DNA of 64,000 nt, taken from positions 2,690,859 through 2,754,858 of the forward strand of contig CAVYTA010000006.1 of NCBI GenBank assembly GCA_963771355.1. Direction: 5' to 3'. Within the stretch, counting starts at the first letter, position 1; each line of letters opens with the position of its first letter. Positions 1 through 64,000 of this stretch are shown here, piece by piece. A program made the position numbers and the translations under genes. The notes under the pieces were generated by a model that worked only from the letters and a program-made list of their open reading frames with translations, was not told the DNA's origin and did not search any database. Source of the DNA: an uncultured Candidatus Rokubacteria bacterium. GTDB taxonomy: Bacteria; Methylomirabilota; Methylomirabilia; Rokubacteriales; CSP1-6.

Positions 1-150
1 GACCCTTCTAGAATCTGAAGACACCAAGAAACAGGGGGGAGTGGGCTATTAGTGTCCCAGTTGGATCAGTGCAACTATTCCACTGAAAATTCAAAGCAGT
101 TGATTTGTTTGGTGCTTCACTCGGAAAACATCTGGGCTACGGGAGTCACA

Positions 151-1527
151 CTAGTGTGACTTGTGGTTCCCGGTACGGTAGGCTTTTGAGTTAATTGAGT
201 ATTTAGCGATGAGCCGGTGAAAGTTTCGCCGGGTGATGCGCGCGCGCTTGGCCGCCAGGGAGATATTGCCCCCGGCCTCGGCAAGGAACCGCGTGACGGC
301 CTCGCGCTCGAACACGGCGATCGCGCGCTCCTTGGCCTCGAGAAAGCCGTCATCGGTGGACACCCGGAGGGGCCCGCCCTCCTGCAGGTAGAGCGGGAGA
401 TGGGGCAGATCGACCTCGCGGGTGGAGGCGAGCACCACCGCCCGCTCGATGACGTTCTCGAGCTCGCGCAGATTGCCCGGCCACGGATAGCGCGTGAGCA
501 GATCGAGCGCTTCCGGCGAGAACCGGTCCACCTTCTTGTTCACCTTGGCCTCGGCCTTGCGCAGAAAGTGATAGGCGAGGACGGGGATGTCCTCCGCGCG
601 CTCGCGCAGGGGCGGCAGTGGGATGGTGAAGGTGTTGAAGCGGTAGAAGAGGTCGGAGCGGAACTCGCCCACCTCCAGGGCGCGCTCGAGATCGCGATTG
701 GTGGCCGCGATCACGCGCACCCGGATCTTCCGCGTCACCGCGTCGCCCACCGATTTGATCTCGCCCGCCTGGAGCACGCGGAGGAGCTTGGACTGCATCT
801 CCGGCGGCATGTCGCCGATCTCGTCCAGGAAGATGGTGCCGTTGTCGGCCTTCTCGAACAGCCCGACCTTGTCGGCCACCGCGCCGGTGAAGGCGCCGCG
901 CTTGTGCCCGAACAGCTCCGATTCCATGAGCGACGCCGTGACCGCGGTGCAGTTGACGGTGACCAGCGGCTTGTCGCGCAGGTTCGAGTAGCGATGAATC
1001 GCGCGCGCCACCAGCTCCTTGCCCGTCCCCGACTCGCCGCGGATGAGGACGGTGGTAGGCGTGGGCGCCACCCGCGCGATCAGCTCGGCCACCTCCTTCA
1101 TCTTCGGGTTCTGGCCGATGATGAAGTCGCCCTCCGCCTGGCGCTGGAGCTCACGCAGCATGAGCGAGTAGCGGTCCTCGAGCTCGTCCGACCGCTTGCG
1201 CTCGGCGAGCAGATCCCACATGAACTTGGCGCTGGCGCCGCCCATGACCTCCGTCATGGGAGCCTTGAGACGATGGATCTCCGCCGCCACCGTCGGATTG
1301 CCCGTCACGTCGATGATGAGATCCACCCGCGGATCCTGGACGAGCTCGCGGAAGTCGGTGGCGACGGGGAAGTTGAGGCGGCGGGCCAGCTCGAGGCCGG
1401 GCGCCCAGGCGTTCGCGTCGGCCACGCCCACGATGGACACGGTCGGGTCGCCCACGATCATTTCGAGGAGGGCGCGCCCACCCTTCCCCGCTCCCACGAT
1501 GATGACCTTGGTCACGGCTGCGGTCAC
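151..1527 (-). CDS. Sigma-54-dependent transcriptional activator (bEBP) with N-terminal NAD(P)-binding Rossmann-like domain, BkdR-like architecture without PAS
   Basis: N-terminal [10 protein letters not shown]; Walker [16 protein letters not shown]-x-x-[21 protein letters not shown]-terminal Fis-like HTH. Confidence 0.9.
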
Positions 1528-1579
1528 GGCTGGGTCATGGCTGGGTCACGGCTCGACGACCACCCGTCCCCCGGACGGC

Positions 1580-2941
1580 CTAGACGGGCTGGACCTGGCG
1601 GCTCGGCGGCGCGAGGTTCTCGAAGGACGCGTACTCGGGAATGAAGGTGACCTGCACCTTGCCGGTGGGCCCGTTACGCTGCTTGCCGATGATCACGTCG
1701 GCTACCCGGTCCCCGTCCGGCGACTCCAAGCCGTACCGCTCCGGCCGGTAGAGGAAGAGGATGAGATCGGCGTCCTGCTCGAGGGCTCCGGACTCACGGA
1801 GGTCGGACAGCTGCGGCTCCTTGGACTGCCGGGCCTCCACCGCCCGGGAGAGCTGTGACAGCGCCACCACCGGCACGTTGAGCTCCTTGGCCAGCGCCTT
1901 GAGGGAGCGCGAAATCTCGGAGATTTCCTGCTGGCGGTTCTCGGGGGTGCGACCGCGCATGAGCTGGAGGTAGTCGATGACGATGAGATCCAGGCCGTGC
2001 TCCGCCTTCATCCGCCTCGCCTTGGCGCGGGCCTCCAGGACCGAGAGCGCCGGCGAGTCGTCGATGTAGATCGGCGCGTCGGCGAGCTTGCCGGCGGCGT
2101 GCGTCATGCGCGTCCAGTCCCGGGGATCCAGGTAGCCGGTGCGCACCTTGTGGGAGTCGACGCGGGCCTCCGCGCAGAGCAACCGCTGCACCAGCTGCTC
2201 CTTGGACATCTCCAGGCTGAGCACGAGCACCCGCTTGTGGTCGACGACCCCGGCGTACTTGGCGACGTTCAGCGCGAAGGCGGTCTTTCCCATCGACGGA
2301 CGTCCGGCGATGATGATGAAGTCGCTGGACTGGAATCCGGAGGTCATCTCGTCGAGCTTGCCGAACCCGGTGGCGAGCCCGGTGACGTGCTCCTTGCGCT
2401 CGTAGAGCCGCTCGATGTGCTCGAAGGTGTCCTTGAGGATGGCCCGTACCGGGAAGGCCGATCCCTGCATCCGGCGCTCGGAGATCTGGAAGATGAGGCG
2501 CTCGGCGTCGTCGAGCAGCTTCTCCACTTCCTGGCTGCCGTCGTAGCTCTGGGAGATGACCTCGGTGGACACGCGGATGAGGTCGCGCAGGAGCGCCTTC
2601 TCGCGGACAATGCTGCCGTAGGCGACGAGGTGGGCGGAGGTGGCCGCTTCCTCCACCAGCGCCGCGAGGGCGGCGGGGCCGCCCACCGCCTCGAGATGGT
2701 TCTGGCGCTTGAGCTCTTCGGACAGGGTGAGCAGGTCCACCGGCTCGTTGCGCTCGAAGAGCCCGAGCATGGTGTCGAAGATCTTCCGGTGGCCCTCCTT
2801 GTAGAAGTCAGAGGGCTTGAGGAGCTCGATGGCCCGCGGCAGGCTCTCCCGCTCCAGCAGAATGGCGCCCAGCACGGCCCGCTCGGCCTCCAGGCTGTGG
2901 GGTGGAATCTTGGAGGTGAGCAGCTCGGTGAGAGTGGCCAC
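1580..2941 (-). CDS. dnaB: Replicative DNA helicase
   Basis: PPHSLEAERAVLG N-terminus, GRPSMGKT, IDYLQL, LSQLSR, DLRESGALEQDAD, KQRNGP. Confidence 0.98.
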   Translation of the reverse strand: MATLTELLTSKIPPHSLEAERAVLGAILLERESLPRAIELLKPSDFYKEGHRKIFDTMLGLFERNEPVDLLTLSEELKRQNHLEAVGGPAALAALVEEAATSAHLVAYGSIVREKALLRDLIRVSTEVISQSYDGSQEVEKLLDDAERLIFQISERRMQGSAFPVRAILKDTFEHIERLYERKEHVTGLATGFGKLDEMTSGFQSSDFIIIAGRPSMGKTAFALNVAKYAGVVDHKRVLVLSLEMSKEQLVQRLLCAEARVDSHKVRTGYLDPRDWTRMTHAAGKLADAPIYIDDSPALSVLEARAKARRMKAEHGLDLIVIDYLQLMRGRTPENRQQEISEISRSLKALAKELNVPVVALSQLSRAVEARQSKEPQLSDLRESGALEQDADLILFLYRPERYGLESPDGDRVADVIIGKQRNGPTGKVQVTFIPEYASFENLAPPSRQVQPV

Positions 2942-2943
2942 CC

Positions 2944-3387
2944 CTACTCCCGGCTGACGGAGACCTTCAGCTGCGCGGTGACGTCGGAGTGCAGCCGAAC
3001 CGGCACGCTGAACTCGCCCAGCGTCTTGATCGGCTCGTCCAGCATGATCCGCCGCCGCTCCACCTCGACGCCGTGCTGCGAGAGGAAGGCGGCGATGTCC
3101 GCCTTGCCCACCGACCCGAAGAGCTTGCCCTCGTCGGAGGCCTGCCGGCTCTGAGTGAAGGCGAGCGCCTCGATGGCCTTGGCCTGACCCTCGGACTCGT
3201 TGCGGAGCTTGGCCGCCTGGCTCTCCTGGCGCGCCTTGATGGCATCGAGATTCTTGAGATTGGCCGAGGTCGCGTTCAGCGCGAGCTTGTGAGGCAGGAG
3301 GTAGTTGCGGGCATAGCCGTCGGAGACGTCGCGGATCTCGCCGCGGCGACCGAGCTTCGGCACATCGTCGAGCAGGATGATCTTCAT
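2944..3387 (-). CDS. rplI: 50S ribosomal protein L9
   Basis: MKIILLDDVPKLG...GYARNYLLP, GKLFGSV; true ATG at 3387 inside the longer ORF; synteny with rpsR and dnaB. Confidence 0.97.
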   Translation of the reverse strand: MKIILLDDVPKLGRRGEIRDVSDGYARNYLLPHKLALNATSANLKNLDAIKARQESQAAKLRNESEGQAKAIEALAFTQSRQASDEGKLFGSVGKADIAAFLSQHGVEVERRRIMLDEPIKTLGEFSVPVRLHSDVTAQLKVSVSRE

Positions 3388-3403
3388 CGCGTGCTCACGA
3401 TCC

Positions 3404-3649
3404 TCACTCGCCCGTGTAGGGGACGAGGGCCACGGTACGCGCGCGGCGGATGGCGTGGGTGAGCTGCCGCTGGTGGCGGGAGCAGCTCCCGGAGATGCGC
3501 CGCGGCGTGATCTTGCCGCGCTCGGACACGAAGCTGCGCAGCCTCCGGATGTCCTTGTAGTCGATGAGGCTGACCTTGTCGACACAGAACTTGCAGACTT
3601 TACGCCGGCCGAACCGGCGCCGCTTCAACGGCTTCGATGCTGGCGGAAT
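3404..3649 (-). CDS. rpsR: 30S ribosomal protein S18 (Zn-binding form); start ATT 3649 or TTG 3628
   Basis: RRKVCKFC...IDYKD...[20 protein letters not shown] lies 8 nt before the in-frame ATT at 3649. Confidence 0.95.
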
Positions 3650-3661
3650 GGCTCGCTCCTC

Positions 3662-4069
3662 CTAGAAAGGGACCTCGTCGTCCCCGTCACTTGTGGTCTC
3701 GCCGCCCTCGGCGGGAGCCCCCGGCGCCACCGGACTCTTGGTCCGGCCCATGAACTGCACGCGCTCGGCGACCACCTCGACGACGGTGCGCTTCTGCCCG
3801 TCCTTCGTCTCCCAGTCCCGCGTCTGCAGCCGTCCGTCCACCAGGATGGGGCTCCCCTTATCCAGATACTCCCCGCACGTCTCCGCCTGCTTGCCCCACA
3901 CCACCACGGTGAGGAAGCACGTCTCCTCCCGCTTCTCGCCGCTCTGGGTGGTGTAGTTGCGGTTGACCGCGAGCCGGAGATCGGCGACCGCGGTGCCGCT
4001 CGGCGTGTAGCGAAGCTCCGGGGGGCGGGTCAGGTTCCCAATGAGGAACACCTTGTTCAGGCTCGCCAT
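3662..4069 (-). CDS. ssb: Single-stranded DNA-binding protein
   Basis: MASLNKVFLIGNLTRPPELRYTPSG; acidic C-terminus DDEVPF; ATG overlaps the rpsF TGA. Confidence 0.98.
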   Translation of the reverse strand: MASLNKVFLIGNLTRPPELRYTPSGTAVADLRLAVNRNYTTQSGEKREETCFLTVVVWGKQAETCGEYLDKGSPILVDGRLQTRDWETKDGQKRTVVEVVAERVQFMGRTKSPVAPGAPAEGGETTSDGDDEVPF

Positions 4070-4413
4070 CAGACGACCTCCTCCGGTACCGCGGCCTCCA
4101 CCTTCGGCGCCGAGCGCTGGCGCTTGCGCACCGGCACCCGCGTCGTCATGTAGCGGAGGACGTTCTCGTTCAGCTTCAGCTGCCGCTCGAACTCCTTGAC
4201 CGCGGCCGGCTCGGCCGAGCACGGGATCACCGCATAGGTTCCCTCGCGCTGCTTGCGGATGTCGTAGGTGAGCCGGCGCTTGCCCCAGTTCTCGACCGTG
4301 CCGACCTCCGCGCCCAGCCCCTTGAGCATGTCCTGCAGGCGGGTGAGGAGTGCCGTCACCTCCTCGTCCGTGGGACGGGGATCGAAGATCACCAAAATCT
4401 CGTACGGATACAG
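4069..4413 (-). CDS. rpsF: 30S ribosomal protein S6; start probably CTG 4413 (alternatives GTG 4422 or 4440)
   Basis: YEILVIFDP, WGKRRLTYDI, VLRY; first gene of rpsF-ssb-rpsR-rplI. Confidence 0.95.
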   Translation of the reverse strand: MYPYEILVIFDPRPTDEEVTALLTRLQDMLKGLGAEVGTVENWGKRRLTYDIRKQREGTYAVIPCSAEPAAVKEFERQLKLNENVLRYMTTRVPVRKRQRSAPKVEAAVPEEVV

Positions 4414-4478
4414 TTGCGTCACCCCCTCCAAACCACTCACTCCGGTCTCGAAAGCAGTTAACCCTACCAGACGACCCG

Positions 4479-4508
4479 ACTTTAGGCAACCTAGCGGGCC
4501 GCGGTCAA
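4479..4508 (-). promoter_or_regulatory. Putative sigma-70 promoter of the rpsF operon
   Basis: TTGACC-N18-TAAAGT on the minus strand upstream of rpsF. Confidence 0.5.
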
Positions 4509-4517
4509 GACGTGGAC

Positions 4518-4560
4518 AAAAATAGACACGGCCCCTGTCCAGGAGGACAGAGGCCGTGCC
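4518..4560 (-). terminator. Intrinsic terminator after groEL
   Basis: GC stem GGCACGGCCTCTGTCC-TCCT-GGACAGGGGCCGTGTC followed by TATTTTT on the minus strand. Confidence 0.75.
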
Positions 4561-4585
4561 CGACCGCGGGTGAAGCTCGCCGGCC

Positions 4586-6205
4586 TTAGAAGTCGCCGTG
4601 CGGCATCGGCGGAGCCGCCGCCGGCTTCTCCTCCGGCAGGTCGGTGATCAGCGCCTCGGTGGTGAGCAGCAGGGAGGCCACCGACGCCGCGTTCTGGAGC
4701 GCGATACGCTCGACCTTGGTGGGGTCGATGATGCCGGCCTGGATCATATCCACGTACTCCAGGCTCTCGGCGTCGAAGCCCCGGGTGGGGACCGTCTCCG
4801 CCTTGACCTTCTCGACCACGACGCTGCCCTCGAGGCCGGCGTTCTCCACGATCTGCCGGATCGGCTCCTCGAGCGCCCGCCGCACGATGAGGGCGCCCAC
4901 CTTCTCGTCGCCCTCGAGCTTCAAGCGGTCGATGGCCTTGGACGCCCGCAGGAGCGCCACGCCACCGCCCGGCACGATGCCCTCTTCCACCGCGGCCCGG
5001 GTCGCGTTGAGCGCGTCCTCGACCCGCGCCTTCTTCTCCTTCATCGCGGTCTCGGTGGCCGCGCCCACCTTGACCACCGCGACGCCTCCGGCCAGCTTGG
5101 CGAGCCGCTCCTGGAGCTTCTCGCGGTCGTAGTCCGAGGTGGTCTCCTCGATCTGCGCCCGGATCTGCTTGATGCGGCCCTCGATGACGGAGGACTTGCC
5201 GGCGCCCTCGACGATGGTGGTGTTGTCCTTGTCCACCACGATCTTCTTGCCCTTGCCGAGATCCTCGAGCTTGATGTTCTCGAGCTTGATCCCGAGATCC
5301 TCGGTGATGGCCTTGCCGCCGGTCAGGATCGCGATGTCCTCGAGCATGGCCTTCCGGCGATCACCGAAGCCGGGGGCCTTGACCGCGGCGCAGTGCAGCG
5401 TGCCGCGGAGCTTGTTGACGACCAGGGTCGCCAGCGCCTCGCCCTCGACATCTTCCGCGATCACCAGGAACGGCTTCCCCGAGCGCGCCACCTGCTCGAG
5501 CAGGGGCAGCATGTCCTTCATGACGCTGATCTTCTTCTCGTGGATCAGGATGAGGGCGTCTTCCAGCACGCACTCCATCCGCTCCGCGTCGGTGGCGAAG
5601 TAGGGGGAGAGATAGCCCCGGTCGAACTGCATGCCCTCGACCACGTCCAGGACGGTCTCGGCGGACTTCGACTCCTCCACCGTGATGACGCCGTCCTTGC
5701 CGACCTTCTCCATCGCCTCGGCGATCAGGTTGCCGATCGTCTTGTCGTTGTTCGCCGCGATCGACGCGACCTGCGCGATCTCCTTCTTGTCCTTGGTGGA
5801 CTTGCTGAGCTTCTTCAGCTCCTCGGTAACCGCGTCCACCGCGGCGTCGATGCCCCGCTTGAGGCCCATGGGGTTGGCACCGGCGGTGACGTTCTTGAGG
5901 CCTTCGCGGAAGATCGACTGCGCGAGCACGGTGGCAGTGGTGGTGCCGTCGCCCGCGATATCGGAGGTCTTGGACGCCACTTCCTTGATCATCTGGGCGC
6001 CCATGTCCTCGTAGTTGTCCTTGAGCTCGATCTCCTTCGCCACCGTCACGCCGTCCTTGGTGATGGTGGGACTGCCGAACTTCTTGTCGATCACCACGTT
6101 GCGCCCCTTGGGGCCCATGGTGGCCTTCACCGCCGCGGACAGGACGTTGACCCCCCGCAGAAGAGCGGCGCGGCCCTCATCGCTGAACATGACCTGCTTC
6201 GCCAT
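4586..6205 (-). CDS. groL: Chaperonin GroEL
   Basis: [42 protein letters not shown]. Confidence 0.99.
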
Positions 6206-6321
6206 CGTTGTCTCTCCTCTTCGATCGTTGGCTGGAATGGGCCGGACTGGATCCGGCCTGGTTTGTTGGCTCTCAGGCGCCCCGCGGCGGCCGCCGCCGC
6301 GACCCGCTACGCCGCGATCCG

Positions 6322-6609
6322 CTACTCGATGATGGCGAGCACGTCCTCCTCGCGCATGATCAGGTACTCCTCGTCGTCGATCTTCACCTCGGAGCCCGAA
6401 TACTTGCCGAAGAGGATCTTGTCGCCCGCCTTGACGTCGAGGGGGATCTTCTTGCCTTCGTCACTCACCTTCCCGTTTCCCACCGCGATCACCTTGCCCT
6501 CCTGGGGCTTTTCCTTGGCGGTGTCCGGGATGATGATGCCGCCCTTCTTCTGCTCCTGCTCTTCGAGACGCTTGATAAGGATGCGGTCGTGCAACGGACG
6601 AATCTTCAT
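6322..6609 (-). CDS. groS: Co-chaperonin GroES
   Basis: [14 protein letters not shown]...[19 protein letters not shown] 6609 with AGGAGG SD. Confidence 0.98.
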
Positions 6610-6673
6610 GGTCAACTCGCCTCCTGCTGGGTAAGATGTTGGGCCTGGCAGCCTTCCACGGCCACCAAATCGG

Positions 6674-6700
6674 TTAGCACTCATCGAGTGCGACTGCTAA
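6674..6700. promoter_or_regulatory. CIRCE element (HrcA operator)
   Basis: TTAGCACTC-N9-GACTGCTAA, one mismatch to TTAGCACTC-N9-GAGTGCTAA, upstream of groES. Confidence 0.92.
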
Positions 6701-6727
6701 TATAGCGGCGGATTTGGCCGCTGTCAA
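6699..6727 (-). promoter_or_regulatory. groESL sigma-70 promoter overlapping CIRCE
   Basis: TTGACA (6727-6722)-N17-TATATT (6704-6699). Confidence 0.8.
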
Positions 6728-6775
6728 GCTGCACCATTGGTTTACATTTCCTATACTTAGGTATCGGAGGCACGG

Positions 6776-7771
6776 ATGGCTGAACCCGACCGTAAACCCG
6801 CAATCTTGATCTCCCGCCTCCTCCCCGAGGAGGCGCTCGTCGCGGCGCGGGCCCGGGCCGACGTGGACGTGCACACGGGCGATCGCCCCCTCACCAAGCC
6901 TGAGCTCATCGCGCGGCTGAAGGGACGCCAGGGGCTCGTGTGTCTCATCACCGACGCCATCGACGCCTCGGTGCTCACCGCCTGCCCGGACCTCCGCGTG
7001 GTGGCCAACGTGGCGGTCGGCTACAACAACATCGACGTGGCCGCGGCGACCCGGGCCGGCGTCGTCGTCACCAATACCCCCGACGTCCTCACCGAGACCA
7101 CCGCCGACTTCGCCTGGACCCTCCTCATGGCCACCGCCCGGCGCCTGGTGGAAGGCGACCGCTATGTCCGCGAGGGCAAGTTCACCCAGTGGGAGTACAT
7201 GCTGCTCCTCGGCGGCGACATCCACGGCAAGACCCTCGGGGTGGTGGGCTTCGGCCGGATCGGCCGTGCGGTGGCCCGCCGCGCCCAGGGCTTCGGCATG
7301 CGCGTGCTCTATCAGGACGCGGTGGCGGCCACCCCCGCCCAGGAGGCCGAGCTCAAGGCGACCCGAGTGGACCTCGCCGAGCTCCTGCGTGAGTCCGACT
7401 TCGTGTCGCTCCACACCCCGCTGCTCCCGGAGACACGGCACCTCATCAATGCCGAGTCGCTCCGCACCATGAAGAAGACGGCGTACTTGATCAATGCGGC
7501 CCGGGGCCCGGTGGTCGACGAGGCGGCGCTCGTCCAGGCGCTGCAGGAGCACTGGATCGCCGGGGCGGGCCTCGATGTCTTCGAGGACGAGCCCAAGGTC
7601 CATCCCGGCCTGGTCGGGCTACCGAATGTCGTGGTCGCTCCGCATATCGCCAGCGCCTCCCACGGCACGCGGCAGGCGATGGCCAACCTGGCCGTCGACA
7701 ACTGCCTGTCGGTGCTGGAAGGCAAGGCGCCGCCGACCCCGGTGAACCCGGAAGCATCGCGGCGGCGCTGA
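6776..7771 (+). CDS. D-2-hydroxyacid dehydrogenase (glyoxylate/glycerate reductase family)
   Basis: AVGYNNID, TNTPDVL, GVVGFGRIG, INAARG, GLDVFEDEP, PHIAS. Confidence 0.92.
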   Translation: MAEPDRKPAILISRLLPEEALVAARARADVDVHTGDRPLTKPELIARLKGRQGLVCLITDAIDASVLTACPDLRVVANVAVGYNNIDVAAATRAGVVVTNTPDVLTETTADFAWTLLMATARRLVEGDRYVREGKFTQWEYMLLLGGDIHGKTLGVVGFGRIGRAVARRAQGFGMRVLYQDAVAATPAQEAELKATRVDLAELLRESDFVSLHTPLLPETRHLINAESLRTMKKTAYLINAARGPVVDEAALVQALQEHWIAGAGLDVFEDEPKVHPGLVGLPNVVVAPHIASASHGTRQAMANLAVDNCLSVLEGKAPPTPVNPEASRRR

Positions 7772-7775
7772 GGGC

Positions 7776-8831
7776 GTGGAGCTTCTCCGGCTCGCCGACG
7801 TCAGCAAGCGCTACGCGGCCGATCAGCCGCCCGCGGTGGACGGCCTGTCGCTGGTGGTGGCGGAGGGCGAGATCGTGGCGCTGCTCGGCCCGTCAGGATG
7901 CGGTAAAACAACCACGTTGCGGCTGATCGCCGGCTTCGAGACCCCGGATTCGGGCACGGTGAGCCTGCGCGGCAAGGTGGTGGCGGGACCTGGGTCGTTC
8001 GTACCTCCGGAGACGCGAGGCGTGGGTATCGTCTTCCAGGACTACGCGCTCTTCCCCCATCTCTCCGTGGAAGACAATGTCGGATTCGGCCTCGACCGGC
8101 TGACGCGCGCGGCCCGCCGGGCCCGGGTGGCCGGGGTGCTGGACCTGGTGGGCCTGGGGGGCTTCGGCGGCCGCTACCCCCACGAGCTGTCCGGCGGGCA
8201 GCAGCAGCGGGTGGCGGTGGCCCGCGCGCTGGCGCCCGCCCCCGCCCTCCTGCTCCTCGACGAGCCATTCTCCAACCTGGACGCCGACCTTCGCGCGCAG
8301 ATGCGGGAGGAAGTCGAGACCATTCTCCGGAACACCAAGACCACCGCGATCTTCGTCACGCACGATCAGGAGGAGGCCTTCGCCCTCGCCGATCGCGTGG
8401 GCGTCCTCTCACACGGGCGGATGGAGCAGATCGCCGCGCCGGAGACGGTCTACCATCACCCCGCCTCACAGTTCGTCGCCGAGTTCGTGGGCGCCGCCGA
8501 CTTCCTGCCCGGGGTCGTGACCAGCGAGGGCATCGTCACGGAGCTGGGGATATTCGGCAACCGCGACGAGCTGGAGCCGGGCGAGCGGGTCGAGGTCATG
8601 ATCCGTCCCGACGACATCGCCTTCGTGCCGCAGGAGGATGGGAGCGGGGTCATCACGCGCCGTTTCTTCCGGGGCTCGGAGTGCCTCTACTGCATCGAGC
8701 TGCCCTCGGGGCACCGCGTGCACTCCTCGCAGCCGTCCTCGTCCACCCTGCCCACCGGGACGCGCGTGCGTGCACAGGCGCACGTGCTGCACGTGGTGAC
8801 CTTCCCCGCCGTGGACGCGGCGGGGACCTAG
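7776..8831 (+). CDS. ABC transporter ATP-binding protein (FbpC/PotA type with TOBE domain)
   Basis: GPSGCGKT, FQDYALFPHL, LSGGQQQR, LLLDEPF, VTHDQEEA. Confidence 0.92.
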   Translation: MELLRLADVSKRYAADQPPAVDGLSLVVAEGEIVALLGPSGCGKTTTLRLIAGFETPDSGTVSLRGKVVAGPGSFVPPETRGVGIVFQDYALFPHLSVEDNVGFGLDRLTRAARRARVAGVLDLVGLGGFGGRYPHELSGGQQQRVAVARALAPAPALLLLDEPFSNLDADLRAQMREEVETILRNTKTTAIFVTHDQEEAFALADRVGVLSHGRMEQIAAPETVYHHPASQFVAEFVGAADFLPGVVTSEGIVTELGIFGNRDELEPGERVEVMIRPDDIAFVPQEDGSGVITRRFFRGSECLYCIELPSGHRVHSSQPSSSTLPTGTRVRAQAHVLHVVTFPAVDAAGT

Positions 8832-10063
8832 GCGTCGAGGCCGGGAGTCACGCCCCGGAGCAGGCGTCGCTCCAGGCGCTCGAGACGATGGCCGAGCGCC
8901 TCGCGCGCTCCCACCGCCGCGCGCCCGGCTTCGGCCCGGGCCAGCGCTTCCTGCACCACCGAGCGCGCGCGCGCCCAGTCCCGGAGCCGGTGCTCGTCGA
9001 TCTTTGCCATCTCCTCCCAGGGCCGGGGGTCGAAGCTGCGCTGCTCGCGCGCCAGCTCGTCCCAGAGCGCCCGGGCCTCCGGCCAGCGCGCGCGCCGCTT
9101 CTCCCCCCACGCCAGCCGGCCGAGCAGGCGGGCCCGCCCGGCGCCGGCGAGGCCGCGCGCGAGGGCCTCCCGGAAGCACGCCTCTCCCCGATCGGCGTCG
9201 CGACGCTCCCAGAGGTGCCCCAGCCCGGCCAGCTCGTCCGGGGCCACGTCCGCGCCGGGGGCCCGGGCCGCCGCGTGCGCGACCCAACCGGTCAGCGCGG
9301 CAAGCGAGAGGATGTCGTGGCGGTTGTGCTCGAAGACACGAGGGAGCTCTCCCGGCTGCTTGCGACGAAGATATTCGAAGTAGACGGCGGGGATGAGCGC
9401 GCCGGGCAGGTCGTCCCGCCGGTGGAAGCCGAGCACGTTCTGCTCCACGGTCCCGAGGCGGCAATCGGGGAGCCGCGCGCTCCACAGGCGGCGCGCGGCG
9501 GGGAGGAGGTCGAGGTGAAAGGGGTCGCTCGGCCAGCGCCGGCGGCCGAGCACGAAGCGTGTCTCGAGCAACGGCAGGTCGAAGCCGGCGCCATTGTAGG
9601 TGACCAGCCCCTCGAAGCCGCGGACGAGCCCGTCGAGCGCGGCCAGCAGCGCCGGCTCCTCGTCGAGGTCGCGCATGAAGTACTGGCGCACCTCGAAGTC
9701 GTCGCCGTCCACGAAGCCCACCCCGACCAGGAACACGTAGGTGCCGGTGCCGCCGGCCAAGCCGGTGGTCTCGGTGTCCAGAAAGAGGAGCCGCGGAGAC
9801 CCGGGGGGGAGGAGCTCGCGGCGCGCGAGCATGGCCAGACACTCGCCGTCCAGCGCCCCGATGGGCCCGAGCGGCTGCGCGCCGTGCGCGCCGGCGAGGG
9901 GGTAGCGGCGCCGCGTGACGAAGATGGAGCCGCGTTCCGTCTCCTCCGCCGCGCCCTCCACCAGCTCTTCCAGGGTGCCCCGGCGGACGGGTCGCGCCGC
10001 CGCCGCGCGCGTGCGCTCCTCGATGCGGCGGATGACCTGACGGAGCTCGGCGGGGACGGCCAC
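8828..10063 (-). CDS. YprB/MrfB-like RNase H-fold (DnaQ-like) exonuclease with C-terminal TPR-like helices
   Basis: FLDTETTGL, TYNGAGFDLP, HLDLL, HNRHD; directly downstream of the DUF1998 helicase. Confidence 0.85.
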   Translation of the reverse strand: MAVPAELRQVIRRIEERTRAAAARPVRRGTLEELVEGAAEETERGSIFVTRRRYPLAGAHGAQPLGPIGALDGECLAMLARRELLPPGSPRLLFLDTETTGLAGGTGTYVFLVGVGFVDGDDFEVRQYFMRDLDEEPALLAALDGLVRGFEGLVTYNGAGFDLPLLETRFVLGRRRWPSDPFHLDLLPAARRLWSARLPDCRLGTVEQNVLGFHRRDDLPGALIPAVYFEYLRRKQPGELPRVFEHNRHDILSLAALTGWVAHAAARAPGADVAPDELAGLGHLWERRDADRGEACFREALARGLAGAGRARLLGRLAWGEKRRARWPEARALWDELAREQRSFDPRPWEEMAKIDEHRLRDWARARSVVQEALARAEAGRAAVGAREALGHRLERLERRLLRGVTPGLDA

Positions 10064-10076
10064 GGGAGAGGCCCCC

Positions 10077-12428
10077 TCAGCGCCGCGGAACCAGCCGGCG
10101 GAGGATGGCCAGCGCGATGGGCTTGGCGCGCCGGCCCACCTCGTTCACCGGGCCCACGCAGGACGGACAGCCGGTCTTGCACGGGCAAGCCTCCAGGGTG
10201 GCCAGGCCCTGGGCGAGAAGCTCGGGGAGGATCTCGAAGATCCGTTCGGCGAGGCCGATGCCGCCGGGCTGGCTGTCGTAGAGGTACAGCGTGGGCGTGA
10301 AGCGCTCGGAGCCGAGGAGCTGGGCGCGCTGCGTCTCCCGCGTGACCACCACGCCGGCCTCGGCCGGCGAGCCGTCGCCCAGCCAGGCCCCCACGTCGCG
10401 CACGTCGCAGAGCAGGAAGATGGGCGCGAGATGGTGGAGGAGATAGGTGAGCGCTCGCATCCCGTCCACCAGCTCCTCGCGGCTCGGCGAGATCTGGACG
10501 AGGAGGGTGGGATCGACGGCCAGCCAGGCACTGGTGGTCTGCATCTCCTGCTGGGGCAGCTCCACCTCGCCCGATCCCACGTTCTCCAGCGTGACCATCT
10601 TGATCTTCTTGAAGCCCACCACCTTCTCCGCCACCAGCACCTCGCCCCCCTCCGACGTCCAGCCGGGCGCCTCCCGCCGCGTGAGGTGCTGGAGGATCCA
10701 CACACCCTTGGCGCTGATGGCATCGGTGAAGTAGTCCACCGCCACCCGCTTGACGTAGGCGACCTTCTCCTCGTCCTCACGGTAGTGGAGCTCCTGCACC
10801 TCGAACGGCTCGCCCTCCACCATGTAGATGGCCTTGGGGTACACCATGGCGAATGCGCTCTTCCAGTCCACCTCGGCGATGATCTGCCGCCGCTTGACCT
10901 CCTTGGCATCGCGGGCGGTGGTGTCGATCACCAGGAAGTTGTCCGAGGTGACCGTGCGCAGCGAGATGTGGTCGGCGGGATAAGTCTCCGAGGTCCAGTG
11001 ATAGACGCCGCCCGCGCGGTGCAGCAGCCCCTCCGCCTCCAGCGCGGCCAGGGGCGCGGCCACGTCACCGCCGAACACCTCCCCCTCCGCGAAGGGCAGC
11101 TCGAAGGCGCCGCACTTGAGGTGGTTGACGAGGATGAAGGGATTCTCGGGGTTGATCCGCGCGTGCTCGGGCGAGGCGCCGAAGAGATACTCCGGATGCG
11201 AGGCGAGGAACTGGTCCATGGGCGCGCTGCTGGCGACCAGCACCGCCGCCGAGGGGCCGCTGCGCCGCCCCGCCCGGCCCGACTGCTGCCACAGCGAGGC
11301 GATGGTGCCGGGGAAGCCCGCGAGCACGGCCACGTCGAGGTGGCCGATGTCGATGCCGAGCTCGAGCGCGCTGGTGGCCACCACTCCGAGCACGTCGCCC
11401 GAGCGCAGCCCCTGCTCGACTTCGCGGCGGCGAAGGGGGAGGTAGCCGCCCCGATAGCCGCGGACGATGCCGGCGTCGCCCGTCCGGTCCTCCACCAGCC
11501 GCTTGATGGTGGACAGCAGCACCTCGGTCGACAGCCGGCTCTGGGCGAAGACGATGGTGGCGATCTTCTCCCGGAGGAAGCGTCCGGCGAGCTTGGCCGC
11601 CTCCCCCAGATACGGCGCGCGGATGCCGAGGTCCGGATTCACCACCGGCGGGTTGTAGCAGATGAAGATCTTGTCACCCGCGGGCGCGCCGTTGTCCGCC
11701 AGCTCGGTCACCGGCTCGCCGGTGAGGCGAGCGGCAAGCTCGCCGGGATTGGCGATGGTGGCGGAGGCCATGATGAACTGCGGCGTGGAGCCGTAGTGGC
11801 GGCAGATTCGCTTGAGGCGCCGGAGTACGTTGGCGAGGTGGCTGCCGAACACGCCGCGGTACGCGTGCAGCTCGTCGATCACGACGTAGCGGAGGTTCTG
11901 GAAGAGGTTCACCCACTTGGTGTGGTGGGGCAGTATCCCCGAGTGGAGCATGTCCGGATTGGTGAGAACGAGGTTGGCCCGGGCGCGCACCGCGCGCCGC
12001 GCGTCCTGTGGTGTGTCGCCGTCGTACGTGAACATGCGGAGGTCGGGCAGGCTCTTGGCGAGCTCGGTGAGCTCGGCGAGCTGGTCCTGGGCGAGCGCCT
12101 TGGTGGGGAAGAGATAGAGCACGCGCCCTTCCGGCTGCTGCACCAGGCTCTGCAACACGGGGAGGTTGTAGCAAAGCGTCTTGCCCGACGCGGTGGGGGT
12201 GACCACCACCAGGTGTTCGCCCTTGGCCACGATCTCGAACGCCTTCGCTTGATGCGAGTACAGCTGCTCCACGCCGCGGGCCCGCAGGGCCTCGATCAGT
12301 CGCGGATCGAGTGACGAGGGAAACGGGGCGAAGACGGGGGGACGCGCCTCGAGGTGCCGCGTGGCCGTGATGAGGGGACCGGTCTCGAGCGAGGTCAAGA
12401 GCTCGTCGAGAAGCTCCCGCAGCGGCAT
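10077..12428 (-). CDS. DEXH-box helicase with DUF1998 Cys cluster (YprA/MrfA/SftH/Hrq1 family)
   Basis: TPTASGKT, PTKALAQDQ, DELH, ATSALELGIDIG, QQSGRAGRR, C-terminal CPCKTGCPSC. Confidence 0.93.
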   Translation of the reverse strand: MPLRELLDELLTSLETGPLITATRHLEARPPVFAPFPSSLDPRLIEALRARGVEQLYSHQAKAFEIVAKGEHLVVVTPTASGKTLCYNLPVLQSLVQQPEGRVLYLFPTKALAQDQLAELTELAKSLPDLRMFTYDGDTPQDARRAVRARANLVLTNPDMLHSGILPHHTKWVNLFQNLRYVVIDELHAYRGVFGSHLANVLRRLKRICRHYGSTPQFIMASATIANPGELAARLTGEPVTELADNGAPAGDKIFICYNPPVVNPDLGIRAPYLGEAAKLAGRFLREKIATIVFAQSRLSTEVLLSTIKRLVEDRTGDAGIVRGYRGGYLPLRRREVEQGLRSGDVLGVVATSALELGIDIGHLDVAVLAGFPGTIASLWQQSGRAGRRSGPSAAVLVASSAPMDQFLASHPEYLFGASPEHARINPENPFILVNHLKCGAFELPFAEGEVFGGDVAAPLAALEAEGLLHRAGGVYHWTSETYPADHISLRTVTSDNFLVIDTTARDAKEVKRRQIIAEVDWKSAFAMVYPKAIYMVEGEPFEVQELHYREDEEKVAYVKRVAVDYFTDAISAKGVWILQHLTRREAPGWTSEGGEVLVAEKVVGFKKIKMVTLENVGSGEVELPQQEMQTTSAWLAVDPTLLVQISPSREELVDGMRALTYLLHHLAPIFLLCDVRDVGAWLGDGSPAEAGVVVTRETQRAQLLGSERFTPTLYLYDSQPGGIGLAERIFEILPELLAQGLATLEACPCKTGCPSCVGPVNEVGRRAKPIALAILRRLVPRR

Positions 12429-12492
12429 GGCTCATCCTATGTTTAGCGGTCGGCGGTTGTCAACTTCGCGGCCCTCGTGTCACGCTGTGGGC

Positions 12493-13053
12493 GTGAGCGC
12501 GCGCCGCCTGGGGCTGCCGCTGGGGTGGACGGTCGTGATTTTCTGGTTCTCCGGCGAAGACTGGAGCGCGGACGTCACGCACGACTACGCGCTGCTGCTC
12601 CACCAGCTCTTCCCCTGGGTCGGCCCAGCGTTACTCGACCTCGCCCACTGGCTCGCGCGCAAGGCCGGGCACGTCGCGGGCTACGGCATCCTGGGCGGGC
12701 TGTGGCTCTTCGCCCTGCCGGACTGGCGCGCGGCGGTGCTGCTCGCCGCCCTCACCGCCTTCATCGAGGAGGCCCGCCAGGCGCTCACGCCCAGTCGGGG
12801 TGCGAGCGCCGCCGATCTCTTGCTCGACTCGGCGAGCGCGGGCCTCGCGGTCGCCCTGCTGGCCGGGGGCGTCACGGCCACCGTGGACACGCTGACCGGC
12901 CTCCTGCTCTGGATCGCCGCCGTCGTGGGCGGCCTGCTCCTCCTGCTGCACCTCGTCACCGGCGCGCCCCTGGGCTGGCTCGGGCCCGCCACCGCGGCCG
13001 CCTGGCTGCTCCTCGGCTGGCGCGCGCGCCGCCGGCCCGCGCGCTCGACGTGA
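12493..13053 (+). CDS. VanZ-family membrane protein
   Basis: IFWFS...RKAGHVAGYGIL...EEARQALTPSRGASAADLLLD; GTG start at 12493 inferred. Confidence 0.75.
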   Translation: MSARRLGLPLGWTVVIFWFSGEDWSADVTHDYALLLHQLFPWVGPALLDLAHWLARKAGHVAGYGILGGLWLFALPDWRAAVLLAALTAFIEEARQALTPSRGASAADLLLDSASAGLAVALLAGGVTATVDTLTGLLLWIAAVVGGLLLLLHLVTGAPLGWLGPATAAAWLLLGWRARRRPARST

Positions 13054-14507
13054 CGCTCCTCCCCGAGTGGCGCCCCGCGGAGCTCCCGCATCCGCCCGCC
13101 TACAACCTCGTCAACGCGCTGCGCGTGATCGGGCCGGGCGCGATCCTGCTCGGCCTCTCGCTCGGCTCGGGCGACTGGTTGCTCGGACCGGTGGTGGTGA
13201 CCCGACATGGCCCCGCCGTCCTCTGGATCTGCACCGCCTCCGTGCTCCTGCAGGCCGCGCTCAATGCCGAGATGGCGCGTTACACGCTGGCCACCGGCGA
13301 GCCCATCTGGGCGGCCTTTCTCCGCACGCCGCCCGGTCCCGGATTCTGGGCGTGGGTCTACGCGGGACTGCATCTCTTCCAGCTCGGCTGGCCGGGCTGG
13401 GCGCTCGCGGGCGGCGCCACCGCGGCCGCGCTCTTCCTCGGCCGGGCGCCGCGCGTGGAGGACGACCCGGTGGTGCTGGCGCTGGGCTACCTCCTCTTCG
13501 CGGCGGCGGTGGGCGCGGTCCTGCTGGGGCGGCGCGGCCAGGACCTCCTGTGGCACGCCGACCAGCTCTTTCTCGTCGGCACGCTCCTCTTCCTCGCCGT
13601 CCTCGCCGTGGTCCTGGTCCCGAGGCCCGTGTGGCGAACCGTCGCGGCGGGTCTCCTGGGGCCGCTCGTCGGCATGCCCCGTCCTCCCGGTGATCTGGAC
13701 TGGACTCTGCTCACCGCGTTCGCCGCCTATTCGGGGGCGGGCGGCGTGGTCAACGCGAGCCTCACGCACTGGATGCGCGACAAGGGCTTCGGCGTGGCCG
13801 GCACCGGTCGCGGCGCGCCGGCGCAGATCGGCGGCCACCGGCTCCACCTGGTGAGCGAGGGATTGCGCCTCGAGCCCTCCGAGGGAGATCTCGCGAAGTG
13901 GCGCGAGTGGTGGCGCTACCTCGGTCTCCACCTGGGGATCCTGTGGGTGCTGGGACCGATAGCGGCGATGGCGCTGCCCGTGCTCCTCGCCGCCCACCTC
14001 GTGCCGTTCGGGAGCAACATGCAGGGCGCCGCTGCCGCCCTCGCGCTCCCGCGCGCGCTGGGCGCGGACGGAAACCTCTGGCTCTGGTTCCTCACCCTGC
14101 TCGCCGGTCTGTGGATCTTCTTCTCGACCCAGCGCGGCGTCGCCGAGGGCTTCACCCGCAGCGTCACCGAGATCCTGTGGACGGGCAGCGATCGCGCCCG
14201 CGCCTGGGCGGGCGAGCGGGCCGCCCGCCTCTACTACGCGGTGCTCGGCACCTTCGCGGTGGCGGGCGGCGCCGCGCTCTCTCTCGGCGACCCGCTCAAG
14301 CTCGTGCTCATCGGCGCCAACGTCGGCGCGCTCGGATTCGTGATGCTCTCCGTGCACACCCTCTGGGCCAACCGGCGGCTCCTGCCCCGCGCGCTCCGGC
14401 CGTCGCTCTGGCGCGAGGCCCTGGTGGTCGCGGGCGGGCTCTTCTTCGCCATGCTGGTGGCCCGCGTGCTGGCGCGCCCGCTCGACCTCCTCGCCCTGCT
14501 GCACTAG
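13050..14507 (+). CDS. Nramp-like (APC superfamily) membrane transporter
   Basis: IGPGAILLGLSLGSGDW, EMARYTLATGE, AYSGAGG; many TM segments; GTG overlaps the VanZ stop. Confidence 0.75.
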   Translation: MTLLPEWRPAELPHPPAYNLVNALRVIGPGAILLGLSLGSGDWLLGPVVVTRHGPAVLWICTASVLLQAALNAEMARYTLATGEPIWAAFLRTPPGPGFWAWVYAGLHLFQLGWPGWALAGGATAAALFLGRAPRVEDDPVVLALGYLLFAAAVGAVLLGRRGQDLLWHADQLFLVGTLLFLAVLAVVLVPRPVWRTVAAGLLGPLVGMPRPPGDLDWTLLTAFAAYSGAGGVVNASLTHWMRDKGFGVAGTGRGAPAQIGGHRLHLVSEGLRLEPSEGDLAKWREWWRYLGLHLGILWVLGPIAAMALPVLLAAHLVPFGSNMQGAAAALALPRALGADGNLWLWFLTLLAGLWIFFSTQRGVAEGFTRSVTEILWTGSDRARAWAGERAARLYYAVLGTFAVAGGAALSLGDPLKLVLIGANVGALGFVMLSVHTLWANRRLLPRALRPSLWREALVVAGGLFFAMLVARVLARPLDLLALLH

Positions 14508-14519
14508 GAGGGTGCGGCC

Positions 14520-14573
14520 CCGGCGGCTCAAAAAGGTCCAGATGCGAGGCGGCGCCCGAGGGCCGCACGCGAG
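14520..14573. repeat. Left half of a ~125 bp palindromic (REP/MITE-like) element interrupted by IS110
   Basis: CCGGCGGCTCAAAAAGGTCC is an 18/20 inverted repeat of 15743-15762; GGCCGCACGC pairs with GCGTGCGGCC in the right half. Confidence 0.75.
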
Positions 14574-14588
14574 CGACTGTGTCGCGAG

Positions 14589-16952
<2,364 letters not shown>

Positions 16953-16956
<4 letters not shown>

Positions 16957-17879
16957 ACCTTGAGCCGCGGGTCGAGCGTATCGCGGAGGCCGTCGCCGAG
17001 CAGGTTGATGCCGAGCACGGTGACGAGGATGGCGAGGCCGGGGAAGGTGGCGAGCCACCACGCGGTGGAGAGATACACGCGCCCGTCGGCGAGCATGCCG
17101 CCCCAGGTGGGCGTGGGCGGTTGCACGCCCAGGCCGAGGAAGGACAGGGCAGACTCGAGCACGATCACCCGCGCCATGTCGAGGGTGGCGACCACCAGCC
17201 AGGGCGTGAAGGCGTTGGGGAGCACGTGGCGCACGAGCACGCGGTAGTCCCGGCTGCCCAGCGCCACCGCGGCCTGGACGAACTCGCGCTCGCGGATGGA
17301 CAGCACCTCGCCGCGGACCACGCGCGCGTAGACCACCCACGAGGACACCCCGATCACGATGATGATATTGCGCAGGCTGGGGCCCAGCACGCCGATCACC
17401 GCGATGGCGAGCAGGATGAACGGGAAGGCGAGCTGGACGTCGGCGAGGCGCATGAAGAAGTCGTCGACGCGGCCCCCGAAGTATCCCGATACCAGGCCGA
17501 CGGCCATGCCGAGAACGCCCGAGATCGCCACCGCCGCGAGCCCCACCGAGAGCGCGATGCGCGAGCCGTGGATGATGCGCGAGAGGATGTCCCGGCCGAG
17601 GTGATCGGTGCCGAGGGGATGGATGCGCCCCTGCGCGTCCTGCCAGCCCGGCTCCTTGAGACGCTGCCCGATGTCCTGCGCGAGCGGATCGAAGGGCGAG
17701 ACGAAGGACGCGAACACCGCCGCCACCAGCACCGCGAGCACCACGATGAGGCCGAACAGCGCGGTGCGCCGCCGCACGAGGCGCGTCATGACGCGCACCC
17801 ACTCCCGCTCTGCGAAGGGGCGGGGCGGGACGAGGACCAGGGGCTCCGCGGCGGCGGCGGTGCCGGCCGGCGGCGCCAT
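16953..17879 (-). CDS. Peptide/nickel ABC permease (DppC/OppC type)
   Basis: HPLGTDHLGRDILSR, EFVQAAVALG, ESALSFLGLG, NLLGDGLRDTLDPR. Confidence 0.92.
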
Positions 17880-18796
17880 CAGCGGAACCGGATCCGCGGG
17901 TCGAGGTAGGTGTACATCACGTCGACCATGAAGTTCACGATCACGAAGGTGCTGGCGAGCAGAAACACCGCCGCCTGCACCACCGGGTAGTCGCGGTTGA
18001 AGATCGCCTGCACCGACAGCCGTCCCACCCCCGGCCAGGCGAAGATGGTCTCGGTGATGACGGAGCCGCCGAGGAGCGTGCCCATCTCGATCCCCACGAT
18101 GGTCACGATGGGGATGGAGGCATTCCGCAGGGCGTGCTTCCACACCACCGGCGGCTCGCTCACGCCCTTGGCCCGGGCGGTGCGGATATAGTCCTGGCCG
18201 AGCACTTCCAGCATGCCCGAGCGCGTGAGGCGCGTGATGCGAGCGGTGGTGAAGAGCCCCAGGGTGATGGCGGGGAGCACGAGGTGCTCGAGGTCGCCGC
18301 GCCCCGACGAGGGAAACCACCCGAGCCGGACCGAGAAGACCAGGATGAGCATGATGCCGAGCCAGAAGGTGGGCATGGCCTGGCCGAGCAGCGCCACCAC
18401 CGTCGAGATGTAGTCGATCGGCTTGTTGCGCCGCACCGCGGAGACAATCCCGGCGGGAATGGCCAGCGACAGCGCGATGAGGAGGCCCGCTCCCGCCAGC
18501 TCGAAGGTGGCGGGCAGCCGCTCGAGCACGAGCGTCATGGCGGGCTCCCCGTGCCGGAGGGACTCCCCGAAGTTCCCCTGTACCGCGCCCCGGAGGAAGC
18601 GGAGATACTGCACCGGCAGCGGGTCGTTGAAGCCCAGCGCGGCGCGGAGCTTCTCGATGTCCTCCGCGGTGGCGTCGGGCGGGAGGAGGAGAGCGGCGGG
18701 GTCACCGGTGAGGTGAAGGATGAAGAACACCACCACCGAGACGCCGAGCAGGACGAGGAGGGATTGCCAGAGCCGGCGGACGAGGTAGGCCTTCAT
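17879..18796 (-). CDS. Peptide/nickel ABC permease (DppB/OppB type)
   Basis: YLVRRL, DYIRTARAKG, HALRNA, ETIFAWPGVG, RDYPVVQ, LDPRIR. Confidence 0.92.
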   Translation of the reverse strand: MKAYLVRRLWQSLLVLLGVSVVVFFILHLTGDPAALLLPPDATAEDIEKLRAALGFNDPLPVQYLRFLRGAVQGNFGESLRHGEPAMTLVLERLPATFELAGAGLLIALSLAIPAGIVSAVRRNKPIDYISTVVALLGQAMPTFWLGIMLILVFSVRLGWFPSSGRGDLEHLVLPAITLGLFTTARITRLTRSGMLEVLGQDYIRTARAKGVSEPPVVWKHALRNASIPIVTIVGIEMGTLLGGSVITETIFAWPGVGRLSVQAIFNRDYPVVQAAVFLLASTFVIVNFMVDVMYTYLDPRIRFR

Positions 18797-20208
18797 CGCG
18801 AGAGGTGCGCCACGACCTCGATGTGCGGCGTGTGCGGGAACATGTCCACCGGCTGCACCCACTCGAGCCGGTAGCCGCTCCGGGCGAGCTCACCGACATC
18901 GCGGGCGAGCGTGGCGGGATTGCAGGAGACGTAGACGATCCGCGCGGGCGCGAGGGCGGCCAGCGCGGCGAGCGCCTTGGGATGGAAGCCCGCCCGGGGC
19001 GGGTCGCAGACCGCCACGTCCGCCATCACCCCGCGACTGAGGAGCTCGGGCAGGGCGAAGCGGACCTCGCCCGCCACGAAGGTGCAGTTGGTGATCCCGT
19101 TGGCGGCCGCGTTGCGCATCGCGTCCGCCACCGCGGCGGGCGCCATCTCGATGCCGTAGACGTGGCGACAGCGGCGCGCGAGGAGCAGGCTGATCGCGCC
19201 GGTGCCTGAGTAGAGATCGACCACCGTCTCGGAGCCGGTCAGCGCGGCCGCCCGCAGCACGAGGTCGAAGAGCCGCTCCGCCTGCGCGGTATTGGTCTGG
19301 AAGAAGGAGCCGGCCGAGACCTGGAAGACCACCCCGTCGAGCGATTCCCGGATATGGTCGCGGCCTCCGAGCAGATGCTCCTCCACGCCCACCGCCACGC
19401 TCGCCTTCTTGGGGTTGACGTTGAGCACCACGCTGGAGGTTTCCGGCACCCGCGCCTGCACGCGTCCCACCAGCGGCTCGAGCTCGGACACCGCGGGCGC
19501 CGAGGTCACCACGTTCACCATGGCCTCGCCGGTATGCGTGCCCTCGCGCAGCATCAGGAAGCGGAGCAGGCCCTCGCCGCTCTCCTGGTCGTAAGCGGTG
19601 AGCCGCCGCTCCGCGAAGAAGGCGCGCGCCTCCTGAAGCAGCGCGTTCATGCGGTCGGATTGCAGAAGGCAGCGCTCCACGTCGAGCACGGAGTCATAGC
19701 GATCCGCTTCGTGGAGGCCGACGACCACGTCGGTGCCGTCCAGAGCGCCGTCGAGGCGCCGCCCCACCGGAACCACCCGCTCGGCGCCCCTCGGGCGCGC
19801 GACCGTGAACTCCATCTTGTTCCGGTAGCCGTAGATGTCCGGCGCGGGAACGATGGGGCGCATCTCGAAGGCCCCCACCCCGCCGAGCCGCTGCAGGCAG
19901 TCCGCGACCTGCTTGGTCTTGAACGCGAGCTGGGCCGGATACGCCAGATGCTGGAGACGGCAGCCGCCGCAGCGGCCGAAATAGGGGCACGGGGGCTCCA
20001 CCCGATCCGGGGACGGCTGTTCCACCGCCTCGATGAGGCCGCGGCCGAAGCGCGAGCGGGCCTGGATCAGCCGGACGCGGACGGTGTCACCGGGAACGCC
20101 CCCCGGCACGAACACCACGTAGCCATCGGCGCGGCCGACGCCCTCTCCCCCGAACGCGAGGTCGTCGATGGCCACGGACAAAGTATCGCCGCGTCGAGCT
20201 CGCGCCAT
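18793..20208 (-). CDS. rlmD: 23S rRNA (uracil-C5)-methyltransferase RlmD/RumA
   Basis: TRAM domain, CPYFGRCGGC Fe-S motif, SFFQTN, DLYSGTG, DPPRAG, YVSCNP, DMFPHTPHIE. Confidence 0.9.
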   Translation of the reverse strand: MARARRGDTLSVAIDDLAFGGEGVGRADGYVVFVPGGVPGDTVRVRLIQARSRFGRGLIEAVEQPSPDRVEPPCPYFGRCGGCRLQHLAYPAQLAFKTKQVADCLQRLGGVGAFEMRPIVPAPDIYGYRNKMEFTVARPRGAERVVPVGRRLDGALDGTDVVVGLHEADRYDSVLDVERCLLQSDRMNALLQEARAFFAERRLTAYDQESGEGLLRFLMLREGTHTGEAMVNVVTSAPAVSELEPLVGRVQARVPETSSVVLNVNPKKASVAVGVEEHLLGGRDHIRESLDGVVFQVSAGSFFQTNTAQAERLFDLVLRAAALTGSETVVDLYSGTGAISLLLARRCRHVYGIEMAPAAVADAMRNAAANGITNCTFVAGEVRFALPELLSRGVMADVAVCDPPRAGFHPKALAALAALAPARIVYVSCNPATLARDVGELARSGYRLEWVQPVDMFPHTPHIEVVAHLSR

Positions 20209-20305
20209 GTCGCGCTCACTATAAGGGTGCGTGGAATCGGAGTCAATTTGCCCTCCCCTCTTCGGAGTAGCCTCGCGCGGGAGGGTCAAGTATCATTGAT
20301 CCAGG

Positions 20306-20812
20306 ATGAAGTCCGCGAGGTTCTCGGTGCCCCACCGCGTGGGTGATTTGCTCACCGCTGCCGTGCCCGCGCTGGCGGAGCGAATGCTGGCCGCCGCGAT
20401 CCGCCGCGACTGGGCGGCCACGGTGGGCGGGGAGATGGCCCGGCGCTCCCGGCCCGCGTCGCTCGATCACGGCGTGCTGGAGATAGAGGCCGACAACTCC
20501 CCCTGGCTCATGGAGCTGCAGATGCGCACCGGGGAGATCCTGGAGGCGCTCGGCCGTCGATACGGGCGCTCGGTGCTTTCGCTCCGCTTCACCCTGGGCG
20601 CGCGGCCGGCCCCCGCCCCGGCGCCGGTGACCACCCGGCCGTCGCGCGCGGTGGCGCGGCTGAGCGCGGAGGAGACCCGTGAGATCGAGGCGGTCACGGC
20701 CTCGCTCGGCGATCCCAGCCTCGTGCGCGCGCTCCGCCGGCTGCTCACCAAGGACCGGCTGGCCCGCCGCCAGCCGGTCTCAATCTCGATAGCGGAAAAG
20801 GATCAGCCATGA
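20306..20812 (+). CDS. DUF721 / DciA-family protein
   Basis: W-x-x-x-VG-x-x-x-A-x-x-S-x-P...GVL-x-I...SPWLMEL pattern typical of DUF721. Confidence 0.75.
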   Translation: MKSARFSVPHRVGDLLTAAVPALAERMLAAAIRRDWAATVGGEMARRSRPASLDHGVLEIEADNSPWLMELQMRTGEILEALGRRYGRSVLSLRFTLGARPAPAPAPVTTRPSRAVARLSAEETREIEAVTASLGDPSLVRALRRLLTKDRLARRQPVSISIAEKDQP

Positions 20813-22581
20813 CCTTGCCACGCGTACTGACGCTGGCCGCGATCCTCACGCTCACCGGCTGCGCGACGGTCTCGTCGCCCCCCGTCACCGAGCCCCGCCC
20901 GGCCCGCGCGGTGATGCCGCGTCCGGTGGCCGCCGACCGGCTTGGTGACTCCTACTACCACTTCTCGGTGGCGCAGATGCACGCGCGCGCGGGACGCATG
21001 CCGGAGGCCATCGCGGAGGTGCGCCAGGCCATCGAGCGTGATCCCAAGACGGCGGCGCTCTGGACCCAGCTCGCCCAGTGGCTCGCGCGCGCCAATCAGC
21101 CCACCGAGGCCGTCGCGGCCGCGCAGAAGGCGGTGGAGCTCGAGCCCGAGAACACCTCCGCGTACCTGACGCTGGCCGAGCTCTATCGCCGAGCGCGCCG
21201 GCTGCCCGAGTCGGAAGCCGCCCTCGAGAAGGTGATCGAGATCGCGCCGCAGTCCCCCGACGCCTACCTCGCCCTCGCGCAGCAGCACTTCGAGCAGAAG
21301 GCGTACGAAAAGGCCCGCGCCGTGCTGCTCCGCCTCATCGCTGAGCGGCCGGGGCTCGCCCAGGGGCACTATCTCCTCGGCCGCATCGCCATCGAGACCG
21401 AGAGCTGGGACGAGGCGCTCACGCGGCTGAAGCGGGCCGTCGAGCTGGATCCCGACCAGGACGGCGCCTGGCAGGCCCTCGGCTACGTCTACGAGAGCCA
21501 GAAGAAGCCGGACGAGGCGGTCGAGACGTACAAGGCCGCCATCCGGGCCAACCCCGACAACGCGGCCTTCGTCGAGCGTCTCGGCGATCTCCTCGTACGG
21601 CTGGGCCGCTTCAAGGAAGCCCAGGCCGAGATCGAGCAGCTCGCGGAGGCGGCCCCGCGCGACCCGCGCGTCTGGCTCAAGCTGGGCGCCATCCAGTACG
21701 AGCAGAAGAGCTGGGACGCGGCGGCGGCGTCGTTTCGTCGCGCGCTGCTCCTCGAGCCCGGCAATCTGCGCGCGCGCTACTTCCTCGCCACCACCCTGAT
21801 GGAAGCGGGCAAGGACGACGAGGCCAAGGTCGAGCTCGAGCGCATCCTCGTCGCCGATCCGCGGTCCGTGGACGCCCGGGTGCAGCTCGGCTTCCTCCTC
21901 AGCCGGGCCAAGCGCTACGACGAGGCGGTCACCGTGCTGCGCCAGGCGGTCAACATCGAGCCCAAGCGGCCGGAGCTCTTCCTCTACCTCGGCACCGCCC
22001 TCTTCCGCGGCAGCCAGTACGACCGGGCCGCCGACGTGCTGGGCGAGGGGCTGCAGCTCGACGACAAGAACAAGGACCTCTACTTCCAGCTCGGCGTGGT
22101 GCGCGAGAAGCAGCAGCGGTTCGACGACGCCGTCGCCGCCTTCCGCCGCGTGGTCGCGCTCGATCCCAAGCACGCGGAGGCGTACAACTACATCGGCTAC
22201 ATGTACGCCGAGCGGGGGCAGAATCTCTCCGAAGCGGTGGAGCTCATCCAGAAGGCGCTCGAGCTCGACCCCGAGAACGGCTACTTCATCGACAGCCTCG
22301 GCTGGGCCTATTACCAGCAGGGCAAGTACGCCGAGGCCCTCCGCGAGCTGCAGCGCGCCGCCGAGCGGGCCAAGGATGATCCGGAGATCTTCGACCACCT
22401 GGCCGACGCCTACGTGAAGAACGGCAAGGTCGAAGAGGCGATCGCGGCCTGGGAAAAGGCCGTCTCGGTGGACAAGGACAATCGGCTCGGCGACAGCGTG
22501 AAGAAGAAGCTCCAGGAGGCGCGCGAGAAGCAGCTCCGGGCCAAGGGTGAGAGCCCCAAGCCGAAGATCGAAACGAAGTAA
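20809..22581 (+). CDS. TPR-repeat lipoprotein
   Basis: Lipobox LTGC, many TPRs, AYNYIGY...A...FIDSLGW motif typical of the TPR gene preceding lolB-ispE. Confidence 0.88.
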   Translation: MTLPRVLTLAAILTLTGCATVSSPPVTEPRPARAVMPRPVAADRLGDSYYHFSVAQMHARAGRMPEAIAEVRQAIERDPKTAALWTQLAQWLARANQPTEAVAAAQKAVELEPENTSAYLTLAELYRRARRLPESEAALEKVIEIAPQSPDAYLALAQQHFEQKAYEKARAVLLRLIAERPGLAQGHYLLGRIAIETESWDEALTRLKRAVELDPDQDGAWQALGYVYESQKKPDEAVETYKAAIRANPDNAAFVERLGDLLVRLGRFKEAQAEIEQLAEAAPRDPRVWLKLGAIQYEQKSWDAAAASFRRALLLEPGNLRARYFLATTLMEAGKDDEAKVELERILVADPRSVDARVQLGFLLSRAKRYDEAVTVLRQAVNIEPKRPELFLYLGTALFRGSQYDRAADVLGEGLQLDDKNKDLYFQLGVVREKQQRFDDAVAAFRRVVALDPKHAEAYNYIGYMYAERGQNLSEAVELIQKALELDPENGYFIDSLGWAYYQQGKYAEALRELQRAAERAKDDPEIFDHLADAYVKNGKVEEAIAAWEKAVSVDKDNRLGDSVKKKLQEAREKQLRAKGESPKPKIETK

Positions 22582-23338
22582 CGCGCGCGGACTCGCCCTC
22601 CTTCTGCTCTGCCTGGTGCTCGGGGCCTGCGCATCCGCCCCGCCCCTCGTGCCCCTCACCCCCGAGGTGGAGGGCGCGCGCGCACGGATCGAGGACGCTT
22701 GGCGCAGCTTCCGGGATCTCCGCAGTCTGGCCGACATCACGATCCGGCAGGGCAGCCGCTCCCAGCGGCTCTCCGGGGTGCTGCTCCTCAAGGCCCCCGC
22801 CGCCTTCCGCTTCGAGGCGCTCTCCCCCTTCGGCCCTCCCCTTCTCATCGTCGCGGGCTCGGCCGAGAGCGTGACGGTGTGGGAGGTGCTGCGGAACCGC
22901 GCCTATCTCCTGCCGTCCACTCCCGAGGCGAACCGCCGCTGGCTGGGCCTCGCGCTGCCGGCGGAGGATCTGGTGGCGTTCCTGGCCGGTCAGGTGCGGC
23001 CGATGCCCTCGCCGCAAACGGGCACCTTGATGCCCCCCGACGAGACGGGCCCCTCGCTGCGCCTGTCGGGGTCCGAGGGCACCCAGCGTATCTGGCTGGA
23101 TCGGGCGGGCCGCCCGCTCAAGGTCGAGTGGACCGAGGGCAAGAGTCCCCTGCGCGTCACGTTCACGCGCGGCGACGACGGAGGAGACGGGGCGCCGCGA
23201 CAGATTCGGCTCCAAACCCTCGACGGCAAGCTCGACGTCTCGGTGGTCTATCGCGATCCCCAGGTCAACACGGGACTCGACCCGGCGCTGTTGAGCCTGA
23301 CTGTGCCGCAAGGCGTGGAAATCCAAGACTTCCGTTGA
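22547..23338 (+). CDS. LolB/LolA-fold lipoprotein (outer-membrane lipoprotein sorting like)
   Basis: Lipobox LGAC, FRFEALSPFG; position between the TPR gene and ispE, where lolB usually lies. Confidence 0.6.
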   Translation: MRAPSRRSKRSNARGLALLLLCLVLGACASAPPLVPLTPEVEGARARIEDAWRSFRDLRSLADITIRQGSRSQRLSGVLLLKAPAAFRFEALSPFGPPLLIVAGSAESVTVWEVLRNRAYLLPSTPEANRRWLGLALPAEDLVAFLAGQVRPMPSPQTGTLMPPDETGPSLRLSGSEGTQRIWLDRAGRPLKVEWTEGKSPLRVTFTRGDDGGDGAPRQIRLQTLDGKLDVSVVYRDPQVNTGLDPALLSLTVPQGVEIQDFR

Positions 23339-23372
23339 CACTTCGACGCACCGCGTGTTAGTGTTCTCTGCC

Positions 23373-24269
23373 TTGTCGAAGCGGTCGAGGGCAGTCCACG
23401 GGCTCGTGATCCGTACCTCGGCCAAAGTGAACTGGACTCTGGAGGTCCTGGGTAAGCGGGAAGACGGCTACCACGAGCTCTCCACGATCTTGCAGTCGGT
23501 GGATCTCTGGGACCGGCTGACCGTCGAGCCGGCCGACACGATCTCACTGGTGACGAGTGATCCGGGGCTACCCCTCGACGAGGGCAACTTGGTGGTGCGG
23601 GCGGCGCGGCTCCTGCAGAAGGAATCGGGCGTGACGGCGGGCGCACGGCTACACCTCGAGAAGCGGATTCCGGTGGCGGCGGGGCTGGGCGGCGGATCGA
23701 GCGACGCCGCCGCGACACTCTGGGGGCTGAACCGGTTGTGGAGGCTGCGCTGGCCCGTGAAGCGCTTGCAGGCACTGGGCGAGCGGCTCGGGATGGACGT
23801 GCCATTCTTCCTCGGGAAGGGACGAGCGGTGGCCACCGGGCGCGGCGAGCGGCTGCGGCCGCTGCCGCCGGGAGGCGGATACGCGCTGGTGCTGGTGAAC
23901 CCAAACTTCCCGCTGTCCACACGCGACGTGTACGGCCGCGTACCGGCGGGCTGGACGGCGGAGCCGGCGTCGACGAAGCGAATGCTCGAAGCGCTGAGGA
24001 GCCGCAGCCCGCGGCGGGTGGCGGCGGCGCTCGCAAACAATCTCGAGGCCGTGGTCGAGCCGGCGGTGCCGGCGATCACACGGATGAAGGCGGCGCTGGG
24101 GGCGGCCGGCGCGCTGGGCGCGGTGATGTCGGGAAGCGGGCCGACGGTATTCGGCGTCGCGCGCTCCCTGGATCACGCGCGGACGATCCGGCGCCGGGTG
24201 AATCGCGCGGGGTGGTCGGCATGGGCGGTGCGAACGCAGGCCGGCGCCTGCATCCGACAGGTGAGATAA
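23373..24269 (+). CDS. ispE: 4-diphosphocytidyl-2-C-methyl-D-erythritol kinase
   Basis: AKVN, DGYHEL, KRIPVAAGLGGGSSDAA, MSGSG; start TTG 23373 (or GTG 23355). Confidence 0.95.
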   Translation: MSKRSRAVHGLVIRTSAKVNWTLEVLGKREDGYHELSTILQSVDLWDRLTVEPADTISLVTSDPGLPLDEGNLVVRAARLLQKESGVTAGARLHLEKRIPVAAGLGGGSSDAAATLWGLNRLWRLRWPVKRLQALGERLGMDVPFFLGKGRAVATGRGERLRPLPPGGGYALVLVNPNFPLSTRDVYGRVPAGWTAEPASTKRMLEALRSRSPRRVAAALANNLEAVVEPAVPAITRMKAALGAAGALGAVMSGSGPTVFGVARSLDHARTIRRRVNRAGWSAWAVRTQAGACIRQVR

Positions 24270-24280
24270 GACCGAATCAC

Positions 24281-24356
24281 TGGGGCGTGGCCAAGTTGGC
24301 AAGGCGCGGGACTTTGGATCCCGTATTCGGAGGTTCGAGTCCTCCCGCCCCAACCA
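24281..24356 (+). tRNA. tRNA-Gln (TTG)
   Basis: Cloverleaf; anticodon arm CGGGA-CTTTGGA-TCCCG; GGTTCGAGTCC T-arm; 3' CCA; conserved ispE-tRNA-Gln-prs position. Confidence 0.97.
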
Positions 24357-24363
24357 TTTTTCA

Positions 24364-24386
24364 TCAACATGCTTTTCGCATGTTGA
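24364..24386 (+). other. Stem-loop between tRNA-Gln and prs
   Basis: TCAACATGC-TTTTC-GCATGTTGA perfect 9 bp stem. Confidence 0.5.
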
Positions 24387-24449
24387 ACGTGGGACGGTCA
24401 GGTCGGGGCAACCGGCTCAATACTGGCGTCAGTACAGGTGAAGGACGGC

Positions 24450-25394
24450 ATGATGGGTTATGACCTGAAGCTCTTCTCGGGGAATGCGAATCGGCCGCTC
24501 GCTGAGGAGATCGCCAAGACGCTCCAGCTCTCGCTGGGCGACGCGGAGGTCTCGCGCTTCTCGGACGGCGAGGTGTACGTCCAGATCAACGAGAACGTCC
24601 GCGGCCAGGACGTCTTCGTGATCCAGCCCACCTGCCCGCCGGTGAACGACCACCTGATGGAGCTGCTCGTGATGCTGGACGCGTTCAAGCGCGCGTCGGC
24701 GCGCCGCATCACCGCGGTGCTCCCGTACTACGGCTACGGGCGCCAGGACCGCAAGGTGATGGGGCGGGTGCCCATCACGGCCAAGCTGGTGGCCGATCTC
24801 ATCACCGCGGCGGGCTGTCATCGCGTGCTCGCGGTGGACCTCCACGCCGGGCAGATCCAGGGCTTCTTCGACATGCCGGTGGACCACCTCTTCGCCGCCC
24901 CGCCCGTGATCGTGGACTACCTCGCCAAGAAGGACCTGCGAGATCCGGTGCTCGTCTCGCCCGATGCCGGCGGCGTCGAGCGCGCGCGCGCCATCGCCAA
25001 GCGCCTCAACGCGGGCCTCGCCATCATCGACAAGCGCCGCGACGGCCCCAACGTGGCCGTCTTCATGCACCTCATCGGCGAGGTCGAGGGCAAGGACGTC
25101 GTCATCATCGACGACATGATCGACACCGCGGGGACCCTGATCCAGGCGGTGGACGCGCTCCGGCGCGAGGGGGCGCGGCGCATCCTCGCCGCCGCGGTCC
25201 ACGGGGTGCTGTCCGGCCCGGCCATCCAGCGCATCAACGACTCGGTGCTCGAAGAGGTCGTCATCACCAATTCCGTTCCCCTCGCCCCCGACAAGCACGT
25301 CGCGAAGATCCGGGTTCTCTCGGTCGCCCCCCTGGTGGCCGAGGCGATCCGGCGCATCCACGACGAGGAGTCCGTGTCCGGGCTCTTCGTCTAG
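24450..25394 (+). CDS. prs: Ribose-phosphate pyrophosphokinase
   Basis: FSDGE, PYYGYGRQDR, DLHAGQIQGFF, VSPDAGG, IIDDMIDTAGT. Confidence 0.98.
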   Translation: MMGYDLKLFSGNANRPLAEEIAKTLQLSLGDAEVSRFSDGEVYVQINENVRGQDVFVIQPTCPPVNDHLMELLVMLDAFKRASARRITAVLPYYGYGRQDRKVMGRVPITAKLVADLITAAGCHRVLAVDLHAGQIQGFFDMPVDHLFAAPPVIVDYLAKKDLRDPVLVSPDAGGVERARAIAKRLNAGLAIIDKRRDGPNVAVFMHLIGEVEGKDVVIIDDMIDTAGTLIQAVDALRREGARRILAAAVHGVLSGPAIQRINDSVLEEVVITNSVPLAPDKHVAKIRVLSVAPLVAEAIRRIHDEESVSGLFV

Positions 25395-25415
25395 CTCAGA
25401 AAGGAAGCCGTCGTC

Positions 25416-26108
25416 ATGGAAATGCGCGCACTGACCATCGAGAAGCGTGTCGGGACCGGCAAGGAAGCGGCCAAGCGCCTCCGCCGGACCGGCCGCGTCC
25501 CCGCCATCCTCTACGGTGGGAGCACGCCGGTGAACATCACCGTCAACCCCAAGGATATCTTCCGTCTCATCCACGGCCACGAGGGCGGCACCCAGCTGCT
25601 CCAGGTAGCCTTCGGCGACTCCCCCGACAAGCGGATGGCCATCATCCGGGACATGCAGCTCGACCCCGTCACCGAGGATCTGGTCCACGTCGACCTGCAG
25701 GAAGTGGCGATGGACAAGCCCATCCAGGTCACCGTTCCCCTGCGCCACGTCGGCGAGCCGGTGGGGGTACGCGACACCAAGGGCATCCTCGAGATGATCC
25801 TCCGCGAGGTGCAGGTGTCCTGCCTCCCGGGCTCGATCCCGGAGTCGTTCACTGCGGACGTGTCCGAGCTGGGCATCCATGATGTCTTCACGGTCGGCCA
25901 GCTCGTGGCGCCGGAAGGCGTGCGCATCCTGACCGATCCCAGCCAGGCCGTCGCCACGGTGGCGCCGCCCATGGCCGAGGAGGTCGCGGTGCCGGCAGTG
26001 GCGACCGGCGTGGTCGCGGCCACTCCGGCCGAGCCCGAGGTGCTCACGGAGCGGAAGCCCAAGGAAGAAGCGGCCGACGAGAAGGAAAAGGACACCAAGA
26101 AGAAGTAG
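25416..26108 (+). CDS. rplY: 50S ribosomal protein L25/Ctc
   Basis: GK-x-A-x-x-RLR...VPAILYG, HVDL, long Ctc-type C-terminus. Confidence 0.95.
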   Translation: MEMRALTIEKRVGTGKEAAKRLRRTGRVPAILYGGSTPVNITVNPKDIFRLIHGHEGGTQLLQVAFGDSPDKRMAIIRDMQLDPVTEDLVHVDLQEVAMDKPIQVTVPLRHVGEPVGVRDTKGILEMILREVQVSCLPGSIPESFTADVSELGIHDVFTVGQLVAPEGVRILTDPSQAVATVAPPMAEEVAVPAVATGVVAATPAEPEVLTERKPKEEAADEKEKDTKKK

Positions 26109-26675
26109 GTGGCGCAGGGCATCGTCGGGCTGGGCAATCCCGGCCCGGAGTACCGGGATACGCGCCACAACGTGGGGTCGCGGGTGGTGGACGGTCTCGC
26201 CAGGACACTGCACACGCGCTTCGCGCGCGAGGGCGGTCACCTGGTGGGGCCGGCCCGCTGGCATGGCGAGCCGGTCTATCTCATCAAGCCGCAGTCGTTC
26301 ATGAACGAGACCGGGCCCGCGGTGGCCCGCCTGGCCCGGCGGCTGCACCTCGGGCCCGCCGACCTCGTCATCGTCTTCGACGACCTCGACCTCCCGCTGG
26401 GGACGGTCCGGGTCCGGATGAAAGGCAGCGCGGGCGGGCACAACGGGGTTCGCTCGCTCATCGCGGCGCTGGGCACCGACGAGATCCGTCGGGTCAAGGT
26501 CGGCATCGGCCGCCCGGGGCCACCGGAAGGGACGGCGCGACGCCGTCCCGAGGTGGTGGACCACGTGCTGTCGCCCTTTTACCCCGACGAGGGGGAGGTC
26601 GTGGAGGCCGCGTGCGCGGAGGCTGCCCAGCACGCGCTGAGGCTCCTGGAGAGTCGCCACGGCGCCCGGGCCTGA
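26109..26675 (+). CDS. pth: Peptidyl-tRNA hydrolase
   Basis: VGLGNPG, TRHNVG, KPQSFMN, DDLDL, GGHNG. Confidence 0.96.
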   Translation: MAQGIVGLGNPGPEYRDTRHNVGSRVVDGLARTLHTRFAREGGHLVGPARWHGEPVYLIKPQSFMNETGPAVARLARRLHLGPADLVIVFDDLDLPLGTVRVRMKGSAGGHNGVRSLIAALGTDEIRRVKVGIGRPGPPEGTARRRPEVVDHVLSPFYPDEGEVVEAACAEAAQHALRLLESRHGARA

Positions 26676-26776
26676 GCTCTTGGGGAGCTCCAGATTGCGG
26701 CCCAGGGGGGGCCATGGTATACAGTCGTCGTTTAGCCATCCGTTGTCCGTAAAGGTCCCGGAGAGGGGGGACGTGA

Positions 26777-26971
26777 GTGACCAAGGTCATCGTGGAGCCC
26801 GACGAGTCCTTCGAGAACGCACTGAAGCGGTTCAAGAAGCAGTGCGAGAAGGCCGGGCTCATGTCGGAACTGCGCAAGCGCCAGCACTACGAGAAGCCCA
26901 GCGTCAAGCGGAAGCGCAAGACCCTGGCGGCGCGCAAGAAGGCGAAGAAACGCGAGCGGTTCTCCGAGTAG
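26777..26971 (+). CDS. rpsU: 30S ribosomal protein S21
   Basis: [22 protein letters not shown]. Confidence 0.96.
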
Positions 26972-29370
26972 TCGCCGGCGGTAGCGGGGTCGAATGGGCC
27001 CAGGTCCAGGGCCTGCTCGCCCGGCAGACGCACACCCCCATGGGGCGCGAGCGGGCCCTGGCCCTCGAGCCCTCGACTGATCTCACGCGGATCCAAGCGG
27101 CCCTGAGCGAAACTCGCCAGGGCCGCCGTGCTTTGGGGGAGGCGGGATCCCCTCCCTGGGAGGTCATCCCGGACGTGCGGGCCACCCTCGAGCGGACGCG
27201 CACCGCGGGGGCGGTCGTGGAGGGGCGCGAGCTGGTGGCGCTGATTCCCCTTCTCGAAGCCGCGGGCCGGCTGGCCGGCTACGGCCGCAGCATCGCGCCC
27301 GTCGCTCCCGAGCTGGGCCAGGCCCTCGGCGGCCTCCCCGCGGTGGGGCCCCTGCGTGATCTCCTCCGGCGCTCACTGGACGAGGACGGCGCCGTCCGGG
27401 ACGAGGCCAGCTCCGCGCTGCGCCGGCTGCGGGGGCGGCTGCGAGAGCTGCGGCGGGCGCTGATCAAGCGGCTGGAGGCGTTCTTCCAGCACCCGGGCGC
27501 GGATACCCTCTTCCAGGAGCGCTACGTCACCGTGCGCCACGGGCGCTACGTGCTGCCGGTGCTCGCGGGCGCCAAGACGCGGCTCCGGGGCATCGTGCAC
27601 GATCGCAGCCAGAGCGGGGCGACGCTCTTCGTGGAGCCGGAGTCGGTGGTCGAGGACAACAACGATCTGGTTCAGGTGGAGCGGGAGGAGGAGGCCCTGG
27701 TCCTCCAGGTGCTGGCCGCGCTCACCGACGCGGTGCACGCCGCGCTGCCCGAGCTCGAGCGTCTCGTCGACGGGCTGGGCGCGGCGGACCTCATCTTCGG
27801 CCGCGCGGAGCTGGCGGAGCGCATGGAGGCGGTGGAGCCCGTGGTGGGGGACGAGCGCGTGGTGGACGTGCGCGGCGCTCGCCACCCGCTGCTGCTGGCC
27901 CAGGGCTGGGCGCAGACCGAGGCAGAGGTCGGGACGCACGGCCCGCGATCCGTGGTCCCGGTGGATCTCTTCCTCGACGCCGAGCGTCCCCTGCTCGTCA
28001 TCACGGGGCCGAACGCGGGCGGCAAGACGGTGGCGCTGAAGACGCTGGGCCTCCTCGCGGTGATGGCGCAGGCCGGCCTCCACGTGCCCGCGCTGCCGGG
28101 CGCGCGGCTGCCGCGCTTCACCCAGCTCTTCGCCATCATCGGGGACGACCAGAGCGTGGCCGAGAACCTCTCGACCTTCTCTGCCTTCGTCAAGCAGCTT
28201 CGTGAGGTGATCGAGCACGTGGACGCGGAGTCCCTCGTGCTCCTGGACGAGCTGGGCGCGGGCACCGACCCCGACGACGGCGCCGCGCTGGCCCAGGCCG
28301 TGCTGGAGGAGCTGGGCACGCGCGGGGCCCTCTGCGCGGCCTCCACCCACCTCGAGCCGCTCAAGGGCTTCGCCGCCACCCATCCGCGGGCACGCAACGC
28401 CTCGGTGGAATTCGACGGCGACCGGCTCGAGCCCACGTTCCGGGTGGTGTACGACCGGCCGGGGCAGAGCTATGCCCTCGCCATCGGGGCGCGGCTCGGC
28501 CTGCCGCCTCGCCTGATCGAGCGCGCGCGGGCGCATCGCACCACCCAGCAGGCCGCGCTCCAGGAGCTCATCACCCGACTGGACGCGCGCGATCGACAAG
28601 AAGCGGAGCGTGTCGCTCAACTGGAAGACCGCGAACGGGAGAGCGCGGCCCGGGTCCGGCGCGCCGAGGCGGACGCAGAGGCCGCGCGCGCCGACGCCCG
28701 CGACGCCCTGACGCGGGCGCGTGGGGACGCCCAGCGGCTGGTGGCCGACGTCCGCCGCGCCGTCAACGCGGAATGGGATACCCTCAAGCGCGGCGAGCGA
28801 TCCCGGCAGGGGCTGGAGGCCTCCCGCCGTCGGCTCCTCGAGGCCGGGCAGCGGGCCGCCGCGCCGGGACCCGAGGAAGCGGCGAGCGATCCGGGGCGGG
28901 ATCCGCTCCCCGGCGATCGCGTCGCCATCACCCATCTGGGGCTCAAGGGGGACGTGCTGGACGTGACCAACGGCAACGCGACGGTGCGCGCGGGCGCGGT
29001 GACGCTGAAGGTCCCGGCGCGTGCCCTCCGGGTGCTTCCGCGCGACACGGGCGAGGCCGCCGCCGCGTTCTCGGCGGCGCGCGCCGCCACCCACACCCTC
29101 GGGCAGCCGCTCAAGCGCGGGGTGGGCCCCGAGCTCCACCTCATCGGCCGCACCGCGGACGAGGCGCGCGAGACCCTGGAGAAGTATCTCGACGATGCCT
29201 TCCTCGCGGGCCTCGATTCGGTCCGCATCATCCACGGCAAAGGGACCGGGAAGCTCCGGCGCACCGTGCACGAGCTGCTCGCCGCCCATCCGCTGGTGGC
29301 CGAGCACCGGCCGGGCGCCCTTCACGAGGGCGGCGAGGGCGCGACCGTGGCCCAGCTGAGGACAGCCTAG
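26972..29370 (+). CDS. mutS2: Endonuclease MutS2 (start codon unresolved; start coordinate approximate)
   Basis: GIVHDRSQSGATLFVEP, TGPNAGGKT, LSTFS, LLDELGAGTDP, C-terminal Smr IIHGKGTG...GGEGAT. Confidence 0.92.
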
Positions 29371-31266
29371 ATGGCGGGCTTCACCCCCGCGCTCCTCGAG
29401 GAGATCCGCGCGAGAGCGGACATCGTCGAGCTGGTCGGCCAGTGGGTGAAGCTCAAGAAGGCGGGCGAGAACTGGAAGGGGCTCTGTCCCTTCCATACCG
29501 AGAAGACGCCGTCCTTCACCGTCAACCCGAAGAAGGGAATCTTTCACTGCTTCGGCTGCAAGGCCGGCGGCGACGCCTTCAGCTTCCTGCGCAAGCAGGA
29601 GCGGCTCGACTTCCCCGAGGCCGTCCGCGTGCTCGCCCAGCGGGTGGGGGTGGCGCTGCCCACCGAAGGCGCCGAGCGCGTCCAGGACGGCAAGCTCGAG
29701 GGTCTTCGCACGGTGATGGCGCGAGCCGCCCGCTTCTACGGCGAGGCGCTCTGGAAGGCGGACGATGCCGGGGCGGAGAAGGCGCGACGCTATCTCGAGG
29801 GCCGGGGCGTGGATGCCGAGGTGGCGCGGCGCTTCGGCCTGGGCTATGCGCCGGAAGGGTGGGACAACCTCCTCGGCCTCATGCGCCGCGAGGGCCTGAG
29901 CGACGAGCTCCTCGCCCAGGCCGGCCTGGTCCTGCCTCGCCAGAATGCCGCCGGCTTCTATGACCGCTTTCGCGGCCGGCTCATGTTTTCGATCCGGGAT
30001 GCGCAGGGTCGCGTGGTCGCCTTCGGGGGCCGCGCGCTCGGCCCGGACGAGGTCAAGTACATCAACTCCCCGGAGACGCCGCTGTATGTGAAGGGGCACA
30101 CCGTCTACGGGCTCGACCTGGCGAAGCCGGCGATCCGGGAGCGGAATCGCGCCGTGGTCGTGGAGGGTTACCTCGATTGCCTCATGGCGCACCAGCATGG
30201 CTTCACCGAGACCGTGGCCGCGCTGGGCACCGCTTTCACCCCCGCCCAGCTCGCGCTCCTCCAGCGCAATGCCGAGGAGATCGTGGCCGTCTTCGACGCC
30301 GACGCCGCGGGGCAAAAGGCCTCCGCCCGGCTCGAGGAGATGATGACCGACACCCTGGATATCGGGGGGCTGGCCTGGGCGGTGGCCCGGACGGGAGGGT
30401 TCGAGCGTTCCGGGTACTTCCCCGTCAAGGTGGCGGTGCTGCCCCCGGGGCATGACCCGGACAGCCTCCTGCGGGCCGAGGGGGCCGCCGCCTTTCAGTC
30501 GCGCCTCGACGCCGCCCGGAGTATCCTGTCCTTCGTCATGCAGCAGGCCCTCTCCGAGGAGGACCTCTCGACGGCGCGAGGCCGGGCCACGGCCCACGCG
30601 CGGGTGGCCCTCATTCTCTCGAAGGTCCCTAACGCCGAAGAGGCCACCACGCTCGCCGCGCAGGCGTCCCGCCAGCTTGGGGTGGACTCTACCCAGCTCT
30701 GGATCGAGGCCCAGCAGCTCCAGCGCGCGCGGATGACCCAGTCGCGGTTCCAGCGCCCCGCCGCCGGCGCCGCGCCGGTACCCGCCGGCTGGCCCATGCC
30801 GAGCCTGGCCGAGCGCGATCTGCTCCTGCTCCTCCTCCGCGTCGACGAGGCGCGCGCCGCGCTGCTGCCCACCGTCGAGGACGTGGACGTGGCGCACCTC
30901 GGCCTGCGCGCCATCCTCGCCACCCTCCGGCACTCGCCGGAGACCCCCGCCGAGGCGCTCATGCACCAGCTGCCGGGCGACGCCGAGCGCTCGCTGCTGG
31001 CCGCCCTGCTCGTGGACGAGCGGGAGTGGACGGACACCGCCCCGCAGATCGAGGAGCTCGCCCGCCGTTTCGACATCCGCCAGCGGAAGAAGACGCTTCG
31101 CCGCGTGACCCAGTCCATCGCCGATGCCCAGGCTACCGGCGAGCCCGCCCCGACCCAGCTCGAGGCGGAGCTGACCCACCTCCAGCAGGCCGCGCAAGCC
31201 GTGAGAGACCTCACGGCTCCCCGCGTGCCGGGAGAGCCCGGGCCCGCCCCGGGCACCCGACCTTAA
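29371..31266 (+). CDS. dnaG: DNA primase
   Basis: CPFHTEKTPSF..FHCFGC zinc finger, DRFRGR, KYINSPET, VEGYLD, DADAAG. Confidence 0.98.
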   Translation: MAGFTPALLEEIRARADIVELVGQWVKLKKAGENWKGLCPFHTEKTPSFTVNPKKGIFHCFGCKAGGDAFSFLRKQERLDFPEAVRVLAQRVGVALPTEGAERVQDGKLEGLRTVMARAARFYGEALWKADDAGAEKARRYLEGRGVDAEVARRFGLGYAPEGWDNLLGLMRREGLSDELLAQAGLVLPRQNAAGFYDRFRGRLMFSIRDAQGRVVAFGGRALGPDEVKYINSPETPLYVKGHTVYGLDLAKPAIRERNRAVVVEGYLDCLMAHQHGFTETVAALGTAFTPAQLALLQRNAEEIVAVFDADAAGQKASARLEEMMTDTLDIGGLAWAVARTGGFERSGYFPVKVAVLPPGHDPDSLLRAEGAAAFQSRLDAARSILSFVMQQALSEEDLSTARGRATAHARVALILSKVPNAEEATTLAAQASRQLGVDSTQLWIEAQQLQRARMTQSRFQRPAAGAAPVPAGWPMPSLAERDLLLLLLRVDEARAALLPTVEDVDVAHLGLRAILATLRHSPETPAEALMHQLPGDAERSLLAALLVDEREWTDTAPQIEELARRFDIRQRKKTLRRVTQSIADAQATGEPAPTQLEAELTHLQQAAQAVRDLTAPRVPGEPGPAPGTRP

Positions 31267-31290
31267 CCTCACCGAGGAGACGCATCAGGC

Positions 31291-33087
<1,797 letters not shown>

Positions 33088-33107
33088 GTGCTACCATGAC
33101 GACGTGC

Positions 33108-33183
33108 GGGCCCATAGCTCAATTGGCAGAGCCCCCGGCTCATAACCGGTCAGGTCTTGGTTCGAGTCCAAGTGGGCCCACCA
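33108..33183 (+). tRNA. tRNA with CAT anticodon, probably tRNA-Ile2 (lysidine-modified)
   Basis: Cloverleaf with G1-C72 pair, CCGG-CTCATAA-CCGG anticodon arm, CCA end; lacks initiator features; lies after rpoD like E. coli ileX. Confidence 0.9.
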
Positions 33184-33199
33184 ATCGCGGAGAGGTGAC

Positions 33200-33907
33200 G
33201 TGGACGGCCAGCTGAAGACACTCATCGCCCTGCAAGCCCTCGACACCCGTATCGCCGGCCTCGAGGCCGAGGCGGCCCGGATCCCCCGCGACATCGAAAC
33301 CCTCCGGGCGCGCACCGCCGAAGCCAAGAAAATCGTCGACACCGCCAAGGTCGCACTGGACGCCGCTCGCAAGGAGACCCGCGCCAAGGAGAAGGACCTC
33401 GAGGACAACCAGGTCAAGCGGCAGAAGTTCGAGGGCCAGCTCTACCAGGTCAAGACCAACAAGGAGTACTCCGCCGTCCTCGCCGAGATCGAGGAGGTCA
33501 AGCAACAGAAGTCCAAGATCGAGGAGGAGATCCTGACGCTGATGGAGCGGCAGGAGCGCGTGGCCGGCGAGATCAAGGACGCGGAGGCCCGCTACACCTC
33601 GGCCGAGACCGCGGGCGCCGGCGAGGAGAAGGCGCTCCGCGAGAAGCTCGCCGCGGTGGAGACCGAGCTGGCGGCCGGTCGCGGCGACCGGCGCTCGGTG
33701 GCGCGCGAGGTGCCCGCCAATGTCCTCTCCGACTACGACCGCCTGCTCCGGGCCCGCGGCGGCCTCGCCCTCGCCCAGGTGATCAAGCCGAACCTGTGCG
33801 GCGCCTGCCGCATGACCGTCACGCCCCAGCGCCTCCAGGAGCTGCGCGCCCAGAACGCGCTGCTGCACTGCGAGGCCTGCGGGCGCTACATCTACTGGCA
33901 GGCCTGA
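33200..33907 (+). CDS. Coiled-coil protein with C4 zinc ribbon (DUF164/CdsZ-like)
   Basis: LQALD N-terminus, long coiled coil, CGAC...CEACGR. Confidence 0.88.
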   Translation: MDGQLKTLIALQALDTRIAGLEAEAARIPRDIETLRARTAEAKKIVDTAKVALDAARKETRAKEKDLEDNQVKRQKFEGQLYQVKTNKEYSAVLAEIEEVKQQKSKIEEEILTLMERQERVAGEIKDAEARYTSAETAGAGEEKALREKLAAVETELAAGRGDRRSVAREVPANVLSDYDRLLRARGGLALAQVIKPNLCGACRMTVTPQRLQELRAQNALLHCEACGRYIYWQA

Positions 33908-34377
33908 TCTCCTCTCCCGACCGCGCCATCGTCTACGCCGACGGAGCCTGCCTGGGCAACCCGGGACCGGGGGGCTGGGGCGCCATCATCCTCGACGGCG
34001 GCGCCGAACGCGAGCTGTCCGGGGCCGAGCCCTTGTCCACCAATCAGCGCATGGAGATGACGGCGGTGTGGGAGGGCCTCCGGGCCCTTCCGCCCGGGCG
34101 CGCCGCCGCCGTCTATTCAGACAGCGCCTACGTGATCAATTGCTTCCGCGACCGCTGGTACGTGCGGTGGCGGGCCAATGGCTGGAGGAACGCGCAGAAG
34201 AAGCCGGTGGAGAATCGCGACCTGTGGGAGGCCCTCCTCGCCGAGGTCGAGTCGCGCGACGTGACCTGGCACAAGGTGGCGGGCCATTCCGGCGTGCCCC
34301 TCAACGAGCGCGCCGACCGCCTCGCCGCCGAGGCCATCCAGCGCATGTTGGCCGGCGTATCCCCGCCGGCACATTGA
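33904..34377 (+). CDS. rnhA: Ribonuclease HI (start probably CTG 33904)
   Basis: YADGACLGNPGPGGWG, TNQRME, DSAYV, NRDLW, VAGHSG..NERADRLA. Confidence 0.95.
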   Translation: MISSPDRAIVYADGACLGNPGPGGWGAIILDGGAERELSGAEPLSTNQRMEMTAVWEGLRALPPGRAAAVYSDSAYVINCFRDRWYVRWRANGWRNAQKKPVENRDLWEALLAEVESRDVTWHKVAGHSGVPLNERADRLAAEAIQRMLAGVSPPAH

Positions 34378-34408
34378 CCCGCTCCCGACCGTCCGCTACG
34401 CTCCGCTC

Positions 34409-34981
34409 ATGCCGGCCATCCAGACGAAGCGCTGGACCCGCGTGGAGTACGAGCGCCTGATCGACCTCGGCGTGTTCGGCCCCCAGGATCGCCTCGAGCT
34501 GCTGGGCGGCCAGCTCGTCGTCGCCGAGCCCCAGGGCACGGATCACTACTCCGCCATCCTTCGCGCGACTCGCGTGCTCCAGGCCGCCTTCGGAGCGGGC
34601 TGGCTAGTCCGGCCCCAGGGCCCCGTCGCGCTCGACGACGAATCCGAGCCCGAGCCGGACGTGGCGGTGGTGTCGGGCGACATCGATGACTATCGGCTCG
34701 CGCACCCCGCTCGCCCCGTCCTCGCCATCGAGGTCGCCGTCTCGAGCCTCGCGCTGGATCGTTCGCACAAGGCCAGTCTCTACGCCCGCGCGGGCGTGGC
34801 GGACTACTGGATCATCAATCTGGTGGATCGCGTCCTCGAAGTGCACCGGGATCCGGCCCCCGACGCCGAGGCGCCCTATGGCTGGGCCTATGCGTCCATC
34901 GAGATCCTGAGCGGCGGCGCCGCGATCGCACCGCTCGCCGCTCCCACGTCTCCGATCGCCGTGACGGCCCTACTCGCCTGA
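34409..34981 (+). CDS. Uma2/DUF820 PD-(D/E)xK family protein
   Basis: RWT-x-x-EY, ELLGG, EPEPDVAVV, IEVA, K-x-x-LYARAGV-x-DYWIINL. Confidence 0.9.
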   Translation: MPAIQTKRWTRVEYERLIDLGVFGPQDRLELLGGQLVVAEPQGTDHYSAILRATRVLQAAFGAGWLVRPQGPVALDDESEPEPDVAVVSGDIDDYRLAHPARPVLAIEVAVSSLALDRSHKASLYARAGVADYWIINLVDRVLEVHRDPAPDAEAPYGWAYASIEILSGGAAIAPLAAPTSPIAVTALLA

Positions 34982-35060
34982 CGCTGCCGCGCATGCGGCC
35001 CCGCCGCATCGCGCGCCGGTGCTATACTTTCTCACGTAACGACGCGCTCTTTGATTGACA

Positions 35061-35471
35061 CCAGAGAAGGCCGGATGGTCGCCGGCGCGGGGTAACTCGC
35101 GCGGGAGGAAAGTCCGGGCTCCGCAGGGCAGGGTGCTGGCTAACCGCCAGGGGGGGCGACCCCACGGCAGAGTGCCACAGAAAAGAGACCGCCGATCGGC
35201 GCAAGCCGAGCGGTAAGGGTGAAACGGTGAGGTAAGAGCTCACCAGCGGCGCGGGTGACCGTGCCGGCTCGGTAAACCCCACCCGGAGCAAGGTCAAATA
35301 GGAGAGCGATCCCGGTGTCGGGCGCAAGCCTGGCGCATGGGTGAAGCGCGGCCCGCGTGGCGCTCTCGGGTACGGCCGCTTGAGGCGCCGGGTAACCGGC
35401 GTCCTAGAGAAATGACCGTCGGGCTGGGCGAGAGTCCAGCCAACAGGACCCGGCTTACAGGCCTTCTCTGG
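35061..35471 (+). ncRNA. rnpB: RNase P RNA (type A)
   Basis: GAGGAAAGTCCGGGCTC, AGTGCCACAGAAA, GGTAAACCCC..GGAGCAAGG, AACAG.ACCCGGCTTA; P1 CCAGAGAAGGCC pairs with GGCCTTCTCTGG. Confidence 0.98.
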
Positions 35472-36426
35472 ATATTTCATAGGTTACACAGCACCCCCAC
35501 CCGGGAGGTACAGGACTCGGGCCTGTAACCCCGGCCTTTCCACCGTCCCCTATAGGGGGGCGGTTGGAGAGGCGCATCACCGCGTCGACGAGCGCCTGGT
35601 TGACGACGCGCAGGTACAGCGCCGTGGTCGCAATGTCCTCGTGGCCGAGCGCATCCTGCACCTCGCGGATGTTCGCGCCGCGCTCGAGCATCATCGTGGC
35701 GGAGCTATGGTGGAAGCGGTGCGGGATGCAGTCCGAAACGTTGGCGGCCTTGCCCCAGGCCGCCGTCCGCTTCTCGATCATCCGACGGCTCCACCGCATC
35801 CCGGAGCGCTGCTGGATCAGCGGGGCCTTGCGGTTCAGGATGTCGCCGGCAGAGAGCATCCAGTCGCGCACGAGGTCATCGAGTTCGGGAACCACCGGGA
35901 CGACGCGTTCCTTGTCCCCCTTCCCCCGGACGCGGAGCGCCCCGGCCCGGATCCCGTCGCTCAGGCGGATGTTCCCGAGCTGGAGATCGCACACCTCGGT
36001 CACGCGGAGCCCCGCATAGGCGAGGAGCCCCCGGATCACCGCATCGACCCCGGTCAGGTGGAGCGCCATCAGCCGCTCGTGCTCGTCCGGCATGTAAGGC
36101 AGCGGCAGCCGCTTGGGGCGCTTGATCTTCGGTGACTCGTCCACGGGGTTCGCGATCCAGTAGCGCCGCCGCACCCCCCACTTGGCGAACTGGTTGAGGG
36201 TCACGCGCCGCCGGAAGAGCGTGGCCATGCCGAGACCCTTCTTCGAGAGCTCCCGGAGATAGAGCCGGACCAGGGCCTCGTCGAAGTCCAGCACCGTGTC
36301 GGCGCGGTGGAAGGTCGCGAGGGCGACCAGCAGGTTGAGGTCCGACTCATACGCGACGAGCGTGCTCCGGGTCAATGAGACACGAGCGTCCAGTAGGAAT
36401 TGCTGCACGGCGGTTGAGAGTTTCAT
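35455..36426 (-). CDS. Tyrosine recombinase/integrase (XerC-like), possibly inactive
   Basis: GLRVTEV, RGKGDKER, PHRFHHS (HxxR changed to HxxH), LGHEDIATTALY; ATG at 36426. Confidence 0.92.
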   Translation of the reverse strand: MKLSTAVQQFLLDARVSLTRSTLVAYESDLNLLVALATFHRADTVLDFDEALVRLYLRELSKKGLGMATLFRRRVTLNQFAKWGVRRRYWIANPVDESPKIKRPKRLPLPYMPDEHERLMALHLTGVDAVIRGLLAYAGLRVTEVCDLQLGNIRLSDGIRAGALRVRGKGDKERVVPVVPELDDLVRDWMLSAGDILNRKAPLIQQRSGMRWSRRMIEKRTAAWGKAANVSDCIPHRFHHSSATMMLERGANIREVQDALGHEDIATTALYLRVVNQALVDAVMRLSNRPPIGDGGKAGVTGPSPVPPGWGCCVTYEISREGL

Positions 36427-36720
36427 ATGTCGCCACCCCTTACGAAGGCCGTGAGGATGAACGGGGCCGCGATCGGAAGCCGCCGGCCGTAGCTCGGCGA
36501 GCGGGGCGTGCTGCTCCACAACGGGAACAGAATTTGTCTATCGGGAAGAGGAGCGTGGCACGACACCCCGACGTATTACAGAACGATCACTTCTGTTCGG
36601 CGTGCGGAAAACGGTTGCGGTGGGCCTGTACAGGCGCCGCGCGTGACGCACGAGGGCACGATCTATACCGTGACGCGCGAGAAGCTGATCTGCTGCCGGT
36701 GCGGCGATAGCTCGTGGCGG

Positions 36721-36779
36721 GATAAGAAAGAGGCCAGTGATGCTCGTAGCGAGATAAGAAAGAGGCCCAGTGATGCCCG
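36721..36779 (+). repeat. Tandem ~26 bp direct repeat (32 bp period)
   Basis: GATAAGAAAGAGGCCAGTGATGCTCG and GATAAGAAAGAGGCCCAGTGATGCCCG. Confidence 0.85.
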
Positions 36780-36849
36780 GTCCAGTCAGCGATAGTCCCC
36801 TGGGCCATAAGGTCTGGCTCTGGCTCACCACGGACAAAGACGGCTCGAA

Positions 36850-37857
36850 TCAGCGCCGGCCCCGGTACTCCGAGGGCGTTGCGCCCGTCCACCGCCGGAA
36901 CGCGCGGTTGAAGGCGCTGACTTCCGAATAGCCGAGGAGACAGGCGACCTCGGTAAGGGTGTGCTTGCGGTCTCGCAGATAGCTGAGGGAGAAGCGCCGA
37001 CGTGTATCGTCGACCAGGCGCTTGAAATCGAGCCCCTCCTCTCGCAGCCGTCGCTGCAGCGTGCGCCGGCTCATCGCCAGCTTCCGGGCGACCCGCAGGA
37101 GGTCCGGGGCGCCGTCCCGCAGCGATTCCCCGACCGCTCGTCGCACCGCGGCGAGGAGGCCGTCTTCGCGCGGCGCCTCCAGCAGCGCACGCTCGAGATA
37201 TCGCTTCAGGATCGGGTAGAGCCGCTCGTCGGCGGCTGGCACCGGCCGGTCAGCGAACTCCCGCTCGATGACGAACGCGTTCATGGCGGCGCCGAAGGCG
37301 ACCGGGGCCGCGAACACCCGGGCGTGCTCGGCCGGATCGCGTGGGGCGGGATGCGCGAACTGGACCTCGGCGGGGGCCCACTGGCTTCCCGCCATGAGGC
37401 GCAAGACGTTCCGCGCCACCGCCAGGCTGTACTCGTTGTGCTGGCGGAGCGCGGCAATGGAAGGGTCGCTGACCTCGTGTCGGAAGTACGCCCACGCACC
37501 CTCGACAGCGAAGGACGTACGGGCTCCCTCGTTGTGAACGCTGAGATAGCGGGCAATGTTCTCGAAGGCCGTCCCGAAGGTGGGCGAGTTCAGCGCCAGG
37601 TAGGTCACGGGGCCCACGTTCTTCGGGTTGTAGCGCTCGCCGAAGTGCAGCCCGAAGCACGCGTCGCCGGTTGCCTCCGCCGCCGCCTCGAGGAGGCGGG
37701 CGAACGTCGCGCAGACAATGACCCCGTGCGGGTCGCTGACGTCGCGCCGACGAAGCCCGAGGGAGCGCAGGACCTGATCGGGGTCGCCACCTTTCGCCGC
37801 GATTGCGTCGATCAGGCCAGTCGCCGCGGACAGAGAGATCGTCGGAGCCGTGCGCAT
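36850..37857 (-). CDS. AraC-family regulator with Arabinose_bd_2-type N-terminal domain
   Basis: ATGDACFGLHFG, V-x-F-x-H, MSRRTLQRRL, LGYSEVSAFNRAFRRWTG-x-TP. Confidence 0.92.
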   Translation of the reverse strand: MRTAPTISLSAATGLIDAIAAKGGDPDQVLRSLGLRRRDVSDPHGVIVCATFARLLEAAAEATGDACFGLHFGERYNPKNVGPVTYLALNSPTFGTAFENIARYLSVHNEGARTSFAVEGAWAYFRHEVSDPSIAALRQHNEYSLAVARNVLRLMAGSQWAPAEVQFAHPAPRDPAEHARVFAAPVAFGAAMNAFVIEREFADRPVPAADERLYPILKRYLERALLEAPREDGLLAAVRRAVGESLRDGAPDLLRVARKLAMSRRTLQRRLREEGLDFKRLVDDTRRRFSLSYLRDRKHTLTEVACLLGYSEVSAFNRAFRRWTGATPSEYRGRR

Positions 37858-38050
37858 GCGCTCTGTACCGTGCGTACCCAAGTGTCAAGAGAATGGCGCG
37901 AGATGTCAAGACAGCCCCGCTCGGTCCCTGGGATAGTGGTTCACAGTTTCGCAAACGCAGGAGTCAAGGAACGGTGGATCGAGAACAAGTGGAAGACGCG
38001 GGCCGCGATATGACCGATGCTGTGGCTCGATATCCTGCTCACCATCCTCA

Positions 38051-38359
38051 TTGGGGGCGGCACTGTGTCTCCATGTCTTCTACTCGAACGTCGTCATCGC
38101 ATACATCGATGCCGACCAGCTCATCCTGAACTTTATTGACTACAACCCGAAGGCCACAGATCCGACGAACCCGGCGGATACTCGGCCCGAGGTAGCGACT
38201 CAGGCGGAAATGCTGGCCGCGCCGACTTCGTGGTGGCTCATGCTGAGCGTTTGGGTGGGCGCTTTAGTCGCGTCCGCTCTCTTGTGGGCGTTGGTGTACT
38301 GGTACGTCGTGAGGCCGGTGGCAAGGTTCATCGCCGTGTGGGCAAGGTTCGCCGGCTGA
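38051..38359 (+). CDS. Small hypothetical membrane protein (5' part possibly frameshifted, ATG 38017)
   Basis: Hydrophobic C-terminal segment; its TGA overlaps the ATG of the SLOG gene. Confidence 0.35.
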   Translation: MGAALCLHVFYSNVVIAYIDADQLILNFIDYNPKATDPTNPADTRPEVATQAEMLAAPTSWWLMLSVWVGALVASALLWALVYWYVVRPVARFIAVWARFAG

Positions 38360-38769
38360 TGCGCGTCCTCGTGACGGGAGGCCGCGACTACGGCGAATCT
38401 GACGATGATGAAACGGGCTATCTCTGGGGACTCCTCGATGGCGTGCATGCGATCAAGCCGATCACCGCGCTGATTCATGGGGCGCATCGGAAGGGTGCTG
38501 ACGCCTTGGCGGATCAGTGGGGAAATAAACGGCTTGTTGCCGTTCTCCGTTTCCCTGCGCACTGGGATCATACCCCGCGGTGTGAACCTGGCTGTTCGCG
38601 TCAGACGGGCGGTGCGGCTGGGCCGATCCGTAACGAGCGGATGATCGACGAGGCCAAGACGGATGTTGCGATTGCGTTTCCCGGTGGTGACGGGACGCTG
38701 GATACGGTGACGCGAGCGCGGCACGGGAAGGTGCTCGTCATCGACGCTGATAGCGAGACAAAGCGATGA
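38359..38769 (+). CDS. SLOG-superfamily protein (DUF2493 / cpYpsA-related)
   Basis: MRVLVTGGRDY, IHG..KGADALA, AGPIRNERM, AFPGG-x-GT. Confidence 0.85.
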   Translation: MRVLVTGGRDYGESDDDETGYLWGLLDGVHAIKPITALIHGAHRKGADALADQWGNKRLVAVLRFPAHWDHTPRCEPGCSRQTGGAAGPIRNERMIDEAKTDVAIAFPGGDGTLDTVTRARHGKVLVIDADSETKR

Positions 38770-39086
38770 CGCGCTCCCAGGACTTTCTGACGCCGCTCGC
38801 TCGAGCGGAGCGACTGCTCGCGGTGCGACTGGCGACGCTCGAGCGGGATCTCGAGACGGATCCGGAGAAGTGGGGGCCGGCGATGTGGGACGCGTATCTT
38901 CACGCCCTCGATGTCTACCTCCGTGTGCTTCAGCGCGTTGCGCCGGATCCGCTGCTGACGACCGCGCAGGTCGCTGAGCGCTTCGGCGTGTCGCCGCGGA
39001 CGATTCGTCGGCGACAAGCGAAAGGGGAGCTCGAGCCGGCGGTGAACGGGCGGGGTCGGGGTGGATCCCGGTGGGGCACGTCGTGA
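38766..39086 (+). CDS. Excisionase/MerR-like HTH DNA-binding protein
   Basis: LLTTAQVAERFGVSPRTIRR..GEL; ATGA overlap with the SLOG gene. Confidence 0.72.
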   Translation: MTRSQDFLTPLARAERLLAVRLATLERDLETDPEKWGPAMWDAYLHALDVYLRVLQRVAPDPLLTTAQVAERFGVSPRTIRRRQAKGELEPAVNGRGRGGSRWGTS

Positions 39087-39463
39087 TTGATAAGTCTTCT
39101 GATACGTCAGACGCGCTCGATACGTCAGACGCGCTTGATCTTCAGCGATTGGGTCTCTTGACCCTTGCGGCGATGGACATGAGCACGGATCGGATCATTC
39201 AGCTCAGCCAATCGCGGCGCGGAGTCTACCGGGTCGACGTGATGGCGCACGAATTTCACCACACTTCGCGCTCGGCGATTTCCTTGCTCGACGCCATGGA
39301 CAACGCGTGCGACTGGCTCCGCCGGATGGCGAAGCCCTTGGGGCCGGCGAACATGGTTCTTCAATTCGGTCGTCGAGCTCGTCGAGCTCGAGTTGGGCTG
39401 GGTAGCGCTTTCCAGTTCACTAAGGACACGTTCGGCGGCTACCACGACCCGGGGGGCGCATGA
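39071..39463 (+). CDS. Hypothetical protein
   Basis: Open frame following the HTH gene, with an 18 bp tandem repeat at 39101-39136; no recognisable motif. Confidence 0.3.
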   Translation: MGHVVIDKSSDTSDALDTSDALDLQRLGLLTLAAMDMSTDRIIQLSQSRRGVYRVDVMAHEFHHTSRSAISLLDAMDNACDWLRRMAKPLGPANMVLQFGRRARRARVGLGSAFQFTKDTFGGYHDPGGA

Positions 39464-39519
39464 TCCGCTGGTACGAGGGGCGAGCGCGCCGAGGGTCAAG
39501 GGGTCAGGCCCGCAACCAC

Positions 39520-39856
39520 AAGCGGTAGAGGCCGCCGAGGACTGGATGATGATCCACGGATTCGTGTGGACCGGCAAGGTGATGAGCGGGGCGCGGCTGG
39601 TAAAGGTCTCCCCGGCCGTCAGGGACAGGATGATTCCCGTCGTGGCGTCCTTCACGCTCGCGTGCGCTAGGGCGGCTTGCAAGGTGGGGAAGTCCTTCCC
39701 GGCCCCAACCGTCTTCGTCACGTAGCCGGTCATGTCGGGCATCGCCGTGTCCACCCACGCGCGCGGAAGTTCGGGGAGCGCCATCAGGTCCGCTTCACGT
39801 AGAGACCGGAGACGGCCGCGAGCAAGAGGACCACAAACCCTGTGCGGATCATCATC
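39520..39856 (-). pseudogene. Fragment of a secreted pectin-lyase-like / beta-helix protein N-terminus
   Basis: Signal-peptide-like MMIRTGFVVLLLAAV ending in a stop, then PELPRAWVDT-x-MP...LQAAL...LTAGETFT...WIIIQSS; similarity is lost afterwards. Confidence 0.45.
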
Positions 39857-40211
39857 GCTAAGGTCTCCTATACCGCCAGAGTTCGGCTTTCCCGCCCGAC
39901 GATCCGCCGGCGGGGCCGTAGGTTGAGATCGCGCGCACCCCGCCGCAGTAGCCCGTCGGCCCGTCGCAGAAAAGGCTCCACCACACGATGCCCGGCGTCA
40001 CTGGGCGGTCTCCGATGACCGGGGAGGGGAAGGGGGTGCTTACACGTCCGGCCTTTACGTGCAGGACTTCCCATGAGGTCCAGTCCCCGGCTTACAGGCC
40101 TCCCCCCGCAACCAACGAGTCACTTGACTCGACCCCCCGCAGCCGGTTATCCCTGTCGAACCGAGACCGCCGGGACCCGTTGCCCCGAGCGCCGGAGGGG
40201 AAAGTGAGATC

Positions 40212-42005
40212 ATGATGACCGAAGACGCGCTGCGGGAGCTCATCGGACAGGTCCGCAGGGGAATGGTCAGCCGCCGGCAGTTCATGGAGACCATGCTGGC
40301 CCTGGGGGTGACGGCTCCCCTGGCCGCCCAGGCCCTGTCCGCCGGCGGCGCGGAAGCCCAGCGCCCGGCCCCGCCCGCCTTCGTGCCGACGCGGCGCGGC
40401 GGGGGCGGTGACCTCAAGATCCTCATGTGGGATGCGCCCACGATGCTGAATCCCCACTTCGGGCGCGGGCTCCGCGACCTGACCGCCTCACGCCTCTTCT
40501 ACGAGCCCCTGGCCGCGCCGCAGGGCGACGGCACCTTCGCCCCCGTGCTCGCGGAGGAATTGCCCACGCTCAAGAACGGCGGCATCGCGAAGGACGGCCG
40601 CTGGGTGCTGTGGCGGCTCAAGAAGAACGTCACCTGGCACGACGGGGCGCCCTTCACCGCCGACGACGTGATCTTCAACTGGCAGTTCGCCACCGATCCC
40701 GGCACCGCCGCCTCCACCCGCCCCGGCTTCCTCGAAGTGTCCCGGGTGGACAAGATCGACGCGCACACCGTGAAGGTGGTGTTCGAGAAGCCGCAGCCCT
40801 TCTGGGCGGTGGTCTTCGCGGGCGGCGGCCTCATCCCGCGCCACGTGTTCGAGTCGGTCAAGGGCGCGGGGGCGCGCGAGGCGGTGGGCATGATCAAGTC
40901 GGTGGGGACCGGGCCCTACCGGCTCGTCGAGTTCCGGACCGGCGACGTGATCCGTGCCGAGCTCAACCCCACCTACCACGTGCCCAACCGGCCCTACTTC
41001 GACCGCCTCGAGATCAAGTGCGGCGGCGACTCCGCCGGCGCCGCCCGCGCCGTCCTCCAGACCGGCGAGTACGACTTCGCCTACTACGTGCTGGTGGAGG
41101 AGGAAGTGCTGAAGCGCATCGAGGCCGGCGGCAAGGGGCGGGTGCTCACCATCCCCTCCAGCGGGGTCAGCCATATCCAGCTCAACCAGACCGATCCCGT
41201 GACCGAGGTGGACGGGGAGCGCTCGAGCCTCAAGGCGCCGCATCCCTGCCTCACCAATCCCGCCGTCCGCGCGGCGGTCTCCCTGCTGGTGGACCGCCAG
41301 AACATCCAGGACCATCTCGTCGGCCGCACCGGGCAAATCGCGGTGAACTTCCTCAACTCGCCCGAGCGGTTCCGGTCGACCAACACCACCTGGGAATTCA
41401 ATCCGGAGAAGGCCAGCGCGCTGCTGGACGGCGCCGGCTGGACACGCGGCGGGGACGGGATCCGGGCCAAGGACGGCAAGCGGCTGCGACTCGTGTTCCA
41501 GGCCACCGCCAACACCACCGTGCAGAAGCTCCAGGCGGTGGTGAAGCAGACGGCGGCGCGCGCGGGCATCGAGATCGAGATCAAGGCCGTCCCCGCCCAG
41601 GTCTACTTCTCCGCCGACATGTCGAACCCGGACGCCTACCCGCGCTTCCTCGCGGACCTGCAGACCTACACCACCTTCACCGGCCTCGACCCGCAGTTCT
41701 TCATGGCGCAGTTCATCACCTCCGAGATCCCCACCAAGGAGAACAAGTGGACGGGGCGAAACATCACGCGCTGGCGGAATCCCGAGTACGACCGCACCTG
41801 GGCCGCCGCCGAGCACGAGATGGATCCCGTCAAGCGGACGGCGCTCTTCATCCGCATGAACGATCTCGTGGTGCAGAGCGGGGTCATCATCCCGGTCACG
41901 TGGCGGAACGTGATCCACGCCGCCGCCAACAATCTGGCCGGGGTGGATCCCAATAGCTGGGATTCGATCTTCGGGAGCATCGCCTACTGGTACCGGCCGA
42001 GCTGA
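40212..42005 (+). CDS. Peptide ABC transporter substrate-binding protein (family 5), Tat-like signal
   Basis: SRRQF motif, WHDGAPFTADDV, GTGPY, NP-x-VR-x-A. Confidence 0.9.
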   Translation: MMTEDALRELIGQVRRGMVSRRQFMETMLALGVTAPLAAQALSAGGAEAQRPAPPAFVPTRRGGGGDLKILMWDAPTMLNPHFGRGLRDLTASRLFYEPLAAPQGDGTFAPVLAEELPTLKNGGIAKDGRWVLWRLKKNVTWHDGAPFTADDVIFNWQFATDPGTAASTRPGFLEVSRVDKIDAHTVKVVFEKPQPFWAVVFAGGGLIPRHVFESVKGAGAREAVGMIKSVGTGPYRLVEFRTGDVIRAELNPTYHVPNRPYFDRLEIKCGGDSAGAARAVLQTGEYDFAYYVLVEEEVLKRIEAGGKGRVLTIPSSGVSHIQLNQTDPVTEVDGERSSLKAPHPCLTNPAVRAAVSLLVDRQNIQDHLVGRTGQIAVNFLNSPERFRSTNTTWEFNPEKASALLDGAGWTRGGDGIRAKDGKRLRLVFQATANTTVQKLQAVVKQTAARAGIEIEIKAVPAQVYFSADMSNPDAYPRFLADLQTYTTFTGLDPQFFMAQFITSEIPTKENKWTGRNITRWRNPEYDRTWAAAEHEMDPVKRTALFIRMNDLVVQSGVIIPVTWRNVIHAAANNLAGVDPNSWDSIFGSIAYWYRPS

Positions 42006-42029
42006 GCCGCCTCCGGCGGCGTCCCGCGT

Positions 42030-42641
42030 TCACCGCCCGCCGCGGCTGACCCAGGGATTGCCCCGCACCCAGAAGCGCCAGGGCCGCCCCGCCCACTCCC
42101 CCGCGTAGTCGATGCCGACGCGCCGCCCTCGCGCGACGGCGCTCCGGGCGACCCGGCGGGGGCCCTCTTCCAGCCACACGTCCTCGCCCCGGAGATCGGC
42201 GCGATCGTGGGAGCGGGTGATCCCCAGCGCCACGCAGAGCCGCCCCGGTCCATTGGTGAGCTCGCGGTCCGTGCGGCCCGGCCGGCGCCGGCGCATGAGG
42301 GCCAGCCCCTCCACCGGCTCCAGCGCGCGGATCAGCACCGCGTGCGGCACGTCGGCGACGTTGGTCACCACGTTGAACTGGTGGTACATGCCGTAGACGA
42401 AGTACACGTAGGCGGTGCCGCCGGGCCCGTACATGGTCTCGGTGCGCCGCGTGCGCCGTCCATTCCACGCATGCGACGCGCGATCCTCGGGCGCGCGATA
42501 CGCCTCCGTCTCCACGATGATGCCGGCCACGCGGGCGCCGCCGCGCGCCGGCACCACCAGGACCTTCCCCAGCAAGTCGCGCGCGACGGCGAGGACGTCC
42601 GCACGGGCGTAGAAGGCGAGCGGAAGTCGGCCCGCGGGCAG
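42030..42641 (-). CDS. DNA-3-methyladenine glycosylase (MPG/AAG family); start probably CTG 42641
   Basis: VARDLLG, IVETEAY, AYVYFVYGMY, AVLIRALEP, NGPGRL, RVGI. Confidence 0.92.
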   Translation of the reverse strand: MPAGRLPLAFYARADVLAVARDLLGKVLVVPARGGARVAGIIVETEAYRAPEDRASHAWNGRRTRRTETMYGPGGTAYVYFVYGMYHQFNVVTNVADVPHAVLIRALEPVEGLALMRRRRPGRTDRELTNGPGRLCVALGITRSHDRADLRGEDVWLEEGPRRVARSAVARGRRVGIDYAGEWAGRPWRFWVRGNPWVSRGGR

Positions 42642-42643
42642 CG

Positions 42644-43345
42644 CTACTCCTCCACCAGCGCCACCACGCGCGCGGGGGCGGACTCCGTCTTCCACTTGGC
42701 GGGGAGCGCGATCACCCTCACCCGGGAGGGGATCTGGTCGAGATTGATGAGGTTCTCGATCTGGAAGACCACCCGCGGCAGGATCGTCCGGTGCACGCGC
42801 ATCCCGCTGCCGAGGATCTCGTCCGCACGGCCGTAGTCGGCGCCCTTCTCCTCCTGGGCGAAGTCGTAGCCCAGCACGGCCGGCCGCCGCGCCACCAGCC
42901 ACTCGGCGGCGTCCTTCGTCAGGCAAGGCGAGTCGTCCCACCACGCGGGGTCCGTGGTCACGTGCCCCCGCGGCCAGTCGGTGCGGAGGAAGAGCATGCC
43001 GCCGGGCTCGATGCGGATGCCCTGGGCGGCCAGCGCGCGCTCCGCGCGGTCGAGGTCCTCGGGCGTGATGCGGGCCCGGGCGTGGCCCTTGAAGGTGAGG
43101 TCCATCACCACCGCCTCGCCCATCATGGACTCCAGCGGCAGGGCTTCCACGCTCGGCTGGTCGCGAAAGAAGTGATGGGGGGAGTCGATGTGAGTGCCCG
43201 CGTGCACGGTCATCTCGACCATATTGGACACGAAGCCCTTGTCCTCCCACCGCACGATGGGGCGGATCTTGAAGTAGGCCTCCTCCTTGGCAAAGGGGGT
43301 CGAGTCGCATTCCTCCACCGTCATGCTGAGGTCCACGAGGCGCAT
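42644..43345 (-). CDS. Cyclase family protein (kynurenine formamidase-like)
   Basis: HAGTHIDSPHH, IENLINL, ESAPARVVA. Confidence 0.9.
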   Translation of the reverse strand: MRLVDLSMTVEECDSTPFAKEEAYFKIRPIVRWEDKGFVSNMVEMTVHAGTHIDSPHHFFRDQPSVEALPLESMMGEAVVMDLTFKGHARARITPEDLDRAERALAAQGIRIEPGGMLFLRTDWPRGHVTTDPAWWDDSPCLTKDAAEWLVARRPAVLGYDFAQEEKGADYGRADEILGSGMRVHRTILPRVVFQIENLINLDQIPSRVRVIALPAKWKTESAPARVVALVEE

Positions 43346-43428
43346 GGGGTCTCCTTCCTGACTTGGCGTCGGTTCCGCGATACTATACCGCCCTGACCAC
43401 GAGCGCGCGCACGCGCGGGAGGCCGCCC

Positions 43429-44274
43429 ATGGGCTACGGGGAAGTGCTCTACGAGGTGAAGGATCGCATCGCCACCGTCACGCTGCACCGCCCCGACAAG
43501 CTCAACGCGTGGACGGCGCAGATGGGGCGCGAGGTGCGCGCGGCCATGACCGAGGCGGGGCGCGACGAGGCAGTGCGCGTGATCGTGCTCACCGGCGCCG
43601 GGCGCGGCTTCTGCGCGGGCGCCGACATGGGGCTCCTGGCCGGGCTGGCCGGGGCGGGCGCGCCCACCGAGGACGCGGCGCAAGTCCTCCGCCGCGAGAA
43701 CGGCGAGGCGGCGGCCGCCGCCGGCGGCGACACGCGGCCGGACTTCCGCGGGCCCTACGCCTACTTCCCCACCATCCCCAAGCCCATCATCGGCGCGCTC
43801 AACGGCGCCACCGCGGGACTGGGGCTGGTGGTCGCGCTCTACTGCGACCTCCGCCTCGCCAGCGACGCCGCCGTCTTCACCACCGCCTTCTCGCGCCGGG
43901 GCCTGGTGGCCGAGCACGGCATCTCCTGGATGCTGCCCCGGCTGGTGGGCTTGCCCCACGCGCTGGATCTCCTCCTTTCCGCGCGGAAGATCGACGCCGG
44001 GGAGGCGCTGCGCATGGGGCTCGTGTCCCAGGTCCTGCCCGGGGCCGACTTCGCCGCCGGCGTCGCCGCCTATGCGCGCGAGCTGGCCGACCTCGTCTCC
44101 CCGCGCTCGATGCAGGTGATCAAGCGCCAGCTCTGGGAGGCGCAATTCCAGGACCTCGCCGAGGCCACCGCGGTCGCGGAGACCGAGATGCGGCGCTCCT
44201 TCGGGAGCGAGGACTTCCGCGAGGGCGTGGCCCACTTCCTGGAGAAGCGCGCGCCGCGCTTCACCGGACGCTGA
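43429..44274 (+). CDS. Enoyl-CoA hydratase/isomerase
   Basis: LTGAGRGFCAGAD, PKPIIGALNG, DFREGV..FLEKRAP. Confidence 0.92.
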   Translation: MGYGEVLYEVKDRIATVTLHRPDKLNAWTAQMGREVRAAMTEAGRDEAVRVIVLTGAGRGFCAGADMGLLAGLAGAGAPTEDAAQVLRRENGEAAAAAGGDTRPDFRGPYAYFPTIPKPIIGALNGATAGLGLVVALYCDLRLASDAAVFTTAFSRRGLVAEHGISWMLPRLVGLPHALDLLLSARKIDAGEALRMGLVSQVLPGADFAAGVAAYARELADLVSPRSMQVIKRQLWEAQFQDLAEATAVAETEMRRSFGSEDFREGVAHFLEKRAPRFTGR

Positions 44275-44443
44275 TACCTTCACCCTGGACAACTAGGGCG
44301 CCGCCTACGGACGCCCGGGTGTGGCTCGAGCTGGACCCCCGGCAGATGGCGCCGATCGAGTAGACCGCGCGCGGACTTGACCCGAGGGCGCGGGGCGGAC
44401 TACCCTCGTCCCGACCTCCAATCCGACACCCAGGAGCCCCAGC

Positions 44444-45367
44444 GTGAATCAGGCGGATCGCATCTCGGGCGTGCTCTCCCCCGTGGTCACCCCCTTCAAG
44501 GCCGACCTCAGCCCCGACCCCGAGCGCTTCGTGCGCCAGTGTCGCTGGCTCCTCTCGCAGAATGTGGGGCTCGCGGTATTCGGGACCAACTCGGAGGCGA
44601 ACTCGCTGTCGGTGGACGAGAAGATCGAGCTGCTCGATCGTCTGGTCGCCGCCGGGCTCGACCCCGCGCGCATGATGCCGGGCACGGGCGCGTGCGCCCT
44701 CACGGATACGGTGCGTCTCACCGGGCACGCGGTCAAGGCGGGCTGCGGCGGCGTGCTCATGCTGCCGCCCTTCTACTACAAGGGCGTGAGCGACGATGGA
44801 CTCTTCCGGAGCTTCGCGGAGGTGATCGAGCGGGTGGCCGACGTGCGGCTGCGCGTGTACGTCTATCACATCCCGCCGGTGTCCCAGGTGCCGATCACGC
44901 TGCCCCTCATCGAGCGATTGCTCAAGGCCTATCCGGGGACGGTGGCGGGTGTGAAGGACTCCTCCGGCGACTGGGGCAATACCAAGGCCATGCTGGACGC
45001 CTTCGCCGCCTCCGGCTTCGACGTCTTCGCGGGGAGCGAGACCTTCCTCCTCGCCAACATGCGGGGCGGCGGCAAGGGCTGCATCAGCGCCACCGCCAAC
45101 GTCAACCCGGGCCCCATCGCGCGGCTCTGCGCCTCCTGGACGGGCGCGGACGCGGACGCGCAGCAGGCGCGCCTGGACGAGATCCGCGGCGTCTTCCAGA
45201 AGTTCCCCATGATCCCCGCGCTGAAGGCGGCCATCGCGCACCACGGCGGCGACCCCGCGTGGGCCACCGTGCGGCCGCCTTTGGTGGACCTCGACCGTGA
45301 GCCCGCCGCCGCGCTCGTCGCCGAGCTCGACCGTCGCGGCTTCACCATGCCCGGACTCAAGGCCTAG
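44444..45367 (+). CDS. Dihydrodipicolinate synthase-family aldolase/dehydratase
   Basis: VTPF, GTNSE, PPFYY, YHIP, GVKDSSGD Schiff-base Lys. Confidence 0.9.
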   Translation: MNQADRISGVLSPVVTPFKADLSPDPERFVRQCRWLLSQNVGLAVFGTNSEANSLSVDEKIELLDRLVAAGLDPARMMPGTGACALTDTVRLTGHAVKAGCGGVLMLPPFYYKGVSDDGLFRSFAEVIERVADVRLRVYVYHIPPVSQVPITLPLIERLLKAYPGTVAGVKDSSGDWGNTKAMLDAFAASGFDVFAGSETFLLANMRGGGKGCISATANVNPGPIARLCASWTGADADAQQARLDEIRGVFQKFPMIPALKAAIAHHGGDPAWATVRPPLVDLDREPAAALVAELDRRGFTMPGLKA

Positions 45368-45392
45368 CCCGAGGGGTCACGGTCACCGAGAA

Positions 45393-45857
45393 ATGCCCGT
45401 CGCGGGGATCTACCACACCGGTCTCAGCGTCAGCGATCTCGACCGGTCCATCGCGTTCTACCGCGATCTGCTCGGGCTCGAGCTGGTCGCCCAGTGGGAC
45501 AGCAGCCAGCCCTACCTCCGCACCGTGGTCGGGTTTCCCGACGGCGAGCTGCGCATCGCCCTCCTCCGCCTGCCTGGTGAGGCGGGCGCCGCCGGGCATC
45601 ACCTCGAGCTTCTCGAGTACCGCGTGCCCCGCGGGGCGCGGGGCGACCCGCGCACCTGCAATCCCGGCAACGTGCACGTGGCCTTCCGCGTGGAGGACCT
45701 CGACGCGACCTACCACGAGCTCCGGGCCAAGGGCGTACGCTTCAAGTCGGCGCCGGTGGAGGTCACGCATGGCCGCAACCGCGGCGCCAAGGCCGTCTAC
45801 CTGCTGGACCCCGACGACATCACGCTCGAGATGATGCAGCCGCCCGCGCGCGCATGA
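45393..45857 (+). CDS. VOC/glyoxalase family protein
   Basis: HTGLSVSDLDRSIAFYRDLLG, LELLEY, HVAF, DPDD-x-x-LE. Confidence 0.9.
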   Translation: MPVAGIYHTGLSVSDLDRSIAFYRDLLGLELVAQWDSSQPYLRTVVGFPDGELRIALLRLPGEAGAAGHHLELLEYRVPRGARGDPRTCNPGNVHVAFRVEDLDATYHELRAKGVRFKSAPVEVTHGRNRGAKAVYLLDPDDITLEMMQPPARA

Positions 45858-46621
45858 CGAGCCTCGATCTCTTTCGTCTGGACGGCCAGGTGGCGGTGGT
45901 GGTGGGCGGCGCCGGCGGGCTCGGCGCCGCCATCGCGCGCGGGCTGGCGGAGGCGGGGGCGCCGGTGGCCGTCGCCGACGCCAATGCCGCCGGGGCGAAG
46001 ACGGTCGCCGACGGGATCGTCGCCGCAGGGGGGCGCGCGCAGGCGGTGACGGTGGACGTGACCGACGCCGCCAGCGTGGGGGGCATGGCGGAGGAGGTGG
46101 AGTCGCGCCTCGGCCCCATCGAGATCCTCATGAATAGCGCGGGGATCACGCACCGGAGCCCCGCGACGGAGTTCCCCGAGGCGCAGTGGCACCGGGTCAT
46201 CGCGGTGAACCTGACCGGCGTCTACCTGGCCAGCCAGGCCGTCGGACGCCTCATGGTGGCGCGCCGCCGGGGCCGCATCATCAATATCGCGTCGATCGCC
46301 GGGGAGATCGGGCTCTCCGGCACCATCGCCTACTCGGCGAGCAAAGGCGGCGTCGTCCAGCTCACGCGCGCCCTCGCGGTGGAGTGGGCCCCGCACAATG
46401 TCCGCGTCAATGCCATCGCGCCGTCCTGGTTCAGCACCGATATCGGCGATCTCATCCACCGCGAGCCCGAGTACGAGAGGCGCGCCATGCAGCGCGTGCC
46501 GGCGGGCCGGATGGGCCGGCCCGACGAGCTCGTGGGCGCGGCGCTCTATCTGGCCTCGGAGGCCTCCAGCATGGTGACCGGCCACATCCTCGCCGTCGAC
46601 GGCGGGACCCTCGCGTCGTAG
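45854..46621 (+). CDS. Short-chain dehydrogenase (gluconate 5-dehydrogenase-like)
   Basis: GGAGGLG, NSAG, YSASKGG, RVNAIAP, VDGG. Confidence 0.92.
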   Translation: MTSLDLFRLDGQVAVVVGGAGGLGAAIARGLAEAGAPVAVADANAAGAKTVADGIVAAGGRAQAVTVDVTDAASVGGMAEEVESRLGPIEILMNSAGITHRSPATEFPEAQWHRVIAVNLTGVYLASQAVGRLMVARRRGRIINIASIAGEIGLSGTIAYSASKGGVVQLTRALAVEWAPHNVRVNAIAPSWFSTDIGDLIHREPEYERRAMQRVPAGRMGRPDELVGAALYLASEASSMVTGHILAVDGGTLAS

Positions 46622-46647
46622 CCGAAGAGGACGGGGTCCACGTCGGG

Positions 46648-47499
46648 CTAACCCTTGAGGCCGCCCGCGCCCCATCCGGCGACGAGATAGCGCTGGATGG
46701 CCACGAAGAAGATGAGCGCGGGGAGGGTCACCATGACGCCGGCGGCCATGATCAGCCCCCAGTCCACCACCGCCATGTGGAAGAACTCGTTGATTCCGAT
46801 GGCGAGGGTCTTGAGCTCGTCCTTGCCGATGAGCACGAGGGCGAAGAGGAAGTCGTTCCAGGCCACGATGAAGGTGAAGATCGCAGTGGCGATGATCCCG
46901 GGGAGCGCGAGCGGCATCACGATGTAGGCGAGGGCCTGGGCGCGGTTGGCCCCGTCGATGAGGGCGGCGTGCTCGAGCTCGATGGGAATGGACTGGAAGA
47001 ACGCGCGGAGGATCCAGAGCGCATACGGCAGCGAGAAGGAGATGTACGTCAGCGCGAGCCCGAGGAGCGAGTTCGTCAGGCCGAGCTCGCGGGCGAACAG
47101 GAAGAGGGGGACCAGCATGATGATCGGGGGGAACATGTAGGCGAGGAGGGTGAGCCGCGCCACCAAGGTCCGGCCCGGGAAGGCGTAGCGGGTCAGGCTG
47201 TAGGCGCCGATCACGCCGGCGGCGATGACGAGGACGGTGGTGACCGCGGCCACGATCACGGTGTTCTGGAAATACGTCCAGAAGCTCGTCTCGTAGAAGA
47301 GCTTGCGGTAGGCGCGGAGCTCCCACTCATGCGGCACGAACGTCGGCGGCGAGGCGAGCAGCTCGTGGCTGACCTTGAACGAGGAGACCACCATCCAGTA
47401 GAGCGGAAACGCGCAGAAGACGAAGAGGCCGAGGCGAAGTCCCCAGGCCGCGGCGGTGGACAGGGGGCGGCCGCGCCTCCGCCCAGAGGTCCTAGCCAT
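46648..47499 (-). CDS. Carbohydrate ABC permease (MalG type)
   Basis: IPIELEHAALIDGA EAA-like loop, WNDFLFAL. Confidence 0.92.
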   Translation of the reverse strand: MARTSGRRRGRPLSTAAAWGLRLGLFVFCAFPLYWMVVSSFKVSHELLASPPTFVPHEWELRAYRKLFYETSFWTYFQNTVIVAAVTTVLVIAAGVIGAYSLTRYAFPGRTLVARLTLLAYMFPPIIMLVPLFLFARELGLTNSLLGLALTYISFSLPYALWILRAFFQSIPIELEHAALIDGANRAQALAYIVMPLALPGIIATAIFTFIVAWNDFLFALVLIGKDELKTLAIGINEFFHMAVVDWGLIMAAGVMVTLPALIFFVAIQRYLVAGWGAGGLKG

Positions 47500-48424
47500 T
47501 GCTCTCCTCCGATTCGGGCGGAAACGCCACGAAGTAGATCGTCACCACCATGAGGAGGAGCGCCAGCATGATGTTCGAGAGGGAGGCGCCCATCCCCGCC
47601 TGGTAATAGGTGAACGACCGCTGATAGGTGAAGACGGGGAGGGTCCGGATCGCCTCGCCCGCTCCCCCGCCGAAGCCCAGCAGCCAGGGCACGTCGAACT
47701 TGGTGAACATCCAGATGCCGCGCAGGAGCAGGACGATCAGGAGCACGTTCCGGAGCTGCGGCAGCGTGACGTGGAGGAACTGCCGGACGGCCGAGGCCCC
47801 GTCCACGCGGGCGGCGTCGTAGAGCTCCGGCGGAATGGTCTGCAGCCGTGCGAGCACGTTGACGAGCACGAAGGGGAAGAAGGTCCACACCGAGAGGATG
47901 ATCAGCACCCACATGATCGTCCCGTGGGCGAGCCACGCCTCCGGCATCCCCGGGATCGCGAGCGCGCCCAGGACGTACGGCACCACCCCGTAGAGGTCGT
48001 TCATGAGCCAGCGCCAGACGAAGACGGCGATGACGGTGGGGATCATGTACGGGAAGAGGGCCACCCCCCGGAGGAAGTCGCAGCCGGGGAACCGCTGGTG
48101 CAGGATGAGGGCGCCGGCGACGCCGGCGACGATCTGCAGCGCCGTGCTCGAGACCGCGTACACGGTGGCGAGATAGACGCTCCGCCAGAAATCGGGATCG
48201 GCGAGGATCTGGACGTAGTTGTCGAGCCCGACCCAGGTGCTGGTGGCGCGGAGCGAATGCTTCGCGAAGAAGCCGAGCCACACGTTGTAGGCGACGGGGA
48301 AGATCGTGAACGCGAGGACGAGCGCGGCGGAGGGCAGGAACAGGCCCAGCCCGATGAGGGCCTGGCGCCGGTGGCGCGACGCGCGGCCCGGGGCCAGGAG
48401 GAGGGTTTCAGCCTGGACGGTCAT
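47492..48424 (-). CDS. Carbohydrate ABC permease (MalF type)
   Basis: VGLDNY, LQTIPPELYDAARVDGA, HVTLP. Confidence 0.92.
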   Translation of the reverse strand: MTVQAETLLLAPGRASRHRRQALIGLGLFLPSAALVLAFTIFPVAYNVWLGFFAKHSLRATSTWVGLDNYVQILADPDFWRSVYLATVYAVSSTALQIVAGVAGALILHQRFPGCDFLRGVALFPYMIPTVIAVFVWRWLMNDLYGVVPYVLGALAIPGMPEAWLAHGTIMWVLIILSVWTFFPFVLVNVLARLQTIPPELYDAARVDGASAVRQFLHVTLPQLRNVLLIVLLLRGIWMFTKFDVPWLLGFGGGAGEAIRTLPVFTYQRSFTYYQAGMGASLSNIMLALLLMVVTIYFVAFPPESEESNG

Positions 48425-48493
48425 GGACGAGCGCGCAAGCGCCGGGGCCCCCGCTCGGAGAGGACCCCGGCGCCCACCTTCACGCTCCGCTCC

Positions 48494-49900
48494 CTACTTG
48501 GCCTTGCCGATGATGTCGCGGTTGATCTTGTCGGTGGCTTCCTTGGCGGCCGCGCGCGGGTCCTTCCCTCGCTCCACCACCGCCATCGCCATGTCGGCCA
48601 GGATCGGCGCCGCCGCGACGTCGCCGATCCAGGGGATCAGCTTGTCCTGGGGATTGCACACGAGTAGCGGGTGCGCCCGTCCCGACTCCACCCACTTGAC
48701 CTGCGCGTCGAGCCACGGCTTCCAGCGCTTGCGCTCGGGATGCCCCGTGTACGAGGAGTCCTGGAAGTCGGCCTTGAAGATCGAGAGGATGTGAAGGGGC
48801 ACCGAGTCGCAGTACCGGCGGTAGTTCTCGGCCTTGAAGAAGAACTTGAGGAACTCCTTCGTGGCGGCCTTCTCGTCGGCCGGGGCATCCTTGTAGATCA
48901 CCCACGGCTCGTTGTCGAACTGCGTGAGCGGCGCCTTGCCCATGGGTCCGATGGTCTTCGGCCAGACCTGGAAGACGTCGGGATTCCGCTTGTCGGGCGG
49001 CGCGTACTGGTCGATGTAGCCCGCGGTCCGGCCCCACACCATCGCCTGTGCCGTCTTCCCCGTCGCCCACGCGGAGAGCGTCTCGAGGTAGTCGTGCGAG
49101 GCCCAGCCGGGCGGCAGGAAGGGCTTGAGCTTCTTCCAGAACTCGAGCATCCCGAGCACCTGCGGGCTCTCCAGCGCCGGGTTGCCCTTGGCGTCGAAGA
49201 GGCTCCCGCCATTGGACGCCGTCCACATGTAGACGTCCTCGTTGACGAAGAACGGGATGCCGGCGAGGGCGAGGCCGTAGTGCTGCGGCGCCTTGGTGAG
49301 CTTCGGCAGGTCGCGGAGCCAGTCGTCCCAGGTCTTCCACGTGCGCGGGTCGACGCCCGCGGCCTGCGCGTAGTCGCCGCGGCCGCCCAGAAACTCTGCG
49401 CCCCAGGCGTGGGTGATCCCCCAGTACTTGCCGTCCGGGTACTTGAGCCACTGGAGCACGGACGGGAAGATCTTGTCCTCGCCGATCGCCTTGATGACGT
49501 CGTCCACCGGCTCGATGAGTCCCTTTTCCTTGAAGGACGTGACGACGTAGGTCTGGGTGTGCGAGGCGCTCGGCGGGCTCTTCGCCGCCATCGCCGCCTG
49601 GAGCTTCCGGTCCATGTCGCCCCAGCCCATGCCCTCGGCGCGGACCTCGATGTCCTTGTGGAGCTTCTGGAAGTCCTCGACGATGGCCTTCATCGCCGCG
49701 CGCGTGGCGGGATTGGGCTCGGTATCCCACATCGTGACGGCGACCTTCTTCTGCGCGCCGGCCGGGCGCGCGCTCCCCACCAGCGCGGCGCCCGCGGCGC
49801 CGCCGCCGAGCCGGGCCAGGAAGGCGCGGCGGCTCAGGGCGCCCTCGGCGCGCTCCTTGACCAGCCGCTGGAGATCCGGAACGCTCTCCCAACGCTTCAT
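48494..49900 (-). CDS. Carbohydrate ABC substrate-binding protein (Tat signal)
   Basis: SRRAFL motif; SBP_bac_1-like; directly upstream of two sugar permeases. Confidence 0.85.
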   Translation of the reverse strand: MKRWESVPDLQRLVKERAEGALSRRAFLARLGGGAAGAALVGSARPAGAQKKVAVTMWDTEPNPATRAAMKAIVEDFQKLHKDIEVRAEGMGWGDMDRKLQAAMAAKSPPSASHTQTYVVTSFKEKGLIEPVDDVIKAIGEDKIFPSVLQWLKYPDGKYWGITHAWGAEFLGGRGDYAQAAGVDPRTWKTWDDWLRDLPKLTKAPQHYGLALAGIPFFVNEDVYMWTASNGGSLFDAKGNPALESPQVLGMLEFWKKLKPFLPPGWASHDYLETLSAWATGKTAQAMVWGRTAGYIDQYAPPDKRNPDVFQVWPKTIGPMGKAPLTQFDNEPWVIYKDAPADEKAATKEFLKFFFKAENYRRYCDSVPLHILSIFKADFQDSSYTGHPERKRWKPWLDAQVKWVESGRAHPLLVCNPQDKLIPWIGDVAAAPILADMAMAVVERGKDPRAAAKEATDKINRDIIGKAK

Positions 49901-50808
49901 GGTGTCGCTCCTTTCACGGATGACCCCGAGGGGGCGCCGAGCTTCGGAATCACGTCGGCGGCCACCTTCTCGAGGATCGGGAACTGCTCGGGAGCCGGCT
50001 GGTCGATGATGAACTCGTGGACGCCGACCTCGGCGTAGCGCCCGATGACGTCCTCGAAGGCATTCACGCTCGCCCACGGGTCGGGGAGGCCCTGCTCCGC
50101 CATCTTGCTCGCCCAGCCGTAGAACGAGCGCGAGATCGTCCCCGGGTCTCGTCCGAGCGCCGCGCAGTGCGCGTCGAGGATCTGATTGCGCTCACGCATC
50201 TCCGCGACCGTCCCGAAGGAGTTCCACCGGTCCGCGAACTCGGCGCAGATCCGCAGCATGCGCGTCTGGTGTGCGCCGAGGGTCAGCGGCGGCCGGGGAG
50301 TCTGGAGGGAACGCGGGCGAAGGTGGGCGTCCTTCAACCGGTAGTGCCGGCCGGTGAAGGTCGCCGATCCGTGGCGCAGCAGCGTGTCCACGATGCGCAC
50401 CGCCTCGTGGAACCGGCCCACCAGCTCGCCGGGCGGGGGAAAGTCGATGCCGAACTGCGCGTGCTCGGGAACGAACCAGCCGGCCCCGAGTCCCAGCTCG
50501 AGACGTCCGTTGGAGACATGATCGACGGTCATGGCCTGATGCGCGAGCAGGGCGGGGTGGCGGAAGTTGTTGCAGCTCACCAGCACGCCGACCCGGATGC
50601 GCTCGGTCCGCGCGGCGAGGGCGGCGAGGAGCGTCCACCCCTCGTAGAAGGGGCCGCTCGGGCGGCTCGGCTGGTTGAAGTGGTCGCAGTCCCAGACGCT
50701 GTCGAAGCCGAGACGCTCGAAGTACTGCCAGCGCTCGACGAGCGTCGGCCAGGGCAGGTTCTGGTCGGTGCAGAGTCCGAAGCGCATCGGGCGCGGGGTC
50801 GTGGGCAT
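49897..50808 (-). CDS. LLM-class flavin-dependent oxidoreductase
   Basis: GFDSVW-x-x-DH, LAALAARTERIRVG, RHPALLA, SNGRLELGLGAGW. Confidence 0.9.
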   Translation of the reverse strand: MPTTPRPMRFGLCTDQNLPWPTLVERWQYFERLGFDSVWDCDHFNQPSRPSGPFYEGWTLLAALAARTERIRVGVLVSCNNFRHPALLAHQAMTVDHVSNGRLELGLGAGWFVPEHAQFGIDFPPPGELVGRFHEAVRIVDTLLRHGSATFTGRHYRLKDAHLRPRSLQTPRPPLTLGAHQTRMLRICAEFADRWNSFGTVAEMRERNQILDAHCAALGRDPGTISRSFYGWASKMAEQGLPDPWASVNAFEDVIGRYAEVGVHEFIIDQPAPEQFPILEKVAADVIPKLGAPSGSSVKGATP

Positions 50809-50946
50809 CTCGATCCTCACCTGGCGCGACGAAGGACGTGGCGCCACGATTCGAGCCGTCGAGGGCGCCCGATTATCGAAGATCGGCGCGAGGCTGTCAA
50901 GGACGGCCCGACCGAGCGGCGCGTGGGCGCGCTACAATGCCGCCGC

Positions 50947-52143
50947 ATGGCGCGTCCGCTCGACGGCCTCACCGCGCTGGACCTGGCCACCTTCGTGGCC
51001 GCGCCCTTCTGCTGCACGCTGCTGGGCGAGTTCGGCGCCGAGGTGATCAAGGTGGAGCAGCCGGGCCTTGGCGACGATCTCCGCCGCCTGGGCCGCGCCT
51101 CCGCCGACGGGCCCTCCTACCTCTGGCTGGTCGAGGCGCGGAACAAGAAGTCCATCACCTGCAACCTGCGCACCGCCGAGGGCCAGGCCCTCATCAAGCG
51201 CCTCGTCGCCTCCACCGACGTCGTCGCCGAGAACTTCCGGCCCGGCACGCTCGAGCGCTGGCATCTCGGCTGGGAGGATCTGCGCGCGGTGAACCGCGGT
51301 GTCGTCATGGTGCGCATCTCCGCCTTCGGGCAGACGGGACCGTACCGGGAGCGCCCCGGCTTCGGGCGCATCGCCGCGGCGGTGAGCGGAGCCAGCTACA
51401 TCTCGGGCGACCCCGATCGCCCGCCCGTCACGCCCGGCACGCCCACCATTCCCGACTACCTGGCCGGCGTGATGGGCGCCTTCGGGGCTCTCGCCGCCAT
51501 CCAGCACCGTCATCGCACCGGCGAGGGGCAGGTGGTGGACGTGGCCCTCTACGAACCCCTGCTCCGGATGCTGGACGAGCTGCTCCCCGCCTATGGGGGG
51601 GAGGGGCACGTGCGCGAGCGCATCGGGTCGGGGACCGAGTACGTGGTGCCCCACAATCACTACCGGACGCGCGATGGGCGCTGGATTGCCATCGCGTGCA
51701 CGAATGACCGGATGTTCGAGCGTCTGGTCACCGGCGCCATGAAACGGCCGGAGCTCCTCGCCGACTTCGGGTCGGTCGCCGCCCGGTTGAGGCGCCGCGG
51801 GGAGGTCGATGACCTCGTCCAGGCCTGGGTGGCCGGGCAAGACGCCGCCGAGGCGCTCGGCCTCCTCGAGCGCGCCGAGGTGCCCGGCTCTCCCGTCAAC
51901 AGCGTGCGCGATCTCTTCGAGGACGCGCACATGCAGGCCCGCGAGAATATCCTGAGCGCGACCAGCCCGCTGGGCACGCTGATCCGCATGGCGGGCATCG
52001 TCCCCAAGCTGAGCCTGACGCCGGGCGGCGTCGACGCGCTGGGGCCGCAGGAGCCGGGCGCCCACAACGAGGAGATCTACCGCGGGCGGCTCGGCCTCGG
52101 CCGCGACGAATTCGCGGGGCTGCGCGCCCGCGGCGTGATCTGA
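50947..52143 (+). CDS. CoA-transferase family III (CaiB/BaiF)
   Basis: GAEVIKVE, RNKKS, ENFRPG, FGQTGP, catalytic Asp in IPDY, GAHNEE. Confidence 0.93.
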   Translation: MARPLDGLTALDLATFVAAPFCCTLLGEFGAEVIKVEQPGLGDDLRRLGRASADGPSYLWLVEARNKKSITCNLRTAEGQALIKRLVASTDVVAENFRPGTLERWHLGWEDLRAVNRGVVMVRISAFGQTGPYRERPGFGRIAAAVSGASYISGDPDRPPVTPGTPTIPDYLAGVMGAFGALAAIQHRHRTGEGQVVDVALYEPLLRMLDELLPAYGGEGHVRERIGSGTEYVVPHNHYRTRDGRWIAIACTNDRMFERLVTGAMKRPELLADFGSVAARLRRRGEVDDLVQAWVAGQDAAEALGLLERAEVPGSPVNSVRDLFEDAHMQARENILSATSPLGTLIRMAGIVPKLSLTPGGVDALGPQEPGAHNEEIYRGRLGLGRDEFAGLRARGVI

Positions 52144-52259
52144 GCGCGCGCGCCAAGCCGCGCCGGGCTTGACGCCCTCCCGTCCAGGCCCTACGCTCGC
52201 CCTGGCGCCCGCGGCTGCGCGGGCGCCCGATCTCAGCGATTCCGCCAGGGAGGCGCCCC

Positions 52260-53963
52260 GTGCTCGATTTGATGATCACGAACGCACGCATCATCGACGG
52301 TCTCGGCACGCCCGCGCGGGACGGCAGCCTCGGCGTCAAGGATGGCCGCATCGCCGCGCTCTCCGCCGACCGCGGCGGCGCCGACCTGGGCCCCGCGCGC
52401 GAGACGGTGGACGCCGGCGGGCGCACCCTCGCCCCGGGTATCGTGGACATCCATACCCACTACGACGCCCAGCTCACCTGGGATCCCTTCGCGACGCCCT
52501 CGTCGTCACTGGGCGTCACCACGGTGGTGATCGGCAACTGCGGCTTCACCATCGCCCCCTGCCGGCCGCAGCACCGCGACATCATCGTGCGCAACCTGAC
52601 CCACGTGGAAGGTATGTCGCTGGAGGCGCTCCGCGCGGGCATCAACTGGGACTTCGAGACCTACCCCGACTATCTCGCGTCCCTCGAGCGCCGGGGCATG
52701 GTGCCCAACGTGGCCTCCTTCGTGGGCCACTCCTCGGTGCGCACCTGGGTGCTCGGCGACGAGGCCAGCACGCGCGCCGCCACCGCGGCGGAGGTGGCGG
52801 AGATGCGCCGTCTCGTGCTCGAGGCGATGCGGGCGGGCGCCATCGGCTTCGCCACCTCCACGCTCGAGCAGCACAACGGTGAGAACGGCATCCCCATGCC
52901 GTCACGGCTCGCCGACGAGCGGGAGATGCTCGCGCTGACCGGCGCGCTGGGAGAGGCGGGCCGCGGCGTGTTCATGCTCACCAAGGGCATGACCTCCACC
53001 ATCCCCTGGCTGGAGAAGATCTCCGCGGAGAGCGGCCGGCCGGTGATGATCGCGGCGATGTTCGTGGACCCCGGCGATCCCACCCGGGTCTTCCGGGAGC
53101 TCGGCGAGATCGGGCAGGCGCGGGCGCGCGGGCGCGAGCTGTGGGCGCAGGTGGGCTGCTTCCCGCTCGGCATGGAGTTCACCCTGCGCCACCCCTACCC
53201 GCTGGAGGCCTTCCTCGCCTGGCGGCCCGCCATCGTGGCCGACACCGAGGCGCGCTACCGCGCCGCGCTCGCCGATCCGTCGTTCCGCGCCGGGCTCAAG
53301 AAGGAGATCTCGCAGCCCGGAGTGCCGAACCGCTTCAGCGACAAGAACTGGGACCACCTCAGCATCATGGAGGTGACGCGCCCCGAGCACCGGGGGCTGG
53401 TGGGGCGGACCATCGGCGACCTCGCGCGCGAGCGCGGCGTGCACCCGTGGGACTGCTTCCTCGACTTCGGGCTGGACGGCGAGCTCGACGCCATGTTCGA
53501 GTGCCGCCTCTTCAACATCGACGAGGAGGAGGTGAAGCGGCTGCTGCAGCACCCGCACGCGGCGGTGGCGCTGTCCGACGCGGGCGCGCACCTCTCCTTC
53601 CTCTGCGACGCCGGCTTCGGGCTGCACCTCTTCGGGCACTGGGCGCGCGAGCGCGGCGACCTCACCCTGGAGGACGCGGTGCGCGCGGTGACGAGCACGG
53701 TGGCGGACGCCTATCGCATTCCGGGCCGCGGCCGGCTGGCCGCGGGTGCGTGGGCGGATCTCCTCCTCTTCGATCCGAAGACGGTGGGGCGCGGCGAGAA
53801 GCGCCGGGTCAACGACCTCCCCACGGGGGCGAGCCGCCTGGACACGCCGGCGGTGGGTGTGCACGGCGTCTGGGTGAACGGCGTGCGGACGGTGGACGAG
53901 CGGGGGGCGATCATCCCGGATTGCGGCCGGCCCGGCCGCCTGCTGCGCGAGTTCTCGGCCTGA
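52260..53963 (+). CDS. N-acyl-D-amino acid deacylase-family amidohydrolase
   Basis: PGIVDIHTHYD, GVTTVVIGNCG, SDAGAH, ADLLLFDP, VWVNG. Confidence 0.9.
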   Translation: MLDLMITNARIIDGLGTPARDGSLGVKDGRIAALSADRGGADLGPARETVDAGGRTLAPGIVDIHTHYDAQLTWDPFATPSSSLGVTTVVIGNCGFTIAPCRPQHRDIIVRNLTHVEGMSLEALRAGINWDFETYPDYLASLERRGMVPNVASFVGHSSVRTWVLGDEASTRAATAAEVAEMRRLVLEAMRAGAIGFATSTLEQHNGENGIPMPSRLADEREMLALTGALGEAGRGVFMLTKGMTSTIPWLEKISAESGRPVMIAAMFVDPGDPTRVFRELGEIGQARARGRELWAQVGCFPLGMEFTLRHPYPLEAFLAWRPAIVADTEARYRAALADPSFRAGLKKEISQPGVPNRFSDKNWDHLSIMEVTRPEHRGLVGRTIGDLARERGVHPWDCFLDFGLDGELDAMFECRLFNIDEEEVKRLLQHPHAAVALSDAGAHLSFLCDAGFGLHLFGHWARERGDLTLEDAVRAVTSTVADAYRIPGRGRLAAGAWADLLLFDPKTVGRGEKRRVNDLPTGASRLDTPAVGVHGVWVNGVRTVDERGAIIPDCGRPGRLLREFSA

Positions 53964-53970
53964 CGTCGCC
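53870..53970 (+). repeat. Copy 1 of a ~101 bp direct repeat (3' end of the deacylase gene)
   Basis: Near-identical to 55572-55673. Confidence 0.95.
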
Positions 53971-54007
53971 GGGCCGCCTGGTGCCGAAATAGGACCGCTT
54001 CAGAGCG

Positions 54008-55490
54008 TCAGCGCTGTTGGCGAGGAGACTCCTTCAGGAGCCAGTCGATGATCGCGGACGGTTCATCCGTATCGCGCTCTGGACGGGGCGCTTGACGGGC
54101 GGCACCGCTCTCCGGCGCAGGCCTGACCGGGACAGGGGACGTCGCCTCTGCGCGCTCCGCGGTCGCCGGCGGCAGGGTCCTGACCCTCGCTGACGCTGGC
54201 GGGGGCGTCACCTGGACACGAGGCGTGCCCTGTGCGGTCTCCGGGGTCGCGGGTGAGCGGGGTCCTGGTCGCCGGTGGCGCCGGCACGGCCGGCGTGGCT
54301 CGGGACGTCACCGGAGCCCCCTCCGGGGTCACGGGCGGCGTGCTCTTGACAACCGGTTGCGGCGGAGGAATCGGTTCGGTGCGCGGGAGCGGCGGTGGGA
54401 CCGGCGGGCTGACGACGACCTCCGCCGGTCGCTCGACTGCCGCCGGCTCGGGTGCTCTCGGCGCCGGGGCGGGCGGGGACTGGCGAGCCGGAACGGGTTG
54501 AATCACGGTCGTCACCGGCGGCGGGGCGGTCGCACGGTACCGGGTGACCCAGGCGCCGAGCGCGACTACCGCCACCACCAGGGCGCCGATGCCCACCGTC
54601 CGCCACGGCACCCGCGGCCACACGGCGCGCGCAGGGCGCGGGACCGTGGAGACCGGCTGCTCCGTCACCCGATAGAACTCCACCCACAGCGCGTTGGCCA
54701 CGGAACCCATGTCAGGCGATCCCGGCTCCGGCAACCTGCTGTCCAGGGCCTGCATCACGAGCTCTCGGACTGCCTCGGGCACCTCGCCTCCGAGCTTTCG
54801 CTCGGGGTGCGCACCGGAGCCTTCGCTCCGGGACGGCACCGCGCCAGTGAGCATGTGCATCAGGAGAAGGCCCAGGGCCTGCATGTCCGCCCGCTCGGTC
54901 AGCCCTTCCGGACGGGGACCCGCCCGTCCGAGGCGCGCGACCTCGAATCCCGTGAGCTTGACGGTGTCGTCGGCTCCGACCAGCACATGCTCGGCGGCGA
55001 GCGCGCCGTGGACGAGCACGAGATGGTGGGCGGCCTGGAGGCCGTCGGCGATCTCGAAGGCCAGTCGCAGCGCCCGCTCGACGGGCAGCGCTCCCTCCTG
55101 GCCGATCACATCCGCCAGGCTTCGCCCGTCGAGGGGCTCCAGCACCAGGAAAGGCCGGCCGGCCGCCGCGCGGTCGCAGTCGTGCACGATGGCCACGTTG
55201 GGTCGGATCCGGGCGACGGTGCTCGTGACCGACAGCTCGTCCCGGAGGCGGCGGAGCCCATCGTCATTGAGCGCGATGCCGACGGGCAGGAGCTTGAGGG
55301 TCACCTCCGCTCCCGTCTCCCCGTCCTGCGCGATGTACAGAGTGCCCGAGGGCCCCGCGGCCAGCCGCCGCGACACCTGATACCGCGCGTTGATCGCCTG
55401 GCCGATCCAGGGATCCCTCTGGACGTCGGCGCGGAACGGGGATCCCGGGTCTACCCCCGGGGTCGCGATCGGCTTCGCGCGCTCCGTCAT
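54008..55490 (-). CDS. Hanks-type Ser/Thr pseudokinase with TM and Pro-rich C-terminus; probable frameshift near 54255-54262
   Basis: RYQV..., VTLKLL, FLVLEPLDG, HGALAAEHVL (no HRD), KLTGFE (no DFG), TM GIGALVVAVVALGAW; Pro-rich tail continues in the 54008-54211 frame. Confidence 0.75.
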
Positions 55491-55571
55491 CCCTTTCCAA
55501 TCCTCCTGCGCGATATCGCGGGGCTCTAGGCTAGCACGACCGCGGCCGTCCAGATGGCCGAACTCTTGCGC

Positions 55572-55673
55572 CTGGGTGAACGGCGTGCGGACGGTGGACG
55601 AGCGGGGGGGCGATCATCCCGGATTGCGGCCGGCCCGGCCGCGGGCTCCGCGAGTTCTCGGCCTGGCGTCGCC
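55572..55673 (+). repeat. Copy 2 of the ~101 bp direct repeat (degenerate)
   Basis: One extra G, 4 substitutions including TGA to TGG relative to 53870-53970. Confidence 0.95.
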
Positions 55674-55686
55674 CCGCGCACCGCGG

Positions 55687-55738
55687 GTGCGCCTGGGCCC
55701 CGTCGCCATCCTCCTCACCGCGGTGGTGGGGGTGGGGG
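55687..55738 (+). pseudogene. 5' fragment of an MFS (Bcr/CflA-like) membrane gene cut by IS insertion
   Basis: GTG-RLGPVAILLTAVVGVG; joins in frame to 60213-60343 when the composite element is removed. Confidence 0.45.
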
Positions 55739-56217
55739 TAAATCGGCCCCGGTTTCTTTGGACACCGGTTTGACTAATCATCATGGTGACCAAGGAGGCC
55801 GACATGGGGAAGAAGGCGCGGAAGCCCGCAGTACATCGCCGACGCCTGGATCAACGAGGTGAAGTGGCTCGGGATGACCATCTCGCCGTCGTACGTCGGC
55901 GAGCCGGAGTGCAACGGTGTGGCGGAACGCTTCATGCGGACGCTGAAGGAGCAGTGCCTCTACCTGCATCGCTTCACGTCGCTGACCGACGCGCGCGCGC
56001 TCATCGGCGCGTTCATCGCCCGCTACAACGCCGAGTGGCTCATCGAGCGGCTCGGCCATCGCACCCCTTCGGCCGCGCGGGCCGCGGCGCTGGCGGCGTG
56101 ACCATGGTCACCCTCGACACGCGATCGCCCAGGGGCGCCACGATCGACGATCGTCGCCGGAGCCATACCGATACCGTGACATCCCCCTCTGGTGTCCAAG
56201 AAACCGGGTGCGGTACA
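55739..56217 (+). mobile_element. Internally deleted IS3-family element (non-autonomous)
   Basis: Same ends as 58779-60208 (CCGGTTTCTTTGGACACC / GGTGTCCAAGAAACCGGGTGCGGTACA); orfA start fused to the orfB 3' part at a GCC microhomology. Confidence 0.9.
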
Positions 56218-56254
56218 CTTCAGCGAAGTGACACTTCCATGGCCTTGTCGGCGT

Positions 56255-56869
56255 TCATCGACTCGGCCTGCCTCTCGCTGCGTTCTCCTGGGATTTCCTG
56301 ATCTGCTCCAGTACTGGGTCCTGCGCCATCGCGCACTTGGCCATCAGATCTGGCAGCGGGCACGCCCCCGGCATGAATTGCTCCCCGGCGCGCCGGGCAC
56401 GCTCAGTCGCCTGCCGGGCCTCAGTCTGACGGGCGGCGTCGGCCTCTTCGTCCTTACGCACGCGCTCGGCCTCTTCGGCCTTACGCGCGCGCTCGAGCTC
56501 TTCGGCCTTACGCACGCGCTCGGCCTCCTGACGCGCCCTGCTCTTCTCCTTGGCCGCCTGGGCGGCTGCCTCCTGAGCCTGGGCCTCCGCCTGCTGCCGC
56601 GTTGCCTCCTCCGCCGCCCGGCGCTGGTGCTCGCGCTCTGCCGTCTCTTTGGCCTGGCGCCTGAGTTCGTACTCGCGCTGGGCTTCGTAGCAGGCGAGAT
56701 GACGTTCTATGTCGATCCGCTGGGCATGCGACGGCCGCACCGAGTTTGACCCGCTGCCGGTGGCCAAACAGCGCGTCAGGGAGAACTCGTCGGCGCCGGC
56801 AGGGACCACGAGCACGACGGCGGCCAGCCAGACTCCGAGGAGCGACGTGTACACCCAGCCGCGACTCAT
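56255..56869 (-). CDS. Secreted hypothetical protein with charged coiled-coil repeats
   Basis: Signal peptide ending PAGA; Cys pairs; three 27 bp repeats at 56441-56521 encoding ER(V/A)RK(A/D)EE(A/L). Confidence 0.6.
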   Translation of the reverse strand: MSRGWVYTSLLGVWLAAVVLVVPAGADEFSLTRCLATGSGSNSVRPSHAQRIDIERHLACYEAQREYELRRQAKETAEREHQRRAAEEATRQQAEAQAQEAAAQAAKEKSRARQEAERVRKAEELERARKAEEAERVRKDEEADAARQTEARQATERARRAGEQFMPGACPLPDLMAKCAMAQDPVLEQIRKSQENAARGRPSR

Positions 56870-57400
56870 CGCACTCCCCCATCGCTTCGCACTACTTGAA
56901 TAGGTCGTAGGAGGCGGAGATCATCCGGGACATCCGCGGACACCTTCAGATCGCGGTGGCGGAGGTCGGACATCAGGAGCGCGTCCGGATTGTTAGGCTC
57001 GTGTCTGCCGGGCGGGGGTTCAATAGCATCCATTCGTCATGCGGCATCATGGATTCCTGAAGGGCCACATCGCTCACACCGTCCTGTTGGTGGGCGTCAC
57101 CGTGGTTGCTGTCGCAGTTTAATACATCGGCCCAGCGCGCGCCAACGATTCGTACACAAATTCATCGCCAAGGCTGTGTGAGTCCTGATACTCGTCCCTC
57201 TCGGCATCTTGCTCCTACCTGAGACGCGCTGCCGAGAGCGCACGCCTCGAAGCATCTCGCGGTACGAACCGGGATTGCATAATTTGTGACGTTCTTTGCA
57301 CAGTTAGGCTAAGCGCTTGCAGATAGCCGACTGCCGGCTATTTCCCGTGATCGGGTACGCAGGGTGTTCGGTAGAGTGTGGAAAGGTGCCGAAGTAAACA

Positions 57401-57886
57401 TTAGCACCCTCCGGCAGCGGTCGCCCCGCCCTCTGGGACTCGGACGCCAGGCGCCGATGGCACAGGCAGGAGACCGGTAGGGATGAATCCCAGCTCGACG
57501 CCGATCGGCCCCTCCGACAGCGGCCACCAGGGCGCGCGGTCGGTGGCCTGCCCCAGGTCGAGGACGTCGTGGCCCAGCAGCGAGAGCAGGGCGGTGACGA
57601 ACGCGCGGGGGAAGGACACTCTGGCCAGTCGCATCAGCCCAGCCGCGATCGGGGGAGACACCGCGACCGCAAACAAGACGGAGTGCCCGAGCAGGCGGCT
57701 GGCACTCCATCCCGCGAGGAGGCCGAGCTGGGCGACGATGTCAGGGAGATAGGCCAGCGCGACCACGGCCGGTAGCCAGAGCGCCGATACGGCCTCAGTG
57801 CCCGGCGGCCCCGTGCGCCCCCGCGCGGAGGGCTTGGTGGACACCCCGATCGCGAGGCGGACGAAGGCGTGCCCGAGCACCGGCAT
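57401..57886 (-). CDS. Membrane metal-dependent hydrolase (YdjM-like), probably 3'-truncated
   Basis: GHA..., LPD, GHS, GHDVLD, WWPLS motifs. Confidence 0.65.
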   Translation of the reverse strand: MPVLGHAFVRLAIGVSTKPSARGRTGPPGTEAVSALWLPAVVALAYLPDIVAQLGLLAGWSASRLLGHSVLFAVAVSPPIAAGLMRLARVSFPRAFVTALLSLLGHDVLDLGQATDRAPWWPLSEGPIGVELGFIPTGLLPVPSAPGVRVPEGGATAAGGC

Positions 57887-57985
57887 CAGGCCCCCCTCGG
57901 CTCAGGGCCCGCCAAGACCCGCAGGACATCACGCGATCGGCGCAGTATGATGCCCCATGCTGCCCCAGCCGCTTCCCTATCGGTA

Positions 57986-58600
57986 ATGACCACCGAGCCG
58001 TTGTTTCTCCTCCTGCTGATCGGCGCTGCGGTCTGGGTTGCCCGCGCGTGGACGATGGATTATCGCGCCGCGCTCGCAGGCCAACCGAATGCGAGCGCCC
58101 TTCCCGGAGCCACGCCGGCCTCGGCGCGCGCAGTCGCGATCGCCTCGCTCGGCGCCCTCGTCATCCTCGCTGCGGAAACCGGCGGAGAGTATGGGCTCGG
58201 TCTCAGCGCGGAGCAGTCGAAGGTGACCGCATTGTTCGGTCTGTACTCTATCCTCGGCGCGCCGGTGATCGAGGAGGTCATCTTTCGCGGGTATCTGGTC
58301 ATCGAGCATCGAGGGCGCGCGGCGCTGTGGGCCGGCGTGGTGGGCATCTCATTGCTGTTCGCCCTGCTGCATCCTTTCCTGTGGGAGTGGAAGGGTGAAG
58401 GTCTGGCCGTCCACTTGGGCGCCAAGGCCTGGTTCAGCACCGCCGTCATCTTCGCCGTGTCGCTGTGGTTCTACACGGTGCGGTTCTCCGGGCTGAATCC
58501 GCAGCGGTCGTTGCTGCCCTGCTTCGTCGCGCACGCCGCGAAGAATCTAGGCGTCCTCGCGATCAAGTACGCTCAGGGCTTCGTGGCAGGCTGGTGGTAA
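57986..58600 (+). CDS. CPBP/CAAX (Abi) intramembrane metalloprotease (start 57947-57986)
   Basis: EEVIFRGY, FALLH, HAAKN. Confidence 0.88.
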   Translation: MTTEPLFLLLLIGAAVWVARAWTMDYRAALAGQPNASALPGATPASARAVAIASLGALVILAAETGGEYGLGLSAEQSKVTALFGLYSILGAPVIEEVIFRGYLVIEHRGRAALWAGVVGISLLFALLHPFLWEWKGEGLAVHLGAKAWFSTAVIFAVSLWFYTVRFSGLNPQRSLLPCFVAHAAKNLGVLAIKYAQGFVAGWW

Positions 58601-58778
58601 CGGCTTCTATCGATGCCATCACTCAGCTGGCATCTCGGTCGGCTTCAGACGATGTCGGCCGGCGAGCTCGCGTGGCGAGCGGCCGGCCGGTTGCGCGACG
58701 CCGAGCGGTGGGGCGCCTGGCCCTGAGGCTGGAGCCGAGGCCTCGAGCCGCTGATCTTGCCGACGCTGCCGCCCGCAC

Positions 58779-60208
58779 TTAATCGGACCCGGTTTCTTTG
58801 GACACCGGTTTGACTAATCATGATGGTGACCAAGGAGGCCGACATGGGGAAGAAGGCGCGGAAGCCGACGACAGCGCCGGCGGAGGAGTCGGGGGCCGCG
58901 GGGGCGTGGAGCTCCCGGAGCGGTGGAGCGTCCAGCGGAAGACCGAGCTGGTGCTGCGGCTGCTCCGCGGCGAGCCGCTCGACGCGGTCTCGCGCGAGAG
59001 CCAGGTCCCCGCCCACGAGCTCGAGGGCTGGAAGCGCGTCTTCCTGGAGACCAGGCACGCGGGGGCTGAAGAGACGGAGCCGAGCCCGAGGAGCGCGAGC
59101 TGACCCTGGCCCGGGCGAAGATCGGGGAGTTGATGATGCGGCTCGAGCTGGCCGAGCACCTCATCGAAAAAAGGGGGCTCACGGACGAGTGGAAGAAGCT
59201 CACGGCGATGAGGGCGCGCGTGAGTCCGAGCACGCGGCCGGCGCTATCCGCTCACGATGATCTGCCAGGTGTGGCGGGTGGCGCGCTCGAGCGTCTACGC
59301 GACGGCCCGCGCCCCGGCGGCCGCGCCGGTCGGCCGGGCAAGCGCGGGCCGAAGACGCGGTCAGCGACGCCGACGCTGGTCGCGGCGATCCGCGCCGGTC
59401 CTGGCGAGCACGCCGTTCCACGGCGAGGGCTATCGGAAGGTCCGGGCGCGCCTGGCCCACCGCGGCCTGGCCGTCAGCGGCAAGCGCGTCCTGCGCCTGA
59501 TGCGCCAGCACCAGCTCCTGGCGCCGCGGCGGCTGGGCCCCCCGAACGGGGACCCCGCGCACGCCGGCACGATCATCACGACGCGGCCCGACGTGATGTG
59601 GGGCACCGACGCGACGCGGTTCTACACCGAGGCGGACGGCTGGTGCTGGTTCTTCGGCGCCATCGATCACTACAGCGACGACCTCGTCGGCTGGCACGTC
59701 GCGAAGCTCGGCGATCGGTGGGCGGCCCTGGAGCCGATCCGCCAGGGCGTGCGCCACGCCTTCGGCCGGCTTCCGCAAGGACGTCGCCCGCGGGCTCGAG
59801 ATCCGGTGCGACTGGGGCCCGCAGTACATCGCCGACGCCTGGATCAACGAGGTGAAGTGGCTGGGGATGACGATCTCGCCGTCGTACGTCGGCGAGCCGG
59901 AGTGCAACGGCGTGATCGAGCGCTTCATGCGGACGCTGAAGGAGCAGTGCCTCTACCTCCATCGGTTCCAGACGCTGGAGGAGGCGCGCGCGGCTCATCG
60001 CCGCGTTCATCGCCCGCTACAACGCCGAGTGGCTGATCGAGCGGCTCGGCCATCGGACCGCCGGCGGCCGCGCGGGCCGCGGCGCTGGCGGCGTGACGAT
60101 GGTCACCCTCGACACGCGATCGCAGAGGGGCGCCAGGATCGACGATCGTCGCCGGGAGCCGATACCGTGACATCCCCCTCTGGTGTCCAAGAAACCGGGT
60201 GCGGTACA
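58779..60208 (+). mobile_element. IS3-family insertion sequence with frameshifted orfAB
   Basis: Imperfect terminal IRs; orfA HTH (ELVLRLLRGE..VSRE); AAAAAAG slippery site at ~59167; orfB WGTDAT, IERFMRTLKEQ, YN; several extra indels. Confidence 0.92.
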
Positions 60209-60343
60209 GGGGCGCTGTCCAGCGTCTACGGCATCGGCGTGGGGCACCTGGCCGACGGGAGCGTGGTGCCCATGGCCACCGCCATCGCCTCGGCGGGGCT
60301 GGCGGCCGTCGTGGCCTTCGCGCTCCTCCGCCGGCGCGGCTGA
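60209..60343 (+). pseudogene. 3' fragment of an MFS (Bcr/CflA-like) gene
   Basis: GALSSVYGIGVGHLADGSVVPMATAIA...FALLRRRG-stop resembles the last TM pair of Bcr/CflA exporters. Confidence 0.55.
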
Positions 60344-60475
60344 GCGGTCATGCCCGCTCCTCCTGGAGAGGGAGCGGGAAGCGAGCCGCCAAAGTAGTCG
60401 ATCACGCGGTCGATGCGGCGCGCGGAATCTTTCTTGAAGACCCTCGTGGGGATCAGCATGATGGCCGATGCGTAC

Positions 60476-60576
60476 TCAACTTCGGTGCCATCAGGACGGG
60501 TCGTGTTTCCGAGCGCTTGCGAAGCCCCGGTCACGCGCACCGTTTCGAAAGGGAACGCGGCGTTTCGCGCCGGAAC
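60476..60576 (-). promoter_or_regulatory. Two activator-type palindromes plus an imperfect sigma-54 promoter downstream of the response regulator
   Basis: GTTTCGAAAGGGAAC 60542-60556, GTTTCGCGCCGGAAC 60562-60576; TGGCACCGAAGTTGA 60490-60476. Confidence 0.55.
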
Positions 60577-60581
60577 GTCGC

Positions 60582-61928
<1,347 letters not shown>

Positions 61929-61930
61929 GG

Positions 61931-63256
61931 TCACGCCGCTTCCAGCGGGAAGAGCATGGTCACGCGCGTCCCGCGGCCGGGCTTGGAGTCGATCTCGATC
62001 CGCCCGCCGTGCGCGGAGACGATGCGCTCGGCGATGGTGAGGCCGAGCCCGGTGCCGTTGGGCTTGCCCGAGTAGAACGGCTCGAAGAGCCGCGGCAGGC
62101 GCTCGGGGGCGATACCGGGTCCGGTGTCGCTGACCGCGAGGGCAACGTCGCCGTTCTGCCGGGCCACCTCGAGGGAGAGACGCCCGCGCCCGTCCATGGC
62201 TTCGACGCCGTTGAGGGCCACGTTCCAGAGCACCTGGGTGAGCTGATCGCGGTCGAAGGCGAAGCGCGGCACCGCCGGATCGATGGCCACCCGCACGTCC
62301 ACGCGGGGGGCGCGGGAGTAGTCGTCGCGGACGAGCGCGCTCACGTGCTCGACCACCTCGCCGATATCGCCGAGGGCGCGCTGGGCGGTCTGGGGGCGCG
62401 CGAAGCGCAAGAAGTCGGAGAGGATACGGTTGAGCCGGCGCGCCTCGGTGCGGATGGCCCCCAGCGTGGCGGCGCGCTCGGCGGGGGTGAGCCCGCCCTC
62501 GGCGGTGAGGAGCGCGGTGGCATTGACGATGCCCGCGAGCGGGTTGCGGATCTCGTGGGCCATGCCGGCGGCCAGCTCGCCCGCGGTGGCGAGCCGTTCG
62601 GCCGCGCGCAAGCGCGCGTGGAGCCGCTCGCTCTCGCTGCGCGCGCGCTCGAGCACCATGATGATCACGGCGAAAGTCGAGAGGAAGTACAGCGTGATGA
62701 AGACCCCATGCACCGCCAGGTAGCCGGTCGAGCCCGCTTCCGCGCTGACGAAGTGCGCCGCCATGCGGTGGACGCCCCAGAGCGTGAGCAGGCCGGCCAG
62801 GAGCCGCTCCCCGCGGAACCCCGTGCTGCGGCCGCGCTGCGGCCAGAACAGCACGCCGGCCACGATCTGCGCCAGGCCGAGACCGACCCCCACGATCTGC
62901 TGCCCCTCGTCGCCGCGGCCCAGGATGGCGATGACCGCCAGCAGCACCGCGACCCCCGTGCCCATGAGGGCGTCCCGTGCGCTCAGCCGGTAGTCCCAGC
63001 GATGCGCGAAGGCCGCGGCCAGGGTCAAGCCCACCGCGGCGATGGGGGCGAGCTCGGTGACGAAGCTCGAGTGGTCGAGCTGCAACACCAGGACGTCCAC
63101 CAGCTTGAGCCCCTTGGAGAGCGTGTAGGCGCCCCACGCCAGGAGGAGGTACTGGAAGAAGCGCACGCGGTGCGACGAGTAGAGGTACGCGAAGATCAGA
63201 AGCTGAATCGCGAAGGCCACCATCGATATGAATGTCAGCGCGAGCGAGACCGGCAT
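61931..63256 (-). CDS. Sensor histidine kinase with ~7 N-terminal TM helices
   Basis: Seven hydrophobic segments; AHEIRNPL; N-box; DTGPGI; LFEPF; GTGLGL. Confidence 0.93.
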   Translation of the reverse strand: MPVSLALTFISMVAFAIQLLIFAYLYSSHRVRFFQYLLLAWGAYTLSKGLKLVDVLVLQLDHSSFVTELAPIAAVGLTLAAAFAHRWDYRLSARDALMGTGVAVLLAVIAILGRGDEGQQIVGVGLGLAQIVAGVLFWPQRGRSTGFRGERLLAGLLTLWGVHRMAAHFVSAEAGSTGYLAVHGVFITLYFLSTFAVIIMVLERARSESERLHARLRAAERLATAGELAAGMAHEIRNPLAGIVNATALLTAEGGLTPAERAATLGAIRTEARRLNRILSDFLRFARPQTAQRALGDIGEVVEHVSALVRDDYSRAPRVDVRVAIDPAVPRFAFDRDQLTQVLWNVALNGVEAMDGRGRLSLEVARQNGDVALAVSDTGPGIAPERLPRLFEPFYSGKPNGTGLGLTIAERIVSAHGGRIEIDSKPGRGTRVTMLFPLEAA

Positions 63257-63291
63257 GCACGATCCTCCCCTTGAACAAGTCTACTCTCGGG

Positions 63292-63306
63292 GCAAGTCGC
63301 GTGCCA
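63292..63306 (-). promoter_or_regulatory. Sigma-54 (-24/-12) promoter for the kinase/regulator operon
   Basis: TGGCAC-GCGAC-TTGC matches the consensus exactly. Confidence 0.85.
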
Positions 63307-63359
63307 CGCGGAGACCATTGTGGAATCGCAACTTTTCGGAAGTTTTCGCCAGCGCGTGC

Positions 63360-63471
63360 GTTCCACTTCGAAACGGCGTTGCAGCATGGAACCGCCGTCT
63401 GATCCGACCCCTGATTCGACCCGGTGGTCACCCCACGGTTTCAGCGTGAACCGCGGGTTTCGGCGTGGAAC
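63360..63471. promoter_or_regulatory. Four palindromic upstream activator sequences (two pairs)
   Basis: GTTCCACTTCGAAAC 63360, GTTGCAGCATGGAAC 63378, GTTTCAGCGTGAACC 63438, GTTTCGGCGTGGAAC 63457. Confidence 0.7.
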
Positions 63472-63524
63472 CGGCGCCGGTCTCCTTCTCGGCGCGTTCT
63501 CAATGAATTCGCGCGGCTGGCATC

Positions 63525-63540
63525 TGGCACGCCGTCTGCT
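63525..63540 (+). promoter_or_regulatory. Sigma-54 promoter for the small peptide gene
   Basis: TGGCAC-GCCGT-CTGCT. Confidence 0.75.
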
Positions 63541-63585
63541 CTTCCACCCGGCGTGCAGTCAACACACTGACAGGAGGAAGAACAC

Positions 63586-63705
63586 ATGATGCGCACGATC
63601 GGACTCGCTCTCGCTCTCGTCACCCTGCTGATGGTCACCCCTGCGCCGGCCGCACCGCCCGACCAGGTGGACGCGCCCCGCAGCCAGGAAGTTCAGGCGG
63701 GCTGA
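63586..63705 (+). CDS. 39-aa secreted peptide precursor (not in the ORF track)
   Basis: SD CAGGAGG; MMRTIGLALALVTLLMVTPAPA-APPDQVDAPRSQEVQAG; signal peptide with A-x-A site. Confidence 0.65.
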   Translation: MMRTIGLALALVTLLMVTPAPAAPPDQVDAPRSQEVQAG

Positions 63706-63787
63706 ACCGGTGACGCAGGCGGCGCGGGCGAGCGAGGAAGCGTCTCGCTCGCCCGCGCCGACCAGCACGCAAAGGAGACATAGGACG

Positions 63788-64000
63788 ATGGGATGGCTGG
63801 ACGCAAACGAGTACTTGCTGATGGAGATGGCCGGACGGGACCGGATCGATGACATCACGCGGACGGCTCAGCTGGTCACCACGACGGGCGACTCTCACGA
63901 CGGCGCCGACGTCACCCCGCACGAGATGAGCAAGCGGGCGCCGCAGGTCGTGGGACGGGCGCGCTTCGCGGCGCGGTTGATGTGCTCCTTGCTGAGCCCG
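63788..64000 (+). CDS. Hypothetical protein, runs off the window end
   Basis: SD AAGGAG/AGGA; MGWLDANEYLLMEMA... frame open to 64000. Confidence 0.5.
   Translation, partial: MGWLDANEYLLMEMAGRDRIDDITRTAQLVTTTGDSHDGADVTPHEMSKRAPQVVGRARFAARLMCSLLSP

Follow-up and report, generated by a model that had tools for sequence, protein, structure and literature searches.

A probable remnant of a temperate phage-type element in the 3' end of a Rokubacteria bacterium's RNase P RNA gene

Introduction

Why should the 3' end of an RNA gene be repeated several kilobases behind it, with an integrase gene in between? The question is raised by a stretch of 64,000 nucleotides from an uncultured Candidatus Rokubacteria bacterium (the window), in which a sequence-only reading had proposed an integrative element that uses rnpB as its attachment site. 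That proposal is supported here by two element ends, an empty site and the association of the integrase clade with rnpB, and phage relatives with attP-form sites as well as lesions in the element were also observed. With a probability of about 0.9, the 4.6-kb stretch is what remains, now immobilised, of a temperate phage-type element inserted into the 3' end of rnpB by a Xer-like integrase.

Target gene and duplicated core

The target gene, the two copies of its end and the right flank are listed below.

35063..35473, forward strand: rnpB, RNase P RNA class A, the target gene (Rfam RF00010, 292.6 bits)
35449..35471, forward strand: attL identity block, 23 nt common to the empty site (the contig of run X9 matches the window up to 35471)
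40039..40085, forward strand: attR P arm, with a TTAC box at -47 and a half-site box at -28
40086..40101, forward strand: attR core, the displaced rnpB 3' fragment, with 30 nt deleted between CCT microhomologies by comparison with run X4
40212..42005, forward strand: host gene for a family-5 solute-binding protein, right flank

The source genome (G000) has a single RF00010 match, making rnpB single-copy, and within 35000-40300 the target is RF00010, with no tRNA or tmRNA gene present. A 16-nt core, CCCGGCTTACAGGCCT, was found at 35449-35464 and again at 40086-40101, a spacing of 4,637 nt, and the recurrence of rnpB 3' sequence about 4.6 kb downstream is thereby borne out. With up to two mismatches allowed, the window contains just these two matches, as compared with 0.02 expected, and at 0-1 mismatch the 5.5-Mb genome has no others. 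The 23 nt of the attL block come from the element and include the 3' strands of both P4 and P1; on this left copy P1 is formed with 12 bp, intact as had been described. A scan for promoters and terminators around rnpB revealed nothing at its 3' end.

Empty site and attR alleles

A 771-nt contig from run X9 (soil) consists of 35268-35471, followed by 25 nt and then by 40104-40645, with 0 and 3 differences, respectively. This contig is the empty site, in which rnpB is linked through 25 nt to 40104, and it provides the empty junction between rnpB and the solute-binding protein gene that the sequence-only reading had suggested looking for. An islandless relative that kept the 40086-40101 copy would have spoken against an insertion; five same-genus genomes carry neither the second core copy nor the integrase. 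The region behind rnpB varies within the genus, with an NRPS cluster located there in relatives, and on the right flank similarity to genome G002 resumes at 40109.

The right end of the element, as it stands in the window, is reproduced by the independent runs X9 and X2. A fuller attR is found in run X4, with 20 further tail nt after 35471 and 34 further nt at 40071; the contig is taken to be attR, not attB, from length arithmetic (78 = 34 + 14 + 30). The description of the right copy as a decayed displaced 3' end agrees with the 30 additional nt of X4 at this position. The P arm of the window is 34 nt shorter than that of X4 and than the family spacing; with the 34 nt of X4 added, the window boxes shift from -47/-28 to -81/-62, as spaced in L193, L196, L201 and L210, the P-arm spacing being clear in just four of the 11 other element ends. 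Both attR deletions are present in X9 too, and that of the arm also in X2. Loss of the attR tail through deletion of the same-genus NRPS cluster was rejected, because the X9 empty site is already without the cluster and the X4 difference is local, at 30 nt.

Integrase

The gene nearest to rnpB and its altered catalytic codon are located as follows.

35455..36426, reverse strand: Xer-like tyrosine integrase, 323 aa, convergent on rnpB (PF00589 and PF02899)
35710..35712, reverse strand: codon 239, His where the HxxR motif has its catalytic Arg

Pfam thus identifies the gene next to rnpB as the tyrosine integrase it had been taken for. The protein starts with a SAM-like domain, and its AlphaFold model contains only the core-binding and catalytic domains, with no arm-binding domain of the lambda type. 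The best NCBIfam matches are XerC and XerD, at 165 and 137 bits compared with cut-offs of 335 and 330; TIGR02249 (IntI) gave 71.7 bits against a cut-off of 265, which places the protein outside the integron integrases. In the tree, it falls in a clade separate from chromosomal XerC/XerD. This integrase was found at more than 230 bits in five of 183 genomes of the order, where host Xer genes reach at most 187. A Foldseek search with the AlphaFold model returned the Brujita integrase (5vfz, E 4.9e-11, 20% identity), which is no closer to the window integrase than XerA, IntI or XerH, and no named phage among 50,697 INPHARED records carries this integrase at above 35% identity.

Arg239His is found in the window integrase and in all four other cluster members covering the position, and the window integrase also has Phe242Ser. 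The Arg is kept in 24 of 25 A1 rows, as is the full catalytic set. Loci were retrieved with a pattern containing PHRFRH, which makes Arg counts from the fetched loci circular, and only the A1 and cluster counts were therefore used. The window integrase is likely inactive. Its C-terminal VTGPSPVPP tail is conserved in A1 and predicted to be disordered; as a protein motif this peptide was rejected, since residues 291-323 have pLDDT <50 and the peptide coincides with the arm DNA motif.

Other genes of the element

Between the integrase gene and attR lie the following features.

36841..37973, reverse strand: AraC-family regulator segment (ORF 36850-37881)
38359..38769, forward strand: YAcAr/SLOG family gene (PF10686, E 2.6e-16)
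38766..39086, forward strand: HTH_17 gene, excisionase-like, a candidate directionality factor (PF12728, 29.7 bits, cut-off 27)
39125..39784, reverse strand: ORF or fragment
39478..39533, reverse strand: segment 80% identical to DNA of phage contig L191, 54-109 nt upstream of the L191 integrase

The integrase, HTH_17 and YAcAr/SLOG genes had all been recognised earlier; the AraC gene had been overlooked. The AraC segment has two tandem counterparts on host contig C1, with 98% identity, and, on this identity, is cargo common to the element and the host genome. The position of the L191-like segment suggests an insertion of about 3 kb that separated it from the start of the integrase gene. No homologues of the HTH_17 gene were found in the fetched related loci, and ORF 39125-39784 has no Pfam, PHROG or INPHARED match. 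Six window ORFs were tested, and none encodes phage structural (head, tail), packaging or replication functions, so that the stretch does not qualify as a complete prophage.

Association of the integrase clade with rnpB

The clade comprises 64 loci, grouped into 42 clusters at 85% identity, of which 37 are informative and five too short. Membership was defined by tree plus a best-hit rule, with the borderline loci L083, L178 and L270 left out of the counts; filtering the clade by HMM score density proved misleading and was replaced. Fifteen informative clusters lie beside rnpB, seven beside a copy of the tail only and three have the tail farther away or inverted, so that 25 of 37 are accompanied by rnpB or by its copied tail. 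In the remaining 12 the rnpB core is absent within 1 kb, and one clade member (L032) adjoins prmA; the clade is therefore not exclusively rnpB-specific. The proposed specialisation for rnpB thus holds for most clusters but not for all, and the suggested search for homologues beside rnpB was positive. In the outgroup, one of 241 matches converges on an rnpB 3' end, that locus having been fetched for its rnpB. In the reverse direction, five viral contigs bear the tail pattern, and all five have a clade integrase next to it, two of them new. Phage genes, with head, tail, packaging or replication functions among them, surround an attP-form site in L191, L112 and L115. A common alternative RNA target of the unlinked members was discarded as an idea, as Rfam on 16 such loci gave only one tRNA, in L036, where it lies ~1 kb upstream of the integrase.

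Crossover site and arm motifs

The recombination site and the arm next to attL are predicted at the following positions.

35449..35454, forward strand: CCCGGC, predicted 6-bp strand-exchange (overlap) region, with loss of identity directly 5' of it
35505..35530, forward strand: P' arm motif made up of two half-site-like boxes in tandem, the opposite strand encoding the VTGPSPVPP tail of the integrase

We infer a crossover at CCCGGC from the point at which element ends lose their identity to host rnpB. All 30 host rnpB ends are invariant at positions -6 to -3 and -1, where only 2-5 of 12 element ends match, as compared with 8-11 of 12 at positions +9 to +25; positions 0 to +8 formed the search pattern, so that all 12 match there by construction. 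Core and boundary were found again in 11 other element ends. CCCGGC, where identity starts, belongs to the P4/CR-V catalytic-core strand of RNase P RNA and is flanked by the half-sites ACAG(A/G)A on the left and TTA(C/T)AG on the right. Across the 30 related rnpB ends there is hardly any variation in the left half-site, overlap and TTA, which agree with the Rfam consensus, the recognised 15 bp being identical to that of class A.

Spaced copies of the core half-site are retained in both arms. In 18 of the 22 training arms the arm motif is located at +74 to +78; it scores 471 bits, compared with 269 in one shuffle. Held-out matches gave 17.4, 24.1 and 19.1 bits; the first is the P' arm of the window, where the next match has 5.1 bits (motif trained without the window). 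At 10 bits or more, the motif is present in 31 of 34 rnpB-linked clade loci, two of 18 unlinked clade loci and four of 226 outgroup loci, which indicates that it travels with the integrase of the element. Among the short motifs earlier noted in both arms, CAGGACT (35511/40062) stands, as the first box of this conserved motif. The two 9-mers, CCGGCCTTT and the inverted AGCACCCCC, were rejected as arm sites: each is matched by ~10-11% of random pairs of 96-nt segments and both together by 1.6%, and they were left uncounted because conservation was not found.

These features can be arranged in a tentative mechanism. The element would swap the last 23 bases of rnpB for its own copy, and by this replacement the RNA gene would remain whole. 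The attB would be ~20 bp of CR-V/P4, with the left half-site, the CCCGGC overlap and the inverted right half-site; attP would comprise overlap, right half-site, the rnpB tail through P1, and extra half-site copies in its arms at fixed distances of about +76 and about -62/-82. Since the integrase has no arm-binding domain, the extra copies would likely be bound by its core-binding domain, and such binding would set attP apart from attB. After integration, most phage genes would have been lost, the AraC cargo gained and the catalytic arginine mutated, with parts of attR lost as well in some strains; these losses and the Arg mutation would make self-excision likely impossible. Excision from the window allele would leave P1 shortened, in the model from 12 to 5 pairs, with the duplex at -25.8 kcal/mol when integrated and -9.6 kcal/mol afterwards.

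Discussion

The element could instead still be mobile as a satellite, excised and spread by the intact integrase of a helper phage, which would explain why filled and empty forms of the site are found together in the same runs. In run X4 the two ends are seemingly intact, both element ends are also present in the small complete elements L193 (6.3 kb) and L210 (2.8 kb), and intact phage relatives exist. This is nevertheless unlikely, as the window attR carries two deletions that recur in X9, and in X2 for the arm. No attP joint of the window element is among the joints listed, from contigs that lose rare forms, and no excised circle was seen in the contigs of four of the 20 runs with this stretch; no replication or packaging-interference gene was recognised in the six ORFs.

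An immobilised remnant is also preferred over integration by host XerC/XerD at a dif-like site in rnpB (IMEX-like), with the element's recombinase as an accessory. Like the present core, dif sites have two half-sites flanking a 6-bp spacer, and XerC/XerD are the best family matches. Host-driven integration is very improbable given the catalytic set retained in A1, an arm motif that travels with the element integrase and a sister integrase that adjoins prmA. A merely variable spot behind rnpB, with the copy due to chance, a transposon target duplication or an assembly error, would suit a 16-nt copy and genus relatives that differ there by an NRPS cluster, yet is hardly credible against 0.02 expected chance matches, the right end reproduced in X9 and X2, the precise empty site in X9 and the recurrence of core and boundary in other elements.

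A broader reading of the remnant and its relatives is somewhat less likely to be right than wrong: arm-less Xer-like phage integrases would find their attB in the P4/CR-V strand of RNase P RNA genes, derive direction from spaced half-site copies and act as broad-host landing enzymes, with decay of attR making the element unremovable. If so, one enzyme could provide many bacteria with a single-copy landing system, because the 15 bp are the class A consensus. The crossover falls where the ribozyme is most conserved, which suggests a tool for single-copy integration in a broad range of hosts. An element with a decayed attR would be unremovable as the sole supplier of an essential gene's end; a dead element can become fixed in this way. 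Island finders based on tRNA/tmRNA genes would miss rnpB targets, and a prophage layer in Rokubacteria-type soil bacteria has therefore probably gone uncounted.

Among known systems, the Islander islands and prophages are tyrosine-integrase elements in tRNA/tmRNA genes (PMC4383910). As at rnpB, the integrase lies inside the element and beside the target, which is split and regenerated by element sequence, a displaced 3' fragment of like orientation marks the far end, and the site is empty in other strains (PMC4383910). The present element differs in its target, in a crossover within a catalytic-core strand and in an integrase without arm-binding domain. Phage phiEf11, published in 2025, integrates in ffs, the 4.5S SRP RNA gene, likewise a housekeeping non-tRNA RNA gene, with a core of comparable length (27 nt, against about 23-26 here) lying near the integrase gene end; RNA, host phylum and integrase differ (PMC12540744). 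The attB classes listed in that paper (protein genes, tRNA/tmRNA, csRNA, intergenic) do not include RNase P RNA (PMC12540744), and a literature search, with the TIGER survey of islands and the paper on the Brujita integrase outside it, found no rnpB attachment site. The rnpB gene would thus be a third class of stable-RNA target, after tRNA/tmRNA and ffs.

The Brujita and BPs integrases also have only core-binding and catalytic domains and pose the same question of direction control; their immunity is integration-dependent, with attP within the repressor reading frame (PMC6109161, PMC3694055). Here, unlike in Brujita, attP overlaps the 3' end of the integrase gene itself and both arms contain conserved copies of the half-site. 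For this question the locus provides attB, attL, two attR alleles and phage attP from sequence alone. At integron attI1, accessory repeats DR1/DR2 give a Xer-like recombinase extra direct-repeat copies of its binding site beside the core, as here (PMC8946536); the present integrase is not of the IntI family, no cassette array is evident, and the repeats belong to the mobile element and lie to both sides. The chromosomal XerC/XerD share the two-domain fold and are the best family match, whereas the integrase scores below their cut-offs, forms a separate clade and occurs in few genomes of the order rather than in nearly all. In lambda-type systems arm-type sites are unlike core-type sites, whereas the arm motifs here appear to resemble the core half-site.

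Target Gene, Repeat and Content of the Element

The gene for RNase P RNA (rnpB) is present as a single copy in the genome, and the 16-mer at 35449-35464 near its 3' end recurs exactly 4.6 kb downstream at 40086-40101, as the sequence-only reading had claimed. The chance expectation of this repeat is 0.02 in the window, and just these two copies exist genome-wide at 0-1 mismatch (5.5-Mb assembly). The integrase, HTH and SLOG genes described between the copies were all found.

35063-35473, + strand: rnpB, class A RNase P RNA gene (Rfam)
35455-36426, - strand: tyrosine integrase, convergent on rnpB
Between the repeats: further genes for AraC, SLOG and HTH_17, and ORFs without assignment

The AraC cargo (36841-37973) is 98% identical to two copies on another contig of the same genome (C1, 8478-9610 and 10894-12027), which are part of a 2.4-kb tandem duplication that also holds inverted partial copies of the 140 nt upstream of AraC. 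A 56-nt match (39478-39533) to the leader of a related integrase (locus L191, 73% identical protein), together with a joint in sequencing run X1 that skips 38854-39476, points to internal insertion and deletion within the island. Short tandem duplications are found at 39101-39136 (18 nt) and 36710-36767 (26 nt); run X4 has one 18-nt unit fewer than the window.

Empty Site and Alleles

A second core persisting in relatives without the island, which would have spoken against integration, was absent from five same-genus genomes, which also lack a clade integrase. In all five, an NRPS cluster separates rnpB from the orthologous solute-binding gene.

L276:3912-8804 (closest same-genus genome, G002); also L277-L280: NRPS cluster directly behind rnpB

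Where rnpB and the solute-binding gene share one contig (four of these genomes), they are 5.5 to 22 kb apart, and similarity of the window to G002 starts again at 40109. The NRPS cluster is missing from the window's species even at the empty site.

Parts of the stretch were found in 20 public runs from 7 studies, four of which were compared in detail. A 771-nt contig of run X9 follows rnpB to 35471, continues with 25 nt and resumes at 40104 (0 and 3 differences); judged from this joint, it is the predicted empty junction, from the window's species or one very close to it. The attP joint, in which the right end returns to the left, was not among the joints listed for the four runs. In run X4 the island has 20 extra tail bases, placed between 35471 and a joint to 40099, and position 40071 carries a further 34 bases. 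The lengths add up to a whole attR in X4 and to a window attR short of 30 nt flanked by two CCT trinucleotides and of 34 nt of arm. The short attR is real, since contigs of X9 (39255-40119) and X2 (39924-40092) reproduce it without the X4 insertions.

The Integrase and Its Association with rnpB

The modeled integrase (pLDDT 86) has just two domains, one core-binding and one catalytic, with XerA, an integron integrase, XerH and the Brujita integrase as nearest structures (18-24% identity), and falls under every family cut-off tested. Arg141, Lys169, His236, His262 and Tyr271 are kept, but the second catalytic arginine is replaced by His239, and Phe242 by Ser. Both changes occur in the window and in all four other cluster members covering the site, whereas 24 of 25 rows of the protein alignment (24 clade proteins from the protein search plus the window's) have Arg at position 239. 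Given the established chemistry of tyrosine recombinases, this copy is likely inactive. The window has one extra base at 35500 relative to runs X1 and X4, and in three cluster members the integrase stops at residue 313; the 323-aa tail is thus a frame variant.

Clade homologues share 37-73% identity, and the clade separates from host XerC/D and other integrases in the tree (support 0.86). Three collection scans gave 240 loci; clade-level scores occur in 5 of 183 genomes of the order, the window's among them. After three borderline rows were left out, 64 clade loci formed 42 clusters at 85% DNA identity. In 15 of these clusters the integrase converges on an rnpB 3' end within 400 nt; another 7 show just an rnpB tail at that place (L227 among them, whose rnpB runs off the end of its contig), and in 3 the tail is more distant or inverted. 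No tail occurs in 12 clusters, and the remaining 5 are too short to judge. A single Xer-like fragment out of 241 outgroup hits converges with an rnpB end, and its locus was retrieved on account of its rnpB; two host xer genes lie on the 5' side of rnpB. In the reverse test, a clade integrase adjoins the tail in 5/5 viral contigs matching the tail pattern, 2 of them newly found. The expected homologues beside rnpB with a matching repeat exist, and clade and rnpB are associated in both directions; with 12 tail-less clusters, the clade is mostly but not wholly specialized for rnpB.

The targeted rnpB genes resemble those of the window's order at 85-97%, so the host range documented is that order. 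Both ends are present in the small elements L193 and L210. In L191, L112 and L115 the tail is flanked by phage genes (terminase, primase or helicase, resolvase, virion protein; annotated from 45 selected ORFs in 3 of 5 ORF-called loci), and these loci are read as putative phage genomes in attP form. At L196:1293, L114:11582 and L201:6129, the tail is inverted or stands 630-740 nt away from the integrase, and additional genes lie in between; these are rearranged attP modules. L089:4186-8248 carries a clade integrase, a strong arm motif and a core cut at its 5' side, 4 kb from rnpB, and is either a tandem array or an element that inserted secondarily into attL. At L281:3384-3800 (genome G015), a host-XerC/D-like fragment without the arm motif ends directly at the rnpB 3' end, and is either a host gene that moved there or another recombinase using this position. 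In L032:1589-2584 (= G151, L283), a sister clade integrase lies right against the start of a gene resembling prmA (TIGR00406, 177 bits versus cut-off 183). The start codon of that gene falls inside a site of the same half-site/6-bp/half-site spacing with a different overlap; the target has likely switched to a protein gene.

Core and Arms of the Attachment Site

The 30 host rnpB ends never vary at positions -6 to -3 and -1, counted ahead of CCCGGC, but only 2-5 of 12 element-side ends agree with them there. At +9 to +25, 8-11 of the 12 agree; 0 to +8 served as search pattern, and the match there is by construction. These matches place the start of exchange at the 5' edge of CCCGGC, and the element carries the rnpB tail through helix P1. 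CCCGGC is complementary to a GUCCGGG segment near the rnpB 5' end, and the two pair as the P4 helix of the catalytic core.

A motif sampler run on 22 integrase-side arms returned a motif of 26 nt that lies at +74 to +78 in 18 arms (471 bits versus 269 for one shuffled set). With the window held out, the best island site was 35505-35530 (17.4 versus 5.1 bits), and two new viral contigs scored 24.1 and 19.1 bits; the motif is at +56 in the window and at +55 in one of these contigs. Its first box resembles the host left half-site (mean 8.1 bits, reached by 0.02% of background); its likeness to the inverted right half-site is weak (2% of background). This DNA motif explains the integrase's C-terminal peptide, conserved yet predicted to be disordered. 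In the far arm of four elements, -81/-82 is occupied by a TTAC box and -62/-63 by a half-site box; in the window these boxes lie at -47 and -28, and the 34 extra bases of X4 put them back at -81 and -62.

Proposed Mechanism and Relation to Known Islands

An arm-less integrase would exchange strands across the 6-bp overlap and would bind the further copies of the half-site that the attP arms contain, in analogy with the accessory repeats of attI1 (PMC8946536); later decay would have frozen the element in place. Modeled excision from the window's attR leaves a predicted P1 of 5 pairs versus 12 (-9.6 versus -25.8 kcal/mol). The window's individual copy is a decayed remnant.

Islander defines its island class for tRNA and tmRNA genes (PMC4383910, in part); the present element works alike but targets rnpB. 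With its target, both ends, empty site, two-way association, phage relatives and lesions documented, it is a real and well-supported variant of the tRNA-type island, in working though not in membership by target. A 2025 paper presented the ffs gene as a new attB, and RNase P RNA is absent from its list of target classes (PMC12540744). The literature searched (mainly open-access main texts) gave no report of rnpB or RNase P RNA as an attachment site: in the passages checked, mentions in PMC2516327, PMC3119063, PMC10763512 and PMC10383233 are incidental, and PMC12884075 has none.

Upstream of rnpB, a Uma2-family gene (34409-34981) is variable within the genus, and an X9 contig skips 34378-35013. 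A tRNA with a CAT anticodon behind rpoD (33108-33183), called Met by ARAGORN, may be a lysidine Ile2 tRNA.
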